Assembly: GCA_965261035.1 (NCBI GenBank)
Contig: OZ253439.1
Location: 1,337,070-1,401,069, forward strand
From: Polaribacter sp.
Lineage (GTDB): Bacteria > Bacteroidota > Bacteroidia > Flavobacteriales > Flavobacteriaceae
DNA: 64,000 nt
Direction: 5' to 3'
In this document: positions 1-64,000 of the stretch, one piece after another
How the letters are laid out: each line of letters starts with the position of its first letter
How positions within the stretch are numbered: the stretch's first letter is position 1
The notes under the pieces: model-generated
Told to the model about the DNA's origin: nothing
The model's input: only the letters and a program-made list of their open reading frames with translations
Database searches by the model: none
Position numbers and translations under genes: made by a program

Positions 1-1131
1 TTTTCTTCTCATAAGGAACATTAAGAATCTATAATCTAATTCGTCTTTTTCTTTTTCCGCCTTCTTGTCCAATCTTTTCAAATGTAAGTCTATTTCACTT
101 AAAGAACTAATATCATGAAGTGCAATAAGACAGTTTATATATTCAGCTTGGTATTTGTACCTACCTACAGTATTGGCTGAAAACTTTAAATACTTGTATG
201 ACTTGTCAAATAGTCCAATTTCATAGTAACAATATCCAATTAAAAAAGAACACTCAATTAATGTTTGTAATTCTTCACTAGAGAGCGTCTCTTTCCACCA
301 TTTTTGTTGTAAAGATTTAAATGAGTTATCAAAAAATACAATTGCATCCCAAAATCTATTTTCTCTCATTGCTCTTTTTCCGGAGTAGAATTCTCTAGCA
401 ATATCAGGGTGGTTAATAATTGATAAAAGGTCTTCTTCCAAGCAATCTAATTCATCAATCCTATTATTATCGACCTTGTTCTTTGCAGAATTGAAAACAC
501 TAAAAAGCTCTTTTGTAATTTCATCATCTGGTCTGTAGTCGTAAGCTATAAGAATTGATAAATATTCTGGCTGTGGGTTAACCCCTTTTTTATCTCTTTC
601 GAGCATTATTACTGGTTTACAAAATGTAGTTTGAATATAGACAACTTGGTCTTTAGTCCCATTAGGCTGCATATGAATAATCAACATTGCGTCTTTTTTG
701 GATATTGATTTATCCTTGTCAGTTCTATGTTTTTCATATGTTCTGTAGGATAATGTTAAAACAATCTGATTTATTAATTTACTGCACCCCTCTCTAAAAT
801 AGGAATACTCACCTTTTTCATTTCTTTTGTAGTGATTTAAAAACTCATAATTCCAAATTTTGTCTTCGCCTTCAATTACTTTCAAATTACCATCATTTAT
901 AGTTAAAACAAATAATTCTTCTTTCCTAATGTCAAAAAGAGAATTAACTATTTTTCCAAATTTTAATGAATGATTTTCATTAGTCCTAAATTGAAATTTT
1001 TCATTTTGCTTTTGAAATTCTAATTCTCGTCGAAGCCAAAAAATATCAGGATCTAATTTTGAACCGTCTTTGAATTCTAAAACGCCTTTCTTCTCATTTC
1101 TTTCTTTTTTACTAAACATTTTTTTAAACAT
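1..1131 (-). CDS. Hypothetical protein, 3'-truncated by window edge; helical TPR-like C-terminal half
   Basis: Manual translation from ATG at 1131 (MFKKMFSKKERNEKKG...) stays open to base 1 (377 codons); TPR-like segment FLIGYCYYEIGLFDKSYKYL. Absent from ORF track because it has no stop in the window. Confidence 0.75.
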   Translation of the reverse strand, partial: MFKKMFSKKERNEKKGVLEFKDGSKLDPDIFWLRRELEFQKQNEKFQFRTNENHSLKFGKIVNSLFDIRKEELFVLTINDGNLKVIEGEDKIWNYEFLNHYKRNEKGEYSYFREGCSKLINQIVLTLSYRTYEKHRTDKDKSISKKDAMLIIHMQPNGTKDQVVYIQTTFCKPVIMLERDKKGVNPQPEYLSILIAYDYRPDDEITKELFSVFNSAKNKVDNNRIDELDCLEEDLLSIINHPDIAREFYSGKRAMRENRFWDAIVFFDNSFKSLQQKWWKETLSSEELQTLIECSFLIGYCYYEIGLFDKSYKYLKFSANTVGRYKYQAEYINCLIALHDISSLSEIDLHLKRLDKKAEKEKDELDYRFLMFLMRRK

Positions 1132-1159
1132 ACTGTTGTCCTTATATAAAGGATTAACT

Positions 1160-1759
1160 TTAAAATTGCGATGTATTACTAACATTCGTTTTAGACTCAT
1201 CCGTAAATTTAATCTTCTTTCTAATTAACATAAATCTAATAATAAAAAAAAGTATTAGACATAATATCCCAAATAAAATTTTCCCATAAAAACTTTGTGG
1301 TTGTACTGAATCTAATGTTCCTGTATAGTCATCAATGTCTTCAGAAATAGTAGGATTTTTTGTTAATCTTGTTAATTCACCTAACTGTGGGTGATAAACA
1401 ATATTATCATCTGTAACTTGTCTATCATAAATTCTTTGTAAACTTTTTTCAGATAATGTATTAATTATACTTTCACTATTCTTCCATCTTTTAATAGGGT
1501 CTAATTTTTTTTCAATTTTAAGAATACCACATGAATTATTGTACTCAAATAATTTTCCATTTTTAAAAGTTACTGTAGATAATCCTTGTTTTCCATAACT
1601 CCAAACCTCTTCTTCTAAATATTGATAATTTTTTATTGATATTGGCTCTCCCATTACTTCTTTTACATCATTTTTTGATGAACCTATATTGATGTACCTC
1701 TGTGCATTTAGTATTGTAATACTAAAAATCGCTATTAATATTAAGATTGTTTTTTTCAT
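1160..1759 (-). CDS. Secreted hypothetical protein with BamE/SmpA-like N-terminal domain and C-terminal TM helix
   Basis: Signal peptide; IGSSKNDVKEVMGEP...EEVWSY pattern; hydrophobic segment ILFGILCLILFFII. Confidence 0.6.
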   Translation of the reverse strand: MKKTILILIAIFSITILNAQRYINIGSSKNDVKEVMGEPISIKNYQYLEEEVWSYGKQGLSTVTFKNGKLFEYNNSCGILKIEKKLDPIKRWKNSESIINTLSEKSLQRIYDRQVTDDNIVYHPQLGELTRLTKNPTISEDIDDYTGTLDSVQPQSFYGKILFGILCLILFFIIRFMLIRKKIKFTDESKTNVSNTSQF

Positions 1760-1869
1760 TGTTTAACTTATTTAAAATTTATTATTATAGTCTAAATTTT
1801 CTTCTAATATTCATCATTTTCTCGTTATCCGCCTGAAATTGTTCTTGAGATATTCCACGGGAGTGTCAT

Positions 1870-2400
1870 TTAATTTACGCTTATTGAATTCAAGAATTTG
1901 TCCTTCTCTGATTTTGAGGTCTCATTATCAATTAAATACCAACACTCAAAATTTACTAATTTATCTCTGACTAATAGCATTACAAAAAATCGTTTACCTC
2001 TAACACCATTTGCAGGATTAACAGCACTGTATTCTACTTTTCTTCCACGATATTCACTTATTTTTATCTCACTACTCCTTGTATATTTATTTCCTGTGTA
2101 ATCTACTTTTCCTTTCACAGCATTATCCAAAAAAGAATCCTCGACTTCTTTAATTTCTGATTGTGTCCATTTTTTCTTAGCTATTACATATTGATGATAG
2201 TTTGGTATAACTCTTAATACTAATGTCATAAAAAAGCAATTTTTCGTCTTTCCTACATAAGAAGTGCCTTGTGTATTAGTTTTATATTCTGGATAAATTG
2301 GAAATGTTACGAATAAGCCGTTCTCTACTTCTTTTTTAGTTTGACCAAAAATCAATGATGTTGTTAATATCATTAGAAGAATTATTAATTTTAGTCTCAT
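1870..2400 (-). CDS. Secreted hypothetical protein (PsbP/DUF1795-like fold possible)
   Basis: Signal peptide; beta-rich pattern ending KDKFLNSI. Confidence 0.55.
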   Translation of the reverse strand: MRLKLIILLMILTTSLIFGQTKKEVENGLFVTFPIYPEYKTNTQGTSYVGKTKNCFFMTLVLRVIPNYHQYVIAKKKWTQSEIKEVEDSFLDNAVKGKVDYTGNKYTRSSEIKISEYRGRKVEYSAVNPANGVRGKRFFVMLLVRDKLVNFECWYLIDNETSKSEKDKFLNSISVN

Positions 2401-2407
2401 TTTTTCG

Positions 2408-2452
2408 TTTTTTGTTTGTCCTTAGCTCGAGAGAACGTTAGTTAGAGCCGTT
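2408..2452. repeat. 45-bp direct repeat, copy 1
   Basis: ttttttgtttgtccttagctcgagagaacgttagttagagccgtt; 44/45 identical to 4429..4473. Confidence 0.9.
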
Positions 2453-2472
2453 GTGATTATTTTAGATTGAAA

Positions 2473-2676
2473 TTATAATTCGTTATCCCATTTTATTTTG
2501 GGTTTCATGCAATAAATCCAGATCATTGCTATAGTTGGTATTATAAATCCAAGAAAGCTCCAAATATCAGTATTTCTATTTAGTCGTTCTGCTTTTTCCG
2601 AACACACTACCACACCAATAACCCTATAAAATAAGGATATTATAATTATTGCTAATGATTCTTCCTCATCTGTCAT
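2473..2676 (-). CDS. Small two-TM membrane protein
   Basis: 67 aa, two hydrophobic segments, AERLNRNxxxWSFLGF motif; overlaps the upstream gene by 4 nt. Confidence 0.6.
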   Translation of the reverse strand: MTDEEESLAIIIISLFYRVIGVVVCSEKAERLNRNTDIWSFLGFIIPTIAMIWIYCMKPKIKWDNEL

Positions 2677-3065
2677 TTTTTATTTGATTTAAAGATAATC
2701 TTTAGTTCCGTTATAGCTCTTTCTTCTAATTCTTTTAGCTTTTTCCAATTCCTTTTATTTTTAGAAATTTCTTTAGAAATTTCATCTGCTTTCATTTTCA
2801 GTTCTTTGTTTTGAAATCTATCTGGATGACAACTTCTAATCAATTTTTTGTATAAGTCTTTTGACTTATTTATGTCGTTCATTACATCGTCCATAATATT
2901 GATTTTAGGCTCTTTTGTGTTTAGATTTTTATTTAATTTTAGAAATAAAAATACAATGATTGCAAATTCCACTAATGCAACCCAAAACCATATTGAGAAT
3001 GATATTGAATCAGTGTTTGATGAGCCTAAGCTATCTATTTTAGTTTGTAATAAAATGTTTTTCAT
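2673..3065 (-). CDS. Membrane-anchored J-domain (DnaJ-like) protein
   Basis: TM segment WFWVALVEFAIIVFLF followed by YKKLIRSCHPDRF (HPD motif). Confidence 0.7.
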   Translation of the reverse strand: MKNILLQTKIDSLGSSNTDSISFSIWFWVALVEFAIIVFLFLKLNKNLNTKEPKINIMDDVMNDINKSKDLYKKLIRSCHPDRFQNKELKMKADEISKEISKNKRNWKKLKELEERAITELKIIFKSNKK

Positions 3066-3077
3066 ACAATTGTTATT

Positions 3078-3479
3078 TTAATGAGCCTCCAATTCGCTTC
3101 CAATATTTGCATAGTCTATTAATTTCCATTTTGCTCCATTGTATCCTTGATCAGCGTGTACTTCTAAAGTATCCCAGCCTAAAGAAATAAGTCTTCTGAC
3201 TAGTTCTTCATTGTCCAAAATCACTTGACCAATTTCTTTTAGCTCTCTTTTTTCAAGTGTACAACCAGCAAGAGCTTTTATTCGGAAACCACCACTTCTC
3301 CATTTAGAAAATACGTGTCGGTATTTACTGTCTCCCTTTGTTATTTTACTCTCAAGTAAAGTAGGAGCAACTCCAAAAATAAATGATTGTTTGGCTGCAT
3401 TATTGAAATCTCTTACAAGTTGGTATCGTTCAGACATCTTTCCGAACCATTCCTTGACTTTCATGATTTTATACCACAT
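3078..3479 (-). CDS. Hypothetical protein
   Basis: 133-aa ORF tightly packed in the array. Confidence 0.65.
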   Translation of the reverse strand: MWYKIMKVKEWFGKMSERYQLVRDFNNAAKQSFIFGVAPTLLESKITKGDSKYRHVFSKWRSGGFRIKALAGCTLEKRELKEIGQVILDNEELVRRLISLGWDTLEVHADQGYNGAKWKLIDYANIGSELEAH

Positions 3480-3501
3480 ATTTTTGATTATATAACAAGA
3501 T

Positions 3502-3987
3502 TTAATTTATCAAAGCTTTTTTACGTTCTATTTCAGCTCTAAGATTGTTAAACCACTGATTATAGATTTCAGGTTTATGTACCATAGATTCTTTATTTTT
3601 TGTGTTTTTTACTCCAAAAGAGATAGAACCCTCATATATTGTAATTTTGATTTCTGTTAATTTATTATTAAATTCCTCAATATAAAACATGGCTTTAGAC
3701 GTGTTAGAATCTTTAGAATATATCGAAAAAGCCTTTTTAAACTTGGAATTTTTATACTCAATTCTTTTGTAAGCGTTAATCAGTCCTATTTCTTTATCGG
3801 CTGTGTTTATTATGTAACTTTCTGACTGTAATAGAGATATAACAGATTTAAACACTAAATCTTTATTAGTTTCAAATTGTCTTGTTGTCATCATTTTTAC
3901 TTCTGCGGGTGATTTTGTAACCATTTTTACAGCACACGAAGTAAATAAAGATACTGAAATGATTAGAAATGTGAATGTTTTTTTCAT
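3502..3987 (-). CDS. Hypothetical lipoprotein
   Basis: Lipobox LFTSC at residue 18. Confidence 0.7.
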   Translation of the reverse strand: MKKTFTFLIISVSLFTSCAVKMVTKSPAEVKMMTTRQFETNKDLVFKSVISLLQSESYIINTADKEIGLINAYKRIEYKNSKFKKAFSIYSKDSNTSKAMFYIEEFNNKLTEIKITIYEGSISFGVKNTKNKESMVHKPEIYNQWFNNLRAEIERKKALIN

Positions 3988-3997
3988 TGTGATTTTA

Positions 3998-4390
3998 TTA
4001 AAAATTTGTTGATATAACAGAATAATTTATAACAACATCGTTATTATCGAAAATTATTATTAAATCAAAAGACTGACTACTAGAACTTTGACTTGCTTTT
4101 ACACCAGTCCAAAAATTTGTGGCACCTACTGTGGCACCTTCTTTATTTTGGACACTCATTTTGTTGTAACTCCAAACCTCATTATTTGATTTGTTTTTTG
4201 TTATTAAATTGGGAGAGCCAAAAAGTTTAAGAATTTCCGCTTGTGTTGTTTGTCCTCTTTTAACTTTACTTTTAACAACACCAAAGGTCAAATTACTTTT
4301 TTGAGTTGGCTCTGCATTAGCACCGTATTTGTAACTGTTACAGTTAATTAAACATAAAATTATTGAAATAATAATTAATTTACTTTTCAT
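3998..4390 (-). CDS. BamE/SmpA-like lipoprotein
   Basis: Probable start MKSKLIII (ORF track starts at 4420); lipobox LINC; GQTTQAEILKLFGSP...EVWSY pattern. Confidence 0.65.
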   Translation of the reverse strand: MKSKLIIISIILCLINCNSYKYGANAEPTQKSNLTFGVVKSKVKRGQTTQAEILKLFGSPNLITKNKSNNEVWSYNKMSVQNKEGATVGATNFWTGVKASQSSSSQSFDLIIIFDNNDVVINYSVISTNF

Positions 4391-4428
4391 CTTTTTGACA
4401 GTGTTTACTTTCTTTAACATAAATATTT

Positions 4429-4473
4429 TTTTTTGTTTGTCCTTAGCTCGAGAGGACGTTAGTTAGAGCCGTT
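4429..4473. repeat. 45-bp direct repeat, copy 2
   Basis: Matches 2408..2452 with one mismatch; offset 2021 bp. Confidence 0.9.
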
Positions 4474-4665
4474 ATGTTCATTATTTAAAATCCTGTTAAT
4501 CAGAATTATTTAAAAAATAAATAGAAAATCATTAATTCCATCTATTTATCCTACACTTTATAATTAAATTGATACTCCTTTTTTTTACCTAAACAATCCT
4601 TTTATATTTTATAGTCAAACCTTGTTGTAATTCGAAAAATCGTAATCCGTATAATTATATTTCTG

Positions 4666-4673
4666 CAAATATA
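4666..4673 (-). promoter_or_regulatory. Bacteroidota -7 promoter element (TATATTTG) pointing into the accessory array
   Basis: Matches TAnnTTTG consensus. Confidence 0.55.
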
Positions 4674-4747
4674 TAAAAATTATCATTAATAATAACCAAT
4701 AAAATTATCAATTATAACATTTTTGTAAAATAATGACTTTACAATGA

Positions 4748-4963
4748 TTGATGAAGAAACAATTACAGATAGCTATTGGCAAGAGAATTAAACAGTTAAG
4801 AAAAGAAAAGAAAATTTCACAAGTTAAATTAGCACATCTATGTGGTTTTGAAAAACCTAATATGAATAGATTGGAAGCAGGAAATACAAACCCTACTCTA
4901 TATACTTTACATAAAGTTGCTACTAATCTAAATGTCTCATTAGCTGATTTAGTGAATTTTTGA
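4748..4963 (+). CDS. XRE-family helix-turn-helix regulator
   Basis: IKQLRKEKKISQVKLA...MNRLEAGNTNPTL. Confidence 0.9.
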   Translation: MMKKQLQIAIGKRIKQLRKEKKISQVKLAHLCGFEKPNMNRLEAGNTNPTLYTLHKVATNLNVSLADLVNF

Positions 4964-5045
4964 TAATAATACATAAGTTTTTGTTTTTACTACTGCAATA
5001 GTAAAACTAACTGTGGTTAGTTAGATAGGCTTGCAACCTTGCAAA

Positions 5046-6113
5046 TCAAAAAAAGTCATCCAACCAAGTACGGGGCATCCATTTTATTTTACTTTCTTTA
5101 AGTGATATTGCTTTAGGACGACTTTTAGCACCAGTTATTATATAATCATCAGCTATCTTTTTGTCATACTTCTTATAAAAAAAAGATTTTATCCTTGAAA
5201 GATGCACGTATATTTCATTTGATTTTAAGTCAATTATCTTATCTATACGTTTCCTCATCAAATCATAATCTTCACTATTTGAGACCTCTAAGTAATATTC
5301 AATTAGCTCACCTTTATGGAGAATTAATTCTGAAAGTAAAATGCCTTTTGGATGGTTTAAAAATAATAGGTAGATACATTTTGTTAAAGAATTTAATTTC
5401 ACTTCCAAATTATCAAAATCAACTAAAAATATTTTATACTCAGCATCAATCAAGACTGAGCTAGTTTTAATTAATTTAGTATCATCTATTTTACGTAAAT
5501 AAGCCTCAATTATCGGCAAAACCATTAAATAATCTCCAGATTCTTTCAGAGCATCTATTTGTTTAATTAACTCTAACATTATTTTTTTAGTAGATTCGTT
5601 TATTTTGATGTTTTCATCTTGGTCTTCTACATAGTCAACAGAGAAATGAGAGTCTTCAAATTCTGGAAAGAGTTTATAAAAATATTCTTCCTCAATACGT
5701 ATATGTGAGTCTAACCTTTCAATTAAATTACTTGATTCAAAATAAGTGAATAGCATTCTTTTCCCAAAAGCAATTGATAAAATAAAGTTATCTGGAACAT
5801 CTTTTAGACCAGCAAAAAATAAAATAGATTTAGTTATATTGTTATCTCTCTTTGATAAAATATCGGATTTTATTTGATTTAACACAAATTCTTTTGGAAT
5901 GGCAGGGTACAGATAATTAATGTATTTTACCAAGTTTACGTTATTATCGGGTTCTCTTATTAAAATAAGTTTCTTACCTTTTGTTTTTGCCTTTTGCTTA
6001 ATTTCTTCCAGTAAACGAGGCTTAATATTATCACATTTTAGGACAATATAATCATAAGGAACTATGTACATATTTAATTTGTAAGCCACTGTATTTGAAA
6101 AATTATTTGACAT
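5046..6113 (-). CDS. Hypothetical protein with putative C-terminal winged-helix DNA-binding region
   Basis: 355-aa ORF; C-terminus KLNSLTKCIYLLFLNHPKGI...IYVHLSRIK resembles effector wHTH domains. Confidence 0.6.
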   Translation of the reverse strand: MSNNFSNTVAYKLNMYIVPYDYIVLKCDNIKPRLLEEIKQKAKTKGKKLILIREPDNNVNLVKYINYLYPAIPKEFVLNQIKSDILSKRDNNITKSILFFAGLKDVPDNFILSIAFGKRMLFTYFESSNLIERLDSHIRIEEEYFYKLFPEFEDSHFSVDYVEDQDENIKINESTKKIMLELIKQIDALKESGDYLMVLPIIEAYLRKIDDTKLIKTSSVLIDAEYKIFLVDFDNLEVKLNSLTKCIYLLFLNHPKGILLSELILHKGELIEYYLEVSNSEDYDLMRKRIDKIIDLKSNEIYVHLSRIKSFFYKKYDKKIADDYIITGAKSRPKAISLKESKIKWMPRTWLDDFF

Positions 6114-6264
6114 ATTTTTTGTGTTTAGGTTATAATCGTTTCTAATATAATTATTGTAATAATCCTCAAATGATTTGGTGTTTTTTTATAAAAAAACAGA
6201 TATTTTGTTCAATGATTTACAAATTCCAGATTAACTCGTAATTCATAATTCCAACTTCTCTCCC

Positions 6265-6939
6265 CTATTCCAACAAATCAGGTCTTATCTGCTGTGTTCT
6301 TTCTTGGGATTTTTGGTGTCTCCACTCATAAATTTCAGGAAAATTTCCTGATAATAATATCTCTGGAACTTTCATTCCTTTATATTCTGCGGGTCTTGTA
6401 TATACGGGAGGCGATAATAAATTATCCTGAAAAGAATCGGTTAAGGCAGAAGTTTCGTCTCCCAAAACTCCGGGGATTAAACGAATTATACTATCGCATA
6501 AAACGGCTGCTGCTAATTCCCCGCCGCTCAACACATAATCTCCAATAGAAATTTCTTTGGTTATAAATTTATCTCTTACACGTTGGTCAACTCCTTTGTA
6601 ATGACCCGTTAGAACAATCATATTTTCTTTTAAAGAAAGCCCGTTTGCTGTTGTTTGGTCTAATGTTTTTGCATCTGGTGTCATATAAATAATTTCATCA
6701 TACACACGTTCCGATTTCAATTTAGAGATACATTTATCAATCGGCTCAATCATCAACACCATACCGGCACCACCACCAAACTGATAGTCGTCAATTTTGT
6801 TGTAGCTTCCCGTAGCATATTCCCTAATATTATGAAAATAAACTTCTAACAACCCTTTGTCTATGGCTCTTTTTATGATAGAATACTCAAATGGACTTCG
6901 AATTAATTCTGGAGAAACCGTAATAATATCTATTCGCAT
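6265..6939 (-). CDS. trmD: tRNA (guanine-N1)-methyltransferase
   Basis: MRIDIIT start, [32 protein letters not shown]. Confidence 0.98.
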
Positions 6940-6943
6940 TCTG

Positions 6944-6983
6944 CAAATGTATTACTTTAAACACTTTTCTTTGTGTAACTTTG
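6944..6983. promoter_or_regulatory. Back-to-back -7 elements for trmD (TACATTTG, minus, 6944..6951) and uvrA (TAACTTTG, plus, 6976..6983)
   Basis: Two exact TAnnTTTG matches in a 67-bp intergenic gap. Confidence 0.7.
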
Positions 6984-7006
6984 CATTTTTCTACAAAATA
7001 CTGAAT

Positions 7007-9856
7007 TTGAAACAGCAAGAATACATAGAAGTTTTTGGAGCGAGAGTACATAATTTAAAAAATATTGATGTAAAAATCCCTCGAGAGAAACTCGTTGTTA
7101 TAACTGGTTTAAGCGGTAGCGGAAAATCTTCTTTAGCTTTTGATACAATTTATGCCGAAGGACAACGAAGATATATAGAAACATTTTCTGCTTATGCCAG
7201 ACAATTTTTAGGCGGATTAGAAAGACCCGATGTCGATAAAATAGACGGATTATCGCCCGTTATTTCTATCGAACAAAAAACCACGAACAAAAGCCCGAGA
7301 TCTACCGTTGGAACTATCACAGAAATTTATGATTTCTTACGATTATTGTACGCCCGTGCTTCGGATGCTTATTCGTACAACACTGACGAGAAAATGGTAA
7401 GTTATAGCGATAAAGAAATTAAAGAACTGATTATATCTGAATTTCAAAACAGAAAAATAGCTGTTCTTGCTCCGCTGATAAAATCCAGAAAAGGACATTA
7501 CAGAGAATTATTTGAGCAAACTGCCAAACAAGGATTTGTAAGAGTTCGGGTGGACGGCAAGATAAAAGAAATTGAAAAAGGAATGCGTTTAGACCGATAC
7601 AAAACGCACGATATTGAAGTTGTAATTGATAGACTGCTGATAAATAATTCCGTAGAAAAACGGCTGGGAGAAACTGTAAAAACTGCCTTATATACTGGAA
7701 ATAATATTTTAATGGTAATTGATATTGAGACAAGCAAACCTCGTTATTTTAGCAGGGATTTAATGTGTCCGACCTCTGGTATTGCGTACCCAAATCCAGA
7801 GCCAAATTCATTTTCGTTCAACTCTCCAAAAGGAGCTTGCCCCAATTGTATCGGATTGGGAATTACAAATGAAGTCAATAAAAAAAAGGTTATTCCTGAT
7901 AATAAAATTTCAATAAAAAAAGGCGGAATAATTCCTTTGGGAGAACAAAAAAATAGCTGGATTTTCAAACAACTCGAACTTATTGCAGAACGATACAACT
8001 TTAAATTAAGCGATTCAATAAGTAAAATCCCAAAAAAAGCGATGAATATAATCCTCGACGGAGGTAATGACAGCTTTAATGTTAAGTCCAAATCTATGGG
8101 AATAACCCGCAATTACAGAATTGATTTTGAAGGAATTATTGCATTTATATACAGTCAATACAAAAATAGCGAATCTACGTCTATAAAAAGATGGGCAAAA
8201 GGATTTATGGACGAGGTAAATTGTTCTGATTGCAATGGAAATAGATTAAAGAAAGAAGCTCTTCATTTTAAAATTCGCAATAAAAATATCAGCGATTTAG
8301 CTAAGATGGACATCACAGAATTGTCCGAGTGGTTTCAAAAAATTGATAATAAATTATCCAAAAGACAATTAGCTATTGCCTTAGAAATATTAAAAGAAAT
8401 ACGTACCCGAATTCAGTTTTTGTTGGATGTTGGCTTGGAGTATTTAACACTTGACAGGACCTCCAAATCGTTATCTGGCGGAGAGGCACAGCGAATTCGT
8501 TTAGCAACACAGATAGGCTCTCAATTGGTGGGTGTTTTATATATTTTGGACGAGCCAAGTATTGGATTGCATCAACGAGATAATCAAAAGTTGATAAATT
8601 CTTTGATAAAATTAAGAGATATTGGAAATTCGGTCATAGTTGTTGAACACGACAGAGATATGATAGAAAGTGCCGATTTTGTTTTTGATATTGGTCCCGG
8701 AGCAGGAAGACACGGTGGAGAAATTGTCAGTAACGGCACTTTTAATAAGCTGAAAGAACACAACACATTAACGGCAGATTATATCACCGGAAAAAAAGAA
8801 ATTATAACCCCAGAAAAGAGAAGAGAAGGAAACGGAAAATTCATAAAACTGAAAGGAGCAAAAGGAAATAATTTAAAAAATATTTCTGTCGATTTTCCTC
8901 TCGGAAAAATGATTTGCGTAACGGGAGTCTCTGGTAGCGGGAAATCGACGTTAGTCAACGAGACTTTATACCCGATTTTAAATCAACATATATATAGGAG
9001 TGTTAAAAAACCGATGCCTTATAAAAGCATTGAAGGAATTGAAAATATCGACAAGGTAATTGACATAGACCAATCGCCAATCGGTAGAACTCCACGCTCC
9101 AATCCGGCTACTTATACGGGTGTTTTTGGCGAAATAAGAAGCCTGTTTTCAAAAACTATGGAGGCTACAATCAGAGGATATAAACCCGGTCGTTTTTCTT
9201 TTAATGTAAAAAGAGGACGCTGTGAAACTTGCCGAGGCGGAGGCGTTCGTATAATAGAAATGAATTTTCTGCCAGACGTTTATGTAGAATGTGAAACTTG
9301 CTTAGGAAAACGTTTTAACAGAGAAACTTTAGAGATAAGATATAAAGGAAAATCAATTGCAGATATTTTAAAGATGACGATAAATGAAGCGGTTATTTTC
9401 TTTGAAAAAATTCCTAAAATTTATCGTAAAATAAAAACAATTCAGGACGTAGGATTAGGTTATATAACTTTAGGTCAGCAATCTACAACTTTATCTGGCG
9501 GAGAGGCACAGCGAATTAAGTTAGCGTCAGAACTCTCAAAAAGAGACACCGGAAACACCTTTTATATTTTAGATGAACCAACAACTGGCTTACATTTTGA
9601 AGACATCAGAGTTTTGATGCAGGTGCTAAATAAACTAGCCGACAAAGGTAATACGGTTTTAATAATAGAGCACAATTTAGACGTTGTAAAATTAGCAGAT
9701 TATATTATAGATATTGGTATGGAAGGCGGAAAAAAAGGCGGAGAAATAGTGTGTGCAGGTATTCCAGAAGAAATTTGTAATAATAAAAAAAGCTATACAG
9801 CTAAATTTTTGAAAAGAGAACTTTGGAAGTTAAAAGCGACTACTGAAAGCTTTTAG
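7007..9856 (+). CDS. uvrA: Excinuclease ABC subunit A
   Basis: Two ABC ATPase modules ([24 protein letters not shown] twice), Zn fingers. In-frame TTG at 7007 preferred, since the ORF-track start at 6857 overlaps trmD. Confidence 0.97.
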
Positions 9857-9866
9857 TTTTTAACTT

Positions 9867-10493
9867 CTAATAAGCATATACACAGATAAATTCTTCAAAT
9901 TCTATAAAATAAATATTATGTGTAGATTCTTTGCCGCCATAATTAATTTTTCCAGTAGTTTTTCTATCATCAAGAAAAAATTCATCAATGTGAATATGGT
10001 CCAAAAACAAGAGATTTTTTTTTCCATAAACTTTATATAAAGACTCTTTTGCTCCCCAAATAACAGTTAGTTTGGTTACCAGAGCGTTATGATTGGCTAT
10101 TGTTCTATATTCTTGAATTAGCGTGAATTTATATGCTATTTTTACGATTTTGTCACGTTGCTTTTCAATATCAATTCCAACAGGAACATTATCAGAAATG
10201 ATAATTCCAGAAAAAGTAAACGAGTGCGTAATAGAAATATGTTTTCCATCTTTTAGATGAGGTTTTCCAAATTCATCGTATATCAAATCAGAATCTTTAT
10301 AGCCAGCAATTTTCAGCAAATGTCTTATGCTTAAAAATCCTCTTTGGTGGAGTTCGGATTTCATTCCATCTAAACGTTTTTGGTGTTTTTCGGTTAATTT
10401 AATTCCTACAGACAAATCATTTAAAGACTCTTCAATCTTCCAAATCAGTACTTTAGTAGTTTTATTAACAGTTATGGTCTTGTAAATAGGCAT
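9867..10493 (-). CDS. 4'-phosphopantetheinyl transferase family protein
   Basis: GKPHL, SITHS, VGIDIE, WGAKESLYK. Confidence 0.92.
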   Translation of the reverse strand: MPIYKTITVNKTTKVLIWKIEESLNDLSVGIKLTEKHQKRLDGMKSELHQRGFLSIRHLLKIAGYKDSDLIYDEFGKPHLKDGKHISITHSFTFSGIIISDNVPVGIDIEKQRDKIVKIAYKFTLIQEYRTIANHNALVTKLTVIWGAKESLYKVYGKKNLLFLDHIHIDEFFLDDRKTTGKINYGGKESTHNIYFIEFEEFICVYAY

Positions 10494-10577
10494 AATTTTA
10501 AAAAGATATTACGTAGCTTTGCAACCGAAATTATTGATACAATAATAGAGGAATAACAAACAAAGATACAAAAAATT

Positions 10578-11894
10578 ATGAGTATAAAAGTTGATAAATA
10601 CATTCCGTTTAAAGTTAAAGATATTTCTTTGGCTGATTGGGGAAGAAAAGAGATAGAATTGGCAGAAGCAGAAATGCCGGGGTTAATGTCTTTAAGAGAA
10701 GAATACAAAAACGAGCAGCCGCTTAAAGGAGCAAGAATTGCAGGATGTTTGCATATGACCATTCAAACGGCAGTGCTGATTGAAACATTAAAAGATTTAG
10801 GGGCAGAAGTTACTTGGAGTTCGTGTAATATTTTTTCTACACAAGACCAAGCCGCTGCTGCAATTGCTGCTACCGGAACTCCTGTATATGCTTGGAAAGG
10901 ATTGAGTGATGAAGAATTTGACTGGTGTATAGAACAAACTTTATTCTTTGGCGAAGACAAAAAACCGCTAAATATGATTTTAGATGACGGTGGAGATTTG
11001 ACCAATATAGTATTAGACCGTTATCCTGAATTAGCTGATGGAATTAATGGACTAAGTGAAGAAACTACAACTGGAGTTCATCGTCTATACGACAGGGTAA
11101 AAGCAGGAACGTTGCCAATTCCAGCAATTAATATAAATGATTCTGTTACAAAATCTAAATTTGATAATAAATACGGATGTAGAGAAAGTGCTGTAGATGC
11201 TATCCGTAGAGCAACAGATGTTATGTTGGCTGGAAAACGTGTAATTGTTTGCGGTTATGGAGATGTTGGAAAAGGAACTGCGGCTTCTTTTAAAGGAACA
11301 GGCTCCATAGTTACTGTAACAGAAATAGACCCAATATGTGCGTTGCAAGCTGCAATGGACGGATTTGAAGTAAAAAAATTAGAAACTGTCGTTGGAAATG
11401 CTGATATAATTATCACAACTACTGGAAATAAAGATATTGTCCAAGCTCGTCATTTTGAAGCGATGAAAGACAAAGCAATAGTTTGTAATATTGGACATTT
11501 TGACAATGAAATAGACGTAGCTTGGCTGAATGATAATCACGGAAGTACAAAAATAGAAATAAAACCTCAAGTTGATAAATATACCGTTAATGGAAACGAT
11601 ATTATCCTGTTAGCAGAAGGTCGTTTGGTGAATTTGGGTTGTGCAACCGGTCATCCGAGTTTTGTGATGAGTAACTCTTTTACAAATCAAACTTTGGCAC
11701 AAATAGAATTGTGGACAAATCGTGATGCTTATAAAAATGAAGTTTATATGTTGCCAAAACATTTAGACGAAAAAGTAGCAAAATTACATTTAGCCAAAAT
11801 TGGCGTTGAGCTGACAGAATTACGTAAAGACCAAGCAGAATATATTGGCGTTACCATAAAAGGTCCATTTAAACCGGAATATTATAGGTACTAA
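10578..11894 (+). CDS. ahcY: Adenosylhomocysteinase
   Basis: [36 protein letters not shown]. Confidence 0.98.
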
Positions 11895-11964
11895 AATTAG
11901 AAATTAAAAAGTTAAAAAACTAATAATCAGCAAAACCTGATAATTTCAGTCAATAACAAAAAAA

Positions 11965-12633
11965 ATGACACAAAACATAAAAACAAATTATCAGGTAAAA
12001 TCTAAAGAGCGAGTTACTGACCACGGAGAAGTATTTACCTCTGAACGTGAAGTAAACGCTATGTTAGATTTGGTAAAACAGGAAACAGAGCGTATAGACT
12101 CTCGTTTTTTAGAACCAGCCTGTGGAACTGGAAATTTTTTAGTTGAAATACTCAGGCGAAAACTTATAATTGTTGAAAGTAGGTATAAAAAAAGCCAACC
12201 AGAATATGAACGAAATGCTGTAATTGCCATTTCCAGTATTTACGGAATTGACCTGTTAGAAGATAATATAAAAGAGTGCAGACAAAGATTATTTGAGATT
12301 TTTGATAAACAATACACCTCTCTTTATAAAGAGAACTGTAAAGAAGAATGCAGAATTAGTGTAAAATTTATTCTTAAAAAAAATATATTAAGAGGTGATG
12401 CCTTAACTCTTAAAACAGTTAGCAATAACGATGAACCAATCGTGTTTTCCGAATGGTCTGCTGTTAATGGCAATATGATAAAACGAAGAGATTATACTAT
12501 GGCAAACTTATTAGAAAGCCAGCCAGTAGAAGGTTTAAACCTTTTCTCTGATTTGGGCGACAAAGCATTTATTCCAACGCCTGTACGTGAATTTAAGCTG
12601 ATGCACTTTTTGAAATTAACAGATGATGCTTAA
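11965..12633 (+). CDS. Short amino-methyltransferase-like protein (motifs X, I, II, III; no NPPY)
   Basis: GEVFT, FLEPACGTGNFL, IYGIDL, GDAL; no motif IV in 222 aa. Confidence 0.85.
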   Translation: MTQNIKTNYQVKSKERVTDHGEVFTSEREVNAMLDLVKQETERIDSRFLEPACGTGNFLVEILRRKLIIVESRYKKSQPEYERNAVIAISSIYGIDLLEDNIKECRQRLFEIFDKQYTSLYKENCKEECRISVKFILKKNILRGDALTLKTVSNNDEPIVFSEWSAVNGNMIKRRDYTMANLLESQPVEGLNLFSDLGDKAFIPTPVREFKLMHFLKLTDDA

Positions 12634-13194
12634 AACAAATTACAACCCAGATATATTAACTTGTCTTGCTAATTTAAGTAACGATGAGGTTTTTACTCCT
12701 CCAAAATTGGTAAATGATATATTAGATATACTGCCTCAAAAACTCTTCACAAATAAAAATACAACCTTTTTAGACCCTGTTAGTAAATCTGGAGTGTTTC
12801 TAAGAGAAATTGCCAAACGATTAATGGAGGGTTTGGAAAGCGAAATACCCGACAAACAAGAACGAGTTAACCATATATTTAAAAACCAGATATTTGGTAT
12901 TGCAATAACAGAATTAACCTCTTTACTCTCTCGTAGAAGTGTATATTGCTCCAAAACTGCAAACGGAAAATACTCCGTTTGCGAAACCTTTGACAACAAA
13001 CAAGGAAACATAATTTTTAACCGAACAAAACATACTTGGAAAAACAATAAATGTACTTATTGCAGTGCAAGCAAAGAGGTATATAACAGAGATAAAAAAT
13101 TAGAAACCTATGCCTATCAGTTTATACATACTGATAAACCTAAAAATATTTTTAATATGAAATTTGACGTAATTATTGGTAACCCGCCTTATCA
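12610..13194 (+). repeat. Near-identical repeat of 14265..14729 (5' part of methylase paralogs)
   Basis: Offset 1655 bp before and 1535 bp after a 120-bp indel. Confidence 0.92.
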
Positions 13195-14125
13195 GTTAAG
13201 TACAGGGGGGTCTGGAAGACAAGCAAAACCAATCTATCAAAAATTTATTAAACAAGCCCAAAAGTTAAACCCAAGATATTTAACGATGATTATACCTGCA
13301 AGATGGTATTCAGGAGGTTTTGGGTTAAATACATTTAGATATGAAATGCTTAATGACAAACGGATTAAATATTTAGTTGATTTCGATAATGCATCAGCGG
13401 TATTTCCTGGTGTCGATATTGCAGGAGGTGTTTGTTATTTTCTTTGGGACAAAAATTATAATGGCGATTGTATTGTTAACAATATTGACGAAGGAGATAT
13501 AAAATCTTCAAAAAGACCACTAAATGAGTTTTCAGTCTTCATCCGTAGGTCAGAATCAATTTCTATTCTACGCAAGATTTTTAAAAAGCATAAGGCTTCA
13601 GACGGATTCCTATACAATAGGGTGAACTCTATTGGTTCATTTGGTTTACCCACAAATTATAAGCCTACAAATAAAGGTGTACCTTGTCAATTTATACAAC
13701 GCATAGGTCTAAAATATGCAAAGCCAGCTGACGTTTTAGACAAGAATAGTATTATTAAAAAATGGAAATTATTAATACCTAAAGCACCTATCGCTGGTCA
13801 GACAGATTTCTCAAAGCCAATAACAATATATCATGCAAACAATACAATAATTATTAAACCAGGAGTTGCGTGTACCGATTCTTGGATTACTGCTGGGTCT
13901 TTTGATACAGAAGATGAAGTTGTCTCTTATAGAACCTATTTTTTTACTAAAATAATTCGATTTTTAATTCTTCAAACAGTTATATCTCAAGATATTAATA
14001 AAAGAAATTTTTTATTTGTACCTGATATTGGATTATATAAAGGAATTTTTACAGATGAAATTCTTAGAAAAAAATGGAATATTACGGAAGAAGAGTGGAA
14101 ATTTATTGACTCTAAAATCAAGTAA
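12623..14125 (+). CDS. Eco57I-like gamma-class adenine methyltransferase with specificity region, variant A
   Basis: DEVFTP, FLDPVSKSGVFL, IIGNPPYQ, IIPARWY; 11-nt overlap with the upstream gene. Confidence 0.88.
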   Translation: MMLKTNYNPDILTCLANLSNDEVFTPPKLVNDILDILPQKLFTNKNTTFLDPVSKSGVFLREIAKRLMEGLESEIPDKQERVNHIFKNQIFGIAITELTSLLSRRSVYCSKTANGKYSVCETFDNKQGNIIFNRTKHTWKNNKCTYCSASKEVYNRDKKLETYAYQFIHTDKPKNIFNMKFDVIIGNPPYQLSTGGSGRQAKPIYQKFIKQAQKLNPRYLTMIIPARWYSGGFGLNTFRYEMLNDKRIKYLVDFDNASAVFPGVDIAGGVCYFLWDKNYNGDCIVNNIDEGDIKSSKRPLNEFSVFIRRSESISILRKIFKKHKASDGFLYNRVNSIGSFGLPTNYKPTNKGVPCQFIQRIGLKYAKPADVLDKNSIIKKWKLLIPKAPIAGQTDFSKPITIYHANNTIIIKPGVACTDSWITAGSFDTEDEVVSYRTYFFTKIIRFLILQTVISQDINKRNFLFVPDIGLYKGIFTDEILRKKWNITEEEWKFIDSKIK

Positions 14126-14127
14126 TT

Positions 14128-14264
14128 ATGAGTAAGCAAAAATTAAATTCTACCTTAAATAAAGATTTGTTTGATGAGATTAAGTTTATAGAATCCATGA
14201 TTCGCCCAATGAAATTATAATATAAGTAATAAGTTTTTTCCACAACGCCCAAAAGCAAAGCTAA
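14128..14264 (+). pseudogene. Junction relic: 30-aa chimeric ORF ending IRPMKL plus a decayed copy of the nuclease-helicase 5' end
   Basis: MSKQKLNSTLNKDLFDEIKFIESMIRPMKL* (14128..14220); about 14199..14259 matches about 15649..15709 with ATG changed to ATA. Confidence 0.75.
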
Positions 14265-14277
14265 TTGAAATTAACAG

Positions 14278-15669
14278 ATGATGCTTAAAACAAATTACAA
14301 CCCAGATATATTAACTTGTCTTGCTAATTTAAGTAACGATGAGGTTTTTACTCCTCCAAAATTGGTAAATGATATATTAGATATACTGCCTCAAAAACTC
14401 TTCACAAATAAAAATACAACCTTTTTAGACCCTGTTAGTAAATATGGAGTGTTTCTAAGAGAAATTGCCAAACGATTAATGGAGGGTTTGGAAAGCAAAA
14501 TACCCGACAAACAAGAACGAGTTAACCATATATTTAAAAACCAGATATTTGGTATTGCAATAACAGAATTAACCTCTTTACTCTCTCGTAGAAGTGTATA
14601 TTGCTCCAAAACTGCAAACGGAAAATACTCCGTTTGCGAAACCTATGCCTATCAGTTTATACATACAGATAAACCTAAAAATATTTTTAATATGAAATTT
14701 GATGTAATTATTGGTAACCCGCCTTATCAAATGAGTGATGGGGGTGGTAGAGACTCAGGTGCAATCTCTCTTTACCATAAGTTTGTTCAACAAGCAAAAA
14801 AATTAAACCCAAGATATTTATCTATGATTATTCCTGCCCGCTGGTATTCTGGAGGTAAAGGTTTGAGTGATTTTAGAAAGGAAATGCTTAATGACAAAAG
14901 AATGGCTGAGATTCATGACTTCCCTGAAACATCTGATTGTTTTCCTAGACTAAACATTAGAGGCGGTGTCTGTTATTTTCTTTGGGACAAAAAACATAAT
15001 TCAGATTGTAAGGTTACAAACTATAAATCAGGGTTAAATATATCTAGGATAACTCGCCCTTTATTAGAGGTAAATGTTGATATTTTTATACGATACAATA
15101 GAGCTATAAGTATTTTGAGAAAAGTGAAAAAACTTAGCGAACCAACGTACTCAAAAATCGTTAGTTCTAGAAAACCTTTTGGAATACAATCAAATTTCAC
15201 AGATTTTAGTAACAAACAAACATCTGATAATAAAATTAAGATATTTAAAGTTGGTGGCATTGGATTTACAAATGAAGCTAATATAATTAATGGGAAAGAG
15301 CTAACAGATAAGATTAAAGTATTAGTATCAAAAGCAAGTCCAGGCGGGGATGATTTTCCTCACAAGATTATAAGCTCTCCGATTATAGCTAAACCTAAAT
15401 CTTGTTGTACAGAAACCTATTTAGTTGTTGATGTTGTTTTGAATTTTACGCAGGCAAAGAACTTATGTAATTATATGTCTACAAGTTTTTTTAGATTTAT
15501 GATGTCTCTTGTAAAAAACACGCAGAATATTTCCAAAAGTGTTTTTGAATTTGTCCCTATACAAAACCTTGACGAAGAGTGGTCTGACAAAAAGTTATAT
15601 ACCAAATACAATATAACTAAAGATGAACAAAACTTTATTGACACTCTAATTCGCCCAATGAAATTATAA
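14278..15669 (+). CDS. Eco57I-like adenine methyltransferase paralog, variant B (40-aa in-frame deletion, different specificity region)
   Basis: N-terminus nearly identical to variant A; NPPY present; C-terminal half divergent. Confidence 0.85.
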   Translation: MMLKTNYNPDILTCLANLSNDEVFTPPKLVNDILDILPQKLFTNKNTTFLDPVSKYGVFLREIAKRLMEGLESKIPDKQERVNHIFKNQIFGIAITELTSLLSRRSVYCSKTANGKYSVCETYAYQFIHTDKPKNIFNMKFDVIIGNPPYQMSDGGGRDSGAISLYHKFVQQAKKLNPRYLSMIIPARWYSGGKGLSDFRKEMLNDKRMAEIHDFPETSDCFPRLNIRGGVCYFLWDKKHNSDCKVTNYKSGLNISRITRPLLEVNVDIFIRYNRAISILRKVKKLSEPTYSKIVSSRKPFGIQSNFTDFSNKQTSDNKIKIFKVGGIGFTNEANIINGKELTDKIKVLVSKASPGGDDFPHKIISSPIIAKPKSCCTETYLVVDVVLNFTQAKNLCNYMSTSFFRFMMSLVKNTQNISKSVFEFVPIQNLDEEWSDKKLYTKYNITKDEQNFIDTLIRPMKL

Positions 15670-15670
15670 T

Positions 15671-18178
15671 ATGAGTAACAAATTTTTTCCACAACGCCCA
15701 GAGGCAAATCCAACAATTTATGCTTATAAAATTCTTAACACTTCAAGTCATAAGGATTTGCTAAAAGTGGGTTTTACAACTCGTACAGCCAAAGAACGTG
15801 TAGCAGAACAACTGCAAACAAGCGGTTTATCCTATAAAATAGTTTTTGAAGAACCTGCTATAAGAAACGATGGCAGTACCTTTACAGACCGTGATGTTCA
15901 CAAAATTTTACGTAAAAAAGGCATAAAAAACCCAGATGGTGAGTGGTTTAAATGTTCGGTTAAAGACGTTAAATCTGCAATTCTTTCAGTAAAAAACGGA
16001 GAACTTAACGAGGAAAACAGAACACTCAATTTTAAAATGCGACCAGAGCAAGAAGAAGCAGTAGATAGGGTTATTGCTTATTTTAACAGTTATAAAAAAG
16101 AAAACCCCAACAAAACACCTCACTTTTTATGGAATGCTAAAATGCGTTTTGGTAAAACCTTTGCTGCCTATCAATTAGCAAAAAAGATGGGCTGGACTAA
16201 AGTTTTGGTACTTACCTTTAAGCCTGCTGTTCAAAGTGCTTGGCAAGAAGATTTATCATCGCATATAGATTTTGAAGGCTGGCAATTTATCTCTAAAGGA
16301 GGTTTAACTTATGAAGAAGCAAATAAAAAAAAGCCTTTTGTTTGTTTTGGTTCATTTCAAAATTATTTAGGCAGAAATAAATCAACAAAAGGAATTAAAA
16401 CCAAAAATGAATGGGTTCATGCCACTCATTGGGATTGTGTAGTGTTTGACGAATATCATTATGGATCTTGGCGAGAAAAAGCAAAAGAACTTTTTGAGGC
16501 GGAAGACAAAAAAGAGATAAAATTCGCAACAGGAGAAGGAGAGGGAATAGATTATTTTGACGAAGAAGAAATACCAATTACAACTGACGGATTTTTATAT
16601 TTATCAGGAACACCTTTTAGAGCAATTAATTCGGGAGAGTTTATAGAAGAGCAGATTTTTAACTGGACATACTCTGACGAACAAAAAGCCAAAGAGAATT
16701 GGGAAGGTGAAAATAATCCTTATCTAACCCTGCCAAGAATGGTAATGCTAACCTATCAATTACCAGATTCAATTATAGAAATTGCATCGGAAGGAGAATA
16801 CAATGAGTTTGATTTGAATCAGTTCTTTAAAGCAAATGGAGAAGGGCAAGGTGCAAAATTTGAACTTGAAAGCGAAGTGCAAAAATGGTTAAATCTAATA
16901 AGAGGTGGTTTTAGAGAAACAACTTTAGATAACCTAAGATTAGGGGCAAAAAAACCGCCAATGCCATTTTCACATATTGAGTTATTAAACGTACTCACTC
17001 ATACTTTTTGGTTTTTACCAAGTGTAGCATCTTGCTATGCTATGAAAAACCTAATGAAACAACGACAAAATATCTTTTACCACGATTATAAGATAATTGT
17101 TGCCGCAGGTACTGCCGCGGGTAATGGGGTTGAAGCATTACCACCAGTTTTAAATGCAATGGATAACCCTTTAAAATCTAAAACTATTACATTATCGTGC
17201 GGTAAACTCACAACAGGTGTTTCTGTTAAACCTTGGACAGGAATCTTTATGTTACGAAACTCATCAAGTCCAGAAACATATTTTCAAGCAGCATTTCGAG
17301 TACAAACACCTTGGACAATTAAAAATCCGGATAGTAAATCTCCAAACAAAGAAGAAATCATAAAAAACGAATGCTATGTTTTTGATTTTGCTCCAAATAG
17401 AGCCTTAGGTCAAGTTGCAGAATACAGTTGTCGTTTAAATGTAAACGAATTAAACCCAGAGAAAAAAGTTGCTGAATTTATTCATTTTTTACCAATACTT
17501 GCATACGATGGCAGCTCAATGAAACAAATATATGCGGGTGATGTTTTAGATATTGCAATGAGCGGAACTTCTGCTACATTATTAGCAAGACGCTGGGAAA
17601 GTGCCTTGCTTGTAAATGTTGATAATGCTACCCTTGCCCGTTTAATGAGCAATCAACAAGCATTAGACGCTTTAATGAGTATAGAAGGATTCAGAATGCT
17701 AAATCAAGACATAGAAACCATAATTAATAAATCAGAATCAGTTAAAAAGGCAAAGAAAGAAGCCAATGATGAAGAATTTACGAAAAAGGAGAAGAAAGAA
17801 CTATCTAATGAAGAAAAGGAATACAAAAGTTTAAGAAAACAAATTCAAGATAAATTAATAAAGTTTGCTACAAGAATTCCCGTTTTTATGTATCTAACAG
17901 ACCACAGAGAAAGAAGCCTAAATGATATTATTACTCAGTTAGAACCCGGACTTTTTAAAAAGGTAACTGCTTTAAACGTAAAAGATTTTGAGTTACTTGT
18001 AAGTTTGGGAGTGTTTAATAGTGGTTTAATGAATGACGCAGTGTATAAATTCAAACGCTATGAGGACACTAGTCTTGAATATATTGGAATAAACAAACAC
18101 GAAGGGGAAGGCGTAGGGCTTTACGATACCGTATTAAGTCCTTATGATTATTCGGAGAGCTTTGAAAATAAGAAATAG
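15671..18178 (+). CDS. GIY-YIG/T5orf172 nuclease fused to SF2 (restriction-type) helicase
   Basis: IYAY...LLKVGFT..R...EWF; Walker A AKMRFGKT; Walker B FDEYH; LSGTP; QAAFRVQ. Confidence 0.85.
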   Translation: MSNKFFPQRPEANPTIYAYKILNTSSHKDLLKVGFTTRTAKERVAEQLQTSGLSYKIVFEEPAIRNDGSTFTDRDVHKILRKKGIKNPDGEWFKCSVKDVKSAILSVKNGELNEENRTLNFKMRPEQEEAVDRVIAYFNSYKKENPNKTPHFLWNAKMRFGKTFAAYQLAKKMGWTKVLVLTFKPAVQSAWQEDLSSHIDFEGWQFISKGGLTYEEANKKKPFVCFGSFQNYLGRNKSTKGIKTKNEWVHATHWDCVVFDEYHYGSWREKAKELFEAEDKKEIKFATGEGEGIDYFDEEEIPITTDGFLYLSGTPFRAINSGEFIEEQIFNWTYSDEQKAKENWEGENNPYLTLPRMVMLTYQLPDSIIEIASEGEYNEFDLNQFFKANGEGQGAKFELESEVQKWLNLIRGGFRETTLDNLRLGAKKPPMPFSHIELLNVLTHTFWFLPSVASCYAMKNLMKQRQNIFYHDYKIIVAAGTAAGNGVEALPPVLNAMDNPLKSKTITLSCGKLTTGVSVKPWTGIFMLRNSSSPETYFQAAFRVQTPWTIKNPDSKSPNKEEIIKNECYVFDFAPNRALGQVAEYSCRLNVNELNPEKKVAEFIHFLPILAYDGSSMKQIYAGDVLDIAMSGTSATLLARRWESALLVNVDNATLARLMSNQQALDALMSIEGFRMLNQDIETIINKSESVKKAKKEANDEEFTKKEKKELSNEEKEYKSLRKQIQDKLIKFATRIPVFMYLTDHRERSLNDIITQLEPGLFKKVTALNVKDFELLVSLGVFNSGLMNDAVYKFKRYEDTSLEYIGINKHEGEGVGLYDTVLSPYDYSESFENKK

Positions 18179-18222
18179 TTAAATTAGTATTAAAACGAAC
18201 AAAAAAATTAAATTAAGATTAA

Positions 18223-19533
18223 ATGAATAGCATAGTTGCCATTGTAGGAAGACCAAATGTAGGAAAATCAACTTTGTTTAATCGCTTAGTACAGCGTAGA
18301 GAAGCTATTGTGGATTCTGTAAGCGGCGTTACTCGTGATAGACATTACGGAAAATCTGACTGGAACGGAAAGGAGTTTTCTGTTATTGATACCGGCGGAT
18401 ATGTTGTAGGTTCTGATGATATTTTTGAACACGAAATCCGTAAACAAGTAGAATTAGCTTTAGACGAGGCAGATATTATCATTTTTGTCGTTGATGTTGA
18501 ACAAGGAATTACGCCAATGGATTCTGAGGTTGCAAAGATTTTACGAAAAGTAAAAAAACCGATATTTACTGCCGTAAATAAAGTTGATAACTCTATGCGA
18601 GATGCAGATGCCGTAGAATTTTACAATTTAGGATTAGGAGATTATCACACTATTTCATCTATAAACGGAAGTGGAACGGGTGATTTGTTAGACGCTATTA
18701 CAAAAATAATTCCAGCACCAGAAGAAGTAGATTTAGAATCAGAAGAATTGCCGAGATTTGCTGTAGTCGGTCGCCCAAATGCAGGAAAATCATCATTTAT
18801 TAACGCACTAATCGGCGAAGACAGAAATATTGTAACAGATATTGCAGGCACAACCAGAGATTCTATCGATACTAAATACAATCGCTTCGGGTTTGATTTT
18901 AATCTAGTTGACACAGCTGGAATCAGAAAAAAATCAAAAGTAAAAGAAGATTTAGAGTTTTATTCTGTGATGCGTGCGGTAAGAACCATAGAATATTCCG
19001 ACGTAGTTATATTGATGGTTGATGCCACTCGCGGTTTTGAAAGTCAAGATCAAAATATATTTTGGCTGGCAGAAAAAAATAAAAAAGGAGTAGTTATACT
19101 AATCAATAAATGGGATTTGGTTGAAAAAGAAACCAATACTATGCGAGATTTTGAAGCCAAAGTAAGAACGCAAATGTCCCCATTTACAGATGTACCTATT
19201 ATTTTTACCTCTGTTCTAACAAAGCAACGTATTTTTAAAGCGATAGAAACTGCGGTTACCGTTTTTGAAAACCGCAAAAATCGCATTCCTACAAGTAAAC
19301 TGAACGAGACGATGCTGGAAATTATCAAGCAGAATTCACCACCCGCAATCAAAGGAAAGTTTGTTAAAATCAAATATTGTATGCAATTGCCGACCAAAAC
19401 TCCGCAATTTGCTTTTTTTGCTAATTTGCCACAGTATGTTAAAGATCCTTACAAACGTTATATAGAAAATCAATTGCGCGAGCAATATAATTTTAATGGT
19501 GTTCCTATAATTATTTATTTTAGACAGAAGTAG
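18223..19533 (+). CDS. der: Ribosome biogenesis GTPase Der
   Basis: Two G-domains ([16 protein letters not shown]), DTGG/DTAG, NKVD/NKWD. Confidence 0.98.
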
Positions 19534-19545
19534 GTCAAAAATCTT

Positions 19546-20523
19546 TTAAACCTTTCTATTCACCACATAATAAATCATTTGAGTTAATGAGTTTTTATAT
19601 TCTGAATCTGGATAGCTTTGTAAAATAAATAGAGCTTTGTTCTTATAATCGTGCATTTTTTCTGTGGCATATTCAATTCCGCCATTTTCTTTCACAAAAG
19701 AAATTATCTCTTTAACTCGCTTTTTGTCTTTGTTATACTTTTTAACTGAATTGATTAGCCATCTTTTGTCATTTTTAGAACAATTATTTAATGTGTAAAT
19801 TAATGGAAGTGTCATTTTCTGCTCTTTGATGTCAATTCCTGTAGGTTTTCCGATTTTATAATCGCTGTAATCAAACAAATCGTCTTTTATCTGAAAGGCA
19901 ATTCCTATATACTCTCCAAACTTTCTCATCTGCTGAACGGTATCTTTATTTACACCGACAGATGCTGCTCCAATTCCGCAACAAGTAGCGATTAATGTAG
20001 CTGTTTTCTTACGAATAATTTCAAAGTAAATTTCTTCTGTAATATTGAGTTTGCGTGCCTTTTCTATCTGTAATAATTCGCCTTCGCTCATCTCTCTCAC
20101 AGCGATAGAGATAAGTTTCAGCAAATCAAAATCCTCGTTATCTATGGAAAGCAACAGCCCTTTAGAAAGCAGAAAATCACCAACTAAAACAGCGATTTTG
20201 TTTTTCCAAATAGCATTTATTGAAAAGAAATTTCTACGACGATCGCTGTCATCTACCACGTCGTCGTGTATCAAAGTTGCGGTGTGGATTAATTCTACTA
20301 CGGCAGCTCCTCTGTACGTTCTTTCGTCAAAACCGCCATCAGAAACCATTTTTGCAACTAAAAAAACAAACATAGGACGCATCTGCTTTCCTTTTCTTCT
20401 TACAATATAATAGGTAATTCTGTTTAATAATGGGATTTTAGAAAGCATAGATTCTTTGAATTTGTCTTCAAAGAGTTCCATCTCGTTTTGTATGGGAAGC
20501 TTTATTTGCTGTACAGGTTTCAT
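19546..20523 (-). CDS. ispB: Polyprenyl diphosphate synthase (IspB-like)
   Basis: GKQMRP, LIHDDVVD, FQIKDD; start MKPVQ preferred over 20535. Confidence 0.85.
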   Translation of the reverse strand: MKPVQQIKLPIQNEMELFEDKFKESMLSKIPLLNRITYYIVRRKGKQMRPMFVFLVAKMVSDGGFDERTYRGAAVVELIHTATLIHDDVVDDSDRRRNFFSINAIWKNKIAVLVGDFLLSKGLLLSIDNEDFDLLKLISIAVREMSEGELLQIEKARKLNITEEIYFEIIRKKTATLIATCCGIGAASVGVNKDTVQQMRKFGEYIGIAFQIKDDLFDYSDYKIGKPTGIDIKEQKMTLPLIYTLNNCSKNDKRWLINSVKKYNKDKKRVKEIISFVKENGGIEYATEKMHDYKNKALFILQSYPDSEYKNSLTQMIYYVVNRKV

Positions 20524-20617
20524 TTCAGCTACCAAAAATAAGAAATAAATTATGATTTACGAATTGAGATAGAGGCTGGAAGCTGGAAGTTAGAAACCAA
20601 AAACTAACAACCAATTC

Positions 20618-20908
20618 TTAATTTTCTTCAGAGCTATCTCTAAAGGCACTCGGTAAAATACTCGGAATTAACTTTATTAAAATCGGCAACAACAATGCTC
20701 CGCCCGGAAGCATAAAAATCGCAAAAGCCGGAATACTTTTACAAATATCTAACAGCTGCTCTTTTACTTTCTCCTTTTCCTCTTCCGTAAGCGAAGAATG
20801 AGTAGATTTTTTAAGCAATATTACTAATTCTTTGCTTTCTTTAAGCTCTTGGTACAGCCGTTTTTTGTTTTTTTGTATTGACTTTTTTATATCTTCTGCC
20901 GTAATCAT
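20618..20908 (-). CDS. Small LETM1-like domain protein
   Basis: KEQLLDICKSIP...LPGGALLLPILIKLIPSILPSAF; coupled to upstream gene by TAATG overlap. Confidence 0.75.
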   Translation of the reverse strand: MITAEDIKKSIQKNKKRLYQELKESKELVILLKKSTHSSLTEEEKEKVKEQLLDICKSIPAFAIFMLPGGALLLPILIKLIPSILPSAFRDSSEEN

Positions 20909-22068
20909 TATAATTTCCTGCGTTTCCTCTCTGCTTTAATCAAGTCTAATTCCCTACTCGTTTGACCCGCCACAGAAGTGTTTTCTTCCGCTCGTCTTAT
21001 CAAATAAGGCATTACATCTCTAACAGGACCAAAAGGAATATATTTAGCCACATTATAACCTCTGCTTGCCAAATTAAAACTGATATGATCGCTCATTCCA
21101 TATAATTGACCAAACCACAAACGCATATCATTTGGCTCAATAGAGTATTTTTTTGCCAAATCCATCAACAGATAAGAGCTTTCTTCATTATGAGTTCCTG
21201 CAAAAATTGCCATCTTCGGATGCTCCATCATATAAGATATAACAGCGTTATAATTATCATCCGTAGCCTGTTTATCCTTACAAATAGGAGAAATATATCC
21301 TTTTTCTTCGGCACGTGTCCGCTCCTTTTCCATATACGCTCCACGAACCACTTTCATTCCTATATAAAACCCCTTTTCAGCAGCTCTTTTATGCAAGTCC
21401 TTTAGATATTTTAATCTGTCGTGGCGATACATTTGTAGCGTATTAAACACGATAGCTTTTTTTGTATTATAGGTTTCCATCAATTCTTCTATCAGAATAT
21501 CGGCAGCATCTTGCATCCAGCTTTCTTCTGCGTCTATCAATAATGGAACATCTTTTTCTTGGGCAGATTTACAAACCTCATTGTAGCGCTCCACCACTCT
21601 GTTCCACTCCTTTTTTTCATCAGCAGATAATTTCTTGCCTTCTGTTATTTTTTGATACAAGGCAAAACGCCCAAAACCAGTGGGTTTAAAAACTGCGTAT
21701 GGAATATGTTTTTTTTCCTGTGCAAAACTGATAGTTTTTAACGTTTTCTCCATAGCATAATCAAACTGCTCTTCTATTTCCTTTCCTTCTATCGAATAAT
21801 CTAAAATAGAATACACTCTTTTTGTGTACATTTTATCTATGTTTGGCAAACAATCTTCTTCGGTAACTCCGCCACAAAAATGATCAAAAACGGTAGCTCT
21901 AATCAACCCTTCTACGGGCAAATGTGCTTTTAATGCAAAATTGGCAACCGCCGTGCCAATTCTTACCATTGGTTGATTTTGAATCATTTTAAATAAAAAA
22001 TATGCACGCTCTAATTGTAAATCGGATTTTAATGAAAAAGCTATTTCAGTATTATCAAAAAGTTTCAT
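20908..22068 (-). CDS. Proline dehydrogenase (monofunctional)
   Basis: LIDAEESW, NTLQMYR, KVVRGAYMEKE, GTHNEES, GQLYGM, YLIRRAEEN. Confidence 0.93.
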   Translation of the reverse strand: MKLFDNTEIAFSLKSDLQLERAYFLFKMIQNQPMVRIGTAVANFALKAHLPVEGLIRATVFDHFCGGVTEEDCLPNIDKMYTKRVYSILDYSIEGKEIEEQFDYAMEKTLKTISFAQEKKHIPYAVFKPTGFGRFALYQKITEGKKLSADEKKEWNRVVERYNEVCKSAQEKDVPLLIDAEESWMQDAADILIEELMETYNTKKAIVFNTLQMYRHDRLKYLKDLHKRAAEKGFYIGMKVVRGAYMEKERTRAEEKGYISPICKDKQATDDNYNAVISYMMEHPKMAIFAGTHNEESSYLLMDLAKKYSIEPNDMRLWFGQLYGMSDHISFNLASRGYNVAKYIPFGPVRDVMPYLIRRAEENTSVAGQTSRELDLIKAERKRRKL

Positions 22069-22092
22069 AAAAAATAGTTGATATTTAATTAA

Positions 22093-22556
22093 CTCATGTT
22101 ACGCAAAAATAACATAAATTTGAGGATATATTCTGAAATATATTGTTAATAAGTTTAAATTTAGAATAACTATAGAAAATTTTGTTTATTTATATACAGA
22201 TTATTTGATTAGTTCAAGTACCTATACTACAGCAACAGGAATGGCGTCATTACTTTCAATAAAGCACGATAAAATTACAAGAGCATTATCTACAGGTGTT
22301 TATGACAGTAAATTTTTATGAAAAAAAGCAAGTTTTCAAAAACGAGAATGGTACAGTCGGCGAGTTGTACTTGGCTTGTAGTGATTTAAGTTTATCGTAT
22401 GACAAGGTAACTACAATCTACAAAAAACGGTGGGCAGCAGAAGAATATCATAAATCTATTTAGTAGCTCAACAAGTTGCTTATCTCGAACTTCAAAAGTT
22501 ATCAACAATTAAAGCTGCATAAGTCCTTTTTTTGAAGTTTCTTTGCGTAACATGAG
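22093..22556 (+). mobile_element. Internally deleted IS701-family element (464 bp, MITE-like)
   Basis: Perfect 15-bp terminal inverted repeats CTCATGTTACGCAAA (22093..22107 / 22542..22556); transposase fragments LYTDYLISS..TTATG..HDKIT, KQVFKNENG..LYL..KKRW..EEYHKS and YLELQKL. Confidence 0.85.
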
Positions 22557-22559
22557 TTA

Positions 22560-23849
22560 TTAACTAAGAACAAACTTCATAGCTTTAGCTTTTAGTAAGC
22601 ACTCTTCGTATTCTTTTTCTGATGTAGATTTTGCAGTTATTGCCCCGCCAACAGAGTAGGAAATATACTTTTTTTCTTCGTTGTAAAGAATACTTCTGAT
22701 AATCACATTAAAATCAAAATCTTCATTAGGAGTAAAGTAACCGACAGTGCCAGAATACAGTCCCCGTTTGGTTTCTTCAAGCTTTTCTATGATTTTTAGT
22801 GCCGATATTTTTGGCACTCCCGTCATACTTCCCATAGGAAAGGTGTTTCTGATAATATCTACCGGATGTGTTTTTTTATCAACTTCAGACACTACCGTAG
22901 AAACCAATTGATGCACTTGCTTAAATGAGTGTATTTTACATAATTCTTCTACCTGTACAGTTCCTTTTTTGGCAGTTTTGGATAAGTCATTGCGAATTAA
23001 ATCTACAATCATAATATTTTCGGAGTACTCTTTTTCGTCACGTGATAAATTGAAAGCAATTTTGTCATCGTCAACTTTGCTCAACAGACGTTTTGCAGTT
23101 CCTTTAATTGGCTGAGAAATAACCTTTTCTTCTTCCTTTTTTATATATCTTTCAGGCGTAGCCGATAATAGATATTTATCTTCTATCTTTAGAAAAGTAG
23201 CAAAAGGAGACTCGGAAATTTCATTTAGGTGATTATAAACATTTAAAGGATTTATAGTCGTGTTTTCTGCATAAAATTCCTGACAAAAATTAGTTTCGTA
23301 AATGTCGCCTCTATGTATGTGTTCCAAAATATCATTTATTTTTTTATGATACTCATCTTTGTGAATTCGCAACTTTATATTAATGTTGTTCTGTATCTCT
23401 ATATTTATTTTTGATTGTTTTTTAATTATTTCAAAGTCTGTATAAATCTGATTATCAATCATTTTTAAATAATTAAATTCAATTGTATTATCTTTGATAA
23501 ATATCAATTTTTTAGGTTGAAAGAAATACAAATCATCAAATCCTAATCCGTCAAAATTATTGGAGGTTAGCTTTTCTACATCGTTTTTTGCATCATAACT
23601 TATATAACCAAAGATATAATCTTTTGTATTGGATTGATATTCTTTTAGCTTGTAAAACGCATTGTGGTAATCGGTTTTGATAGACGTAAATTCATCTATC
23701 GCCAAGACGCAATCAAAAGAAGAATATTTTTGATTGTATTTATTAGAATCTAACCAAATAATGGTTTCTGACTGTTGAGCCCACATCAATAATTTAGTCT
23801 TAAAATTATCTGTAGAACTAACTGTAAAACGTATCTGTGTTCTTTGCAT
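22560..23849 (-). CDS. pabB: Aminodeoxychorismate synthase component I
   Basis: GDIYETNFC, SQPIKGT, ENIMIVDLIRND, GSMTGVPK, RGLYSG; start MQRTQ preferred. Confidence 0.85.
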   Translation of the reverse strand: MQRTQIRFTVSSTDNFKTKLLMWAQQSETIIWLDSNKYNQKYSSFDCVLAIDEFTSIKTDYHNAFYKLKEYQSNTKDYIFGYISYDAKNDVEKLTSNNFDGLGFDDLYFFQPKKLIFIKDNTIEFNYLKMIDNQIYTDFEIIKKQSKINIEIQNNINIKLRIHKDEYHKKINDILEHIHRGDIYETNFCQEFYAENTTINPLNVYNHLNEISESPFATFLKIEDKYLLSATPERYIKKEEEKVISQPIKGTAKRLLSKVDDDKIAFNLSRDEKEYSENIMIVDLIRNDLSKTAKKGTVQVEELCKIHSFKQVHQLVSTVVSEVDKKTHPVDIIRNTFPMGSMTGVPKISALKIIEKLEETKRGLYSGTVGYFTPNEDFDFNVIIRSILYNEEKKYISYSVGGAITAKSTSEKEYEECLLKAKAMKFVLS

Positions 23850-23989
23850 TGCTGCAAAAATACAAATCTTGCTATCTTGTACCAAATTGAAAATTACACA
23901 ATTTGATGATTTGATAATTCAGTAATTCAACAACTTTTCATTTTTAGTTTTATTTCCCTACCTTTGAAATTTTAAGATTAAATTACAGA

Positions 23990-26449
23990 ATGAACCTACA
24001 AAAATTTATTCTTCTTCTATGTTTAGTTATTGCTACAATATTGTCAGCACAGACAAAAGATACATCAATAATTTACAGGAAAGAAAAAGACAAGGTAAAC
24101 GCCATTGTACACACAAAATTAAAGGTCTCTTTTGATTTTAGTAAAAAACAATTAATAGGCGAGGAGTGGATTACTTTAAGTCCATATTTCTATTCAACAG
24201 ATAAAGTTACGTTAGATGCAAAAGCAATGATTATTCATAGTATATTGCTTAATAACAGAGAGTTACCGTATAATTACGACGGATATAAAATAATTGTAGA
24301 ATTGCCAAAAAAGTATAAAAAAGAAGAAGAATACACACTTCATATCAAATATACGGCAAGACCTGAAAAAGTGAAACAGAAAGGAAGTTTGGCAATTACA
24401 AGTGCAAAAGGATTGTATTTTATAAACGCCGATGGTTTTGATAAAAATAAACCGACACAAATCTGGACTCAAGGAGAAACCGAATCGAGTAGTTGTTGGT
24501 TTCCGACGATTGATAGCCCAAATCAAAAGACATCACAGGAAATTTATATAACCGTTCCGGATAGATTTAAAACCTTATCGAACGGAAAATTAATCAGTCA
24601 AACAAAGAATGATAATCTGAGAACAGATTATTGGAAATTTGATAAAAAGCACGCTCCGTACTTATTTTTTATGGGAATTGGCGAATACGAAATTATAGAA
24701 GATTCCTATAAAGATATTCCTATCAATTATTATGTAGAAAAAAAATACGCTCCGTACGCATCTCAAATTTTTGGTTTAACGCCAGAAATGATGAGCTTTT
24801 TCTCTAAGATAACAGGAATAGAATATCCTTGGAATAAATACAGTCAGATTGTTGGGAGAGATTACGTGAGTGGAGCTATGGAAAATACAACGGCTGTAAT
24901 TCACGGAGAAAAAGCATATCAAATGCCAGGGCAATTAATAGACGAAAACATTCAGGAAAATACTATCGCACACGAGCTTTTTCATCATTGGTTTGGGAAT
25001 TTGGTAACCGCAGAAAGTTGGAGTAATCTAACAGTAAATGAATCTTTTGCAAATTATAGTGAGTATTTATGGAGAGAATATAAATATGGAAAAGATGACG
25101 CAGATGCTCATTTATTAGAAGACGTGGAGGGATATAAACAGGGTGAAAATTATGATAAAGATTTGGTTCGTTTTTATTATGACGACAAGGAAGATATGTT
25201 TGATGCCGTCAGTTATAACAAGGGCGGAGCTATCCTGCATATGTTGCGTAAATACTTGGGAGACGATGCTTTTTATACGAGTTTAAATAAATATTTAACA
25301 GATAATAAATACAAAACGGGCGAAGTTCATCAGTTGAGATTGGCTTTTGAAAAGGTTACAGGAAAAGATTTGAATTGGTTTTTTAATCAGTGGTATTTTG
25401 GTAGCGGACATCCTAAAATTCAAGTAACTTACGATTATAATACTTTGGAAAAAACGGTTGCGGTAAATATTTATCAAACCGGAAAAACTTTTCAATTTCC
25501 ACTATCTATTGATATTGTTGAAAAAGGAAAGAAAATGAGACACAATGTTTTTGTAGATAAAAAAGACGTTTCATTTTTGCTCTCTTACAGAAAAACTCCG
25601 GAAATTATTTTGGTAAATGCCGACGGTGTTTTGCTGGCTGATTTTATAGAAACAAAGACTTTGAAACAGTATATAAGTCAGTTGAAATACGCATCTTATT
25701 ACGGTCATAAAAAGGAGGCTCTGCTGGAAATTGCTAAGCATCAGGATAATAAAAAGGCTTTTAATTCCATTGCAAATGCGATGAGCAATTCTTTTTATAA
25801 AATCAGAAAATTGGCGGTAGAAAACATCGACCTTTTTAATAAATATTCTAAAAAAAATGTTATAAACAAGATAAAAGAAATTGCCAATTCGGACGGGAAA
25901 ACATTGGTTAGAGCAGCTGCAATAGAAACTTTAGGAAAATTGACAGACGCGGAAAACTTGCCAATTTTTAACGAGGCACTGAAGAGCAAATCTTTTAGCG
26001 TAAAAGGCAAAGCATTGGTGGCAATTTATTATATTGACAAAGATGCTGCAATTTTGCTGTCAAAAAAATTACCAAATGAAGTGAGAAAAATAATAGCAAC
26101 TCCGCTAACCCGTATATTTATTGAAGAAAACGATTATACTGAATTAGTTTTTATAGCCAAAAATGTATTATCTGGAATGCTTTTAACGAATGATAATAAA
26201 ACTAAGACTCTCTATAAAAAGGCTTATGAAAAAATAGCCAAGAGCAATAATACGGAAGCAATTACAAATTTGGTAAACGATATGGTTGCAAAAGGTTTTC
26301 AGTATAAAAAATTCAATTTTGACAAAGTAGCGATTAATTTAATGCGTCAGATGGTGCAATTTCAAAAAGATGAAAACGTGCCAAATAAAACAAAACATAT
26401 AGAAATTATAAGAATCGGTATGGCTAAGTTGTTGGAAGTTGGAAACTAA
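23990..26449 (+). CDS. M1-family aminopeptidase with C-terminal HEAT repeats
   Basis: GAMEN, HELFHHW(18)E, signal peptide. Confidence 0.93.
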   Translation: MNLQKFILLLCLVIATILSAQTKDTSIIYRKEKDKVNAIVHTKLKVSFDFSKKQLIGEEWITLSPYFYSTDKVTLDAKAMIIHSILLNNRELPYNYDGYKIIVELPKKYKKEEEYTLHIKYTARPEKVKQKGSLAITSAKGLYFINADGFDKNKPTQIWTQGETESSSCWFPTIDSPNQKTSQEIYITVPDRFKTLSNGKLISQTKNDNLRTDYWKFDKKHAPYLFFMGIGEYEIIEDSYKDIPINYYVEKKYAPYASQIFGLTPEMMSFFSKITGIEYPWNKYSQIVGRDYVSGAMENTTAVIHGEKAYQMPGQLIDENIQENTIAHELFHHWFGNLVTAESWSNLTVNESFANYSEYLWREYKYGKDDADAHLLEDVEGYKQGENYDKDLVRFYYDDKEDMFDAVSYNKGGAILHMLRKYLGDDAFYTSLNKYLTDNKYKTGEVHQLRLAFEKVTGKDLNWFFNQWYFGSGHPKIQVTYDYNTLEKTVAVNIYQTGKTFQFPLSIDIVEKGKKMRHNVFVDKKDVSFLLSYRKTPEIILVNADGVLLADFIETKTLKQYISQLKYASYYGHKKEALLEIAKHQDNKKAFNSIANAMSNSFYKIRKLAVENIDLFNKYSKKNVINKIKEIANSDGKTLVRAAAIETLGKLTDAENLPIFNEALKSKSFSVKGKALVAIYYIDKDAAILLSKKLPNEVRKIIATPLTRIFIEENDYTELVFIAKNVLSGMLLTNDNKTKTLYKKAYEKIAKSNNTEAITNLVNDMVAKGFQYKKFNFDKVAINLMRQMVQFQKDENVPNKTKHIEIIRIGMAKLLEVGN

Positions 26450-26855
26450 AAGTTGGTAGTTTTCAGTTTAACTTACTTTCCTGCTCCCAGCATTTTGTTT
26501 TGCTATTAAAATCACTGTTGTCGAGACTGTAAACTTAACTCTGTCTGAATAGGAAAAAAGTATTAATTTTATTCAAACAGAAAATATGACAAATCAAGAA
26601 CAAAAGTATAATTGAAATTACAAAAAACTAAAATCATTTCTAAAAGTTTAATATTTTTGAAATAAAAAAGGATTGGCTTAAAAATCAATTAATAGAGGTT
26701 GCCTAATATCTTTCGTAAAAATCGGCAAAATTTGTTATAGTAAAAAATTAATAGCCAAAAGTAGGTATATTCTAAATTCAACAATTAAACCATTAAAGTG
26801 ATAAAGATAAAATTTTACTTTGTAGATTTGCCAAACTAAAATTTAGTTATTAAAA

Positions 26856-28748
26856 ATGAGCAGAGTAAAAAGAAATTATGTTTTCGACTTTGATAGCACC
26901 TTAACTCGTGTGGAAGCATTAGATGTTTTAGCAGAAATTACATTAGCTAATAATCCTGACAAAACAAAAATAATTCAAGAAATTCAGGATATTACTAATC
27001 TAGGGATTGACGGCGAAATTTCATTTACCACGTCATTAGAAAGACGCATAAAATTATTGAACGCAAAAAAATCAGATTTGCCCTTGCTGATAGAAAAATT
27101 AAAACAGAAAATATCTTTATCAATCGAAAGAAATAAAGATTTTTTTGAAAATTTTTCAGACGATATTTATATAATATCCTGCGGATTTAAAGAATTTATA
27201 GACGATATCGTAAAAGAATATAATATATCACCAGAAAGAGTGTACGCCAATACGTTTGAGTTTGACAAAGAAGACCTTATTGTTGGCTTTGACAAAAATA
27301 ATATATTGTCTGTTAACAACGGAAAAATTCAGTGCCTGAAAGACATGAATTTAAAAGGAGAAATTCAAATGATTGGCGACGGATATAGTGATTATGTAAC
27401 TAGAGAGGCAGGAATTTCAGACTCATTTTTTGCATATACAGAGAATGTTTCTCGAAAAAAAACCATAAAAGATGCCGACTATATAACACCAAATTTTGAT
27501 GAGTTTTTATTTGTAAACAGATTGCCGAGAAACATCTCATATCCAAAGAACAGAATTAAGATTTTGCTGTTAGAAAACGTGCATTCAGATGCTTTTGATA
27601 AACTCTCAGAAGACGGTTTTACAGTAGAAACAGTTTCAAAAAGTCTTCCAGAAGATAAATTGATTGAAAAATTACGAGATGTACACGTTTTAGGAATCCG
27701 CTCCAAAACACAGGTTACCAAAAAAGTAATTGAAGCCGCCGAAAAACTAATGGTTGTCGGAGCTTTTTGTATCGGTACAGAACAAATAGATTTAGATGCT
27801 TGTAAGAACAAAGGAATTGCGATTTTTAACGCTCCGTATAGCAATACACGCTCGGTTGTTGAATTGGCAATTGGTCAAATTATTATGCTAATGCGTAATA
27901 TTTTTCAACGAAGTACAGAATTGCATAACGGTCAGTGGAACAAAACGGCTCAAGGTTCTCTTGAAGTACGTGGAAAAAAATTAGGAATTATCGGGTATGG
28001 CAATATCGGAAAGCAACTATCCGTTCTTGCAGAGGCTCTGGGAATGGACGTGTCTTATTATGATGTTGAAGACAAATTGGCTCTGGGAAATGCCACAAAA
28101 ATTGACAAACTTTCAGATTTATTGTACATTTCTGATATAGTAACTTTGCATATTGATGACAATCCTATAAACAAGAATTTTATAGGCGAAAAAGAAATTT
28201 CTCAAATGAAAGATGGTGCTTTTTTGATAAACCTTTCTCGTGGATTTGTAGTAGATATTAAAGCGTTAAAAACAGCGTTAGAAAGCGGTAAATTGGCAGG
28301 AGCAGCCGTTGATGTTTATCCAAAGGAGCCAATGGCAAATGGTCATTTTTATACGGAGCTGAAAGGACTAAAAAATGTGATTTTAACGCCACACGTAGGA
28401 GGTAGCACTGAGGAAGCCCAAAAAGATATTGCCGATTTTGTTCCCAATAAAATTATGGCATATATTAACTTTGGAAATACAGTAGATGCTGTAAATTTTC
28501 CTAATATAAGGTTGCCAAAACACAAAAATGCACACCGCTTTTTACATATTCATAAAAACGTGCCGGGCGTTATGGCAAAAATAAATAAAGTATTGGCACA
28601 ATACGAAATGAATATCATTGGTCAATATTTATCTACCGACGAAAAAGTAGGCTATGTAATAACTGATTTAGACAAAGATTATAACAAAGCGGTTGTTAAA
28701 AAACTGAAGAAAGTTGACGGTACAATTAAGTTTAGAGTGCTGTATTAG
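26856..28748 (+). CDS. serA: Phosphoserine phosphatase (HAD)-D-3-phosphoglycerate dehydrogenase-ACT fusion
   Basis: N-terminal DFDST and GDGYSD; GYGNIG; TPHVGGST; C-terminal ACT HKNVPGVM. Confidence 0.92.
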   Translation: MSRVKRNYVFDFDSTLTRVEALDVLAEITLANNPDKTKIIQEIQDITNLGIDGEISFTTSLERRIKLLNAKKSDLPLLIEKLKQKISLSIERNKDFFENFSDDIYIISCGFKEFIDDIVKEYNISPERVYANTFEFDKEDLIVGFDKNNILSVNNGKIQCLKDMNLKGEIQMIGDGYSDYVTREAGISDSFFAYTENVSRKKTIKDADYITPNFDEFLFVNRLPRNISYPKNRIKILLLENVHSDAFDKLSEDGFTVETVSKSLPEDKLIEKLRDVHVLGIRSKTQVTKKVIEAAEKLMVVGAFCIGTEQIDLDACKNKGIAIFNAPYSNTRSVVELAIGQIIMLMRNIFQRSTELHNGQWNKTAQGSLEVRGKKLGIIGYGNIGKQLSVLAEALGMDVSYYDVEDKLALGNATKIDKLSDLLYISDIVTLHIDDNPINKNFIGEKEISQMKDGAFLINLSRGFVVDIKALKTALESGKLAGAAVDVYPKEPMANGHFYTELKGLKNVILTPHVGGSTEEAQKDIADFVPNKIMAYINFGNTVDAVNFPNIRLPKHKNAHRFLHIHKNVPGVMAKINKVLAQYEMNIIGQYLSTDEKVGYVITDLDKDYNKAVVKKLKKVDGTIKFRVLY

Positions 28749-28797
28749 AAGGGGTTAATTGTTGAATTGTCAAATTATCAAATCGTATAATTGTTAA

Positions 28798-29385
28798 ATG
28801 TTTCAGTTAGGAAAAACAATAGTTTCAGAAGATATTATAGAAAAAGATTTTGTCTGCAATCTTTCGGCTTGCAAGGGAGCGTGCTGTATAGACGGTGATG
28901 CGGGTGCTCCATTAGAAAAAGAAGAAACTAAAATTTTAGACGATATTTATCCCAAAATAAAACCTTTTTTACGTAAAGAAGGAATTGACGTAATTGAAAA
29001 AGAAGGAACTTGGACAACAAGTGATTTTGGCGAGTTAGAAGCCCCTTTAATTAATGGTTCAGATTGCGTATATGTAATTTTTGACGAAAAAAATACCGCA
29101 CTTTGTGCGATAGAAGAATCGTATAATCAAGGAGTTATAGATTGGAAAAAACCTGTTTCGTGTCATTTGTACCCAATTCGTGTGCAAGGTTATAGCGAGT
29201 TTTATGCTGTAAATTACAATAAATGGGATATTTGCGATGACGCTTGTTCTTTAGGAAAAGAGTTGCAAGTACCAGTTTATAAGTTTGTAAAACAGGCACT
29301 TATACGAAAATTTGGAGAAGATTGGTATGCCGAACTCGAAAAAGTTGCTAAAAAACATTTAGACTCAACTAAGGTTTTAGGCTAG
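28798..29385 (+). CDS. DUF3109 family protein
   Basis: FVCNLSACKGACC, KPVSCHLYPIR. Confidence 0.88.
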   Translation: MFQLGKTIVSEDIIEKDFVCNLSACKGACCIDGDAGAPLEKEETKILDDIYPKIKPFLRKEGIDVIEKEGTWTTSDFGELEAPLINGSDCVYVIFDEKNTALCAIEESYNQGVIDWKKPVSCHLYPIRVQGYSEFYAVNYNKWDICDDACSLGKELQVPVYKFVKQALIRKFGEDWYAELEKVAKKHLDSTKVLG

Positions 29386-29439
29386 CAACCAACCGAGATT
29401 TACGATTCAACAATTAAACAACTTAAGACATAATTATTT

Positions 29440-30261
29440 TTGGATAATAAAACAAAAAATATCTATTGGAAAAACCGCCTTCACGAAATAATTTATGAAG
29501 CAGATACCAAAGGAGGTAAAATTTTTGATGCTGTGCTGCTTATTGCAATTTTAGCAAGCATTTTATTAGTAATGCTAGAAAGTGTAGAAAGCATCAACAA
29601 TAAATACCACACATTTTTAAATATTTCTGAATGGATTATAACTATTTTATTTTCAATAGAATACATCCTTAGATTAATCTCTATAAAGAGAGTCAGTAGC
29701 TACATTTTTAGCTTTTACGGAATTATAGATTTACTATCTACGCTTCCAAAATATTTGTCAATTATATTTGTAGGAACACACAGTTTAGTAGCTTTAAGAG
29801 CCTTGCGTTTGCTACGTGTTTTTAGAATTTTAAAACTCGCTCGTTTTATTGGAGCTTCGAATAATTTATTAAAAGCCTTAAAAGCTAGTAGAGCAAAAAT
29901 TGCTGTATTCTTATTCTTCGTTTTGATTTTATGTACCATTCTCGGAACTGTAATGTATCTGATTGAAGGTTCAAAAAACGGATTTACAAGCATACCGAGA
30001 AGCGTGTATTGGGCGATTGTAACTCTGACAACAGTGGGTTATGGAGATATTTCTCCGCAGACTCCGCAGGGTCAATTTATTGCTAGTATTATAATGATTT
30101 TAGGATATGGAATTATCGCTATTCCCACTGGAATTGTAAGCTCTGAGATAGTCAAAACAAATTCTGTTCAAACAAATACGCAATCTTGCCCTAATTGTGT
30201 TGCAGAAAATCATAACGATAAAGCGGAATTCTGTTATAATTGCGGAAGTAAACTCAATTAG
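29440..30261 (+). CDS. Ion transporter / potassium channel with C-terminal Zn ribbon
   Basis: S4 RALRLLRVFRILKL; filter TTVGYGD; CPNC...CYNCG. Confidence 0.92.
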   Translation: MDNKTKNIYWKNRLHEIIYEADTKGGKIFDAVLLIAILASILLVMLESVESINNKYHTFLNISEWIITILFSIEYILRLISIKRVSSYIFSFYGIIDLLSTLPKYLSIIFVGTHSLVALRALRLLRVFRILKLARFIGASNNLLKALKASRAKIAVFLFFVLILCTILGTVMYLIEGSKNGFTSIPRSVYWAIVTLTTVGYGDISPQTPQGQFIASIIMILGYGIIAIPTGIVSSEIVKTNSVQTNTQSCPNCVAENHNDKAEFCYNCGSKLN

Positions 30262-31197
30262 ATGCCAGAAATTCCTCAAAACATTCTAATCACCATTGTT
30301 GGACCAACTGCAATTGGAAAAACTGCTTTGAGTATTAAATTAGCTCAACACTTTAATTCAGAAATTATTTCTTGTGATTCCCGTCAATTTTATAAAGAAA
30401 TGAGTGTTGGAACTGCTGTTCCTAAGGCTGACGAATTGGCAATGGCAAAACATCATTTTATTCAAAATAGAAGCATTTTTGAAAATTATAGTGTCGGACA
30501 ATTTGAGCGTGATGCACTTATCAAATTAGAAGAACTTTTTCAACAAAATAATGTTGTGATTATGGTTGGCGGTAGCGGATTATACGTAGATGCCGTGTTG
30601 AAAGGATTAGATTATTTTCCAGATGTATCAGCAGAAATTAGAGAGAAAATAAACAAACAATTACAAGAAAAAGGTGTTGTTTTTTTGCAGGAACAACTAA
30701 AAGAATTGGATATAAAAACGTATAATTCTATTGATTTGGAAAATCCTTATAGATTAATTAGAGCCTTAGAAATATGTATAGAAACTGATTTTCCATACTC
30801 CAGTTTTAAAAATAAATCAAAAACTCCAAGAAATTTTAAGCCCATAAAAATTGGCTTAAATGCTGATAGACAACTAATTTATGATAGAATTAATGAGCGT
30901 GTAGATGATATGATTAATGACGGTTTGATAGAAGAGGCTAAAAATTTGTATCCTAATAAAAATCTTAATGCCTTACAAACAGTTGGTTACAGAGAATTAT
31001 TTTCTTATTTTGACGGAACAATATCAAAAGAATTTGCTATTGAGGAAATAAAAAAAAATACTAGGCGTTTTGCCAAAAGACAACTTACGTGGTTTCGTAA
31101 AGATAAAGAAATTAATTGGTTTGATTTTAAAACTGATATAAAACAAATTATTTCCGCCATAGATAATCGCAATTTGACCACAAAATATCGTATATAA
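30262..31197 (+). CDS. miaA: tRNA dimethylallyltransferase
   Basis: GPTAIGKT, DSRQFY, TRRFAKRQLTWFR. Confidence 0.97.
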   Translation: MPEIPQNILITIVGPTAIGKTALSIKLAQHFNSEIISCDSRQFYKEMSVGTAVPKADELAMAKHHFIQNRSIFENYSVGQFERDALIKLEELFQQNNVVIMVGGSGLYVDAVLKGLDYFPDVSAEIREKINKQLQEKGVVFLQEQLKELDIKTYNSIDLENPYRLIRALEICIETDFPYSSFKNKSKTPRNFKPIKIGLNADRQLIYDRINERVDDMINDGLIEEAKNLYPNKNLNALQTVGYRELFSYFDGTISKEFAIEEIKKNTRRFAKRQLTWFRKDKEINWFDFKTDIKQIISAIDNRNLTTKYRI

Positions 31198-31382
31198 ATT
31201 GGTAACTATTCAGCCATAAATTCAGAAATATCATTTCATTCTAAAAAATAACTATTTCATCAATATTGTTGATAACTATTTTATATTTAGCATGTTTATC
31301 ACTTTGTAGTTATCCATTAAATTATTTATTTTTGTTTAAACAAAAATAAATTTACCTAGATTCAAGATAGTGCAAGTTTTTG

Positions 31383-31535
31383 AACAGTGATCTAGTTTCT
31401 GGATATACAATCAGACAGATAGAAGATGCGTTAATAAACCAGAGAACGTGGAGTAGCTGGAAAAACAACATAAAAAATAAATATAACAATGCAACAGAAA
31501 GCAATTTGGACGCACTTTTTTCAGCGTATGAATAA
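31383..31535 (+). pseudogene. C-terminal relic of a Bacteroidota surface-protein (metallopeptidase-like) family
   Basis: Startless frame NSDLVSGYTIRQIEDAL...WKNNIKNKYNNATESNLDALFSAYE*; family recalled from memory. Confidence 0.55.
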
Positions 31536-31562
31536 GCTTTTTATGCCCTTAAATTAGATATA

Positions 31563-32162
31563 ATGAAGAGTAAAATCAATTTTTTTTTAATAAGCTATTT
31601 TCTGTTTTTATTTATAGGAATATTATCCTGTGATACTTGTGGTCCATCTCCCGATAAGTTTAAAATCACAGGTTTAGAATGGACTATAGATAAGTCAGAA
31701 TATATATCAGTTGACCCAAAAGTAGTTGTTTATGACAAATATTCAATACAAATTTATTTTCAAACAGAAGAGTATTATTCAATGACTAATAAGATTCAAG
31801 GATTTAATTTTATTAATACTGCATACGCTTGTAGTCCTAAACCTCCAACTACAGATGATAAAATCACAAATATTGAAATCTTTTCAGATAATGATTTTAA
31901 CGCAGATAATTTGTCAGGAGCAAATTTAGCAGCGCTTTTTGACGTTACTGTGTTTGAAGAATTTTCTAGTAACTCTGTAAAATATGATTTGAATGAGTAT
32001 ATAGCTACAGAGCCTACCGTTCCCAGAGATTTACATTTAACTTTAAAAAAACCACCAACGAGTACGAGCAGTCATGCTTTTCAAGTTAAGTATTATCAGA
32101 ACGGAAAGGATTTGAATGATTTTAAGTTTACAACAGATTCTGTAGAAATAAGGGCTGAATGA
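31563..32162 (+). CDS. Hypothetical lipoprotein (DUF5034-like)
   Basis: Lipobox ILSC; FINTAYACSP; NDFNAD..SGANL pattern. Confidence 0.65.
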   Translation: MKSKINFFLISYFLFLFIGILSCDTCGPSPDKFKITGLEWTIDKSEYISVDPKVVVYDKYSIQIYFQTEEYYSMTNKIQGFNFINTAYACSPKPPTTDDKITNIEIFSDNDFNADNLSGANLAALFDVTVFEEFSSNSVKYDLNEYIATEPTVPRDLHLTLKKPPTSTSSHAFQVKYYQNGKDLNDFKFTTDSVEIRAE

Positions 32163-32251
32163 GCTTGAACCTGTCTATTAGAAAAAACAAATATAACAAT
32201 GCAACAAAAAGAAACTTGGATGAAACATTTAATTATTGGAATAGTCTGTAG
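32159..32251 (+). pseudogene. Second, shorter relic of the same C-terminus
   Basis: MSLNLSIRKNKYNNATKRNLDETFNYWNSL*; shares KNKYNNATxxNLD with 31383..31535. Confidence 0.55.
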
Positions 32252-32324
32252 TTTTTTTATATACTCTTGCGAAGAGCCAGAATGCGACTGTAGTCCTCCT
32301 ACTGATATAATAAATAAAAAATAG
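32220..32324 (+). CDS. 34-aa mini or truncated lipoprotein
   Basis: MKHLIIGIVCSFFIYSCEEPECDCSPPTDIINKK*; lipobox IYSC followed by acidic residues. Confidence 0.45.
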   Translation: MKHLIIGIVCSFFIYSCEEPECDCSPPTDIINKK

Positions 32325-32414
32325 CAGTTAGGTATAAGATAAAATACTTGTACCTTTCTGCTATAATTGTAAGTTGTTAGAGCCAACAACGAGTAACCGA
32401 CAACCATTAAGCAG

Positions 32415-33221
32415 TTAGTTTCTTCTTTCAGGAATTGTATTTCTTTCTATTTTACCTTTTTTGAGTGCTTTATAATTTTCATAACAATTTATAACAGCTT
32501 CAATCATTTGTAAATCACTTGCTTTTTTAATAAAGTATTCCGAATAATTGCAATCTGTAAGTAGTTCATTTAATTCTTGCTTGTCCATTTGTAGATATTC
32601 CATAATTACTTCTCTGTCAAATTTTCCATTCAGCATTTTACGAAGGTCATCTTCTTTTTTTAATTTTTGCAACTTTCTAAGCTGTTTTGGCTTTTCTCCA
32701 AAAAGGTTGTACAAAAAATCCACAGGATTAAACAATGCGGCGATTGGCGAATTAATATTTTGCGAAACAGGTTTACCAATTTCATAAGTCTGTGGCAATC
32801 CGCTAATGTGAATTCTAGTAAATCTATCTTTTGGCACCTGATTTACATCAATTTCCAAAACCCCAATTAATTTGGTAGATCTAATGACCACTTCTTTAAT
32901 TTCGTCAGCTTTCTCGTGTAAAGAAATTACCAATTCATTTCCTTTTAATAAATCATTTGTTATTTTTAATTTTATAGATTGAAACCCTAGATAAGATACA
33001 AGAATAGTGTCGTTGGCTTTTGCTACAATTTTAAAAAGACCCTTATCATTTGTTATCGTACCTATAACCAAATTTAAGTTTAAAATATGTGCAGCACTCA
33101 AAACTTTTTTGTCTAAAGCATTTACAACCTGCCCTTTAAGTATAATCGCTTTTGTGCTTTTTTGCGAAAAGCAGATAACAGGAATTATAATAAATAATAA
33201 AAGTAAAATTTGTTTTTGCAT
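32415..33221 (-). CDS. Carboxypeptidase-regulatory-like domain protein
   Basis: LKGQVVNA..GTITNDKGLF..DTILVSYLGFQ. Confidence 0.82.
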   Translation of the reverse strand: MQKQILLLLFIIIPVICFSQKSTKAIILKGQVVNALDKKVLSAAHILNLNLVIGTITNDKGLFKIVAKANDTILVSYLGFQSIKLKITNDLLKGNELVISLHEKADEIKEVVIRSTKLIGVLEIDVNQVPKDRFTRIHISGLPQTYEIGKPVSQNINSPIAALFNPVDFLYNLFGEKPKQLRKLQKLKKEDDLRKMLNGKFDREVIMEYLQMDKQELNELLTDCNYSEYFIKKASDLQMIEAVINCYENYKALKKGKIERNTIPERRN

Positions 33222-33245
33222 AGTGCAATGTACTAATAATTATGT

Positions 33246-33896
33246 TTAAATAATTTGATAATTTGACGTTCCAATAATTCCACGATTCAACAATCCTGCA
33301 TATTTTTTAATTACATTTTTATCAAAATAAGGCTCTTTTTCTACACGCCCGATTACAGGAATGTTTGTCATTTTTCGAATTATATTTTCGGAAGATTTAT
33401 TCTCCTCTCCAAAAAAAATAATTAACACGTCAAATCCTTTATCTTTCAATAAACTTAGCGTTAGCAGAGTGTGATTAATACTTCCCAGATAATTACGGGA
33501 AACCACAATAACTTTATATTCTGGTTTAATAATATCTAAAATTGTGTGCTTGTCATTCAGCGGAACTAACAAGCCTCCTGCCCCTTCAATCACTAGATTG
33601 TTATTAGTTTTTGGTGTTTTTATTTTATTTATATCAATCGTGATTCCATCTATTTCTGCTGCATAATGCGGACTCACAGGTGTTTGTAACGCATAACTGC
33701 TTGGATAGAATTTAGATTTGGTATTAGAAATAAGTTTTTTAACCTTTTGTGTATCAGAGTTTTCCAATTCTCCAGCTTGTATAGGTTTCCAATAATCAGC
33801 CCGTAAGGCTTCAGTTATAATCGCAGAAATAACAGTTTTGCCTACTTCAGTTGAAATTCCTGTGATAAATATTTTTTTTGTTTTACGCTCTTTCAT
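33246..33896 (-). CDS. bioD: Dethiobiotin synthase
   Basis: TGISTEVGKT, YWKPIQAG, IEGAGGLLVP, LGSINHT. Confidence 0.96.
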   Translation of the reverse strand: MKERKTKKIFITGISTEVGKTVISAIITEALRADYWKPIQAGELENSDTQKVKKLISNTKSKFYPSSYALQTPVSPHYAAEIDGITIDINKIKTPKTNNNLVIEGAGGLLVPLNDKHTILDIIKPEYKVIVVSRNYLGSINHTLLTLSLLKDKGFDVLIIFFGEENKSSENIIRKMTNIPVIGRVEKEPYFDKNVIKKYAGLLNRGIIGTSNYQII

Positions 33897-33898
33897 AC

Positions 33899-34507
33899 TT
33901 AAAACAATCCGTTTATTTGAGCATCTATTCGGTCAATTACATATCCTAAGTCCTCTTGATTATCAACAAAATTTAGATTATCAATAACTAATAATTTTCC
34001 TTTTGTATAGGTAGAAACCCACGCTTCGTAACGCTCATTTAATCTACTTAAATAATCAATGCTTATAGTTTTTTCGTATTCTCTTCCTCTTCTGTAAATT
34101 TGTCCAACCAATGTTTGTATGCTGGAACGTAAATAAATCAACAAATCTGGGGGAGTTATAAGTTTTTCCATCAGCTCAAACAAGGAGATGTAGTTTTTAA
34201 AATCTCTATTTGTCATCAGTCCCATTGCGTGAAGGTTTGGTGCAAAAATACAGGCATCTTCGTAAATAGTTCTGTCTTGAATTACTTTGTTGCTGGACTC
34301 TCTCAATTCAAGTATCTGCCTAAATCTGCTGTTTAAAAAAAAAACTTGCAAATTGAAAGACCAACGCTCCATTTCCGCATAAAAATCATCTAAGTAAGGA
34401 TTTTTATTTACGGATTCAAAATGCGGTTTCCACTTGTAATGTTTGGCTAATAATTTTGTGAGAGTCGTTTTTCCTGCTCCAATGTTTCCTGCAATGGCTA
34501 CATGCAT
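33899..34507 (-). CDS. Deoxynucleoside kinase
   Basis: AGNIGAGKTT, DRTIYED, RGREYE. Confidence 0.93.
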   Translation of the reverse strand: MHVAIAGNIGAGKTTLTKLLAKHYKWKPHFESVNKNPYLDDFYAEMERWSFNLQVFFLNSRFRQILELRESSNKVIQDRTIYEDACIFAPNLHAMGLMTNRDFKNYISLFELMEKLITPPDLLIYLRSSIQTLVGQIYRRGREYEKTISIDYLSRLNERYEAWVSTYTKGKLLVIDNLNFVDNQEDLGYVIDRIDAQINGLF

Positions 34508-34652
34508 AATTTATATTTTATAAAACAAAGTTAATCAAATTTTGTAACTAATCGGCATCGGTAATAATATCTTGAATTGTGGAATTGTCAAATTATCAAA
34601 TCGTAATTCAAAAATCATAAATATCCACTACATTTGTAGTCAATTATAATAT

Positions 34653-35429
34653 ATGATATTCGAAAACTTACTTGTCGCATCTAAAAAAGGATTAACTACA
34701 ATAACAATCAACAGACCTAAAAAATTAAACGCCTTAAACAAAGCTACGATAGAGGAGCTGCACAATGCTTTTAAAACGTTAGGGGCAGACCCTTCCGTAA
34801 AAGCAATTATACTTACAGGAAGCGGAGAAAAGGCATTTGTAGCAGGTGCAGATATTTTAGAATTTGCACATTTTTCGGTTGATGAAGGAAATGATTTAGC
34901 TGCTAAAGGACAAAAAATATTATTTGATTTTATAGAAAACTTAAACAAGCCTGTTATTGCCGCTATTAATGGTTTTGCACTGGGGGGCGGATTAGAATTA
35001 TCAATGGCATGTCATTTTAGAATAGCTTCTACCAATGCAAAAATGGGATTGCCAGAAGTTTCATTAGGAGTGATTCCCGGATATGGAGGAACGCAGCGTT
35101 TGCCGCAATTAATCGGTAAAGGGCGAGCTATGGAGATGATAATGACCGCTGGAATGATTTGTGCCGAAGATGCTAAAAATTACGGATTGGTTAATCATAT
35201 AACGTCTCCCGAAAATTTGATGCCGTTAGCAATTGAAATAGCAAATAAAATCATGAAAAACTCCTCTACCGCAATTAACTCGGCAATTAAATCTATAAAT
35301 GCGAATTTTAAAGATGCTGTTAATGGATATGATATAGAAATTAAAGAGTTTGGAAACTGCTTTGGGACTGAAGATTTTAAAGAAGGAACATCTGCTTTTT
35401 TAGAAAAGAGAAAGGCTGATTTTTCTTGA
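34653..35429 (+). CDS. Enoyl-CoA hydratase/isomerase
   Basis: AFVAGADI, NGFALGGGLEL, PEVSLGVIPGYGGTQRL. Confidence 0.93.
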   Translation: MIFENLLVASKKGLTTITINRPKKLNALNKATIEELHNAFKTLGADPSVKAIILTGSGEKAFVAGADILEFAHFSVDEGNDLAAKGQKILFDFIENLNKPVIAAINGFALGGGLELSMACHFRIASTNAKMGLPEVSLGVIPGYGGTQRLPQLIGKGRAMEMIMTAGMICAEDAKNYGLVNHITSPENLMPLAIEIANKIMKNSSTAINSAIKSINANFKDAVNGYDIEIKEFGNCFGTEDFKEGTSAFLEKRKADFS

Positions 35430-35570
35430 AAATATACAAGTTGTATTCGGCATAAAATGACATAATTATAACACAAATATAACTTTTAACAAAATATTAG
35501 TAAAATTATTCTATAAAGAGACGTACTTTTGAGGACACACTTTATTCTTTAATTTAAAATTATAATACAA

Positions 35571-36095
35571 ATGAAAAAAAATGTTTTAGTAATTGCTATT
35601 TTTATGGTAGCAATATTGTTTTCAAATGGTGTATCGGCACAAAAATTTCCAAAATTGGATATAAGCCCTGCAGATATTTCCTTATTTCCAAGGAGAGGAG
35701 AAGTAAAAATAACGAAAATTGTTTACAGCAGACCACAATTAAAAGGAAGAACAGTAGAATCTTTAACTCCAGAAGGAGAAATTTGGAGATTAGGAGCCAA
35801 TGAAGCTAGTGAAATTACTTTTTATAAAGATGTAGTTTTTGGCGGTAAAAAGGTAAAAGCAGGTACATATACCTTATTTGCAATTCCATCAAAATCTGAA
35901 TGGACAATGATTTTAAACAAAAATTTGAACCTTTGGGGAACTTATTCTTACAAAAAAGAAAATGATGTAGTAAGAATCACAGCTAAAGTCTCTGAAGGAG
36001 AAGAATTTGTAGAAGCTTTTTCAATCACATATTCTAAAGAAGGAGATATAATCTTAGGATGGGGCAAAAAAATTGTTACAATTCCCGTTAAATAA
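35571..36095 (+). CDS. DUF2911 secreted protein
   Basis: YSRPQLKGR, WRLGANEA, AGTYTLFAIP. Confidence 0.88.
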   Translation: MKKNVLVIAIFMVAILFSNGVSAQKFPKLDISPADISLFPRRGEVKITKIVYSRPQLKGRTVESLTPEGEIWRLGANEASEITFYKDVVFGGKKVKAGTYTLFAIPSKSEWTMILNKNLNLWGTYSYKKENDVVRITAKVSEGEEFVEAFSITYSKEGDIILGWGKKIVTIPVK

Positions 36096-36123
36096 TATCA
36101 ATTTGATTACTGTTTAATAAATT

Positions 36124-36157
36124 AAAAAAGGCAAAACGAATTGTTTTGCCTTTTTTT
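36124..36157. terminator. Bidirectional intrinsic terminator
   Basis: aaaaaaggcaaaac-gaatt-gttttgccttttttt between convergent genes. Confidence 0.85.
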
Positions 36158-36168
36158 AGTGAAATTTG

Positions 36169-36243
36169 GGTGGAAGATGGGGCTCGAACCCACGACCCTC
36201 GGTACCACAAACCGATGCTCTAACCAGCTGAGCTACAACCACC
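36169..36243 (-). tRNA. tRNA-His (GTG), G-1 encoded, CCA not encoded
   Basis: GGTGGTTGTAGCTCAGCTGGTTAGAGC..TTGTGGT..GGTTCGAGCC; TAAATTTG promoter upstream. Confidence 0.95.
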
Positions 36244-36297
36244 ATATAATTGCGGGTGCAAATTTAATTTATTTTTTACTTCTCTGCAAAGTAATAA

Positions 36298-37014
36298 TTA
36301 AATTAATTTATCTAAACTATTTACAGCAACATAACGCTCCGAAGTAAAGCCCTCCGCATATTCAACGCCAATCAATCTTCCTAAATCATTTGCCCTGTAT
36401 TTTATGCTGTCTATAAAATTCTTACTCGTAATAGGTGTTTCTGGCTCGTTACTTTTAGGGTCAAAAAACTGTGAATTATACGCATTTACCGCAGCTATTT
36501 TAGTTGATATAAATCCTGTAACATCAACTACAAAATCGGGTTCTGAATTTTTCCACTGTATATAATGATAAACTTGTTTTGGTCGCCATTTTTCTTGATT
36601 GCTCCCTCCTACTGTGGTTTCAATTTTCATAAGTCCACTTAAAAAACAAGCAGCAGAAACTAATTCACTTCCCTTTGGATGATCTATATGTCTATCGTCA
36701 ACAGCGTTACACAACACAATTTCCGGTTGATATTTACGAATTATTTTTATAATTTCTAATTGATGGTTTTTGTCATTTATAAAAAATCCATCAGCAAAAC
36801 CTAAATTTTCTCTTACAGAAAGACCTAATATTTTAGCGGATATCGCAGCTTCTTTATCACGTAAATCAGCAGACCCACGAGTGCCTAATTCTCCGCGAGT
36901 TAAATCTATAATTCCCACTTTTTTCCCAAGTGATATTTCTTTGGCAATGGTTGCCCCACAGCCTAATTCAACATCATCTGGATGCGCACCAAACGCTAAT
37001 ATATCTAATTTCAT
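36298..37014 (-). CDS. bshB1: Bacillithiol biosynthesis deacetylase (PIG-L family)
   Basis: GAHPDDVELG, TRGELGTRG, RHIDH. Confidence 0.9.
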   Translation of the reverse strand: MKLDILAFGAHPDDVELGCGATIAKEISLGKKVGIIDLTRGELGTRGSADLRDKEAAISAKILGLSVRENLGFADGFFINDKNHQLEIIKIIRKYQPEIVLCNAVDDRHIDHPKGSELVSAACFLSGLMKIETTVGGSNQEKWRPKQVYHYIQWKNSEPDFVVDVTGFISTKIAAVNAYNSQFFDPKSNEPETPITSKNFIDSIKYRANDLGRLIGVEYAEGFTSERYVAVNSLDKLI

Positions 37015-37091
37015 TTGCTTGTGATTTTTTGCAATGATTGCTCAATATCTTCAATCAAATCTTCTGTTTCTTCTATTCCTTTTTTTGACAT
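37011..37091 (-). pseudogene. Collapsed Cys/Met-metabolism PLP enzyme gene (trans-sulfuration family)
   Basis: MSKK joined in frame to GIEETEDLIEDIEQSLQKITSK*, the typical family C-terminus; stop overlaps the bshB1 ATG. Confidence 0.65.
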
Positions 37092-37244
37092 AATTTATGA
37101 TTTTTAGTTGTTAGTTGTTCCCAAATCTTATCAAACACATAATCTAAATATTGGCTATATGTTGATTTAGGCAGGTAAATATAAAAACTAAAAGTGAGAA
37201 GTTTGTTTAATCGTTAAACTGTATACATGAATATTTCAATTCTC

Positions 37245-37312
37245 ATTTTAATTCTAAACGCAAAAAAACTTCATAAGAATTTATGAAGTTTTTTTGCGTT
37301 TAGAATTAAAAT
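37245..37312. terminator. Perfect 32-bp-arm inverted repeat downstream of the OmpA-fusion gene
   Basis: Arms 37245..37276 and 37281..37312, loop gaat. Confidence 0.75.
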
Positions 37313-37324
37313 ATCTGTTACTAC

Positions 37325-38944
37325 TTATTTATCGTCAGAAACTTTTATTTCAACTCTTCTATTTTTAGTTCTACCAGCATTAGTTGTGTTAGGGGCAACT
37401 GGCTTAGCTGAACCATAACCTTTAGAGGTTAATCTACTAGTTTTAATTCCTTTAGACACCAAATATCCTTTTACAGAACTAGCTCTTTCATTAGATAGCC
37501 TTAAATTTATAGCATCTCCACCCGTATTGTCTGTATGACCTTCTATGTCAAAGTTGAATTTAGAAAATTTCTTTATAACATTAGAAATGTCATCTAACTT
37601 CTCGGTAACTCCTAATTTAAAAGAGCTTTTACCTATATTAAATAAAATAGATTTAGAATAAGAGTCTATCTTTATAGTAGCTGCTTTAATATCTGGACAT
37701 CCACCATTAGAAGCAGGTCCTTTTTCGTCTATACATTTGTCATCTTTGTCTAACACTCCGTCTCCGTCAGAATCTGGCCAAGGGCAACCTCCGTTTTCAG
37801 CTGGACCGGCTACATTAGGACATTTATCATCTTTATTTAAAGCTAAAACACCATCTTTGTCATAATCTGGGCAACCTCTGGTAGCTTTGCTTCCTTTGTC
37901 GTAAGGGCAAGCATCGTCTTTATCTGCTACTCCATCTGCGTCTGCGTCTGGACAACCATTTAAAGATGCCACACCTACTACATTAGGACAATCATCTTCA
38001 GAATCTTGAACACCATCTCCATCAGTATCTGGGCAACCTTTAAAAGCGGCTAAACCTGCAACTTCTGGACAAGCATCATCTTTATTATAAACACCGTCTC
38101 CGTCAGAATCTTTTTTACCCAAATTAAATCCAACACTAAATGAAGGTTGAACAAAAAATGAAGTTGTATAAGTATCTGAATCTAAACTAGGTAAACCCGG
38201 TCCTGGTATTTTATCACTAAAAGCATAATTAAATGATGCAGGTTTTATTCTAAAGCCTATAAAAACATCTTCAGAAAGATAATAATCTACACCTGCAACT
38301 GCCTGAATTCCAAAGGATGTTATTTCTACATGTCTTGCTCCTAAATCTGTAATTACATTATTACTATCAACTGTCGGGTCGTATAAAGACCTTCTTGCAT
38401 AGTTAAAAGGTAAAGCAATCCCTAAATATGGGAACATTCTTTTGCTTCCTGTGTTAAAAGTCCATTGACCACCCAATGTAAGGTTTATATCAATTCTTTC
38501 GTCAGCAACTACGGACTTGTATCCCGGTATTATTGTTTTTCCACCAGTAGTTACTGCTGGTATAGATAAATGTTCTGGAGTATTTCTTAAAATTGTTCCA
38601 CCAGATAGTGTTAAAGCAATTTTATCAGAAACATAATATCTACCTTCAGCACCAACCATATTTATAATACTGTTGTCGTTTGAGTTAATATCATTCGCAA
38701 AAGGAGCAGAACCATTAACTGGAGTACCGGTAGCACCGAACGAAGCGGGTGCAGCCAAACCAGTATTACTATAAGCTCCTCTTCCAAAAATTATTGCAGC
38801 CGTATAATCTCCCTTTTTTGGAGCATACGTTTTCTTTGAAGAACTACTGCTTTTTGCTTTTTGTTTGGAATCTTTATCTTGTCCGTACATTCCTGTTCCC
38901 AGTGAAATGGATAAAATAAAAATAAAAATTATATATTTTTTCAT
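37325..38944 (-). CDS. BT1926-like outer-membrane beta-barrel fused to five thrombospondin type-3 repeats and an OmpA C-terminal domain
   Basis: APKKGDYT, MVGAEG, IPGYKSVVAD, AGVDY, PGLPSLDSD, QPSFSVGF; five DxDxDG..D.CP repeats; IEGHTD, NLRLSNERA, NRRVE. Confidence 0.8.
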   Translation of the reverse strand: MKKYIIFIFILSISLGTGMYGQDKDSKQKAKSSSSSKKTYAPKKGDYTAAIIFGRGAYSNTGLAAPASFGATGTPVNGSAPFANDINSNDNSIINMVGAEGRYYVSDKIALTLSGGTILRNTPEHLSIPAVTTGGKTIIPGYKSVVADERIDINLTLGGQWTFNTGSKRMFPYLGIALPFNYARRSLYDPTVDSNNVITDLGARHVEITSFGIQAVAGVDYYLSEDVFIGFRIKPASFNYAFSDKIPGPGLPSLDSDTYTTSFFVQPSFSVGFNLGKKDSDGDGVYNKDDACPEVAGLAAFKGCPDTDGDGVQDSEDDCPNVVGVASLNGCPDADADGVADKDDACPYDKGSKATRGCPDYDKDGVLALNKDDKCPNVAGPAENGGCPWPDSDGDGVLDKDDKCIDEKGPASNGGCPDIKAATIKIDSYSKSILFNIGKSSFKLGVTEKLDDISNVIKKFSKFNFDIEGHTDNTGGDAINLRLSNERASSVKGYLVSKGIKTSRLTSKGYGSAKPVAPNTTNAGRTKNRRVEIKVSDDK

Positions 38945-38978
38945 ATTGTTTAGTTCTTTAAGAGTTAAATTTTGTTTT

Positions 38979-39016
38979 AAAAGGGACTGAAGAGAACTTT
39001 ATTTATCTTCAGCCCC
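38979..39016 (-). terminator. Stem-loop with U tail between the large lipoprotein gene and the barrel gene
   Basis: ggggctgaaga...tcttcagtccc-tttt on the minus strand. Confidence 0.65.
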
Positions 39017-39049
39017 ATTAATAATCTTTAATATTTCCTAAAGAAAGTA

Positions 39050-41917
39050 TTATGCTTTTGTTGCTGCATCTAAAGCAGCAACAGCTAAGGCTTTATACTT
39101 ATCTGCAAGACCAATAAGCTTTATTATTTCAGCATCCATAACTTTTAACTCTTGTTTAAGTACCCATATAAGCTCTGTCATTGCAACTATATTAATCTTA
39201 CCGTTAAGAACAGCTTTTTTTCCATTTACTAGATTGCTAGTTGCTGTTACAAGATTTTGCTCAGCAGCATCTACATCTGCTTGTAAATTTCTGGCAGGAA
39301 TAGTTATTAACCTAGATGCGTTAAGATATTCAGTCTTAATAATTCTCAAAGATATTCTTTTCGCTATTAAGAGGCTCTTCTTATACTCAAGGGCTTCAAT
39401 CTCAGCCTCAATTACGTTAATACTAGATACTAACTCACTAACCCCTTCTACATTTGAAGCCGATTCTATCTCTTTCTCTAAAGCTGTAAGTTTAGCAGTA
39501 TTACCAGCTATTTTAGCAGCAAGTGTAGCGATGTCAATACCTGATAATTTAATATCAAGTTCTATCTTTTCTTTTGTTCGGAAATTAGCTTTAGCAGCTT
39601 TAGCAGCATTTACAGCAGAATTACTTACAGCATTTTTTTTAGTTGTTATCATTGCTTTAGATGTCTTTAAAATACTATCTTTATCAACTGTATCTGATGT
39701 TTTAATCCCAATTACTTTCAGTGCATTGATAAAAGCAGTTTCTTTAGCTTTTAGAGTAACTCCTTTATTGTCAACAAGTAATCCGTCAAATTTATTAACT
39801 TTAGCTCTAAGTTTTTCCTCAGTAGCACTACGATCAGCTAATGACGCTTTTGCTTTGTTTAATTCAGTAATAGCTGCATCTAATTCTACAACAGCTACAT
39901 TAAATCTAGTAACATTCAACTCATCAGGAGTAGGGTCTCTATCATCAGCTTCAACATTATAGAGTTTACCTATACTACCAAGATTCGTTAAAGAAGTAGC
40001 AGCCTCAATGGATCCAAAATCAGCTACTATATCACCAAGTGTAAACTTGACAGCAAGAACTGTTGGGTTTATCGTTGCAGGAGTCTTAATAGGGAAGTCA
40101 GGACTTGCTGCGGTTTTGTCAAAAAAGAATTGCTCTGTTTCAAATGTTACTTTCTTCTTTCTTACACCATCAACAAGAGGGAAAGTTACATCTTTAATTT
40201 TTCTATATGTAACTTTTACAGCGTCAGCGCCAGTGCCTTCCATAGTGGCGTCAGTAATATTACCCGTCACACCATCAGGACCTGCAAAAACAGAAGGACC
40301 TGCAGGCTCAGCATCATAGATCTTTTTTAACGTGTCATGCTTTTTTCGGGCATCTGCTTCAGTCTTTCTTATACCTTCTATATTAATTCTAGCTGCTATA
40401 TGAGTTTTTAGTGCGTTAGTAGCATCCTCTAAACTATCTAACAATCCGCCAACATCCTCTTTTAAAGCATTATACGCCTTTCTTTTAGCTTCAGCAGTAT
40501 CATGATTTCCTTTTTTGGTGGCAACAGCAGCTTTTTCTTTGGTAATTTTAGCATCTAATTTACCTAACTCTGCATCATAGTCTGCTAAAGTTGTACTATC
40601 AGTCTTTACAGACTTTTTTTTGCTATTGTATAAAGCTGAGTCTGTCTTAATAAGACCAGCCAATCTATCATACTTTGTACGTAAAGCATCAGTTTCAGTT
40701 AATTTATTTAACTTTTCTACTTCAATAGATTTCGTGTTTTCCTTTGACCCTATATTTATTTCCTCTAAATGCACCTTTATTCCAACTTGTACTATACTGT
40801 CGTCGTATTCTTTAACACGTGCATCAAATTCTGCTTTTTGAGTAACAACTTCGTCAGTTTCATGAGCAACTTTAGCAGCTTTAGCAACTTGTACTCCAAC
40901 TTCTGCAGCTGCTTTTAAACCTTTTAGCAGAACTAAGGAAGCTTCAGCTACAGCTGAATCTATTTTACCCTCAGCTAACATTCTTGATTGCTCAGCTAAC
41001 ATTTCTGCTCTTACTTTTCTCGTAACCAATTTGGAAGCAGCCACTTTTCTAACAGCTATGTACTGATCAACTAGACCCTCTGCTACTGCAAAACCAGCTG
41101 CTCTAAGATCATCTGCGTGTAGCTGTTGAGCTTCTAGCAATTCAAATTCTGCTCTTGCTACATTAATAGCCGTTTGAGCGAGTACATCTGCAGCATTTGC
41201 CGCCCGATTTGCAGCATTTGCTTTCTCAAGTTCAGCCTTTGCCTTCTCAAGGTCAGCCTCCGCTCTTACTTTTGCTGCTGCAGCTTCTGCGGCTGTCATA
41301 TTACTGGCAGTTTCAGAAACTATCCTTGCAATCTCCGCTTCTGCTTTATTTACTGCAACTTCTGCGGCTGCTATATTACTGGCAGTTTCAGCAAGTATCC
41401 TTGCAACTTCCGCTCTTATTTTTTCTGCTGCAGCTATTGCGGCTGCTGCATCACTGCTAGTTTTAGAAATTATCCCTGCAACCTCTGCTCTTACTTTTTC
41501 TGCTGCAGCTATTGCGGCTGCTGCATTACTGGCAGTTTCAGCAAGTATCCTTGCAACCTCCGCTCTTACTTTTGCTGCTGCAACCTCTGCGGCTGTAGCA
41601 TTACTAGAAGTTTCAGAAGCTATCCTTGCAGCATGTGCTTTCTGAACTTCGGCATCTGCCGCTCTAAGATCGGCTTCCGCCTTTTTAAGAATGGCTTCTG
41701 CCCCTTTAAGAGCGGCTTCCGCCGCTTTAAGAGTAGCCTCTGCTTGATTTACCGTAACTTGACTAGCAAGAAGGTCAGCTTGACCTTGGTAAATCTTTTT
41801 AATTTCTGGTGAAACTTCGCTATCTATACAAGATACAAAGCTACCACCAAAAATGATAGCTACTAATAGTGCTACCAAAAATCTGTTCATTTTGTTCATT
41901 TTGTTCATTTTGTTCAT
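39050..41917 (-). CDS. 955-aa Ala-rich coiled-coil surface lipoprotein (BT1927 S-layer-like)
   Basis: Lipobox FVSC then IDSEVSP; long heptad helices around a central non-helical domain; directly upstream of a BT1926-like barrel gene. Confidence 0.75.
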   Translation of the reverse strand: MNKMNKMNKMNRFLVALLVAIIFGGSFVSCIDSEVSPEIKKIYQGQADLLASQVTVNQAEATLKAAEAALKGAEAILKKAEADLRAADAEVQKAHAARIASETSSNATAAEVAAAKVRAEVARILAETASNAAAAIAAAEKVRAEVAGIISKTSSDAAAAIAAAEKIRAEVARILAETASNIAAAEVAVNKAEAEIARIVSETASNMTAAEAAAAKVRAEADLEKAKAELEKANAANRAANAADVLAQTAINVARAEFELLEAQQLHADDLRAAGFAVAEGLVDQYIAVRKVAASKLVTRKVRAEMLAEQSRMLAEGKIDSAVAEASLVLLKGLKAAAEVGVQVAKAAKVAHETDEVVTQKAEFDARVKEYDDSIVQVGIKVHLEEINIGSKENTKSIEVEKLNKLTETDALRTKYDRLAGLIKTDSALYNSKKKSVKTDSTTLADYDAELGKLDAKITKEKAAVATKKGNHDTAEAKRKAYNALKEDVGGLLDSLEDATNALKTHIAARINIEGIRKTEADARKKHDTLKKIYDAEPAGPSVFAGPDGVTGNITDATMEGTGADAVKVTYRKIKDVTFPLVDGVRKKKVTFETEQFFFDKTAASPDFPIKTPATINPTVLAVKFTLGDIVADFGSIEAATSLTNLGSIGKLYNVEADDRDPTPDELNVTRFNVAVVELDAAITELNKAKASLADRSATEEKLRAKVNKFDGLLVDNKGVTLKAKETAFINALKVIGIKTSDTVDKDSILKTSKAMITTKKNAVSNSAVNAAKAAKANFRTKEKIELDIKLSGIDIATLAAKIAGNTAKLTALEKEIESASNVEGVSELVSSINVIEAEIEALEYKKSLLIAKRISLRIIKTEYLNASRLITIPARNLQADVDAAEQNLVTATSNLVNGKKAVLNGKINIVAMTELIWVLKQELKVMDAEIIKLIGLADKYKALAVAALDAATKA
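41255..41629 (-). repeat. Five tandem 75-bp (25-aa) repeats
   Basis: Units start at 41629, 41554, 41479, 41404, 41329; consensus ARILAETASNAAAAxAAAEKVRAEV. Confidence 0.9.
41882..41917 (-). repeat. 9-bp tandem repeat at the start codon, (ATGAACAAA)3 ATGAACAGA
   Basis: Encodes MNKMNKMNKMNR. Confidence 0.92.
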
Positions 41918-41978
41918 TTTGTTACTATTTAATTAATGTTTAATATTCTTTTAGTTATAATCCTATAAACTATCGGGA

Positions 41979-41986
41979 CAAAACTA
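41979..41986 (-). promoter_or_regulatory. -7 element TAGTTTTG for the lipoprotein/barrel locus
   Basis: Consensus match about 60 nt upstream of the ATG. Confidence 0.6.
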
Positions 41987-42281
41987 CATATATAATTTCT
42001 TTCTGACAATGAAAAAACTAAAAAAAAAACGTTTTTTTAAAAAAAATATTTACAAATTCGTATAATAGCCTTATAATCAGCTATTTGTAAGCAACTATTT
42101 TTTGTAATTATTTTAGTTTTTATGTGTTTAAAAGGCATTTTGTCTCTATTAATTAGGTATATAGTTAGGTATTTATACAAAAAACAGAGCGTTTTTAGTC
42201 TGTATTTTGGCATAAATAAGTAAAAATTGGAAGTTGGAAGTTAAAAATTGAAAGTTTCTAACTCTTTCCAACCTCCAATTT

Positions 42282-43952
42282 TCAATTTCTCATCCCAACA
42301 GTTTTATTAAAGATTAGTTTTTCTGATGTAGAATCGTTATCTACATTAAAATATCCCAAACGCTGAAACTGAAATCGGTAGCCAACTTTTGCTGTTTTCA
42401 AACTTGGCTCTACAAAGGCGTTAATCACCTGCAAAGAGTTTGGGTTTATAAACTCCATATAATCCTTATCTTTATGTCCGTCGGGAGCTTCATCAGAAAA
42501 CAGACGGTCATATATTCTAACTTCAGCAGAAATACTATGTTTTATGGAAACCCAATGTAAAGTTCCTTTTACTTTGCGTTTGCTTTCTTCTGTGCCACTT
42601 CCCGACTTTGTTTTAGGGTCATAAGTACAATGAATTACAGTAATATTACCGTTCTTATCTTTTTCTACGCTGTTTGCCGTGATAAAATAGGCGTTTTTTA
42701 AACGAATCTCCTTGCCTAATTTTAATCGGAAGAATTTTTTATTGGCTTCTTCTCTAAAATCTTCACGTTCTATATAGATTTCACCAGAAAAAGGAACTTC
42801 TCTAAACCCCGAATTTTTATCTTCAGGGTTGTTCTCGGCGATTAAAATTTCTTCTTTATCTTTTGGATAATTATCTATCACAACTTTTACAGGGTCTAAA
42901 ACCGCCATAACTCTGTTGGCTGTTTTGTTTAAATCTTCACGGATTTTAAATTCCAATAATGCTACGTCAATTACGTTTTCACGTTTAGAAACTCCGACGG
43001 TTTCAATAAAATTTCTGATAGATGCAGGCGTATAACCTCTTCTACGCAATCCGGAGATAGTTGGCATACGTGGGTCATCCCAGCCGTTTACGATTCCTTG
43101 CTCAACTAATTTTAACAACTTTCGTTTACTCATTATAGTATAGCTCAAATTTAATCGAGAAAATTCGCGTTGTTTTGGAGCCAAAGGATATTCAGATTTA
43201 CTATACCTATATATATTGTTACGAAACCAGTTATATAATTCCCTGTGAGGCTTAAACTCTAAGGAACACAAAGAGTGCGAAATTTGCTCTAAATAATCAC
43301 TCTCCCCGTGTGTCCAATCATACATTGGATATATACACCAATCCGTTCCCGTCCTGTGATGTTTTTTGTGCATAACGCGATACATTAAAGGGTCGCGGAG
43401 CAACATATTTGGCGAAGACATATCTATTTTTGCTCTCAAAACGTGTTTACCTTCTTTAAAATCTCCATCTTTCATACTTTTGAACAGCTCTAAGTTTTCG
43501 GCAACTGCTCTATCTCTAAAAGGGCTGTTAGTCCCTTTTGTTATCGGAGTTCCTTTCTGTATCCTCATCTCTTCGGATGTTTGGCTGTCCACATAAGCCT
43601 TTCCGTCCTTTATTAATTGTATAGCCCAATCAAATAATTGCTGAAAATAATCAGAAGAATAAAGTTCATTTTCCCATTTATATCCTAACCAAGTAATATC
43701 ACGTTTAATTGCATCTACATATTCCTGCTCTTCCTTTGCTGGATTTGTATCATCAAAACGCAAATTGACAGGAGCATTGTATTTTTGCCCTAAACCAAAA
43801 CTAATTCCGATAGCTTTTGTATGACCAATATGTAAATATCCGTTTGGCTCTGGTGGAAAACGAAAGCGTAGATTTTCTTTCAGCATTCCGTTTGATAAAT
43901 CTTCCTCAATAATCTGTTCTAAAAAGTTGAGCGATTTTTTTTCTTCCAGCAT
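42282..43952 (-). CDS. glnS: Glutamine--tRNA ligase
   Basis: RFPPEPNGYLHIGH, MSKRKL, FQFQRLGYF. Confidence 0.96.
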   Translation of the reverse strand: MLEEKKSLNFLEQIIEEDLSNGMLKENLRFRFPPEPNGYLHIGHTKAIGISFGLGQKYNAPVNLRFDDTNPAKEEQEYVDAIKRDITWLGYKWENELYSSDYFQQLFDWAIQLIKDGKAYVDSQTSEEMRIQKGTPITKGTNSPFRDRAVAENLELFKSMKDGDFKEGKHVLRAKIDMSSPNMLLRDPLMYRVMHKKHHRTGTDWCIYPMYDWTHGESDYLEQISHSLCSLEFKPHRELYNWFRNNIYRYSKSEYPLAPKQREFSRLNLSYTIMSKRKLLKLVEQGIVNGWDDPRMPTISGLRRRGYTPASIRNFIETVGVSKRENVIDVALLEFKIREDLNKTANRVMAVLDPVKVVIDNYPKDKEEILIAENNPEDKNSGFREVPFSGEIYIEREDFREEANKKFFRLKLGKEIRLKNAYFITANSVEKDKNGNITVIHCTYDPKTKSGSGTEESKRKVKGTLHWVSIKHSISAEVRIYDRLFSDEAPDGHKDKDYMEFINPNSLQVINAFVEPSLKTAKVGYRFQFQRLGYFNVDNDSTSEKLIFNKTVGMRN

Positions 43953-43985
43953 TCTCCTTTTTTAATATAAGCAAGAATTATTAAT

Positions 43986-44330
43986 TTATTTTACTTTCTC
44001 TACAATTGTTTTAAAAACTTTTGGGTCGTTCATAGCTAAATCTGCTAAAACCTTACGGTTCAGCTCTATGTTATTAGCTTTAATTTTTCCCATAAATTGA
44101 GAGTAAGACATTCCGTACTGACGAGCCCCAGCGTTAATACGCAGAATCCATAATGAACGGAAATTTCTTTTATTGTTTTTACGGTCACGATAAGCATAAG
44201 TCATCGCTTTTTCTACCGCATTTTTTGCTACTGTATAAACGTTTTTTCTACGTCCGAAGTAACCTTTTGCTTGCTTCAATATCTTTTTTCTTCTTTTTCT
44301 TGAAGCCACTGAATTTACTGATCTTGGCAT
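43986..44330 (-). CDS. rplT: 50S ribosomal protein L20
   Basis: MPRSVN, AKGYFG, RINAGAR. Confidence 0.98.
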
Positions 44331-44444
44331 AATTCAAAATTGTTTTTTTGTAGTAGGCGATTAACTAATTCTTAAATTGTAATTCAAAAACAGTAATTCT
44401 TGTTAGCCCACTACACGGTTAATAATTAAACTCTATTTAATTAA

Positions 44445-44642
44445 CTATTTTAAAGCTAATTGCTGTTTGATGTTTTTAGCATCAGACTCGTGTACTAATG
44501 TAGCGTGTGTCAATCTAAGCTTTCGCTTTTTAGACTTTTTTGTCAAAATATGACTTTTAAACGCATGCTTCCTCTTAATCTTTCCTGAACCAGTAAGTTT
44601 AAAACGCTTTTTGGCACCAGATTTGGTTTTCATTTTGGGCAT
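44445..44642 (-). CDS. rpmI: 50S ribosomal protein L35
   Basis: True start [14 protein letters not shown] at 44642; SD-like AGAAGGAG upstream. Confidence 0.97.
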
Positions 44643-44671
44643 CTCTCCTTCTTTTTTATCTTGCTTATTAT

Positions 44672-44813
44672 TTTCTTTTTCTGCAAGGTTTTTGAAACCT
44701 TGCAAATATTTATTTTACTTTCTTAGGAGCAATATACATAATCATACGTTTACCTTCTAACTTTGGTAATTGCTCAACTTTTCCGTATTCTTCTAATTCT
44801 TGGGCTAATCTCA
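44672..44813. repeat. 142-bp direct repeat (second copy of the infC 3' end and downstream hairpin)
   Basis: Identical to 45228..45369 except for the 3-nt hairpin loop. Confidence 0.95.
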
Positions 44814-44814
44814 T
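44710..44814 (-). pseudogene. Duplicated infC 3' fragment (34-aa ORF)
   Basis: [34 protein letters not shown]. Confidence 0.85.
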
Positions 44815-44853
44815 AAAAAGATTAGATTTTTTTTTGACACATAATTTTTGTTA

Positions 44854-45084
44854 CTAATTTTTCTTAAAAACTCTAAATCTATACTTTACCCCATAAAATG
44901 GAATGAATGATTTAAAAATTTCTTTCCAACTATATTTTAAATACTTCATCCTTAAAATAGTTACTGTTGGGATATAAAAAATAACTAAGTAAGGTAAAAT
45001 ATGAGTAGGAAATTTATGAGGGTAAAAACTACCTAGAACAATAAAAGGGACAAAAAGTACGATTAAATATACTATTCTATTCAT
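44854..45084 (-). CDS. Small membrane protein (immunity-like)
   Basis: 76 aa, two hydrophobic segments, basic aromatic tail. Confidence 0.65.
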   Translation of the reverse strand: MNRIVYLIVLFVPFIVLGSFYPHKFPTHILPYLVIFYIPTVTILRMKYLKYSWKEIFKSFIPFYGVKYRFRVFKKN

Positions 45085-45094
45085 ATATCAATAT

Positions 45095-45211
45095 TTAGTA
45101 AAAAGTTGCAGAAGCAGCACAACCAAGTGCAATACCAGCGGCACATTCTGGTCCAAATGCAATGCATGCTAATCCCGCTTTTGTTAAAATTATTTTGTTT
45201 TTGATGCTCAT
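45095..45211 (-). CDS. 38-aa Cys/Gly/Ala-rich peptide
   Basis: MSIKNKIILTKAGLACIAFGPECAAGIALGCAASATFY*; below ORF-track cutoff. Confidence 0.5.
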   Translation of the reverse strand: MSIKNKIILTKAGLACIAFGPECAAGIALGCAASATFY

Positions 45212-45227
45212 AACATAACTTGTTTAC

Positions 45228-45369
45228 TTTCTTTTTCTGCAAGGTTTCAAAAACCTTGCAAATATTTATTTTACTTTCTTAGGAGCAATATACATAATCA
45301 TACGTTTACCTTCTAACTTTGGTAATTGCTCAACTTTTCCGTATTCTTCTAATTCTTGGGCTAATCTCA
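45228..45369. repeat. 142-bp direct repeat (copy overlapping the intact infC 3' end)
   Basis: Offset 556 bp from the other copy. Confidence 0.95.
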
Positions 45370-45826
45370 ATAATAGAATTTGCCCCTGTTCTTTAAAAAT
45401 TATAGACCTTCCTTTAAAAAACACAAATGCTTTTAGCTTAGCACCGTCTTTCAAAAACTTAACAGCATGTTTCTTCTTAAATTCATAATCGTGTTCATCT
45501 GTTTGAGGTCCAAAACGAATCTCCTTAACAGTAACTTTTGTAGCTTTAGATTTTAAAACCTTATCACGTTTCTTCTGTTCGTATAAAAATTTCTTATAAT
45601 CAATAATTTTGCAAACAGGAGGAACCGCCTTTGGAGATATTTCTACCAAATCTAATTCTTGCTCGTTAGCTATTTGTCGAGCTTTTTCTATTGGATAAAC
45701 TCCAACTTCAACATTATCGCCTACCAAACGCACTTTATCAACAAATTTAATCCTATGATTAATTCTGTGTAAATCTTCCTTGATTACTCTTAAAGGTCTT
45801 CTCGACCTGCTTCTTCTAATTGCTAT
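45266..45826 (-). CDS. infC: Translation initiation factor IF-3 (non-AUG start)
   Basis: Frame open upstream of the track start ([23 protein letters not shown]); ATA at 45826 or ATT at 45820; no in-frame ATG. Confidence 0.93.
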
Positions 45827-45861
45827 GACTCATAAAATTTAAATTAAACAAATTTATTACA

Positions 45862-47787
45862 TTAAAGTTTTACTGACTTTTGTATCAAGGAAATAAATTC
45901 TTCAGTAGTAAATACTCCTAAATCTCCTTTACTATGCTCTCTTACAGATACCGTTCCTTTACTTTCTTCCTTTTCTCCGATAATAATCATAAACGGTATT
46001 TTACTAACTTCTGCATCTCTGATTTTTCTACCAGTCTTTTCATTTCTATCATCTATCAAGCCGCGAATTTCGGAATTTTCTAGCAATTCTAAAACTTTTT
46101 CTGAATATTTTTGATATTTTTTACTGATTGGAAGTAAAATAACCTGCTTAGGAGTTAGCCAAAGAGGAAAATTGCCTCCCGTATGCTCCAGCAATACAGC
46201 GATAAAACGCTCCATAGAACCAAATGGAGCTCTGTGAATCATAACAGGTCTGTGTAATTGATTATCTGCTCCTTTATAATGCAAATTAAAACGTTCTGGA
46301 AGATTATAATCTACCTGTATTGTTCCTAATTGCCATTTTCTGCCTAAAGCATCTTTCACTATAAAGTCTAATTTAGGTCCGTAGAAAGCTGCTTCTCCTT
46401 CTTTAATTGTATAATTTAAACCTTTATCTTTTGCTGCATTTATAATAGCAGCTTCGGCTTTATTCCAAGTTTCAACATCACCTATATATTTATCTAGGTC
46501 GCTCATATCTCTGACAGAAACCTGTGTTGTAAAATCTTTAAAACCTAAAGAACCAAATACGTACAGAACTAAATCTATAACGCTCTTAAACTCCTCGTCT
46601 AATTGTTCTGGTGTACAAAAAATATGTGCATCGTCTTGCGTAAATCCTCTTACACGAGTTAGTCCGTGCAATTCACCACTTTGTTCATACCTATACACGG
46701 TTCCGAATTCTGCAAAACGTTTAGGCAAATCTTTATACGAATAAGGTTTAAAATTATATATTTCACAATGATGCGGGCAATTCATAGGTTTTAACAAAAA
46801 CTCTTCGTCCATTTTTGGAGTTTTTATCGGCTGAAAACTATCTTCACCATATTTGGCATAATGCCCAGAGGTAACATACAATTCTTTCTGTCCGATATGT
46901 GGTGTTATCACCATTTCGTAGCCAGCTTTCTTTTGAGCTTTTTTCAAAAAATCTTCCAATCTATTGCGTAAGGCAGCACCTTTTGGCAGCCATAAAGGCA
47001 GACCAGAACCTACTTTCTGTGAAAAAGTAAATAATTCTAACTCCTTGCCTAACTTTCTGTGGTCGCGTTTTTTTGCTTCTTCTAATAATTCTAAATATTC
47101 GGTAAGCATCTTTTGTTTCGGAAAAGAAATGCCGTATATACGTGTTAATTGATTATTTTTTTCATCGCCACGCCAATAAGCTCCAGCTACATTTGTGATT
47201 TTTACTGCCTTTATAATTCCCGTATTAGGAATATGTCCGCCACGGCATAGGTCTGTAAAATTGCTGTGGTCACAAAAAGTAATATCTCCGTCATCTAAAT
47301 TTTCAATCAATTCAACTTTGTATCCGTTATTTTCCTTTTGATAAAAAGACAGCGCATCAGATTTAGAAACTGAACGCAATTTGAACTCATATTTCCCTCT
47401 AGCTAATTCTAAAAATTTCTTTTCTATTTGTAAAAAATCTTTTTCAGAAATCACTTTATCACCTAAATCAATATCGTAATAGAAGCCGTTTTCAATGGCA
47501 GGACCGATAGTCAATTTCGCATCCGGATAAAACTCTAAAATTGCCTGTGCCAAAACATGTGCAGAAGAATGCCAGAATGCTTTTTTCCCATCTGCATCGT
47601 TAAAAGTGTATAAAATTAGCTTGCCGTCTGTCGTCAAAGGAGTAGAAGTTTCTACCGTTGTACCATTAAAATTGGCAGAAATAACGTTTCTTGCAAATCC
47701 TTCACTGATATTTTTAGCAACGTCCATAGGCGTGCTGTTTTGATTAAACTCTTTAATGCTTCCGTCGGGCAGTGTAATATTAATCAT
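45862..47787 (-). CDS. thrS: Threonine--tRNA ligase
   Basis: [26 protein letters not shown]-type [21 protein letters not shown]. Confidence 0.98.
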
Positions 47788-47874
47788 TAGTTAATTTTTA
47801 ATAAGCGGCAAAGGTAAGGTAAAAGTTGAGAATTACGATTTGATAATTCAACAATTACACAATTTATCAATTAA

Positions 47875-48510
47875 TCAATTAATCATCTGAAATATAGCCA
47901 ACGCATATACGATAAAACGCAAAAAACGAAATAAACCAAATAACAAAACTCCTTTCAGAGGGTATTTAATCAAGCCTGCCGCCATACAAGTAATTGAAAA
48001 TGGAATTGGGAGCAAAGCTCCAACGATAATTAAGAATCCTCCCCATTTACTCGTATTTTTTAGGTGTTTCGTCATTTTTGTTTCCAAATAATTTTTAACT
48101 GCGTAAATTTTTAGTGAAACTTTACCAATAAAAAAGGAGATAATTCCGCCAATATAAGATAGTGTTGCTAATATTGATAGAGTGATAACAGGTTCGGAAG
48201 TTTTTTTAGACCAAGCGATAAAAATTTCTGGAGGTATCAATCCTAAAATAGATTCTGAAACAAAGAAAATAATCAAAATAGCTACTTTAGAAAACGTTTG
48301 AGTAATGTTTTGTAATCCGTCATTAATGTCATAAACGAATTTGTTAAACAAAAATAATCCAACCACAAGAAGTATTACCGGTATAATAGCTTTCTTTATA
48401 CTCTTTGTAATAAATTTGTAAAAGCCTGTGTACAAGTAGTATTGGTATAATAATTTTGTTCTAGATTTCTTTTTAGACTTTTTTTTCGGTTCTATTTTTT
48501 TTTGCTTCAC
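47875..48510 (-). CDS. DedA/YqaA (VTT domain) membrane protein
   Basis: SESILGLIPPEIF, ALLPIPFS, RFLRF. Confidence 0.8.
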   Translation of the reverse strand: MKQKKIEPKKKSKKKSRTKLLYQYYLYTGFYKFITKSIKKAIIPVILLVVGLFLFNKFVYDINDGLQNITQTFSKVAILIIFFVSESILGLIPPEIFIAWSKKTSEPVITLSILATLSYIGGIISFFIGKVSLKIYAVKNYLETKMTKHLKNTSKWGGFLIIVGALLPIPFSITCMAAGLIKYPLKGVLLFGLFRFLRFIVYALAIFQMIN

Positions 48511-48692
48511 CTTGTTTTTTTCTTAACAATTGCAAAGGTAATTAATAGATTTAGGTTTTTGGATATTTTACGAAGTTATTATGCTTGGTTGTATAAGTCT
48601 ATATCTAATTGACATCTGTGGCTTGTTGTGAATTGGTTTCAGATTGTATATTTGTGTGATTATTCACGAGTCATAATAAATAGTTTTATTCG

Positions 48693-48903
48693 CATGTCAA
48701 ACGCATTAAAAATCATCTTAAATAATAATAATAATAGGTTAAATTAGATTTTTAGCCTATATATTTATTTGATAATCAAATAAATAATATGAATACACAA
48801 AAGAAACTACTTACCTTTACTCGGACAATTCCAGACTTTAGAATAGATAGAAAAAATTACATCTATCGGAAAACATTATTCTTATAACTTTATATTTTTA
48901 GTT
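48693..48903 (+). mobile_element. ISAs1-family relic (degenerate left end plus frameshifted transposase 5' end)
   Basis: ATG at 48789, MNTQKKLLTFTRTIPDFRIDRK then -1 frameshift to LHLSENIILIT; CATGTCAAACGCAT resembles an ISAs1 end. Confidence 0.6.
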
Positions 48904-48979
48904 ATGTAGAGCTACTTGAAAATTTGGCGGAGTATTGATTTAGTTTGTTTATAATCTAAAAAAAATCTATTTTCGTTGG

Positions 48980-50773
48980 ATGCCAATACTTTTAGAAATC
49001 CAAATAAAAACATTACCAAATTTACCGGGAGTATATCAATACTACGATAAAAACGGTGCTATTTTGTATGTTGGCAAGGCAAAAAATTTGAGGAAAAGAG
49101 TTTCATCATATTTTATTAAAAAGCATAAATATGGTAAAACAGCCGTTTTGGTAAAAAAAATATCCGAGATAAAACATATTGTTGTAGATACCGAAACGGA
49201 TGCGTTATTATTAGAAAATAATCTGATAAAAAAATATCAGCCGAAGTACAATATAATGCTAAAAGATGATAAAACATACCCTTGGATTTGTATAAAAAAA
49301 GAGCGTTTTTCACGAGTTTTTTTAACTCGAAAAGTTGTCAAAGATGGGTCGGAATATTTTGGACCTTACACATCAGTTAGAGTAGCAAAAGCGTTGTTAG
49401 ATTTAGTGAAAGAACTCTATACACTAAGAACCTGCACGTTTGATTTGAGCGACGAAAAAATTAACGCAAAGAAATATAAAGTTTGTTTAGAATATCATTT
49501 AGGAAACTGTAAAGCTCCTTGCGAGGCGTTTCAAACAGTAGAAAATTATCAATCAGATATTGATAAAATTAAAAATATTATAAAGGGGAATTTTAAAGAA
49601 TCACTGGATAAATTTAAGAAATTAATGTCTAATCTTTCGGCTAAAATGGAGTTTGAAGAGGCACAAAAAATTAAAGAAAAAATAGATTTGCTTTCTAAAT
49701 ATCAAGCGAAATCTACGGTCGTAAATCCTTCAATTAATAATGTAGATGTGTTTTCTATCATCTCTGACGAGGAATTTGGATATGTGAATTTTTTTAAAAT
49801 TGGAAATGGTGCAATTATTCAGTCTCAAACCATAGAAATCAGAAAAAAATTAGAAGAAACAGACAAAGAATTGTTAGAATTATCTATTGTAGAAATAAGG
49901 CAGAGGGTTAATTCTCAGTCTAAAGAAATTTACACGCCTTTTGATGTTAATTTAGGTGATGAAATTAAAGTAACCGTGCCAAAACTTGGCGATAAAAAAC
50001 GTATCATAGAATTGTCGATAAGAAATGCCAAATACTTTAGGCAAGAGCGTTTTAAGCAGCTAAAAATTGTAGATCCAGACAGGCATATAAAACGAATTAT
50101 GCTTCAGATGAAAAAAGATTTACGGTTAAATAAAGAGCCGAGACATATTGAGTGTTTTGATAATTCAAACATTCAGGGAACGCACCCAGTTGCGGCTTGC
50201 GTTGTCTTTAGAAACGGAAAGCCGAGCAAAAAAGAATACAGAAATTACAACATAAAAACGGTAGTTGGTGCAGATGATTTTGCATCGATGGAAGAAGTGG
50301 TTTTTAGAAGATACAAAAGATTACTATCCGAAGAAAAATCGTTGCCACAATTAATAATTATAGATGGAGGAAAAGGGCAATTGTCATCTGCTTTAAAGAG
50401 TTTAGACGCCTTGGACTTGCGAGGAAAAATAGCCATTATAGGAATCGCCAAACGATTGGAAGAAATATATTATCCCGAAGATTCTGTTCCTATGTATTTG
50501 GATAAAAAATCGGAAAGTTTGAAGGTTATCCAATTTTTAAGAAACGAAGCACACAGATTTGGAATTACGTTTCACAGAAACAAACGAAGTAAAAGTGCTA
50601 TTCAATCAGAATTAGAGCAAATTCCGGGTGTTGGCGAACAAACAATTACAATATTATTGCAAAAATTCAAATCAGCAAAAAGAGTGAAAAACGCTACATT
50701 TGAAGAATTGAAATCTGAAATAGGAAACTCGAGAGCCAAAAAAATAGTTGAATATTTTGGTGTATCAAAATAG
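48980..50773 (+). CDS. uvrC: Excinuclease ABC subunit C
   Basis: PGVYQY..YVGKAKNL, IECFDNSNIQG, IIDGGKGQL, EAHRF. Confidence 0.97.
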   Translation: MPILLEIQIKTLPNLPGVYQYYDKNGAILYVGKAKNLRKRVSSYFIKKHKYGKTAVLVKKISEIKHIVVDTETDALLLENNLIKKYQPKYNIMLKDDKTYPWICIKKERFSRVFLTRKVVKDGSEYFGPYTSVRVAKALLDLVKELYTLRTCTFDLSDEKINAKKYKVCLEYHLGNCKAPCEAFQTVENYQSDIDKIKNIIKGNFKESLDKFKKLMSNLSAKMEFEEAQKIKEKIDLLSKYQAKSTVVNPSINNVDVFSIISDEEFGYVNFFKIGNGAIIQSQTIEIRKKLEETDKELLELSIVEIRQRVNSQSKEIYTPFDVNLGDEIKVTVPKLGDKKRIIELSIRNAKYFRQERFKQLKIVDPDRHIKRIMLQMKKDLRLNKEPRHIECFDNSNIQGTHPVAACVVFRNGKPSKKEYRNYNIKTVVGADDFASMEEVVFRRYKRLLSEEKSLPQLIIIDGGKGQLSSALKSLDALDLRGKIAIIGIAKRLEEIYYPEDSVPMYLDKKSESLKVIQFLRNEAHRFGITFHRNKRSKSAIQSELEQIPGVGEQTITILLQKFKSAKRVKNATFEELKSEIGNSRAKKIVEYFGVSK

Positions 50774-50831
50774 TCAAAGTGAAAAGCTAAAAGTGAAAAT
50801 CAATTTGAAAATTTAACAACCAGCAACCAAC

Positions 50832-52034
50832 TCATAATTCATCTATATAATCCTGTAAATATTTATAACGTTCGGTTAATTTTCCGTTTTCGGTCATTTT
50901 AGCACGTTCTAGTATGCTGTCTTTATCTCCGTTATAAAATGCTGGAATTACGTTTTCTAAAAATAATTCTCCAAAACCTTCGCTGGCGTCTTTTGGTAAT
51001 TCGCAGGGCAGATTATCTACCGCCATTACCACGATTGCTTTTTCATCTTTAAAATCAATTTCGGATTCTGTTTCTGGATTGTAACCATAAATTGGGTCTG
51101 CAATAGTTGATGGACGAATTGTAGATGCAACGGGTCCGTCAATATCACAAGAAATATCTGCTACTAATTTAATTTTAAAATCTGATGACTTTGCGTCTTC
51201 GCGTGTAAATAGGTACGGAGAGTCGTCAGCAAAGAAATGACTGGCAATAAAATAATCAGTTACTTTTGCAAAACGCATAAAATTTGAAGTGTATTCTTTG
51301 GGATTATTATAGAAATCGGATTTGCTAAAAGTTCTTTTGTCTTTGTGCTTGGTGTAGTTCAAAACATTAATGATGCAATATACAGGTTTGCTAAAATTGT
51401 TGTTCAGATATTCATTTACAGAAACCTCTTTGATGTTCATTCCATCTAACATTTCTTTAGCTCCATAGGCAACTTTCCCCATTCCTGTTAAAAGAATTTT
51501 TATGTTTGGTATATCAACTTTATTTAGTTCTTCAATCAACGCTTTTTGGTCTGACAGATTTTCTGCTTTTGGCAAATTGAACGTTTTATTTTTTAAGCCA
51601 AAAGCTCTAAAACCGTTGTAAGCTCCGACAATTCCTGCATAACGCCCAAAGCCAATTAGACGTACTCCGCTTTGTTTTACAATATTTTCGTGGTCGTATA
51701 GCTCAATATTTTTATCTAAAACAGCTTTTAATAAATCTCTGTTATACACCTGCTTTTTTGCAGTATGGCTAAAAAAGAAATATTTTTTATTTGGGATTAA
51801 AGCATCAATCGGGACTTCCTTCACGCCCAACAGCACGTCACAATCGGAAACATCGGTTGTAACTTCAAATCCTGCGTCTTTATATTCTACATCTGAGAAA
51901 ACTCTAATGTCTGAGCTTTCTACTTTTATAGACGAGTTTAAAAATTTATTTTTGAGCTCTTGTAGCTTCTTTGGTGAGAAAACGACTCTTCTATCGGGTG
52001 GGTTTTTGCGTTCTTTTATAATGCCAAATTTCAT
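50832..52034 (-). CDS. Saccharopine dehydrogenase-like / AlaDH-PNT family NAD(P) oxidoreductase
   Basis: LGVKEVP, FFSHT, ADISCDI, AVDNLPCELP. Confidence 0.82.
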   Translation of the reverse strand: MKFGIIKERKNPPDRRVVFSPKKLQELKNKFLNSSIKVESSDIRVFSDVEYKDAGFEVTTDVSDCDVLLGVKEVPIDALIPNKKYFFFSHTAKKQVYNRDLLKAVLDKNIELYDHENIVKQSGVRLIGFGRYAGIVGAYNGFRAFGLKNKTFNLPKAENLSDQKALIEELNKVDIPNIKILLTGMGKVAYGAKEMLDGMNIKEVSVNEYLNNNFSKPVYCIINVLNYTKHKDKRTFSKSDFYNNPKEYTSNFMRFAKVTDYFIASHFFADDSPYLFTREDAKSSDFKIKLVADISCDIDGPVASTIRPSTIADPIYGYNPETESEIDFKDEKAIVVMAVDNLPCELPKDASEGFGELFLENVIPAFYNGDKDSILERAKMTENGKLTERYKYLQDYIDEL

Positions 52035-52154
52035 AGTCTTAATCGGTATAAATATTTTGCACTAAGGTATTATATATTATAATTATAAGCAAACCATAAT
52101 TATATCATTTTTATTTTTTACTTTTGCAGACAATTATTTGAGTTATAATTTAAT

Positions 52155-52553
52155 GGGGACGACTGGTTTTGACAGCAAGATTAGTAAAAATGTAAGCATA
52201 CCGAGGAATGAAGTTACCACTCGTAAAACTTATTTCACATTTTTTAAACGGCGAAGAAAACTACGTTTTAGCAGCTTAACATAATCTGAATTACAGTAAG
52301 ATTTTAGCCTCGGCACACAAGGTGTGCATGCTTTATGTCCACGAAAAGCCTTGGTTTATGGCGTTTCTTTTTGGGCATCGTAAAAATAAACATAGAAAAC
52401 TTGGTGCTTCAACAAGGTTTTGAAATTTTAGAAGATAAGCTAAAAGTAGAGTGTTTTTGATCATTTTTTAGTCTAAAATCAAACAAAAACTAAGTATGTA
52501 GAAAGCCTTTTGGCTACTTGTTTGGACCCGAGTTCGATTCTCGGCGTCTCCAC
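52155..52553 (+). ncRNA. ssrA: tmRNA
   Basis: 5' GGGGACGACTGGTTTTGACAG; tag GEENYVLAA* at 52250..52279; 3' GACCCGAGTTCGATTCTCGGCGTCTCCA. Confidence 0.95.
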
Positions 52554-52559
52554 AAAGCA

Positions 52560-52599
52560 AAACCACAACTTGTTAATTAACAATAAGTTGTGGTTTTTT
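52560..52599 (+). terminator. ssrA terminator
   Basis: aaaccacaactt...aagttgtggttt-ttt. Confidence 0.85.
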
Positions 52600-52719
52600 A
52601 TTTCTTAATATACACAATATTTAAAAAGAAGATAATTATTAGCTATTTTTTACTTCGTCAATAAATAGCCGTTTTTCGTATTTTCTGCTGTTTTTTAGCA
52701 AAGTTCTCTTTATTTTAAT

Positions 52720-52950
52720 AAAATTCCTACCAATATAGTCCAAACGAAAGTATCAATAATCTGATGACGCATTCAATCTTTTTTGTGAGGAGCATTGAAG
52801 ACTTGCTATATATCACCAAAGAAAAACAGATTTCTTTAGTCTCTCCTTCTTACGGGTAATTATTTTTACTCCCTAATTACTTTTTTCTCCTGAGAAAGGT
52901 TCACTCTCAAGTATGGTTAAACACTAATTTAATCACCAATAAATATAGTT
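52720..52950 (-). pseudogene. Possible heavily decayed GH3-type Fn3-like C-terminal fragment
   Basis: Fragments IFIGD, KVIRE*K, EGETKEICF across frames; weak; boundaries approximate. Confidence 0.25.
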
Positions 52951-53050
52951 ACGGAAGAAGTGCAGTTTTGTGTACGAGGAGCTTTTTCCAATAGAAAAAT
53001 AAGAGGTAACAAAATGCACAAACTTTCTAAATAGTTTACAAATGTAAGGA

Positions 53051-54472
53051 TTATTTTTTAAAATAGCTGATTTTTTTTGATTTCAATTTATTTTTATTTA
53101 GCAAACTATCTAAAAACTGTTTGGTATTTTTAGCCGAAGGTCTGGGAGCTTTGGCTGTTATAATATTTCCGTTTTGGTCTATTAATATTGACCTAGGAAT
53201 TAAGCCAACACTAAAAAACTTCATAAAATCAGATTTCAGACCTTTGTCTGCTAATAGTTGTACGCCTCCAACATTCTTTTCAGGAACCATAGCTCTCCAC
53301 TTTTTATAATCATTCTTTGAATCGATAGAGATGCTTATAAATTCAATTGGTTTTCCTTTGTATGTTTTGATTAAATCTGTTAGAGAGGGCATTTCTTTAA
53401 TGCAAGGTCCACACCAAGTCGCCCAAATTTCAACGTATAATATCTTGCCTTTTAACTCATTTAAAGATGTTTTGCCACCCTTATGATTCTCGTAAACAAA
53501 GTCCATTACTTTCATTTCTGGTTGCGTTGATTGTGCAGAGAGATATCTCTTTTTAAGTTTTTCCTTTTTGATTTCACTTGTTAGCAACGGTAATATTTCA
53601 TTATAACTCTGTTCAAAATTTTTATTTTTTGGACTCACTTGTCTAAAGAGCATACTTACAATTTGGTCTTTTATTTTGGTGCTTTTTATATCTTTTATCA
53701 TATTCTTAACAAAACTTATCGAAGAGTAATTTGGATTATTTCTCTCTGCCTCTTTTGATGTCAATCTCCAATTTTCAATAACTAAATATCGGTAACTTTT
53801 ATCATAGTGAAATGACTCCTCGTCGTCGAGATTTAAGTTTATAATAGGGTCGTAATAACCTAACGGCAATTTTGGATGTTCTTTAGTGTGATAATGATTA
53901 AATTTGTCATAGTTATATCTTGTAAGCAGATAATCGTGTTCTATCATCTTTTTTTGAATTTTATAATCCTTATCATTTAATTTTGCATCTTCTAATTGTG
54001 CTAAAAATAGTTTTTTGTTCTTTTTAATTTTGGCTAAAAAATCTTCTATAGGTACAACAAAAAAATCTTTTGCATTTCCTACCAATTTTGCTTTTAACTT
54101 AATCCTTTCAACATAATAATTGTTTAAAACAGCTCCTTTGCCAGTTGCATACAATGACTTGTAGAAATCATTGGCATCTGTAACAAAATTTAGATTATCG
54201 CCTTTCTTTAAAAAGATTGAGGTATATGATTTTCCTACTTGAAAAAAATAAAATCCTGATTTATCTATATCCACAGTGTCTTTAAATTTCCCTGATTTGT
54301 CAATGGCTATCTCCTTTTTAAAGGAATAGTCATAATTTCCCATTTTAATTACTGTTTCATTGGTGTTTTTTATGGTACCAGACAATAAAACATAACTAAT
54401 TTCTTCCTCTGGTCCTTTGCAAGAAAAAATTAAAGCAACAAAGCTTAATAAAATAAAACATACAGTTCTCAT
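53051..54472 (-). CDS. TlpA-like thiol-disulfide oxidoreductase lipoprotein
   Basis: Lipobox IFSC; WATWCGPC; IPRSILID. Confidence 0.9.
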   Translation of the reverse strand: MRTVCFILLSFVALIFSCKGPEEEISYVLLSGTIKNTNETVIKMGNYDYSFKKEIAIDKSGKFKDTVDIDKSGFYFFQVGKSYTSIFLKKGDNLNFVTDANDFYKSLYATGKGAVLNNYYVERIKLKAKLVGNAKDFFVVPIEDFLAKIKKNKKLFLAQLEDAKLNDKDYKIQKKMIEHDYLLTRYNYDKFNHYHTKEHPKLPLGYYDPIINLNLDDEESFHYDKSYRYLVIENWRLTSKEAERNNPNYSSISFVKNMIKDIKSTKIKDQIVSMLFRQVSPKNKNFEQSYNEILPLLTSEIKKEKLKKRYLSAQSTQPEMKVMDFVYENHKGGKTSLNELKGKILYVEIWATWCGPCIKEMPSLTDLIKTYKGKPIEFISISIDSKNDYKKWRAMVPEKNVGGVQLLADKGLKSDFMKFFSVGLIPRSILIDQNGNIITAKAPRPSAKNTKQFLDSLLNKNKLKSKKISYFKK

Positions 54473-54506
54473 AAAATAAAAATTAAAAATTATCAATATA
54501 AAATTA

Positions 54507-55907
54507 TTAGTATCCTGAGTTTTGTTGATTCTCAGAAATATTATCGTTACTGTCTATTTCTACTTGAGGTATAGGCAGAATTGTCATATTATTAGGATAG
54601 TTTACTTCAATTGGTAAATCACTGGGTGCAAATCTATATTTAGTAAAACTTTTCTTTCTTCTTGTTAAATCAAACAAACGGTGTCCTTCAAACATAAGTT
54701 CTTTTCTTCTTTCTTCCTGTATAATATTTTTAAGTGCATCTCCAGACTCCGTATAAGGCGTAGCAGACGGATTGGCTCTTAAAAGTATGGTATTTACTGC
54801 TAACCTAGCAGCATCTTCATTTGTATTTCCTCCCATTTCGGCTAATGCCTCTGCTTGTATAAAATACATTTCTGAAAGGCGAATTACCGGGATATTGTCA
54901 TCTCTAGAAGAAGCTGTGTATTTAAGCACTTTATTATACCCTGATTTAATGGTGATTAAATTTTTTCTCACATCGGCATCGTCGAGTGAATTATATAAAT
55001 CATCTGTGGCTACAAAGCGAATAAAGTTGTTGTAATAATATGTTATAGATGAACTGCTCGAGTCATCATTATCTAAATTTACGATAGAAAAAATAGTTTC
55101 GTTCGTGTTATCTTGTGTCCAACTCAAAATGTAATCTTCATTGGGAATTAACGAATATCCGCTACCTATAACTTCAGTTGATAATATATTAGCATCTTCC
55201 CAATTTTCCATATATAAATAAATTCTAGCTAATAATGCTTTGGCAGAATTTTTATTAAAAAAGTAAACAGAAGATGTATCGTTTCCGATAATTTCAATTC
55301 CTTTTTTAATGTCTGAAACTATTTTAGTATATACTTGAGCAGTTGTACTTCTTGCAGGATTTATAATTTCTATTCCCACTAAATTTTCATCGATTAAAGG
55401 CACTCCTAAATGAGAAGCATCTGTTGTAAAATTATACGGCTGTGCAAATAATCGTTGCATATCAAAATACGCCAATGAACGAGCCACATACAACTGACCA
55501 ATTAATTTAGTAGCTTCTTCTTTATCAGCACCGAAATCAAAAGTTTCTGCTTGTCTAATAACTATTGTAGATTGTGCAATAAGATTCGTGATTTTATCCC
55601 ATATTCTTTTTGCATATCTATCTTCTGAAATAGTTTTATAATTATCTATATCAACAAAAACAGAGCCGTTTCTTCTTTGAGTATTATCTGACATTACATC
55701 AGGAAGCATTACAAAGTAGTTGTTGTAATAATACGTATCTTGATATATGTCGTAAACGCCTTTAGCCACTGCTTTAAATGTCGCAAAATCTGTAATTACA
55801 TTTTCTGTGATAATTTTATCATAAGGTTTTTTGTCTAAAAATTCATCTTGATTACAAGAGATAAAAGTAAGTAAAGATAATATAATTGATAAATATTTAT
55901 TTTTCAT
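54507..55907 (-). CDS. RagB/SusD family lipoprotein
   Basis: Lipobox FISC; KALLARIYLY, RLSEMYFIQAEA, ERRKELMFEGHRLFDL. Confidence 0.94.
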   Translation of the reverse strand: MKNKYLSIILSLLTFISCNQDEFLDKKPYDKIITENVITDFATFKAVAKGVYDIYQDTYYYNNYFVMLPDVMSDNTQRRNGSVFVDIDNYKTISEDRYAKRIWDKITNLIAQSTIVIRQAETFDFGADKEEATKLIGQLYVARSLAYFDMQRLFAQPYNFTTDASHLGVPLIDENLVGIEIINPARSTTAQVYTKIVSDIKKGIEIIGNDTSSVYFFNKNSAKALLARIYLYMENWEDANILSTEVIGSGYSLIPNEDYILSWTQDNTNETIFSIVNLDNDDSSSSSITYYYNNFIRFVATDDLYNSLDDADVRKNLITIKSGYNKVLKYTASSRDDNIPVIRLSEMYFIQAEALAEMGGNTNEDAARLAVNTILLRANPSATPYTESGDALKNIIQEERRKELMFEGHRLFDLTRRKKSFTKYRFAPSDLPIEVNYPNNMTILPIPQVEIDSNDNISENQQNSGY

Positions 55908-55937
55908 AATTATATGTTTTTATATGATTAAATTGTA

Positions 55938-58900
55938 TTAGAACGAAACATTAAGCCCAAAATAAACTATTTTAGTTAATGGAGTATCAAAACTGGCAGC
56001 ACCTGTTATTCCTCCTATCTCTGGGTCATTATCTAATGTATCGTCTTTTATGTAGGTCCATATATTGTCTGCACTTACATACAAACGCAACCTGTCAATA
56101 AGTATTTTTTCTAACACTTTTTTAGGGAAATTATATGCCAGCTCCAATTTTTTTAATCTGATATAGCTCGCACCGTGAAGCCACCTTGAAGATTTATTTA
56201 ATGACCGAGTATTACCGTACACATACTTTGGTACATCTGTAATATCACCAGATTTTTGCCATCTTCTGTCATAAACGGCTCTTGATGTATTGCTGTAATC
56301 TCTTAATTTTAAACTCCCATTATCATTTTGAGTATTTCCAGAAGTCTCAAAAACCTGACCGCCCCAACTCGTGTAGAAAAGTGCAGTAAGAGATAGATTT
56401 TTAAAACTAACCGTATTTGTTAAAGAGCTATAAAAGTCTGGAGTAGTTTTACCGTGATTGTATTTAACGGCTTCTCTATAATTGGTGGTTGTTTCAGTTT
56501 CTGTTTCATCAGTATAAAACAATTCGCTTCCTGTTTCTGAATCTACTCCTGCGTATCCGTAGATATTAAGCGTATTGAAATCTTCTCCTATTTTCCTTAT
56601 ATAATTTCCTGAAATAATCTCATCTTTAGCTAACTTCGTTATTTCATTTTTATTGGTAGTAAAAGTTATGCCAGTAGTCCATCTAAAGCCATTATTTTCA
56701 GAAGTAATATTTTTAGTATTTAAAGAAATCTCAAAACCACTGTTTTTCATTCCGCCAAAATTTCTAAAAATAAAATTATCTGCATTAAAAGATGAGACGG
56801 GTAAATTATATAAAAGTTTGTCTGTATTTCTACTGTAATAATCTATAAACCCAGAAATTCTATTGTTGTACAAAGAAAAATCAACACCTATATCAAAAGT
56901 TGAATTTTCCTCCCAACCTAAAGATGAGTTTCCTGCTGATGCTATAGTAACGACGTTTTCACCATTATAGAAACTTGTCCCGTTAAATGTTCCTACATAG
57001 TTAAAAAGTCCTATTTGGTCATTACCGTTAACCCCATAACTGACACGCAGTTTTAAGATATTAATGGCATCTACATTCTCCATAAAGTCTTCTTTATGTA
57101 TATTCCACCCTGAGCCAATGGCGTAAAAATTTCCATATTTATTATTTGAACCAAATCTTGAAGAGCCATCTCTTCTAAAAGATGCGTTTACTAAATATTT
57201 GCCCTGATAATTATAGTCAGCATTTAAAAACAAAGAACTGATTGCAGATTCATTTCTACCCGTATATGTGTGTACTGTATTTCCATTGTCAAGTGTTTCT
57301 GCACCGCTACGTAATTGGTCCACGCTAACGTTTGTTATTTTCGTATCTGTCGCACTACTTTCCACACCAACAAATGTGCTAAAGTTATGATTGTCTCCAA
57401 ATTGCATATCATACCTCAATAAAGCCCGAGTATTCCATGTAAATATGTCAATATTTTTTTGAATTCCAAAACTGGAGCGATTATTAAATCCTTTTCCGAT
57501 ATGCTCTGGAAAGCTGTTGTAATTTTCTGTTAATTTATAGTTCCCGCTAAAACTGGTTTCAATAGTTAAATCTGAAACTAACTCATAATTCATATTTAAT
57601 GAACCTCTAAAATCATTAGTTTCAAGTTTTCTGGCTTCGTCCGTTAATATGCCTAATGGATTGACAGCAAAATTATAACTTGTATCGTATGAACCATCGT
57701 TATTATATATTTTAAGATCTGGTCTTAACGCATATATATTTCTGTATGGATTGTAAAAAGAAGTTCCTGTTTCATGATTATTTGATTGTGTTTTACCATA
57801 ACCTATATTTACAGTTATATCAAATTTTTTAGAAACCTCTGTGTTGTATTTAAGTCTTGCAGTTACTCTATCAAAGTCAATATCTTTTAGAGGCGTTTCA
57901 TTTTTTAAATATCCTAAAGAGAGATAATAATTATTAGTACCTTTCCCTCCAGAAACAGATAAATTATGTTGTTTCATTACAGATGTTCTAGTTAACTCAT
58001 CTTCCCAATTTGTATTTTGATTGGGATTAAATGGTGTAATAGAGCCACCTGGGTTCAACAAAAAACTTAAGGCATCAGCTTCTGTATTTATTTTATTTGT
58101 CGAATTATTTATTAAGCCTTCAATATAAAGTTCTTGTAATTCTACTGTGTTTAGCCTTTTATTTAGATTAGTAAATTTAGAAAAACCGATTTGGGTTGAA
58201 TACGTAGCTCTATATCTACCGGTTTTACCAGATTTTGTTTCTATAACAATAACACCATTTGCTGCTCTTGCTCCATATATACTGGTGGCAGAAGCATCTT
58301 TAAGAACCGAGATGGACTTTATATCATTGCCATTAATACTTGATAAATCTGAACCGTCAAACGTAGGAACGCCGTCAATAACATACAATGGACTTCCGGG
58401 AGTGAGAATTATAGGATTTCCTAATACAGCTTTTGGTGTGCCGAAACCTACAAAACCAACACCTTCTTGAAATGCAGAGCCTACGCCTCTAATAATTACC
58501 TGCGGTATAGCCTGCGGATGATTATTGTTTGAAAGTATCTGCAAACCTGCTACGCTTCCTTGTAATCCCTCTTGTAACGTTGGTCTATAAGAATTTTCGT
58601 AATACGATTGCTCAATATTCTGTGCTGCTCCGGTTATTTTATCTCGAGATATTTTTTGATAACCTGTAAAGATTAAACTTACTTCATCTAATTTTACAAC
58701 AGACTTCAAAAGAGATAAATTAATTTCTGTCTGCTCGTTTACTACAACTTTTTTGGTTATAAATCCTACAAAAGAAAAGACTAAAACAGCATCATTGTTA
58801 GTAACAGAAATTGTATAATTACCTAAAATATCAGTGGTAGTTCCGTTAGTTGTCCCTTCTTCAAGAATATTTACTCCCGGAAATGGTTGGTCATTTTCGT

Positions 58901-59324
58901 CAGTTACAATACCTGCTATTGGAATCCCCTGTTGTTCTTGAATAGTTAGTTGTTCATTGTTGTTTTCGTTTATAACGATAACATTGTCTTCTGATAATTT
59001 AAAATTGAGATTATTCCCTGAAAGACTCAACACTAACAGCTTTTGCAAAGCTATAGTTCCTTTTTTTAATTCAACTTTTGGTGCTTCTTTAAATAAATAT
59101 TCCGGATATAAGAATCTATATTTTGTTTGTTCTTTAATAATTCTGAAAACCTCATGAACGGAGACCACTTTATCTGAATTAATTATAATTTTTTCTTGAG
59201 AAAAACTGTTTATTGCAGTAAATCCAAAAACTGTTGTACATAATAAAAAGATAAACATTCTCATAATAAGAATTAGAAACCGTTTTCGAACGAGAGAACG
59301 GACATTAATAAATTTAATTTCCAT
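55938..59324 (-). CDS. SusC/RagA TonB-dependent receptor with N-terminal STN signalling domain
   Basis: PLYVIDG, ISVLKDASATSIYGARAANGVIVI, RRDGSSRFG, C-terminal FGLNVSF. Confidence 0.95.
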   Translation of the reverse strand: MEIKFINVRSLVRKRFLILIMRMFIFLLCTTVFGFTAINSFSQEKIIINSDKVVSVHEVFRIIKEQTKYRFLYPEYLFKEAPKVELKKGTIALQKLLVLSLSGNNLNFKLSEDNVIVINENNNEQLTIQEQQGIPIAGIVTDENDQPFPGVNILEEGTTNGTTTDILGNYTISVTNNDAVLVFSFVGFITKKVVVNEQTEINLSLLKSVVKLDEVSLIFTGYQKISRDKITGAAQNIEQSYYENSYRPTLQEGLQGSVAGLQILSNNNHPQAIPQVIIRGVGSAFQEGVGFVGFGTPKAVLGNPIILTPGSPLYVIDGVPTFDGSDLSSINGNDIKSISVLKDASATSIYGARAANGVIVIETKSGKTGRYRATYSTQIGFSKFTNLNKRLNTVELQELYIEGLINNSTNKINTEADALSFLLNPGGSITPFNPNQNTNWEDELTRTSVMKQHNLSVSGGKGTNNYYLSLGYLKNETPLKDIDFDRVTARLKYNTEVSKKFDITVNIGYGKTQSNNHETGTSFYNPYRNIYALRPDLKIYNNDGSYDTSYNFAVNPLGILTDEARKLETNDFRGSLNMNYELVSDLTIETSFSGNYKLTENYNSFPEHIGKGFNNRSSFGIQKNIDIFTWNTRALLRYDMQFGDNHNFSTFVGVESSATDTKITNVSVDQLRSGAETLDNGNTVHTYTGRNESAISSLFLNADYNYQGKYLVNASFRRDGSSRFGSNNKYGNFYAIGSGWNIHKEDFMENVDAINILKLRVSYGVNGNDQIGLFNYVGTFNGTSFYNGENVVTIASAGNSSLGWEENSTFDIGVDFSLYNNRISGFIDYYSRNTDKLLYNLPVSSFNADNFIFRNFGGMKNSGFEISLNTKNITSENNGFRWTTGITFTTNKNEITKLAKDEIISGNYIRKIGEDFNTLNIYGYAGVDSETGSELFYTDETETETTTNYREAVKYNHGKTTPDFYSSLTNTVSFKNLSLTALFYTSWGGQVFETSGNTQNDNGSLKLRDYSNTSRAVYDRRWQKSGDITDVPKYVYGNTRSLNKSSRWLHGASYIRLKKLELAYNFPKKVLEKILIDRLRLYVSADNIWTYIKDDTLDNDPEIGGITGAASFDTPLTKIVYFGLNVSF

Positions 59325-59371
59325 AAATTTGCCTTGTGTTAGTTATACATTAATTAATTAATACTCAATTG

Positions 59372-59420
59372 AAAGGGCGAAGTTTGTTACACCTCTAAAT
59401 GTTTATACTTCGCTCTCTTT
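59372..59420 (-). promoter_or_regulatory. Stem-loop between fecR and susC (leader or attenuator-like)
   Basis: aaagggcgaagt...acttcgctctcttt. Confidence 0.5.
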
Positions 59421-60623
59421 TTATTTTAATATTATCGTTTTATTTTTTATCTCATATTCTTCAATTATTTTAAATTTCTTAATAGTTTCTAATATTTCTT
59501 TAATATTTTGGTCCTTGCCAAGTACTCCAAAAAACCTAACACCTTCTAATGATTTATCATTAAATATCACTTCCATATCATACCATCTAGATAAAACCTT
59601 CATAATCTCTTTTAATGGTTTTCTTTCGAAACTAAAGACTCCGTCTTTCCATGAAATTTCATTGTAAACATCAATTTCGGCAATTATGAAATCATTAGTA
59701 TTAAGATTAAGATTAGATTGCTGGTTAGGTAGTAAGTTTTGATTTTTATTCTCGTAGGTAACTGCTACTTTACCTTCTACCAGAGTAGTGTAAATATTAG
59801 CTTCGTCTTTATAGGCTTTAATATTAAATTCTGTTCCAATAACCTCAACCTCTTGAGCATTATTAAACACTTTAAATTTTGAGCCTTGATGAACGGTGCT
59901 TGGTGATACATCAAAATAAGCTTCGCCGTAAACGAGTTCTACTCGCCGAGTATTACCATCCTTAAATGCTACAGGATATTTTATTTGAGATTCGGAATTT
60001 AGCCATACTTCCGTGCCGTCAGATAAGGTTACTTGGAATTGTCCTCCTCTTGGGATAGTTAGGGTGTTATAAGTTATGTCTTTGCTTGCGGTTTTATTAT
60101 AGATTATAGCTTCTCCGTTGCTCGCTGCGTTTTGAGTTTGGAAGGAAGTGCCTTTTATTAATGTTACTTCTTCACCAGACTCTAAAGTTAGGATTGCTTT
60201 GTCGGTGCCTGTTTCTATTCTGTTGTTAACTATTATTGATTCTATGAATTGTGATAAGTTGTTTTCGTTATTTAGAAATACCGTAAGGGCTACTATTAAA
60301 AGTATAGAAGATGCAACTGCGTATTTCCAATATAAGGCTCTGACTTTTCTTTTTGGCTGTATTGATAAGGTGGTTTGCTTGGTGTTTCGTTTTTCAATAA
60401 TGTGCTGCCACATGGTATCAAAATCAACATCAGAGAGTTTGTCATTATCAAAACCCAACAAAAAGATTAGTTTTTTAGCTTCTTCAACAATAGCTTTTTT
60501 TTTAGGATGTTTTGCTGTCCAATTATTCCAAAAGTTAGAAGTCATACTATCTGTATCCAAAATCCATTTTTGGAAATATTCATCTTTAGCAAAGTCTTCT
60601 ACGGTATAATGAATGTACTTCAT
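59421..60623 (-). CDS. FecR-family anti-sigma factor
   Basis: LSDGTEVWLNSES, GEAYFDV, VIGTEFN, WKDGVFSF. Confidence 0.94.
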   Translation of the reverse strand: MKYIHYTVEDFAKDEYFQKWILDTDSMTSNFWNNWTAKHPKKKAIVEEAKKLIFLLGFDNDKLSDVDFDTMWQHIIEKRNTKQTTLSIQPKRKVRALYWKYAVASSILLIVALTVFLNNENNLSQFIESIIVNNRIETGTDKAILTLESGEEVTLIKGTSFQTQNAASNGEAIIYNKTASKDITYNTLTIPRGGQFQVTLSDGTEVWLNSESQIKYPVAFKDGNTRRVELVYGEAYFDVSPSTVHQGSKFKVFNNAQEVEVIGTEFNIKAYKDEANIYTTLVEGKVAVTYENKNQNLLPNQQSNLNLNTNDFIIAEIDVYNEISWKDGVFSFERKPLKEIMKVLSRWYDMEVIFNDKSLEGVRFFGVLGKDQNIKEILETIKKFKIIEEYEIKNKTIILK

Positions 60624-60904
60624 TTATTAAGTCTTTTTATCTATTAGAATCTGGAAATATTCAGGCTCTTTATTAGTAAGAGGAGAAAATTGCATTTTTA
60701 CTTTAAAAAAAATGATGTTTTTTTAAAGTAATTTTAAGACCATAGGTTTTATGCCGTTTTAGCGGTAAAATTTATTTTCTAAAAACGTAACTACAGTAAC
60801 TTTTTTACTCCTAAAATTTATTTAGGACAGGATTATTCTGAAAACTGAAAATAGCAGAGTAAAAACAGAATAGTCAAACTAAAAGAGCTTCACAAAATGG
60901 GATA

Positions 60905-61477
60905 TTACAATATAAAAAACAGGACAATTATCAAGACAAGTGACACCAAATGCTTTTTGAGTAGTTTAATAGTGCGTGCCATTAAGTTATACACCCCTTT
61001 TTTATTTAGGAACATAATTTCGGCAATTTCATTATAGTTCAATCGCCCATAAAACTTTAAATGAATAACTTCTCTTTGTTTATCTGTTAAAATGCTAAGT
61101 GCTTTGTTTAACAACTCACGTTGTTCATCAAAACGCTGTTTTTTGATAAGACTGATTTCAGCTGAAGCGATTCTATTATCTAGATTATCTATATCTATAC
61201 TTTTATCAAATGTCTTTCTTTCTTTGGAAGCTTTGGCAATTAATTTTCGCCGCAGAGATTTATACAAATAGGCTTTAATAGATTGCACTTTAGCTAACCT
61301 ATCCTTGGCCTCCCAAAGTTCTATAAAAAGATCTTGTATGGTGTCTTTTACCAATTCTGTATCATAAACCAACTTTAGCCCATAACTGTATAGTAATGCA
61401 GCATGTTGTTCGTAAATGTTAGCAAATGCTGATTCACTCCCTGCTTGAAACTCTTGCCATAATTGTAAATCGACCAC
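60905..61477 (-). CDS. ECF RNA polymerase sigma-70 factor
   Basis: IQDLFIELW, KAYLY, QREVIHL, YNEIAEIM. GTG at 61477 preferred because the track start lies inside a TACCTTTG promoter (61601..61608). Confidence 0.88.
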   Translation of the reverse strand: MVDLQLWQEFQAGSESAFANIYEQHAALLYSYGLKLVYDTELVKDTIQDLFIELWEAKDRLAKVQSIKAYLYKSLRRKLIAKASKERKTFDKSIDIDNLDNRIASAEISLIKKQRFDEQRELLNKALSILTDKQREVIHLKFYGRLNYNEIAEIMFLNKKGVYNLMARTIKLLKKHLVSLVLIIVLFFIL

Positions 61478-61727
61478 AGCAATTCCTTTTTCGATAGAGC
61501 CGGACACAGGTTTTTTTTGCTCGTTTCCTTGAAAATCAATGTGTTTATATACTAGTTTTTTTGCCACAATAAAGTTCGTAAAATAGGGATAAATGTGGCT
61601 CAAAGGTATAACAAAAAAATTGTAACTACCAAAAGCAACTATTGAAAACTAAACGGTAAGACAAGCCAACGAATTGATAATAAACAATATTCAATTTTAC
61701 ATGTCATAAAAAGAAAATCAAGATTCT

Positions 61728-62043
61728 TTATTTTCCAAATAAAGTTGACAACATTTCGCTACCAATACCGTAACAATCATTCTGTCCTATAAGTACTATT
61801 TTCTCTTGCATATAGGGGCTGATTTTATATCCATTAACCAAATTGCTGAACTCGTAAGAATTAGATACTTATATCTTTCCGTAACGACACAAGTTTTTTT
61901 TACGCCTGTCTTTATGCGTTTCACTGATACTTTTTTCTAAAATCTCCCTACTATATTCAGTCCAAATCTCATCAAATATCTTTTCATAATCATAGAAACT
62001 TTTAATCTCTTATAACTTTTTTGCGACAAAATGTTATGCACCC
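61728..62043 (-). mobile_element. Decayed IS (ISLre2/UPF0236-like) 5' fragment
   Basis: SFYDYEKIFDEIWTEYSREILEKSIS..RKKN..RYGKI*VSNS..NGYKISPYMQE; putative left end GGGTGCATAACATTTTG overlaps the aspS stop. Confidence 0.6.
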
Positions 62044-63788
62044 TTTTTAACTTTAATCCCTAGTTCTTTTAATTGCTCATCATCAATTAGTGCGGGAGAA
62101 TCAATCATAACATCGCGTCCCGAGTTATTTTTAGGAAATGCTATAAAATCTCTAATCGTTTCCTGTCCGCCCAAAATAGCTACCAATCTATCAAGTCCGA
62201 AAGCTAATCCGCCGTGAGGCGGAGCTCCATATTCAAAAGCGTCCATTAAGAAACCGAATTGTGCTTTCGCTTCTTCAGGTGTAAATCCTATATGTTTAAG
62301 CATAGTAGCTTGGATTTCTTTATCGTGAATTCTGATAGAACCTCCTCCAATTTCATTTCCGTTTAATACCAAATCGTAGGCGTTCGCTTTTACTTTTCCC
62401 GGATTAGTGTCCAACAGTTTTAATTGCTCCTGTTTTGGTGACGTAAACGGGTGGTGAATTGCGTGATAATGTCCAGTTTCCTCGTCCAGTTCCAATAATG
62501 GAAAATCTACAACCCATAATGGAGCAAATACTTTAGGGTCTCTCAAGCCTAAACGCTCTGCCAATTCCATACGCAAGGCACTTAATTGCGTACGCACTTT
62601 ATCAGTATCTCCCGAAAGAACACATATTAAGTCGCCTGTTTTTGCTTCTGTCTTTTCTGCCCATTTTGCCAAATCTTCTTGGCTGTAAAACTTATCTACC
62701 GATGATTTAAAACTCCCATCTTCATTACATTTTACATACACCATTCCCAAAGCACCGACTTGCGGACGACGAATCCAGTCAATTAACTTATCAATCTCTT
62801 TTCTGGTGTATGACGCAGCTTTGGGGACTGCAATTCCTACCACCAATTCAGCATCGTTAAATACCTTAAATTCTCTGTGTTTTGTTACTTCGTTTAGCTC
62901 GCCAAATTTCATTCCGAAACGAATATCAGGCTTGTCATTTCCATACAAACGCATCGCATCATCATAAGAAATACGCAGGAATTTACCTACCTCAACTCCG
63001 TTTATTTCTTTTAATAGATGACGTGTCAATCCTTCAAAAACGCTTAAAATATCTTCCTGCTCTACAAAAGCCATTTCGCAGTCTATTTGCGTAAATTCTG
63101 GTTGACGATCGGCACGTAAATCCTCATCTCTAAAGCATTTTACGATTTGAAAATATTTGTCTATTCCGCCGACCATCAACAGCTGTTTAAAGGTTTGGGG
63201 CGATTGTGGCAAGGCATAAAACTGACCTTTATTCATACGAGAAGGGACTATAAAATCTCTTGCTCCTTCTGGCGTGGATTTGATTAAATATGGTGTTTCA
63301 ACTTCAATAAATTCTTGGTCAGACAGATATTTACGAACCTCCATAGTTACTTTATGGCGGAAAATTAAATTGTCTCTCATAGGTTTTCTGCGAATGTCTA
63401 AATAGCGATATTTCATTCTAATATCTTCTCCGCCGTCAGTTTTATCTTCAATAGTAAACGGAGGAAGTAGTGATTGGTTTAAAATTTCTAATTTGCTTAC
63501 TAAAATTTCAACATCACCAGTTTTTATTTTAGGATTTTTAGACGTTCTTTCAATCACCGTTCCAGTAATTTTAATAACATACTCACGTCCTAAATTTTTT
63601 GCTTTTTCTATAATTTCCTTTGACGTGCGTTCTTCATCAAAAATTAACTGTGTAATTCCGTATCTATCACGCAAATCTACCCAAATCATAAATCCTTTGT
63701 CACGTGATTTTTGTACCCAGCCCGACAAGGTTACTTCTGTGTTTATATGCGATACTCTTAGCTCTCCGCAATTATGACTTCTATACAT
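62034..63788 (-). CDS. aspS: Aspartate--tRNA ligase
   Basis: [38 protein letters not shown]. Confidence 0.98.
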
Positions 63789-64000
63789 ATTTTATTAATT
63801 TATAACTAAATTTATGTTGTTATATCAAGTGAGGTCTAAAAATATAACACAAATAATTATACAAATTTTAAGTCAGCAAAATTAAGAATTTTAAAGTAGA
63901 ATATTTGCACTTTTACTTTTGATTTCATTTTTCATTTTTTAAAAAAATATTGTATATTTGTAAGATGGGTGTAATTAATATAAAACAAAAATTGAGTCTA

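Follow-up and report, generated by a model that had tools for sequence, protein, structure and literature searches.

A duplicated infC end brackets a probable decayed lipoprotein-partner module in a translation operon of a Polaribacter species

What is a 414-bp segment, bracketed by two copies of the end of infC, doing inside the thrS-infC-rpmI-rplT operon of a Polaribacter species, and how did it get there? The locus lies on the minus strand of the window, i.e., the whole 64,000-nucleotide stretch of DNA analyzed, in whose coordinates all positions are given. The operon opens with thrS (threonyl-tRNA synthetase; 45862-47787, a 641-aa ORF whose counterparts on homologous contigs match the Pfam families TGS, tRNA_SAD, tRNA-synt_2b and HGTP_anticodon) and infC (IF3; 45266-45826), continues with the insert and ends with rpmI (L35; 44445-44642; Pfam Ribosomal_L35p, 5e-27; a 65-aa gene call in L059 and L103) and rplT (L20; 43986-44330; Pfam Ribosomal_L20, 9.5e-46). 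infC itself is intact (Pfam IF3_N, 6.7e-26; IF3_C, 1.9e-31) and probably starts at an ATA or ATT near 45826.

Pairwise alignment places the direct repeats at 44672-44813 and 45228-45369 (142 nt, identical except for the 3-nt loop of a hairpin) and the unique segment between them at 44814-45227, in exact agreement with the first-pass annotation of this DNA, while a repeat search returned the pair 44668-44821 and 45224-45377 (154 nt, 95%). Each 142-bp copy spans the last 34 codons of infC and the hairpin. The native copy, R1 (45228-45369, minus strand), consists of these codons, the stop, a hairpin with a 10-bp stem (45238-45260) and GAAAAAGAAA, and the distal copy, R2 (44672-44813, minus strand), adjoins the ancestral rpmI leader (ATAAGCAAGATAAAA..GGAGAGATG). 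As had also been proposed, R2 has gained a start codon: it opens with A|TGAGATTAG, creating an ATG and a 34-aa ORF (44710-44814, minus strand) for a C-terminal IF3 fragment, which matches IF3_C weakly (E=3.2e-7, below the cutoff) and TIGR00168 at E=8.5e-6. In the 2.76-Mb genome the repeat occurs in these two copies only (BLAST, E=2e-66) and the insert in one. The R1 hairpin belongs to a family of about 11 palindromes in this genome, and its role as a mobile att or REP site driving insertion was rejected as this family has no link to the other inserts. Since the R1 and R2 hairpins are exact reverse complements of each other, the loop has been flipped; the R1 loop is oriented differently from that of R2, and its orientation varies among strains.

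Repeats carry a general risk of mis-assembly, and nothing else speaks for an artefact such as a collapsed or chimeric repeat, a case that the first-pass annotation had reserved. It is not borne out. In Logan contigs from four runs of three studies, a single contig (44784-45280 or 44784-45257) crosses both insert junctions; where depth is interpretable (runs X2 and X5), the shared core at 44695-44813 stands at about twice the flank depth and the insert at flank depth. Moreover, three independent metagenome contigs with an identical L20 show the same spacing and arrangement, and the genome itself is a single contig, so that an artefact is extremely improbable. One of these metagenome contigs is identical across the region, another has the native loop flipped and the third the distal loop, which is also flipped in run X6. 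The loop haplotypes observed, (TTG,CAA), (CAA,CAA) and (TTG,TTG), fit a single inversion of the palindrome loop followed by gene conversion between the copies. The insert was present in every strain and run examined, including at least three metagenomic strains, and no empty site was seen in any conspecific strain or run, with the limit that rare excision is invisible in Logan contigs, whose k-mer is shorter than the repeat. When L35 was used to look for a closer empty site, the only contig retrieved carried the insert. The insert is fixed in the strains of this species.

Among species, the situation is reversed. In a search of 41 genomes of relatives, the insert was absent from 38 other species (22 of the same genus and 16 from other genera of the order), in which rpmI follows infC within 20-150 nt and the matches to the two genes adjoin or overlap. 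The first-pass annotation had asked whether relatives might all carry the arrangement, with no empty site; this is true of strains and untrue of species, and the insertion is lineage-specific. The six junctions that we read run from the infC stop through a spacer of variable length (20-150 nt), in which small palindromes are frequent, to a conserved rpmI leader (ATAAGCAAGATAAAA.CGAAGGAGA-ATG). As R2 adjoins exactly this leader, the intervening sequence is an insertion on the lineage of this species. No larger island, nor any gene, was found at the infC|rpmI site in the relatives searched, which speaks against the earlier suggestion of a reduced island.

The insert encodes two small ORFs, of 38 aa (45095-45211, minus strand) and 76 aa (44854-45084, minus strand), the second intact and predicted to be a protein with two hydrophobic segments and a net charge of +11. 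Among 5.8 billion proteins, this 76-aa protein has three homologues only (68-78% identity), and the family has no relatives in 185,579 species genomes. In three loci (L036, L037 and L038), the homologue is encoded 13 nt downstream of a lipoprotein-like gene of 230-234 aa, whose final 26 residues (GLACIAFGPECAAGTALGCAAAATFN) reappear as the C-terminus of the 38-aa ORF. Between the window and L036, DNA homology sets in precisely at codons G-LACIAFGPEC and runs to the stop of the 76-aa gene. Likewise, the four close full-length lipoprotein genes (P0005-P0008), which share 46-57% mutual identity, are all followed, after 10-13 nt, by a 75-81-aa homologue of the 76-aa protein. The lipoprotein and the small, basic two-TM protein are thus a conserved two-gene module, patchy in Flavobacteriaceae, which in its full form has a leader of ~150-180 nt, a lipoprotein of ~170-240 aa and a two-TM partner of ~76 aa. 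This genome holds no full-length lipoprotein of the family.

A profile search of 1.84 billion representatives gathered 96 clusters of the lipoprotein at 50% identity, mostly of 200-250 aa, together with a few tail-only orphan ORFs. They share a lipobox and the tail GWW..W..C(V/I)...M.DG...G..GL.C.AFGP.CA.G...GCA, the most conserved part of the family, which is hydrophobic, rich in Gly and Ala and contains four Cys. In an AlphaFold2 model (pLDDT 82), an N-terminal alpha+beta domain is connected by a linker to a hydrophobic unit of three helices at the C-terminus; Foldseek found no match for this model in the PDB (best E=0.04, TM<0.25). No significant Pfam or NCBIfam match was obtained for either small ORF (38 or 76 aa), for the lipoprotein or for its tail, and the family tail matched Sublancin alone, at E~0.1. 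Assignment to the bacteroidetocins was rejected, given the lack of a GG leader and of an ABC transporter, and a search of the literature on bacteriocins in Tenacibaculum gave nothing relevant.

Regarding the 38-aa ORF (representative P0082 in the protein library), it is made of 12 codons of the module leader, a 26-codon relic of the lipoprotein gene (45098-45175, minus strand) and a stop. The two ORFs announced by the first-pass annotation are both present, but they do not form an independent pair. The 38-aa ORF opens with ATGAGCATC, and its ATG lies in segB (45173-45236, minus strand), a remnant of the leader, whose sequence GTTATGAGCAT is non-coding in L047 and L077. Because it begins inside a normally non-coding leader, this ORF is probably an accidental fusion of leader and lipoprotein tail relic, as judged from the sequence, and it would have arisen when an internal deletion brought mid-leader sequence up against the lipoprotein gene at about codon 208. 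The relic has a dN/dS of ~0.05 against full-length genes, which would mean either that the gene was truncated recently in comparison with its divergence from the genes examined or that the peptide retains a function. A rival reading would make the locus a working two-gene bacteriocin operon, with the 38-aa ORF as an active hydrophobic Cys peptide and the 76-aa protein as its immunity or export partner. The low dN/dS of the last 26 codons would suit such an operon, as would an ORF that is intact in all strains, a second tail-only ORF in the protein library (P0067) and a tail predicted to be helical and hydrophobic; its first 12 codons, by contrast, derive from a leader that is non-coding elsewhere, it possesses neither signal peptide nor lipobox nor double-glycine leader, the first helix of the tail and the first of its four conserved Cys are missing, and in L039 the equivalent relic is frameshifted next to an intact partner gene. 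Measured as a class II bacteriocin, the ORF likewise showed no GG leader and no family match. We hence regard a working bacteriocin operon as unlikely, and in annotation both the 38-aa "bacteriocin" and the 34-aa IF3 fragment are best treated as probable junction artefacts and not as genes.

A probable accidental fusion beside an intact partner gene recalls orphan toxin-fragment/immunity modules. Indeed, the fragment matches the 3' end of a full-length gene, the homology stops at the stop of the partner, and the partner is syntenic with full-length genes (in all four close members), intact and constrained, with a dN/dS of 0.15-0.27 against its homologues. Orphan partner genes are also found in other contexts, with a frameshifted relic in L039 and no relic in L040. 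On the basis of architecture and context, we infer that the partner is an immunity-type protein directed against the bacteriocin-like tail of the lipoprotein and kept as an orphan. One feature is unusual: the partner (68-78% identity) is better conserved than the lipoproteins it accompanies (46-57%), which is odd for immunity proteins of diversifying toxins.

Orphan toxin-CT/immunity modules such as cdiA-CT/cdiI in CDI systems, or those of Rhs systems, likewise combine a toxin-like 3' fragment with an intact small partner gene, occur as relics at differing stages of decay across genomes and have conserved sequence where modules are exchanged. In those systems, however, the conserved element is a pre-toxin motif upstream of a variable CT, whereas here conservation falls on the C-terminal tail and on a non-coding leader at the 5' end; moreover, this genome has no parent locus, the orphan sits inside an essential translation operon and not downstream of a toxin locus, and the toxin and immunity roles are putative. 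With class II bacteriocin/immunity pairs, the module shares a Gly/Ala/Cys-rich hydrophobic moiety with four Cys and a small membrane protein encoded directly downstream, and there are thioredoxin-like and Abi/CPBP genes in sister cassettes; in addition, a peptide with a double-glycine leader is the product of one leader-headed module in the genus. It differs in that the moiety is the tail of a ~220-aa lipoprotein and not a GG-leader peptide of 40-60 aa, with no adjacent ABC transporter or peptidase gene and no significant match to a bacteriocin family. The bacteroidetocin loci of Bacteroidota are without an immunity gene (Coyne et al., 2019; PMC6671954), unlike the present module with its small partner gene.

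The leader extends the question beyond infC. At its 5' end, the insert has ~60 nt (segB) with 88% identity to the sequence directly downstream of rpsM in the same genome, where a further upstream segment, segA, is found that recurs directly downstream of atpA. Taken together, segA and segB align with the sequence that precedes the lipoprotein gene in L036, L042 and L047 and the orphan in L040. The leader thus heads such modules in four metagenomic loci; an exact-pattern scan for its core added 11 Flavobacteriaceae genomes, Bizionia, Psychroflexus and Urechidicola among them, and by BLAST 10 of 150 other species in the genus proved to have 1-5 copies. BLAST matches resembling segB inside unrelated genes of the genus were set aside as chance. 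What follows the leader is nearly always a pair of genes, one for a lipoprotein whose hydrophobic tail is Gly/Ala/Cys-rich and one for a small TM protein; in L097 it is instead a gene for a peptide with an apparent double-glycine leader, whose two best Pfam matches, Bacteriocin_IIc (E=0.06) and MccV (E=0.09), are both sub-threshold.

Conservation of the leader resides chiefly in its primary sequence. RNAalifold backs a weak hairpin 1 only, hairpin 2 displays one compensatory change and one wobble, and an Rfam search of the leader and of the infC-rpmI region returned nothing but the expected S4 leader; a structured RNA is not convincing. Directly upstream, free-standing copies share GTTATGCCACATTAAA and the motif CGCAAC-N15-16-CGTTA, a candidate block which we take to resemble ECF-sigma promoters. 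A 15-sequence leader profile found the rpsM and atpA copies only in this genome, the infC remnant representing a third leader-derived piece; all three are devoid of the promoter-like block and start at nested points of the leader.

At both sister sites, this genome departs from its relatives. The rpsM|rpsK interval, of 11-80 nt in relatives, is here ~1.1 kb and contains a frameshifted-looking lipoprotein-like ORF and a thioredoxin-like CGYC protein, and the atpA|atpG interval, of 35-90 nt in relatives, is here 3.6 kb, with toxin/immunity-like ORFs and a 400-nt multicopy repeat. In another strain (L104), the rpsM|rpsK region matches this genome at 99.6% up to the end of the leader and again at 99.3% from 71 nt before rpsK, with a different cargo in between: a lipoprotein of 223 aa with a Cys-rich tail and a 283-aa Rce1-like/CPBP protein of the Abi type. 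The CPBP family is linked to bacteriocin self-immunity. The atpA|atpG slot is the same in another strain, except for the 423-aa HExxH gene, intact there and interrupted by a nonsense mutation here. For the promoterless cassettes, an origin from cDNA or by retro-insertion was rejected, as the atpA copy retains sequence upstream of the presumed transcription start. The infC insert is the smallest and most decayed of the three leader-headed inserts in essential operons.

These inserts are reminiscent of integron cassettes, in that promoterless cargo lies under an upstream promoter, a conserved sequence marks the cassette boundary and strains carry alternative cargo at one slot (rpsM|rpsK). Unlike integrons, they occupy single slots in three housekeeping operons and not an array at attI, and inspection of the three slots revealed no nearby integrase ORF, no attC-like imperfect palindrome at the cassette 3' ends and no 3' element common to the three inserts. 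It is conceivable, if rather improbable, that the leader acts as a portable 5' homology arm or adapter, enabling integrase-free capture and swapping of promoterless cassettes of bacteriocin/immunity type in the spacers of essential, highly expressed operons. If true, the cassettes would borrow housekeeping transcription at atpA|atpG, rpsM|rpsK and infC|rpmI, and the infC insert would be the most decayed member. In a more modest form of this idea, the leader would be a new cis-regulatory element (an ECF-type promoter with a conserved 5' UTR) of a Flavobacteriaceae bacteriocin regulon.

For the infC insert itself, the account that we consider probable is that of a decayed, promoterless copy of the module, which entered once by illegitimate recombination and has left an orphan, immunity-like partner expressed by read-through. 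In this copy the partner gene alone is intact: the leader is cut down to 60 nt, its 5' two-thirds being absent, and the lipoprotein gene to its final 26 codons, which an internal deletion would have joined to the leader remnant, yielding the 38-aa ORF. Entry would have occurred in the ancestor of the species, through a microhomology-guided template switch or an equivalent single crossover. In the first case, replication or repair would have switched from the spacer into a leader-bearing template, copied ~400 nt and re-entered the chromosome 142 bp upstream. The left joint falls within AAAAAGAAA, common to the ancestral spacer and the leader, and the spacer hairpin GGTTTTTGAAACC resembles the second hairpin of the leader (…ATTTTGAAACGAC…), so that the joint may have exploited the likeness of the spacer hairpin and AAAAAGAAA to leader hairpin 2 and AAAAAAGAAA. 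The right joint is blunt, with 6/10 matches in AT-rich sequence; the last 40 nt of the insert (44814-44853, minus strand), without homology to other module loci, stop there, and their final A makes the ATG of the infC fragment. Because the return joint lies 142 bp upstream, the infC end was duplicated and rpmI keeps its native upstream context. A single Campbell crossover by a small circle carrying the repeat and the cargo would be an equivalent route, giving the same end structure. Our locus resembles such Campbell or templated-insertion duplications in the direct duplication of the target around the insert and in its one microhomology joint and one blunt joint; it differs from them in offering neither a recognizable vector-like circle nor a donor copy, and in an event old enough for fixation.

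A more dynamic history had been envisaged by the first-pass annotation, which saw in R1 and R2 an attL/attR-like scar and in the insert a cargo that could be excised precisely. By this account, Campbell-type or site-specific integration would have produced a 556-bp unit that excises and moves. Identical 142-bp direct repeats do flank the insert, their recombination would restore the ancestral site exactly, and other species lack the insert, all of which a mobile element would predict. Yet the ORFs in 41000-48000 (an S-layer-like gene, glnS, rplT, rpmI, the cargo, infC, thrS and a TM protein) include no integrase, transposase or other recombinase, the genome contains no further copy, and neither empty or excised forms nor larger relatives of the insert were found. 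The insert was recovered from every strain and run, at flank depth where interpretable, and the sister inserts with the same leader have no flanking duplication (at rpsM|rpsK; none was noted at atpA|atpG). One junction lies in a microhomology patch and the other is blunt, with no shared core of the kind a recombinase would use, which counts against the attL/attR reading. We judge a mobile element to be very unlikely; excision between the repeats is feasible in principle and was not seen in the contig data, in which rare events would be invisible.

Does the duplication nevertheless serve the operon? Cis elements at the 3' end of infC, such as an internal promoter or an L20 operator-like site, might be needed by rpmI-rplT and explain why the duplication was kept. 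The infC gene of E. coli houses the L20 operator and the rpmI promoters, a precedent that by analogy would favor such a role, and R2 does put 142 nt of native sequence back immediately in front of the conserved rpmI leader, with sigma-70-like matches in both repeat copies. The promoter scan, however, barely exceeds the shuffled expectation and Bacteroidota promoters differ from the consensus scanned; Rfam gave no L20-leader or other match, and across the genus infC-rpmI spacers differ widely in both length and sequence. That the duplication was retained for this purpose is therefore doubtful, although the native 142 nt upstream of rpmI may be necessary for viability. A corollary of retention for cis elements is that the only viable insertions would be those recreating the native context upstream of rpmI.

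Returning to the decayed module, its partner gene would be expressed by read-through from thrS-infC or from a promoter inside the duplicated infC end. As no promoter block of its own was detected, the cargo most plausibly rides on the operon transcript, as the first-pass annotation had suggested.

Finally, the broader pattern, i.e., leader-headed cassettes in three essential operons, one of them with strain-variable cargo, is the more interesting result. In one species, three highly syntenic essential operons, devoted to translation and ATP synthase, are interrupted by related accessory cassettes, so that such operons can host cargo, with one slot varying between strains. This brings out an uncharacterized module of lipoprotein and small membrane protein, with ~96 sequence clusters and a conserved non-coding leader outside Rfam, and it points to a simple way in which orphan genes for defence or immunity may come under constitutive expression.

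The leader, a non-coding sequence of about 150-180 nt (…GTTATGCCACATTAAAA..ATAACGGTCAAAAATGGACTGACCATCCAAARTCGG…GAAAATCGAAAGAGTA) that heads lipoprotein and small-TM modules, is kept across genera of the Flavobacteriaceae (loci L036, L042, L047, L040 and L072-L101), and the modules found 3' of it are very diverse. Its exact core is present in 2 of 401 evenly sampled genomes of the family, and copies of it occur in 10 of 150 species of the genus. No match was obtained when the leader was compared with the Rfam families. Upstream of the leader lies a CGCAAC-N15-16-CGTTA motif, which we take to be ECF-promoter-like. In genome G108, two leader copies (L098 and L100) carry an IS3-family element with ORFs of 131 and 285 aa at the same point, where it takes the place of the promoter-like block immediately 5' of the leader. 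In genome G139 (L097, +103..+556 relative to the leader), a remnant of the leader precedes a peptide of 60-75 aa and a TM protein of 79 aa. The peptide seems to start with a leader of the double-glycine type (…LNQMELIEGG|DMACAMS…); its top Pfam matches are Bacteriocin_IIc and MccV, both sub-threshold.

Within the Polaribacter genome itself, the 5' part of the leader forms the start of a 3.6-kb insert between atpA and atpG (L102; positions 63390-67028 of C1, the genome's single contig), a spacer which measures only 35-90 nt in relatives and which in another strain corresponds to L106:2513-6000. This insert encodes a 423-aa HExxH protein, uninterrupted in L106 and broken into 341+80 in our genome by a CAA>TAA nonsense change, as well as small proteins with signal peptides, plus a second fragment with the same C-terminal ...NGNK(A/I)CQ motif. 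It also contains (C1:66489-66899) a copy of a MITE-like repeat of about 400 nt, of which there are 8-9 copies in the genome with 94-97% identity; the 8 further places include C1:40488, 183671, 648703, 1404532, 1416219, 1736670, 2295780 and 2347356, and related copies (79%) are found in another species (G017).

Regarding the infC-rpmI region, the 3-nt hairpin loops are inverted between the two infC-end repeat copies (window 44692-44694 vs 45248-45250), and the flipped copy varies by strain. Three haplotypes were seen among the window, L057, L059 and sequencing run X6, and the pattern looks like the outcome of palindrome loop inversion and gene conversion between the repeat copies. The spacer hairpin is a member of a small palindrome family, CCTRCAAGGTTTT.AAAACCTTGYAGG, with 11 sites in the genome (e.g., C1:430168, 995823, 2146556 and 2304830); in congeneric species, the palindromes that occupy this spacer are different ones. 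Record 6 of sequencing run X3 is a 419-nt contig of low depth that matches the window only over 45150-45183, the 34 nt encoding GLACIAFGPEC, and differs from it beyond that point; its source may be a different organism or strain in the sample, one with a full-length lipoprotein gene.

The leader also heads an insert of about 1.1 kb between rpsM and rpsK (C1:2574109-2575249, minus strand; L029 ~1625-2750), which is missing in 38 relatives. In another strain (L104:2876-4691), this spacer has the same leader and 3' flank but a wholly different cargo, namely a 223-aa Cys-rich lipoprotein and a 283-aa Rce1/CPBP-like protein. With leader and 3' flank common to the two strains and the cargo differing between them, the rpsM-rpsK spacer is thus a variable cassette slot within the ribosomal protein cluster.
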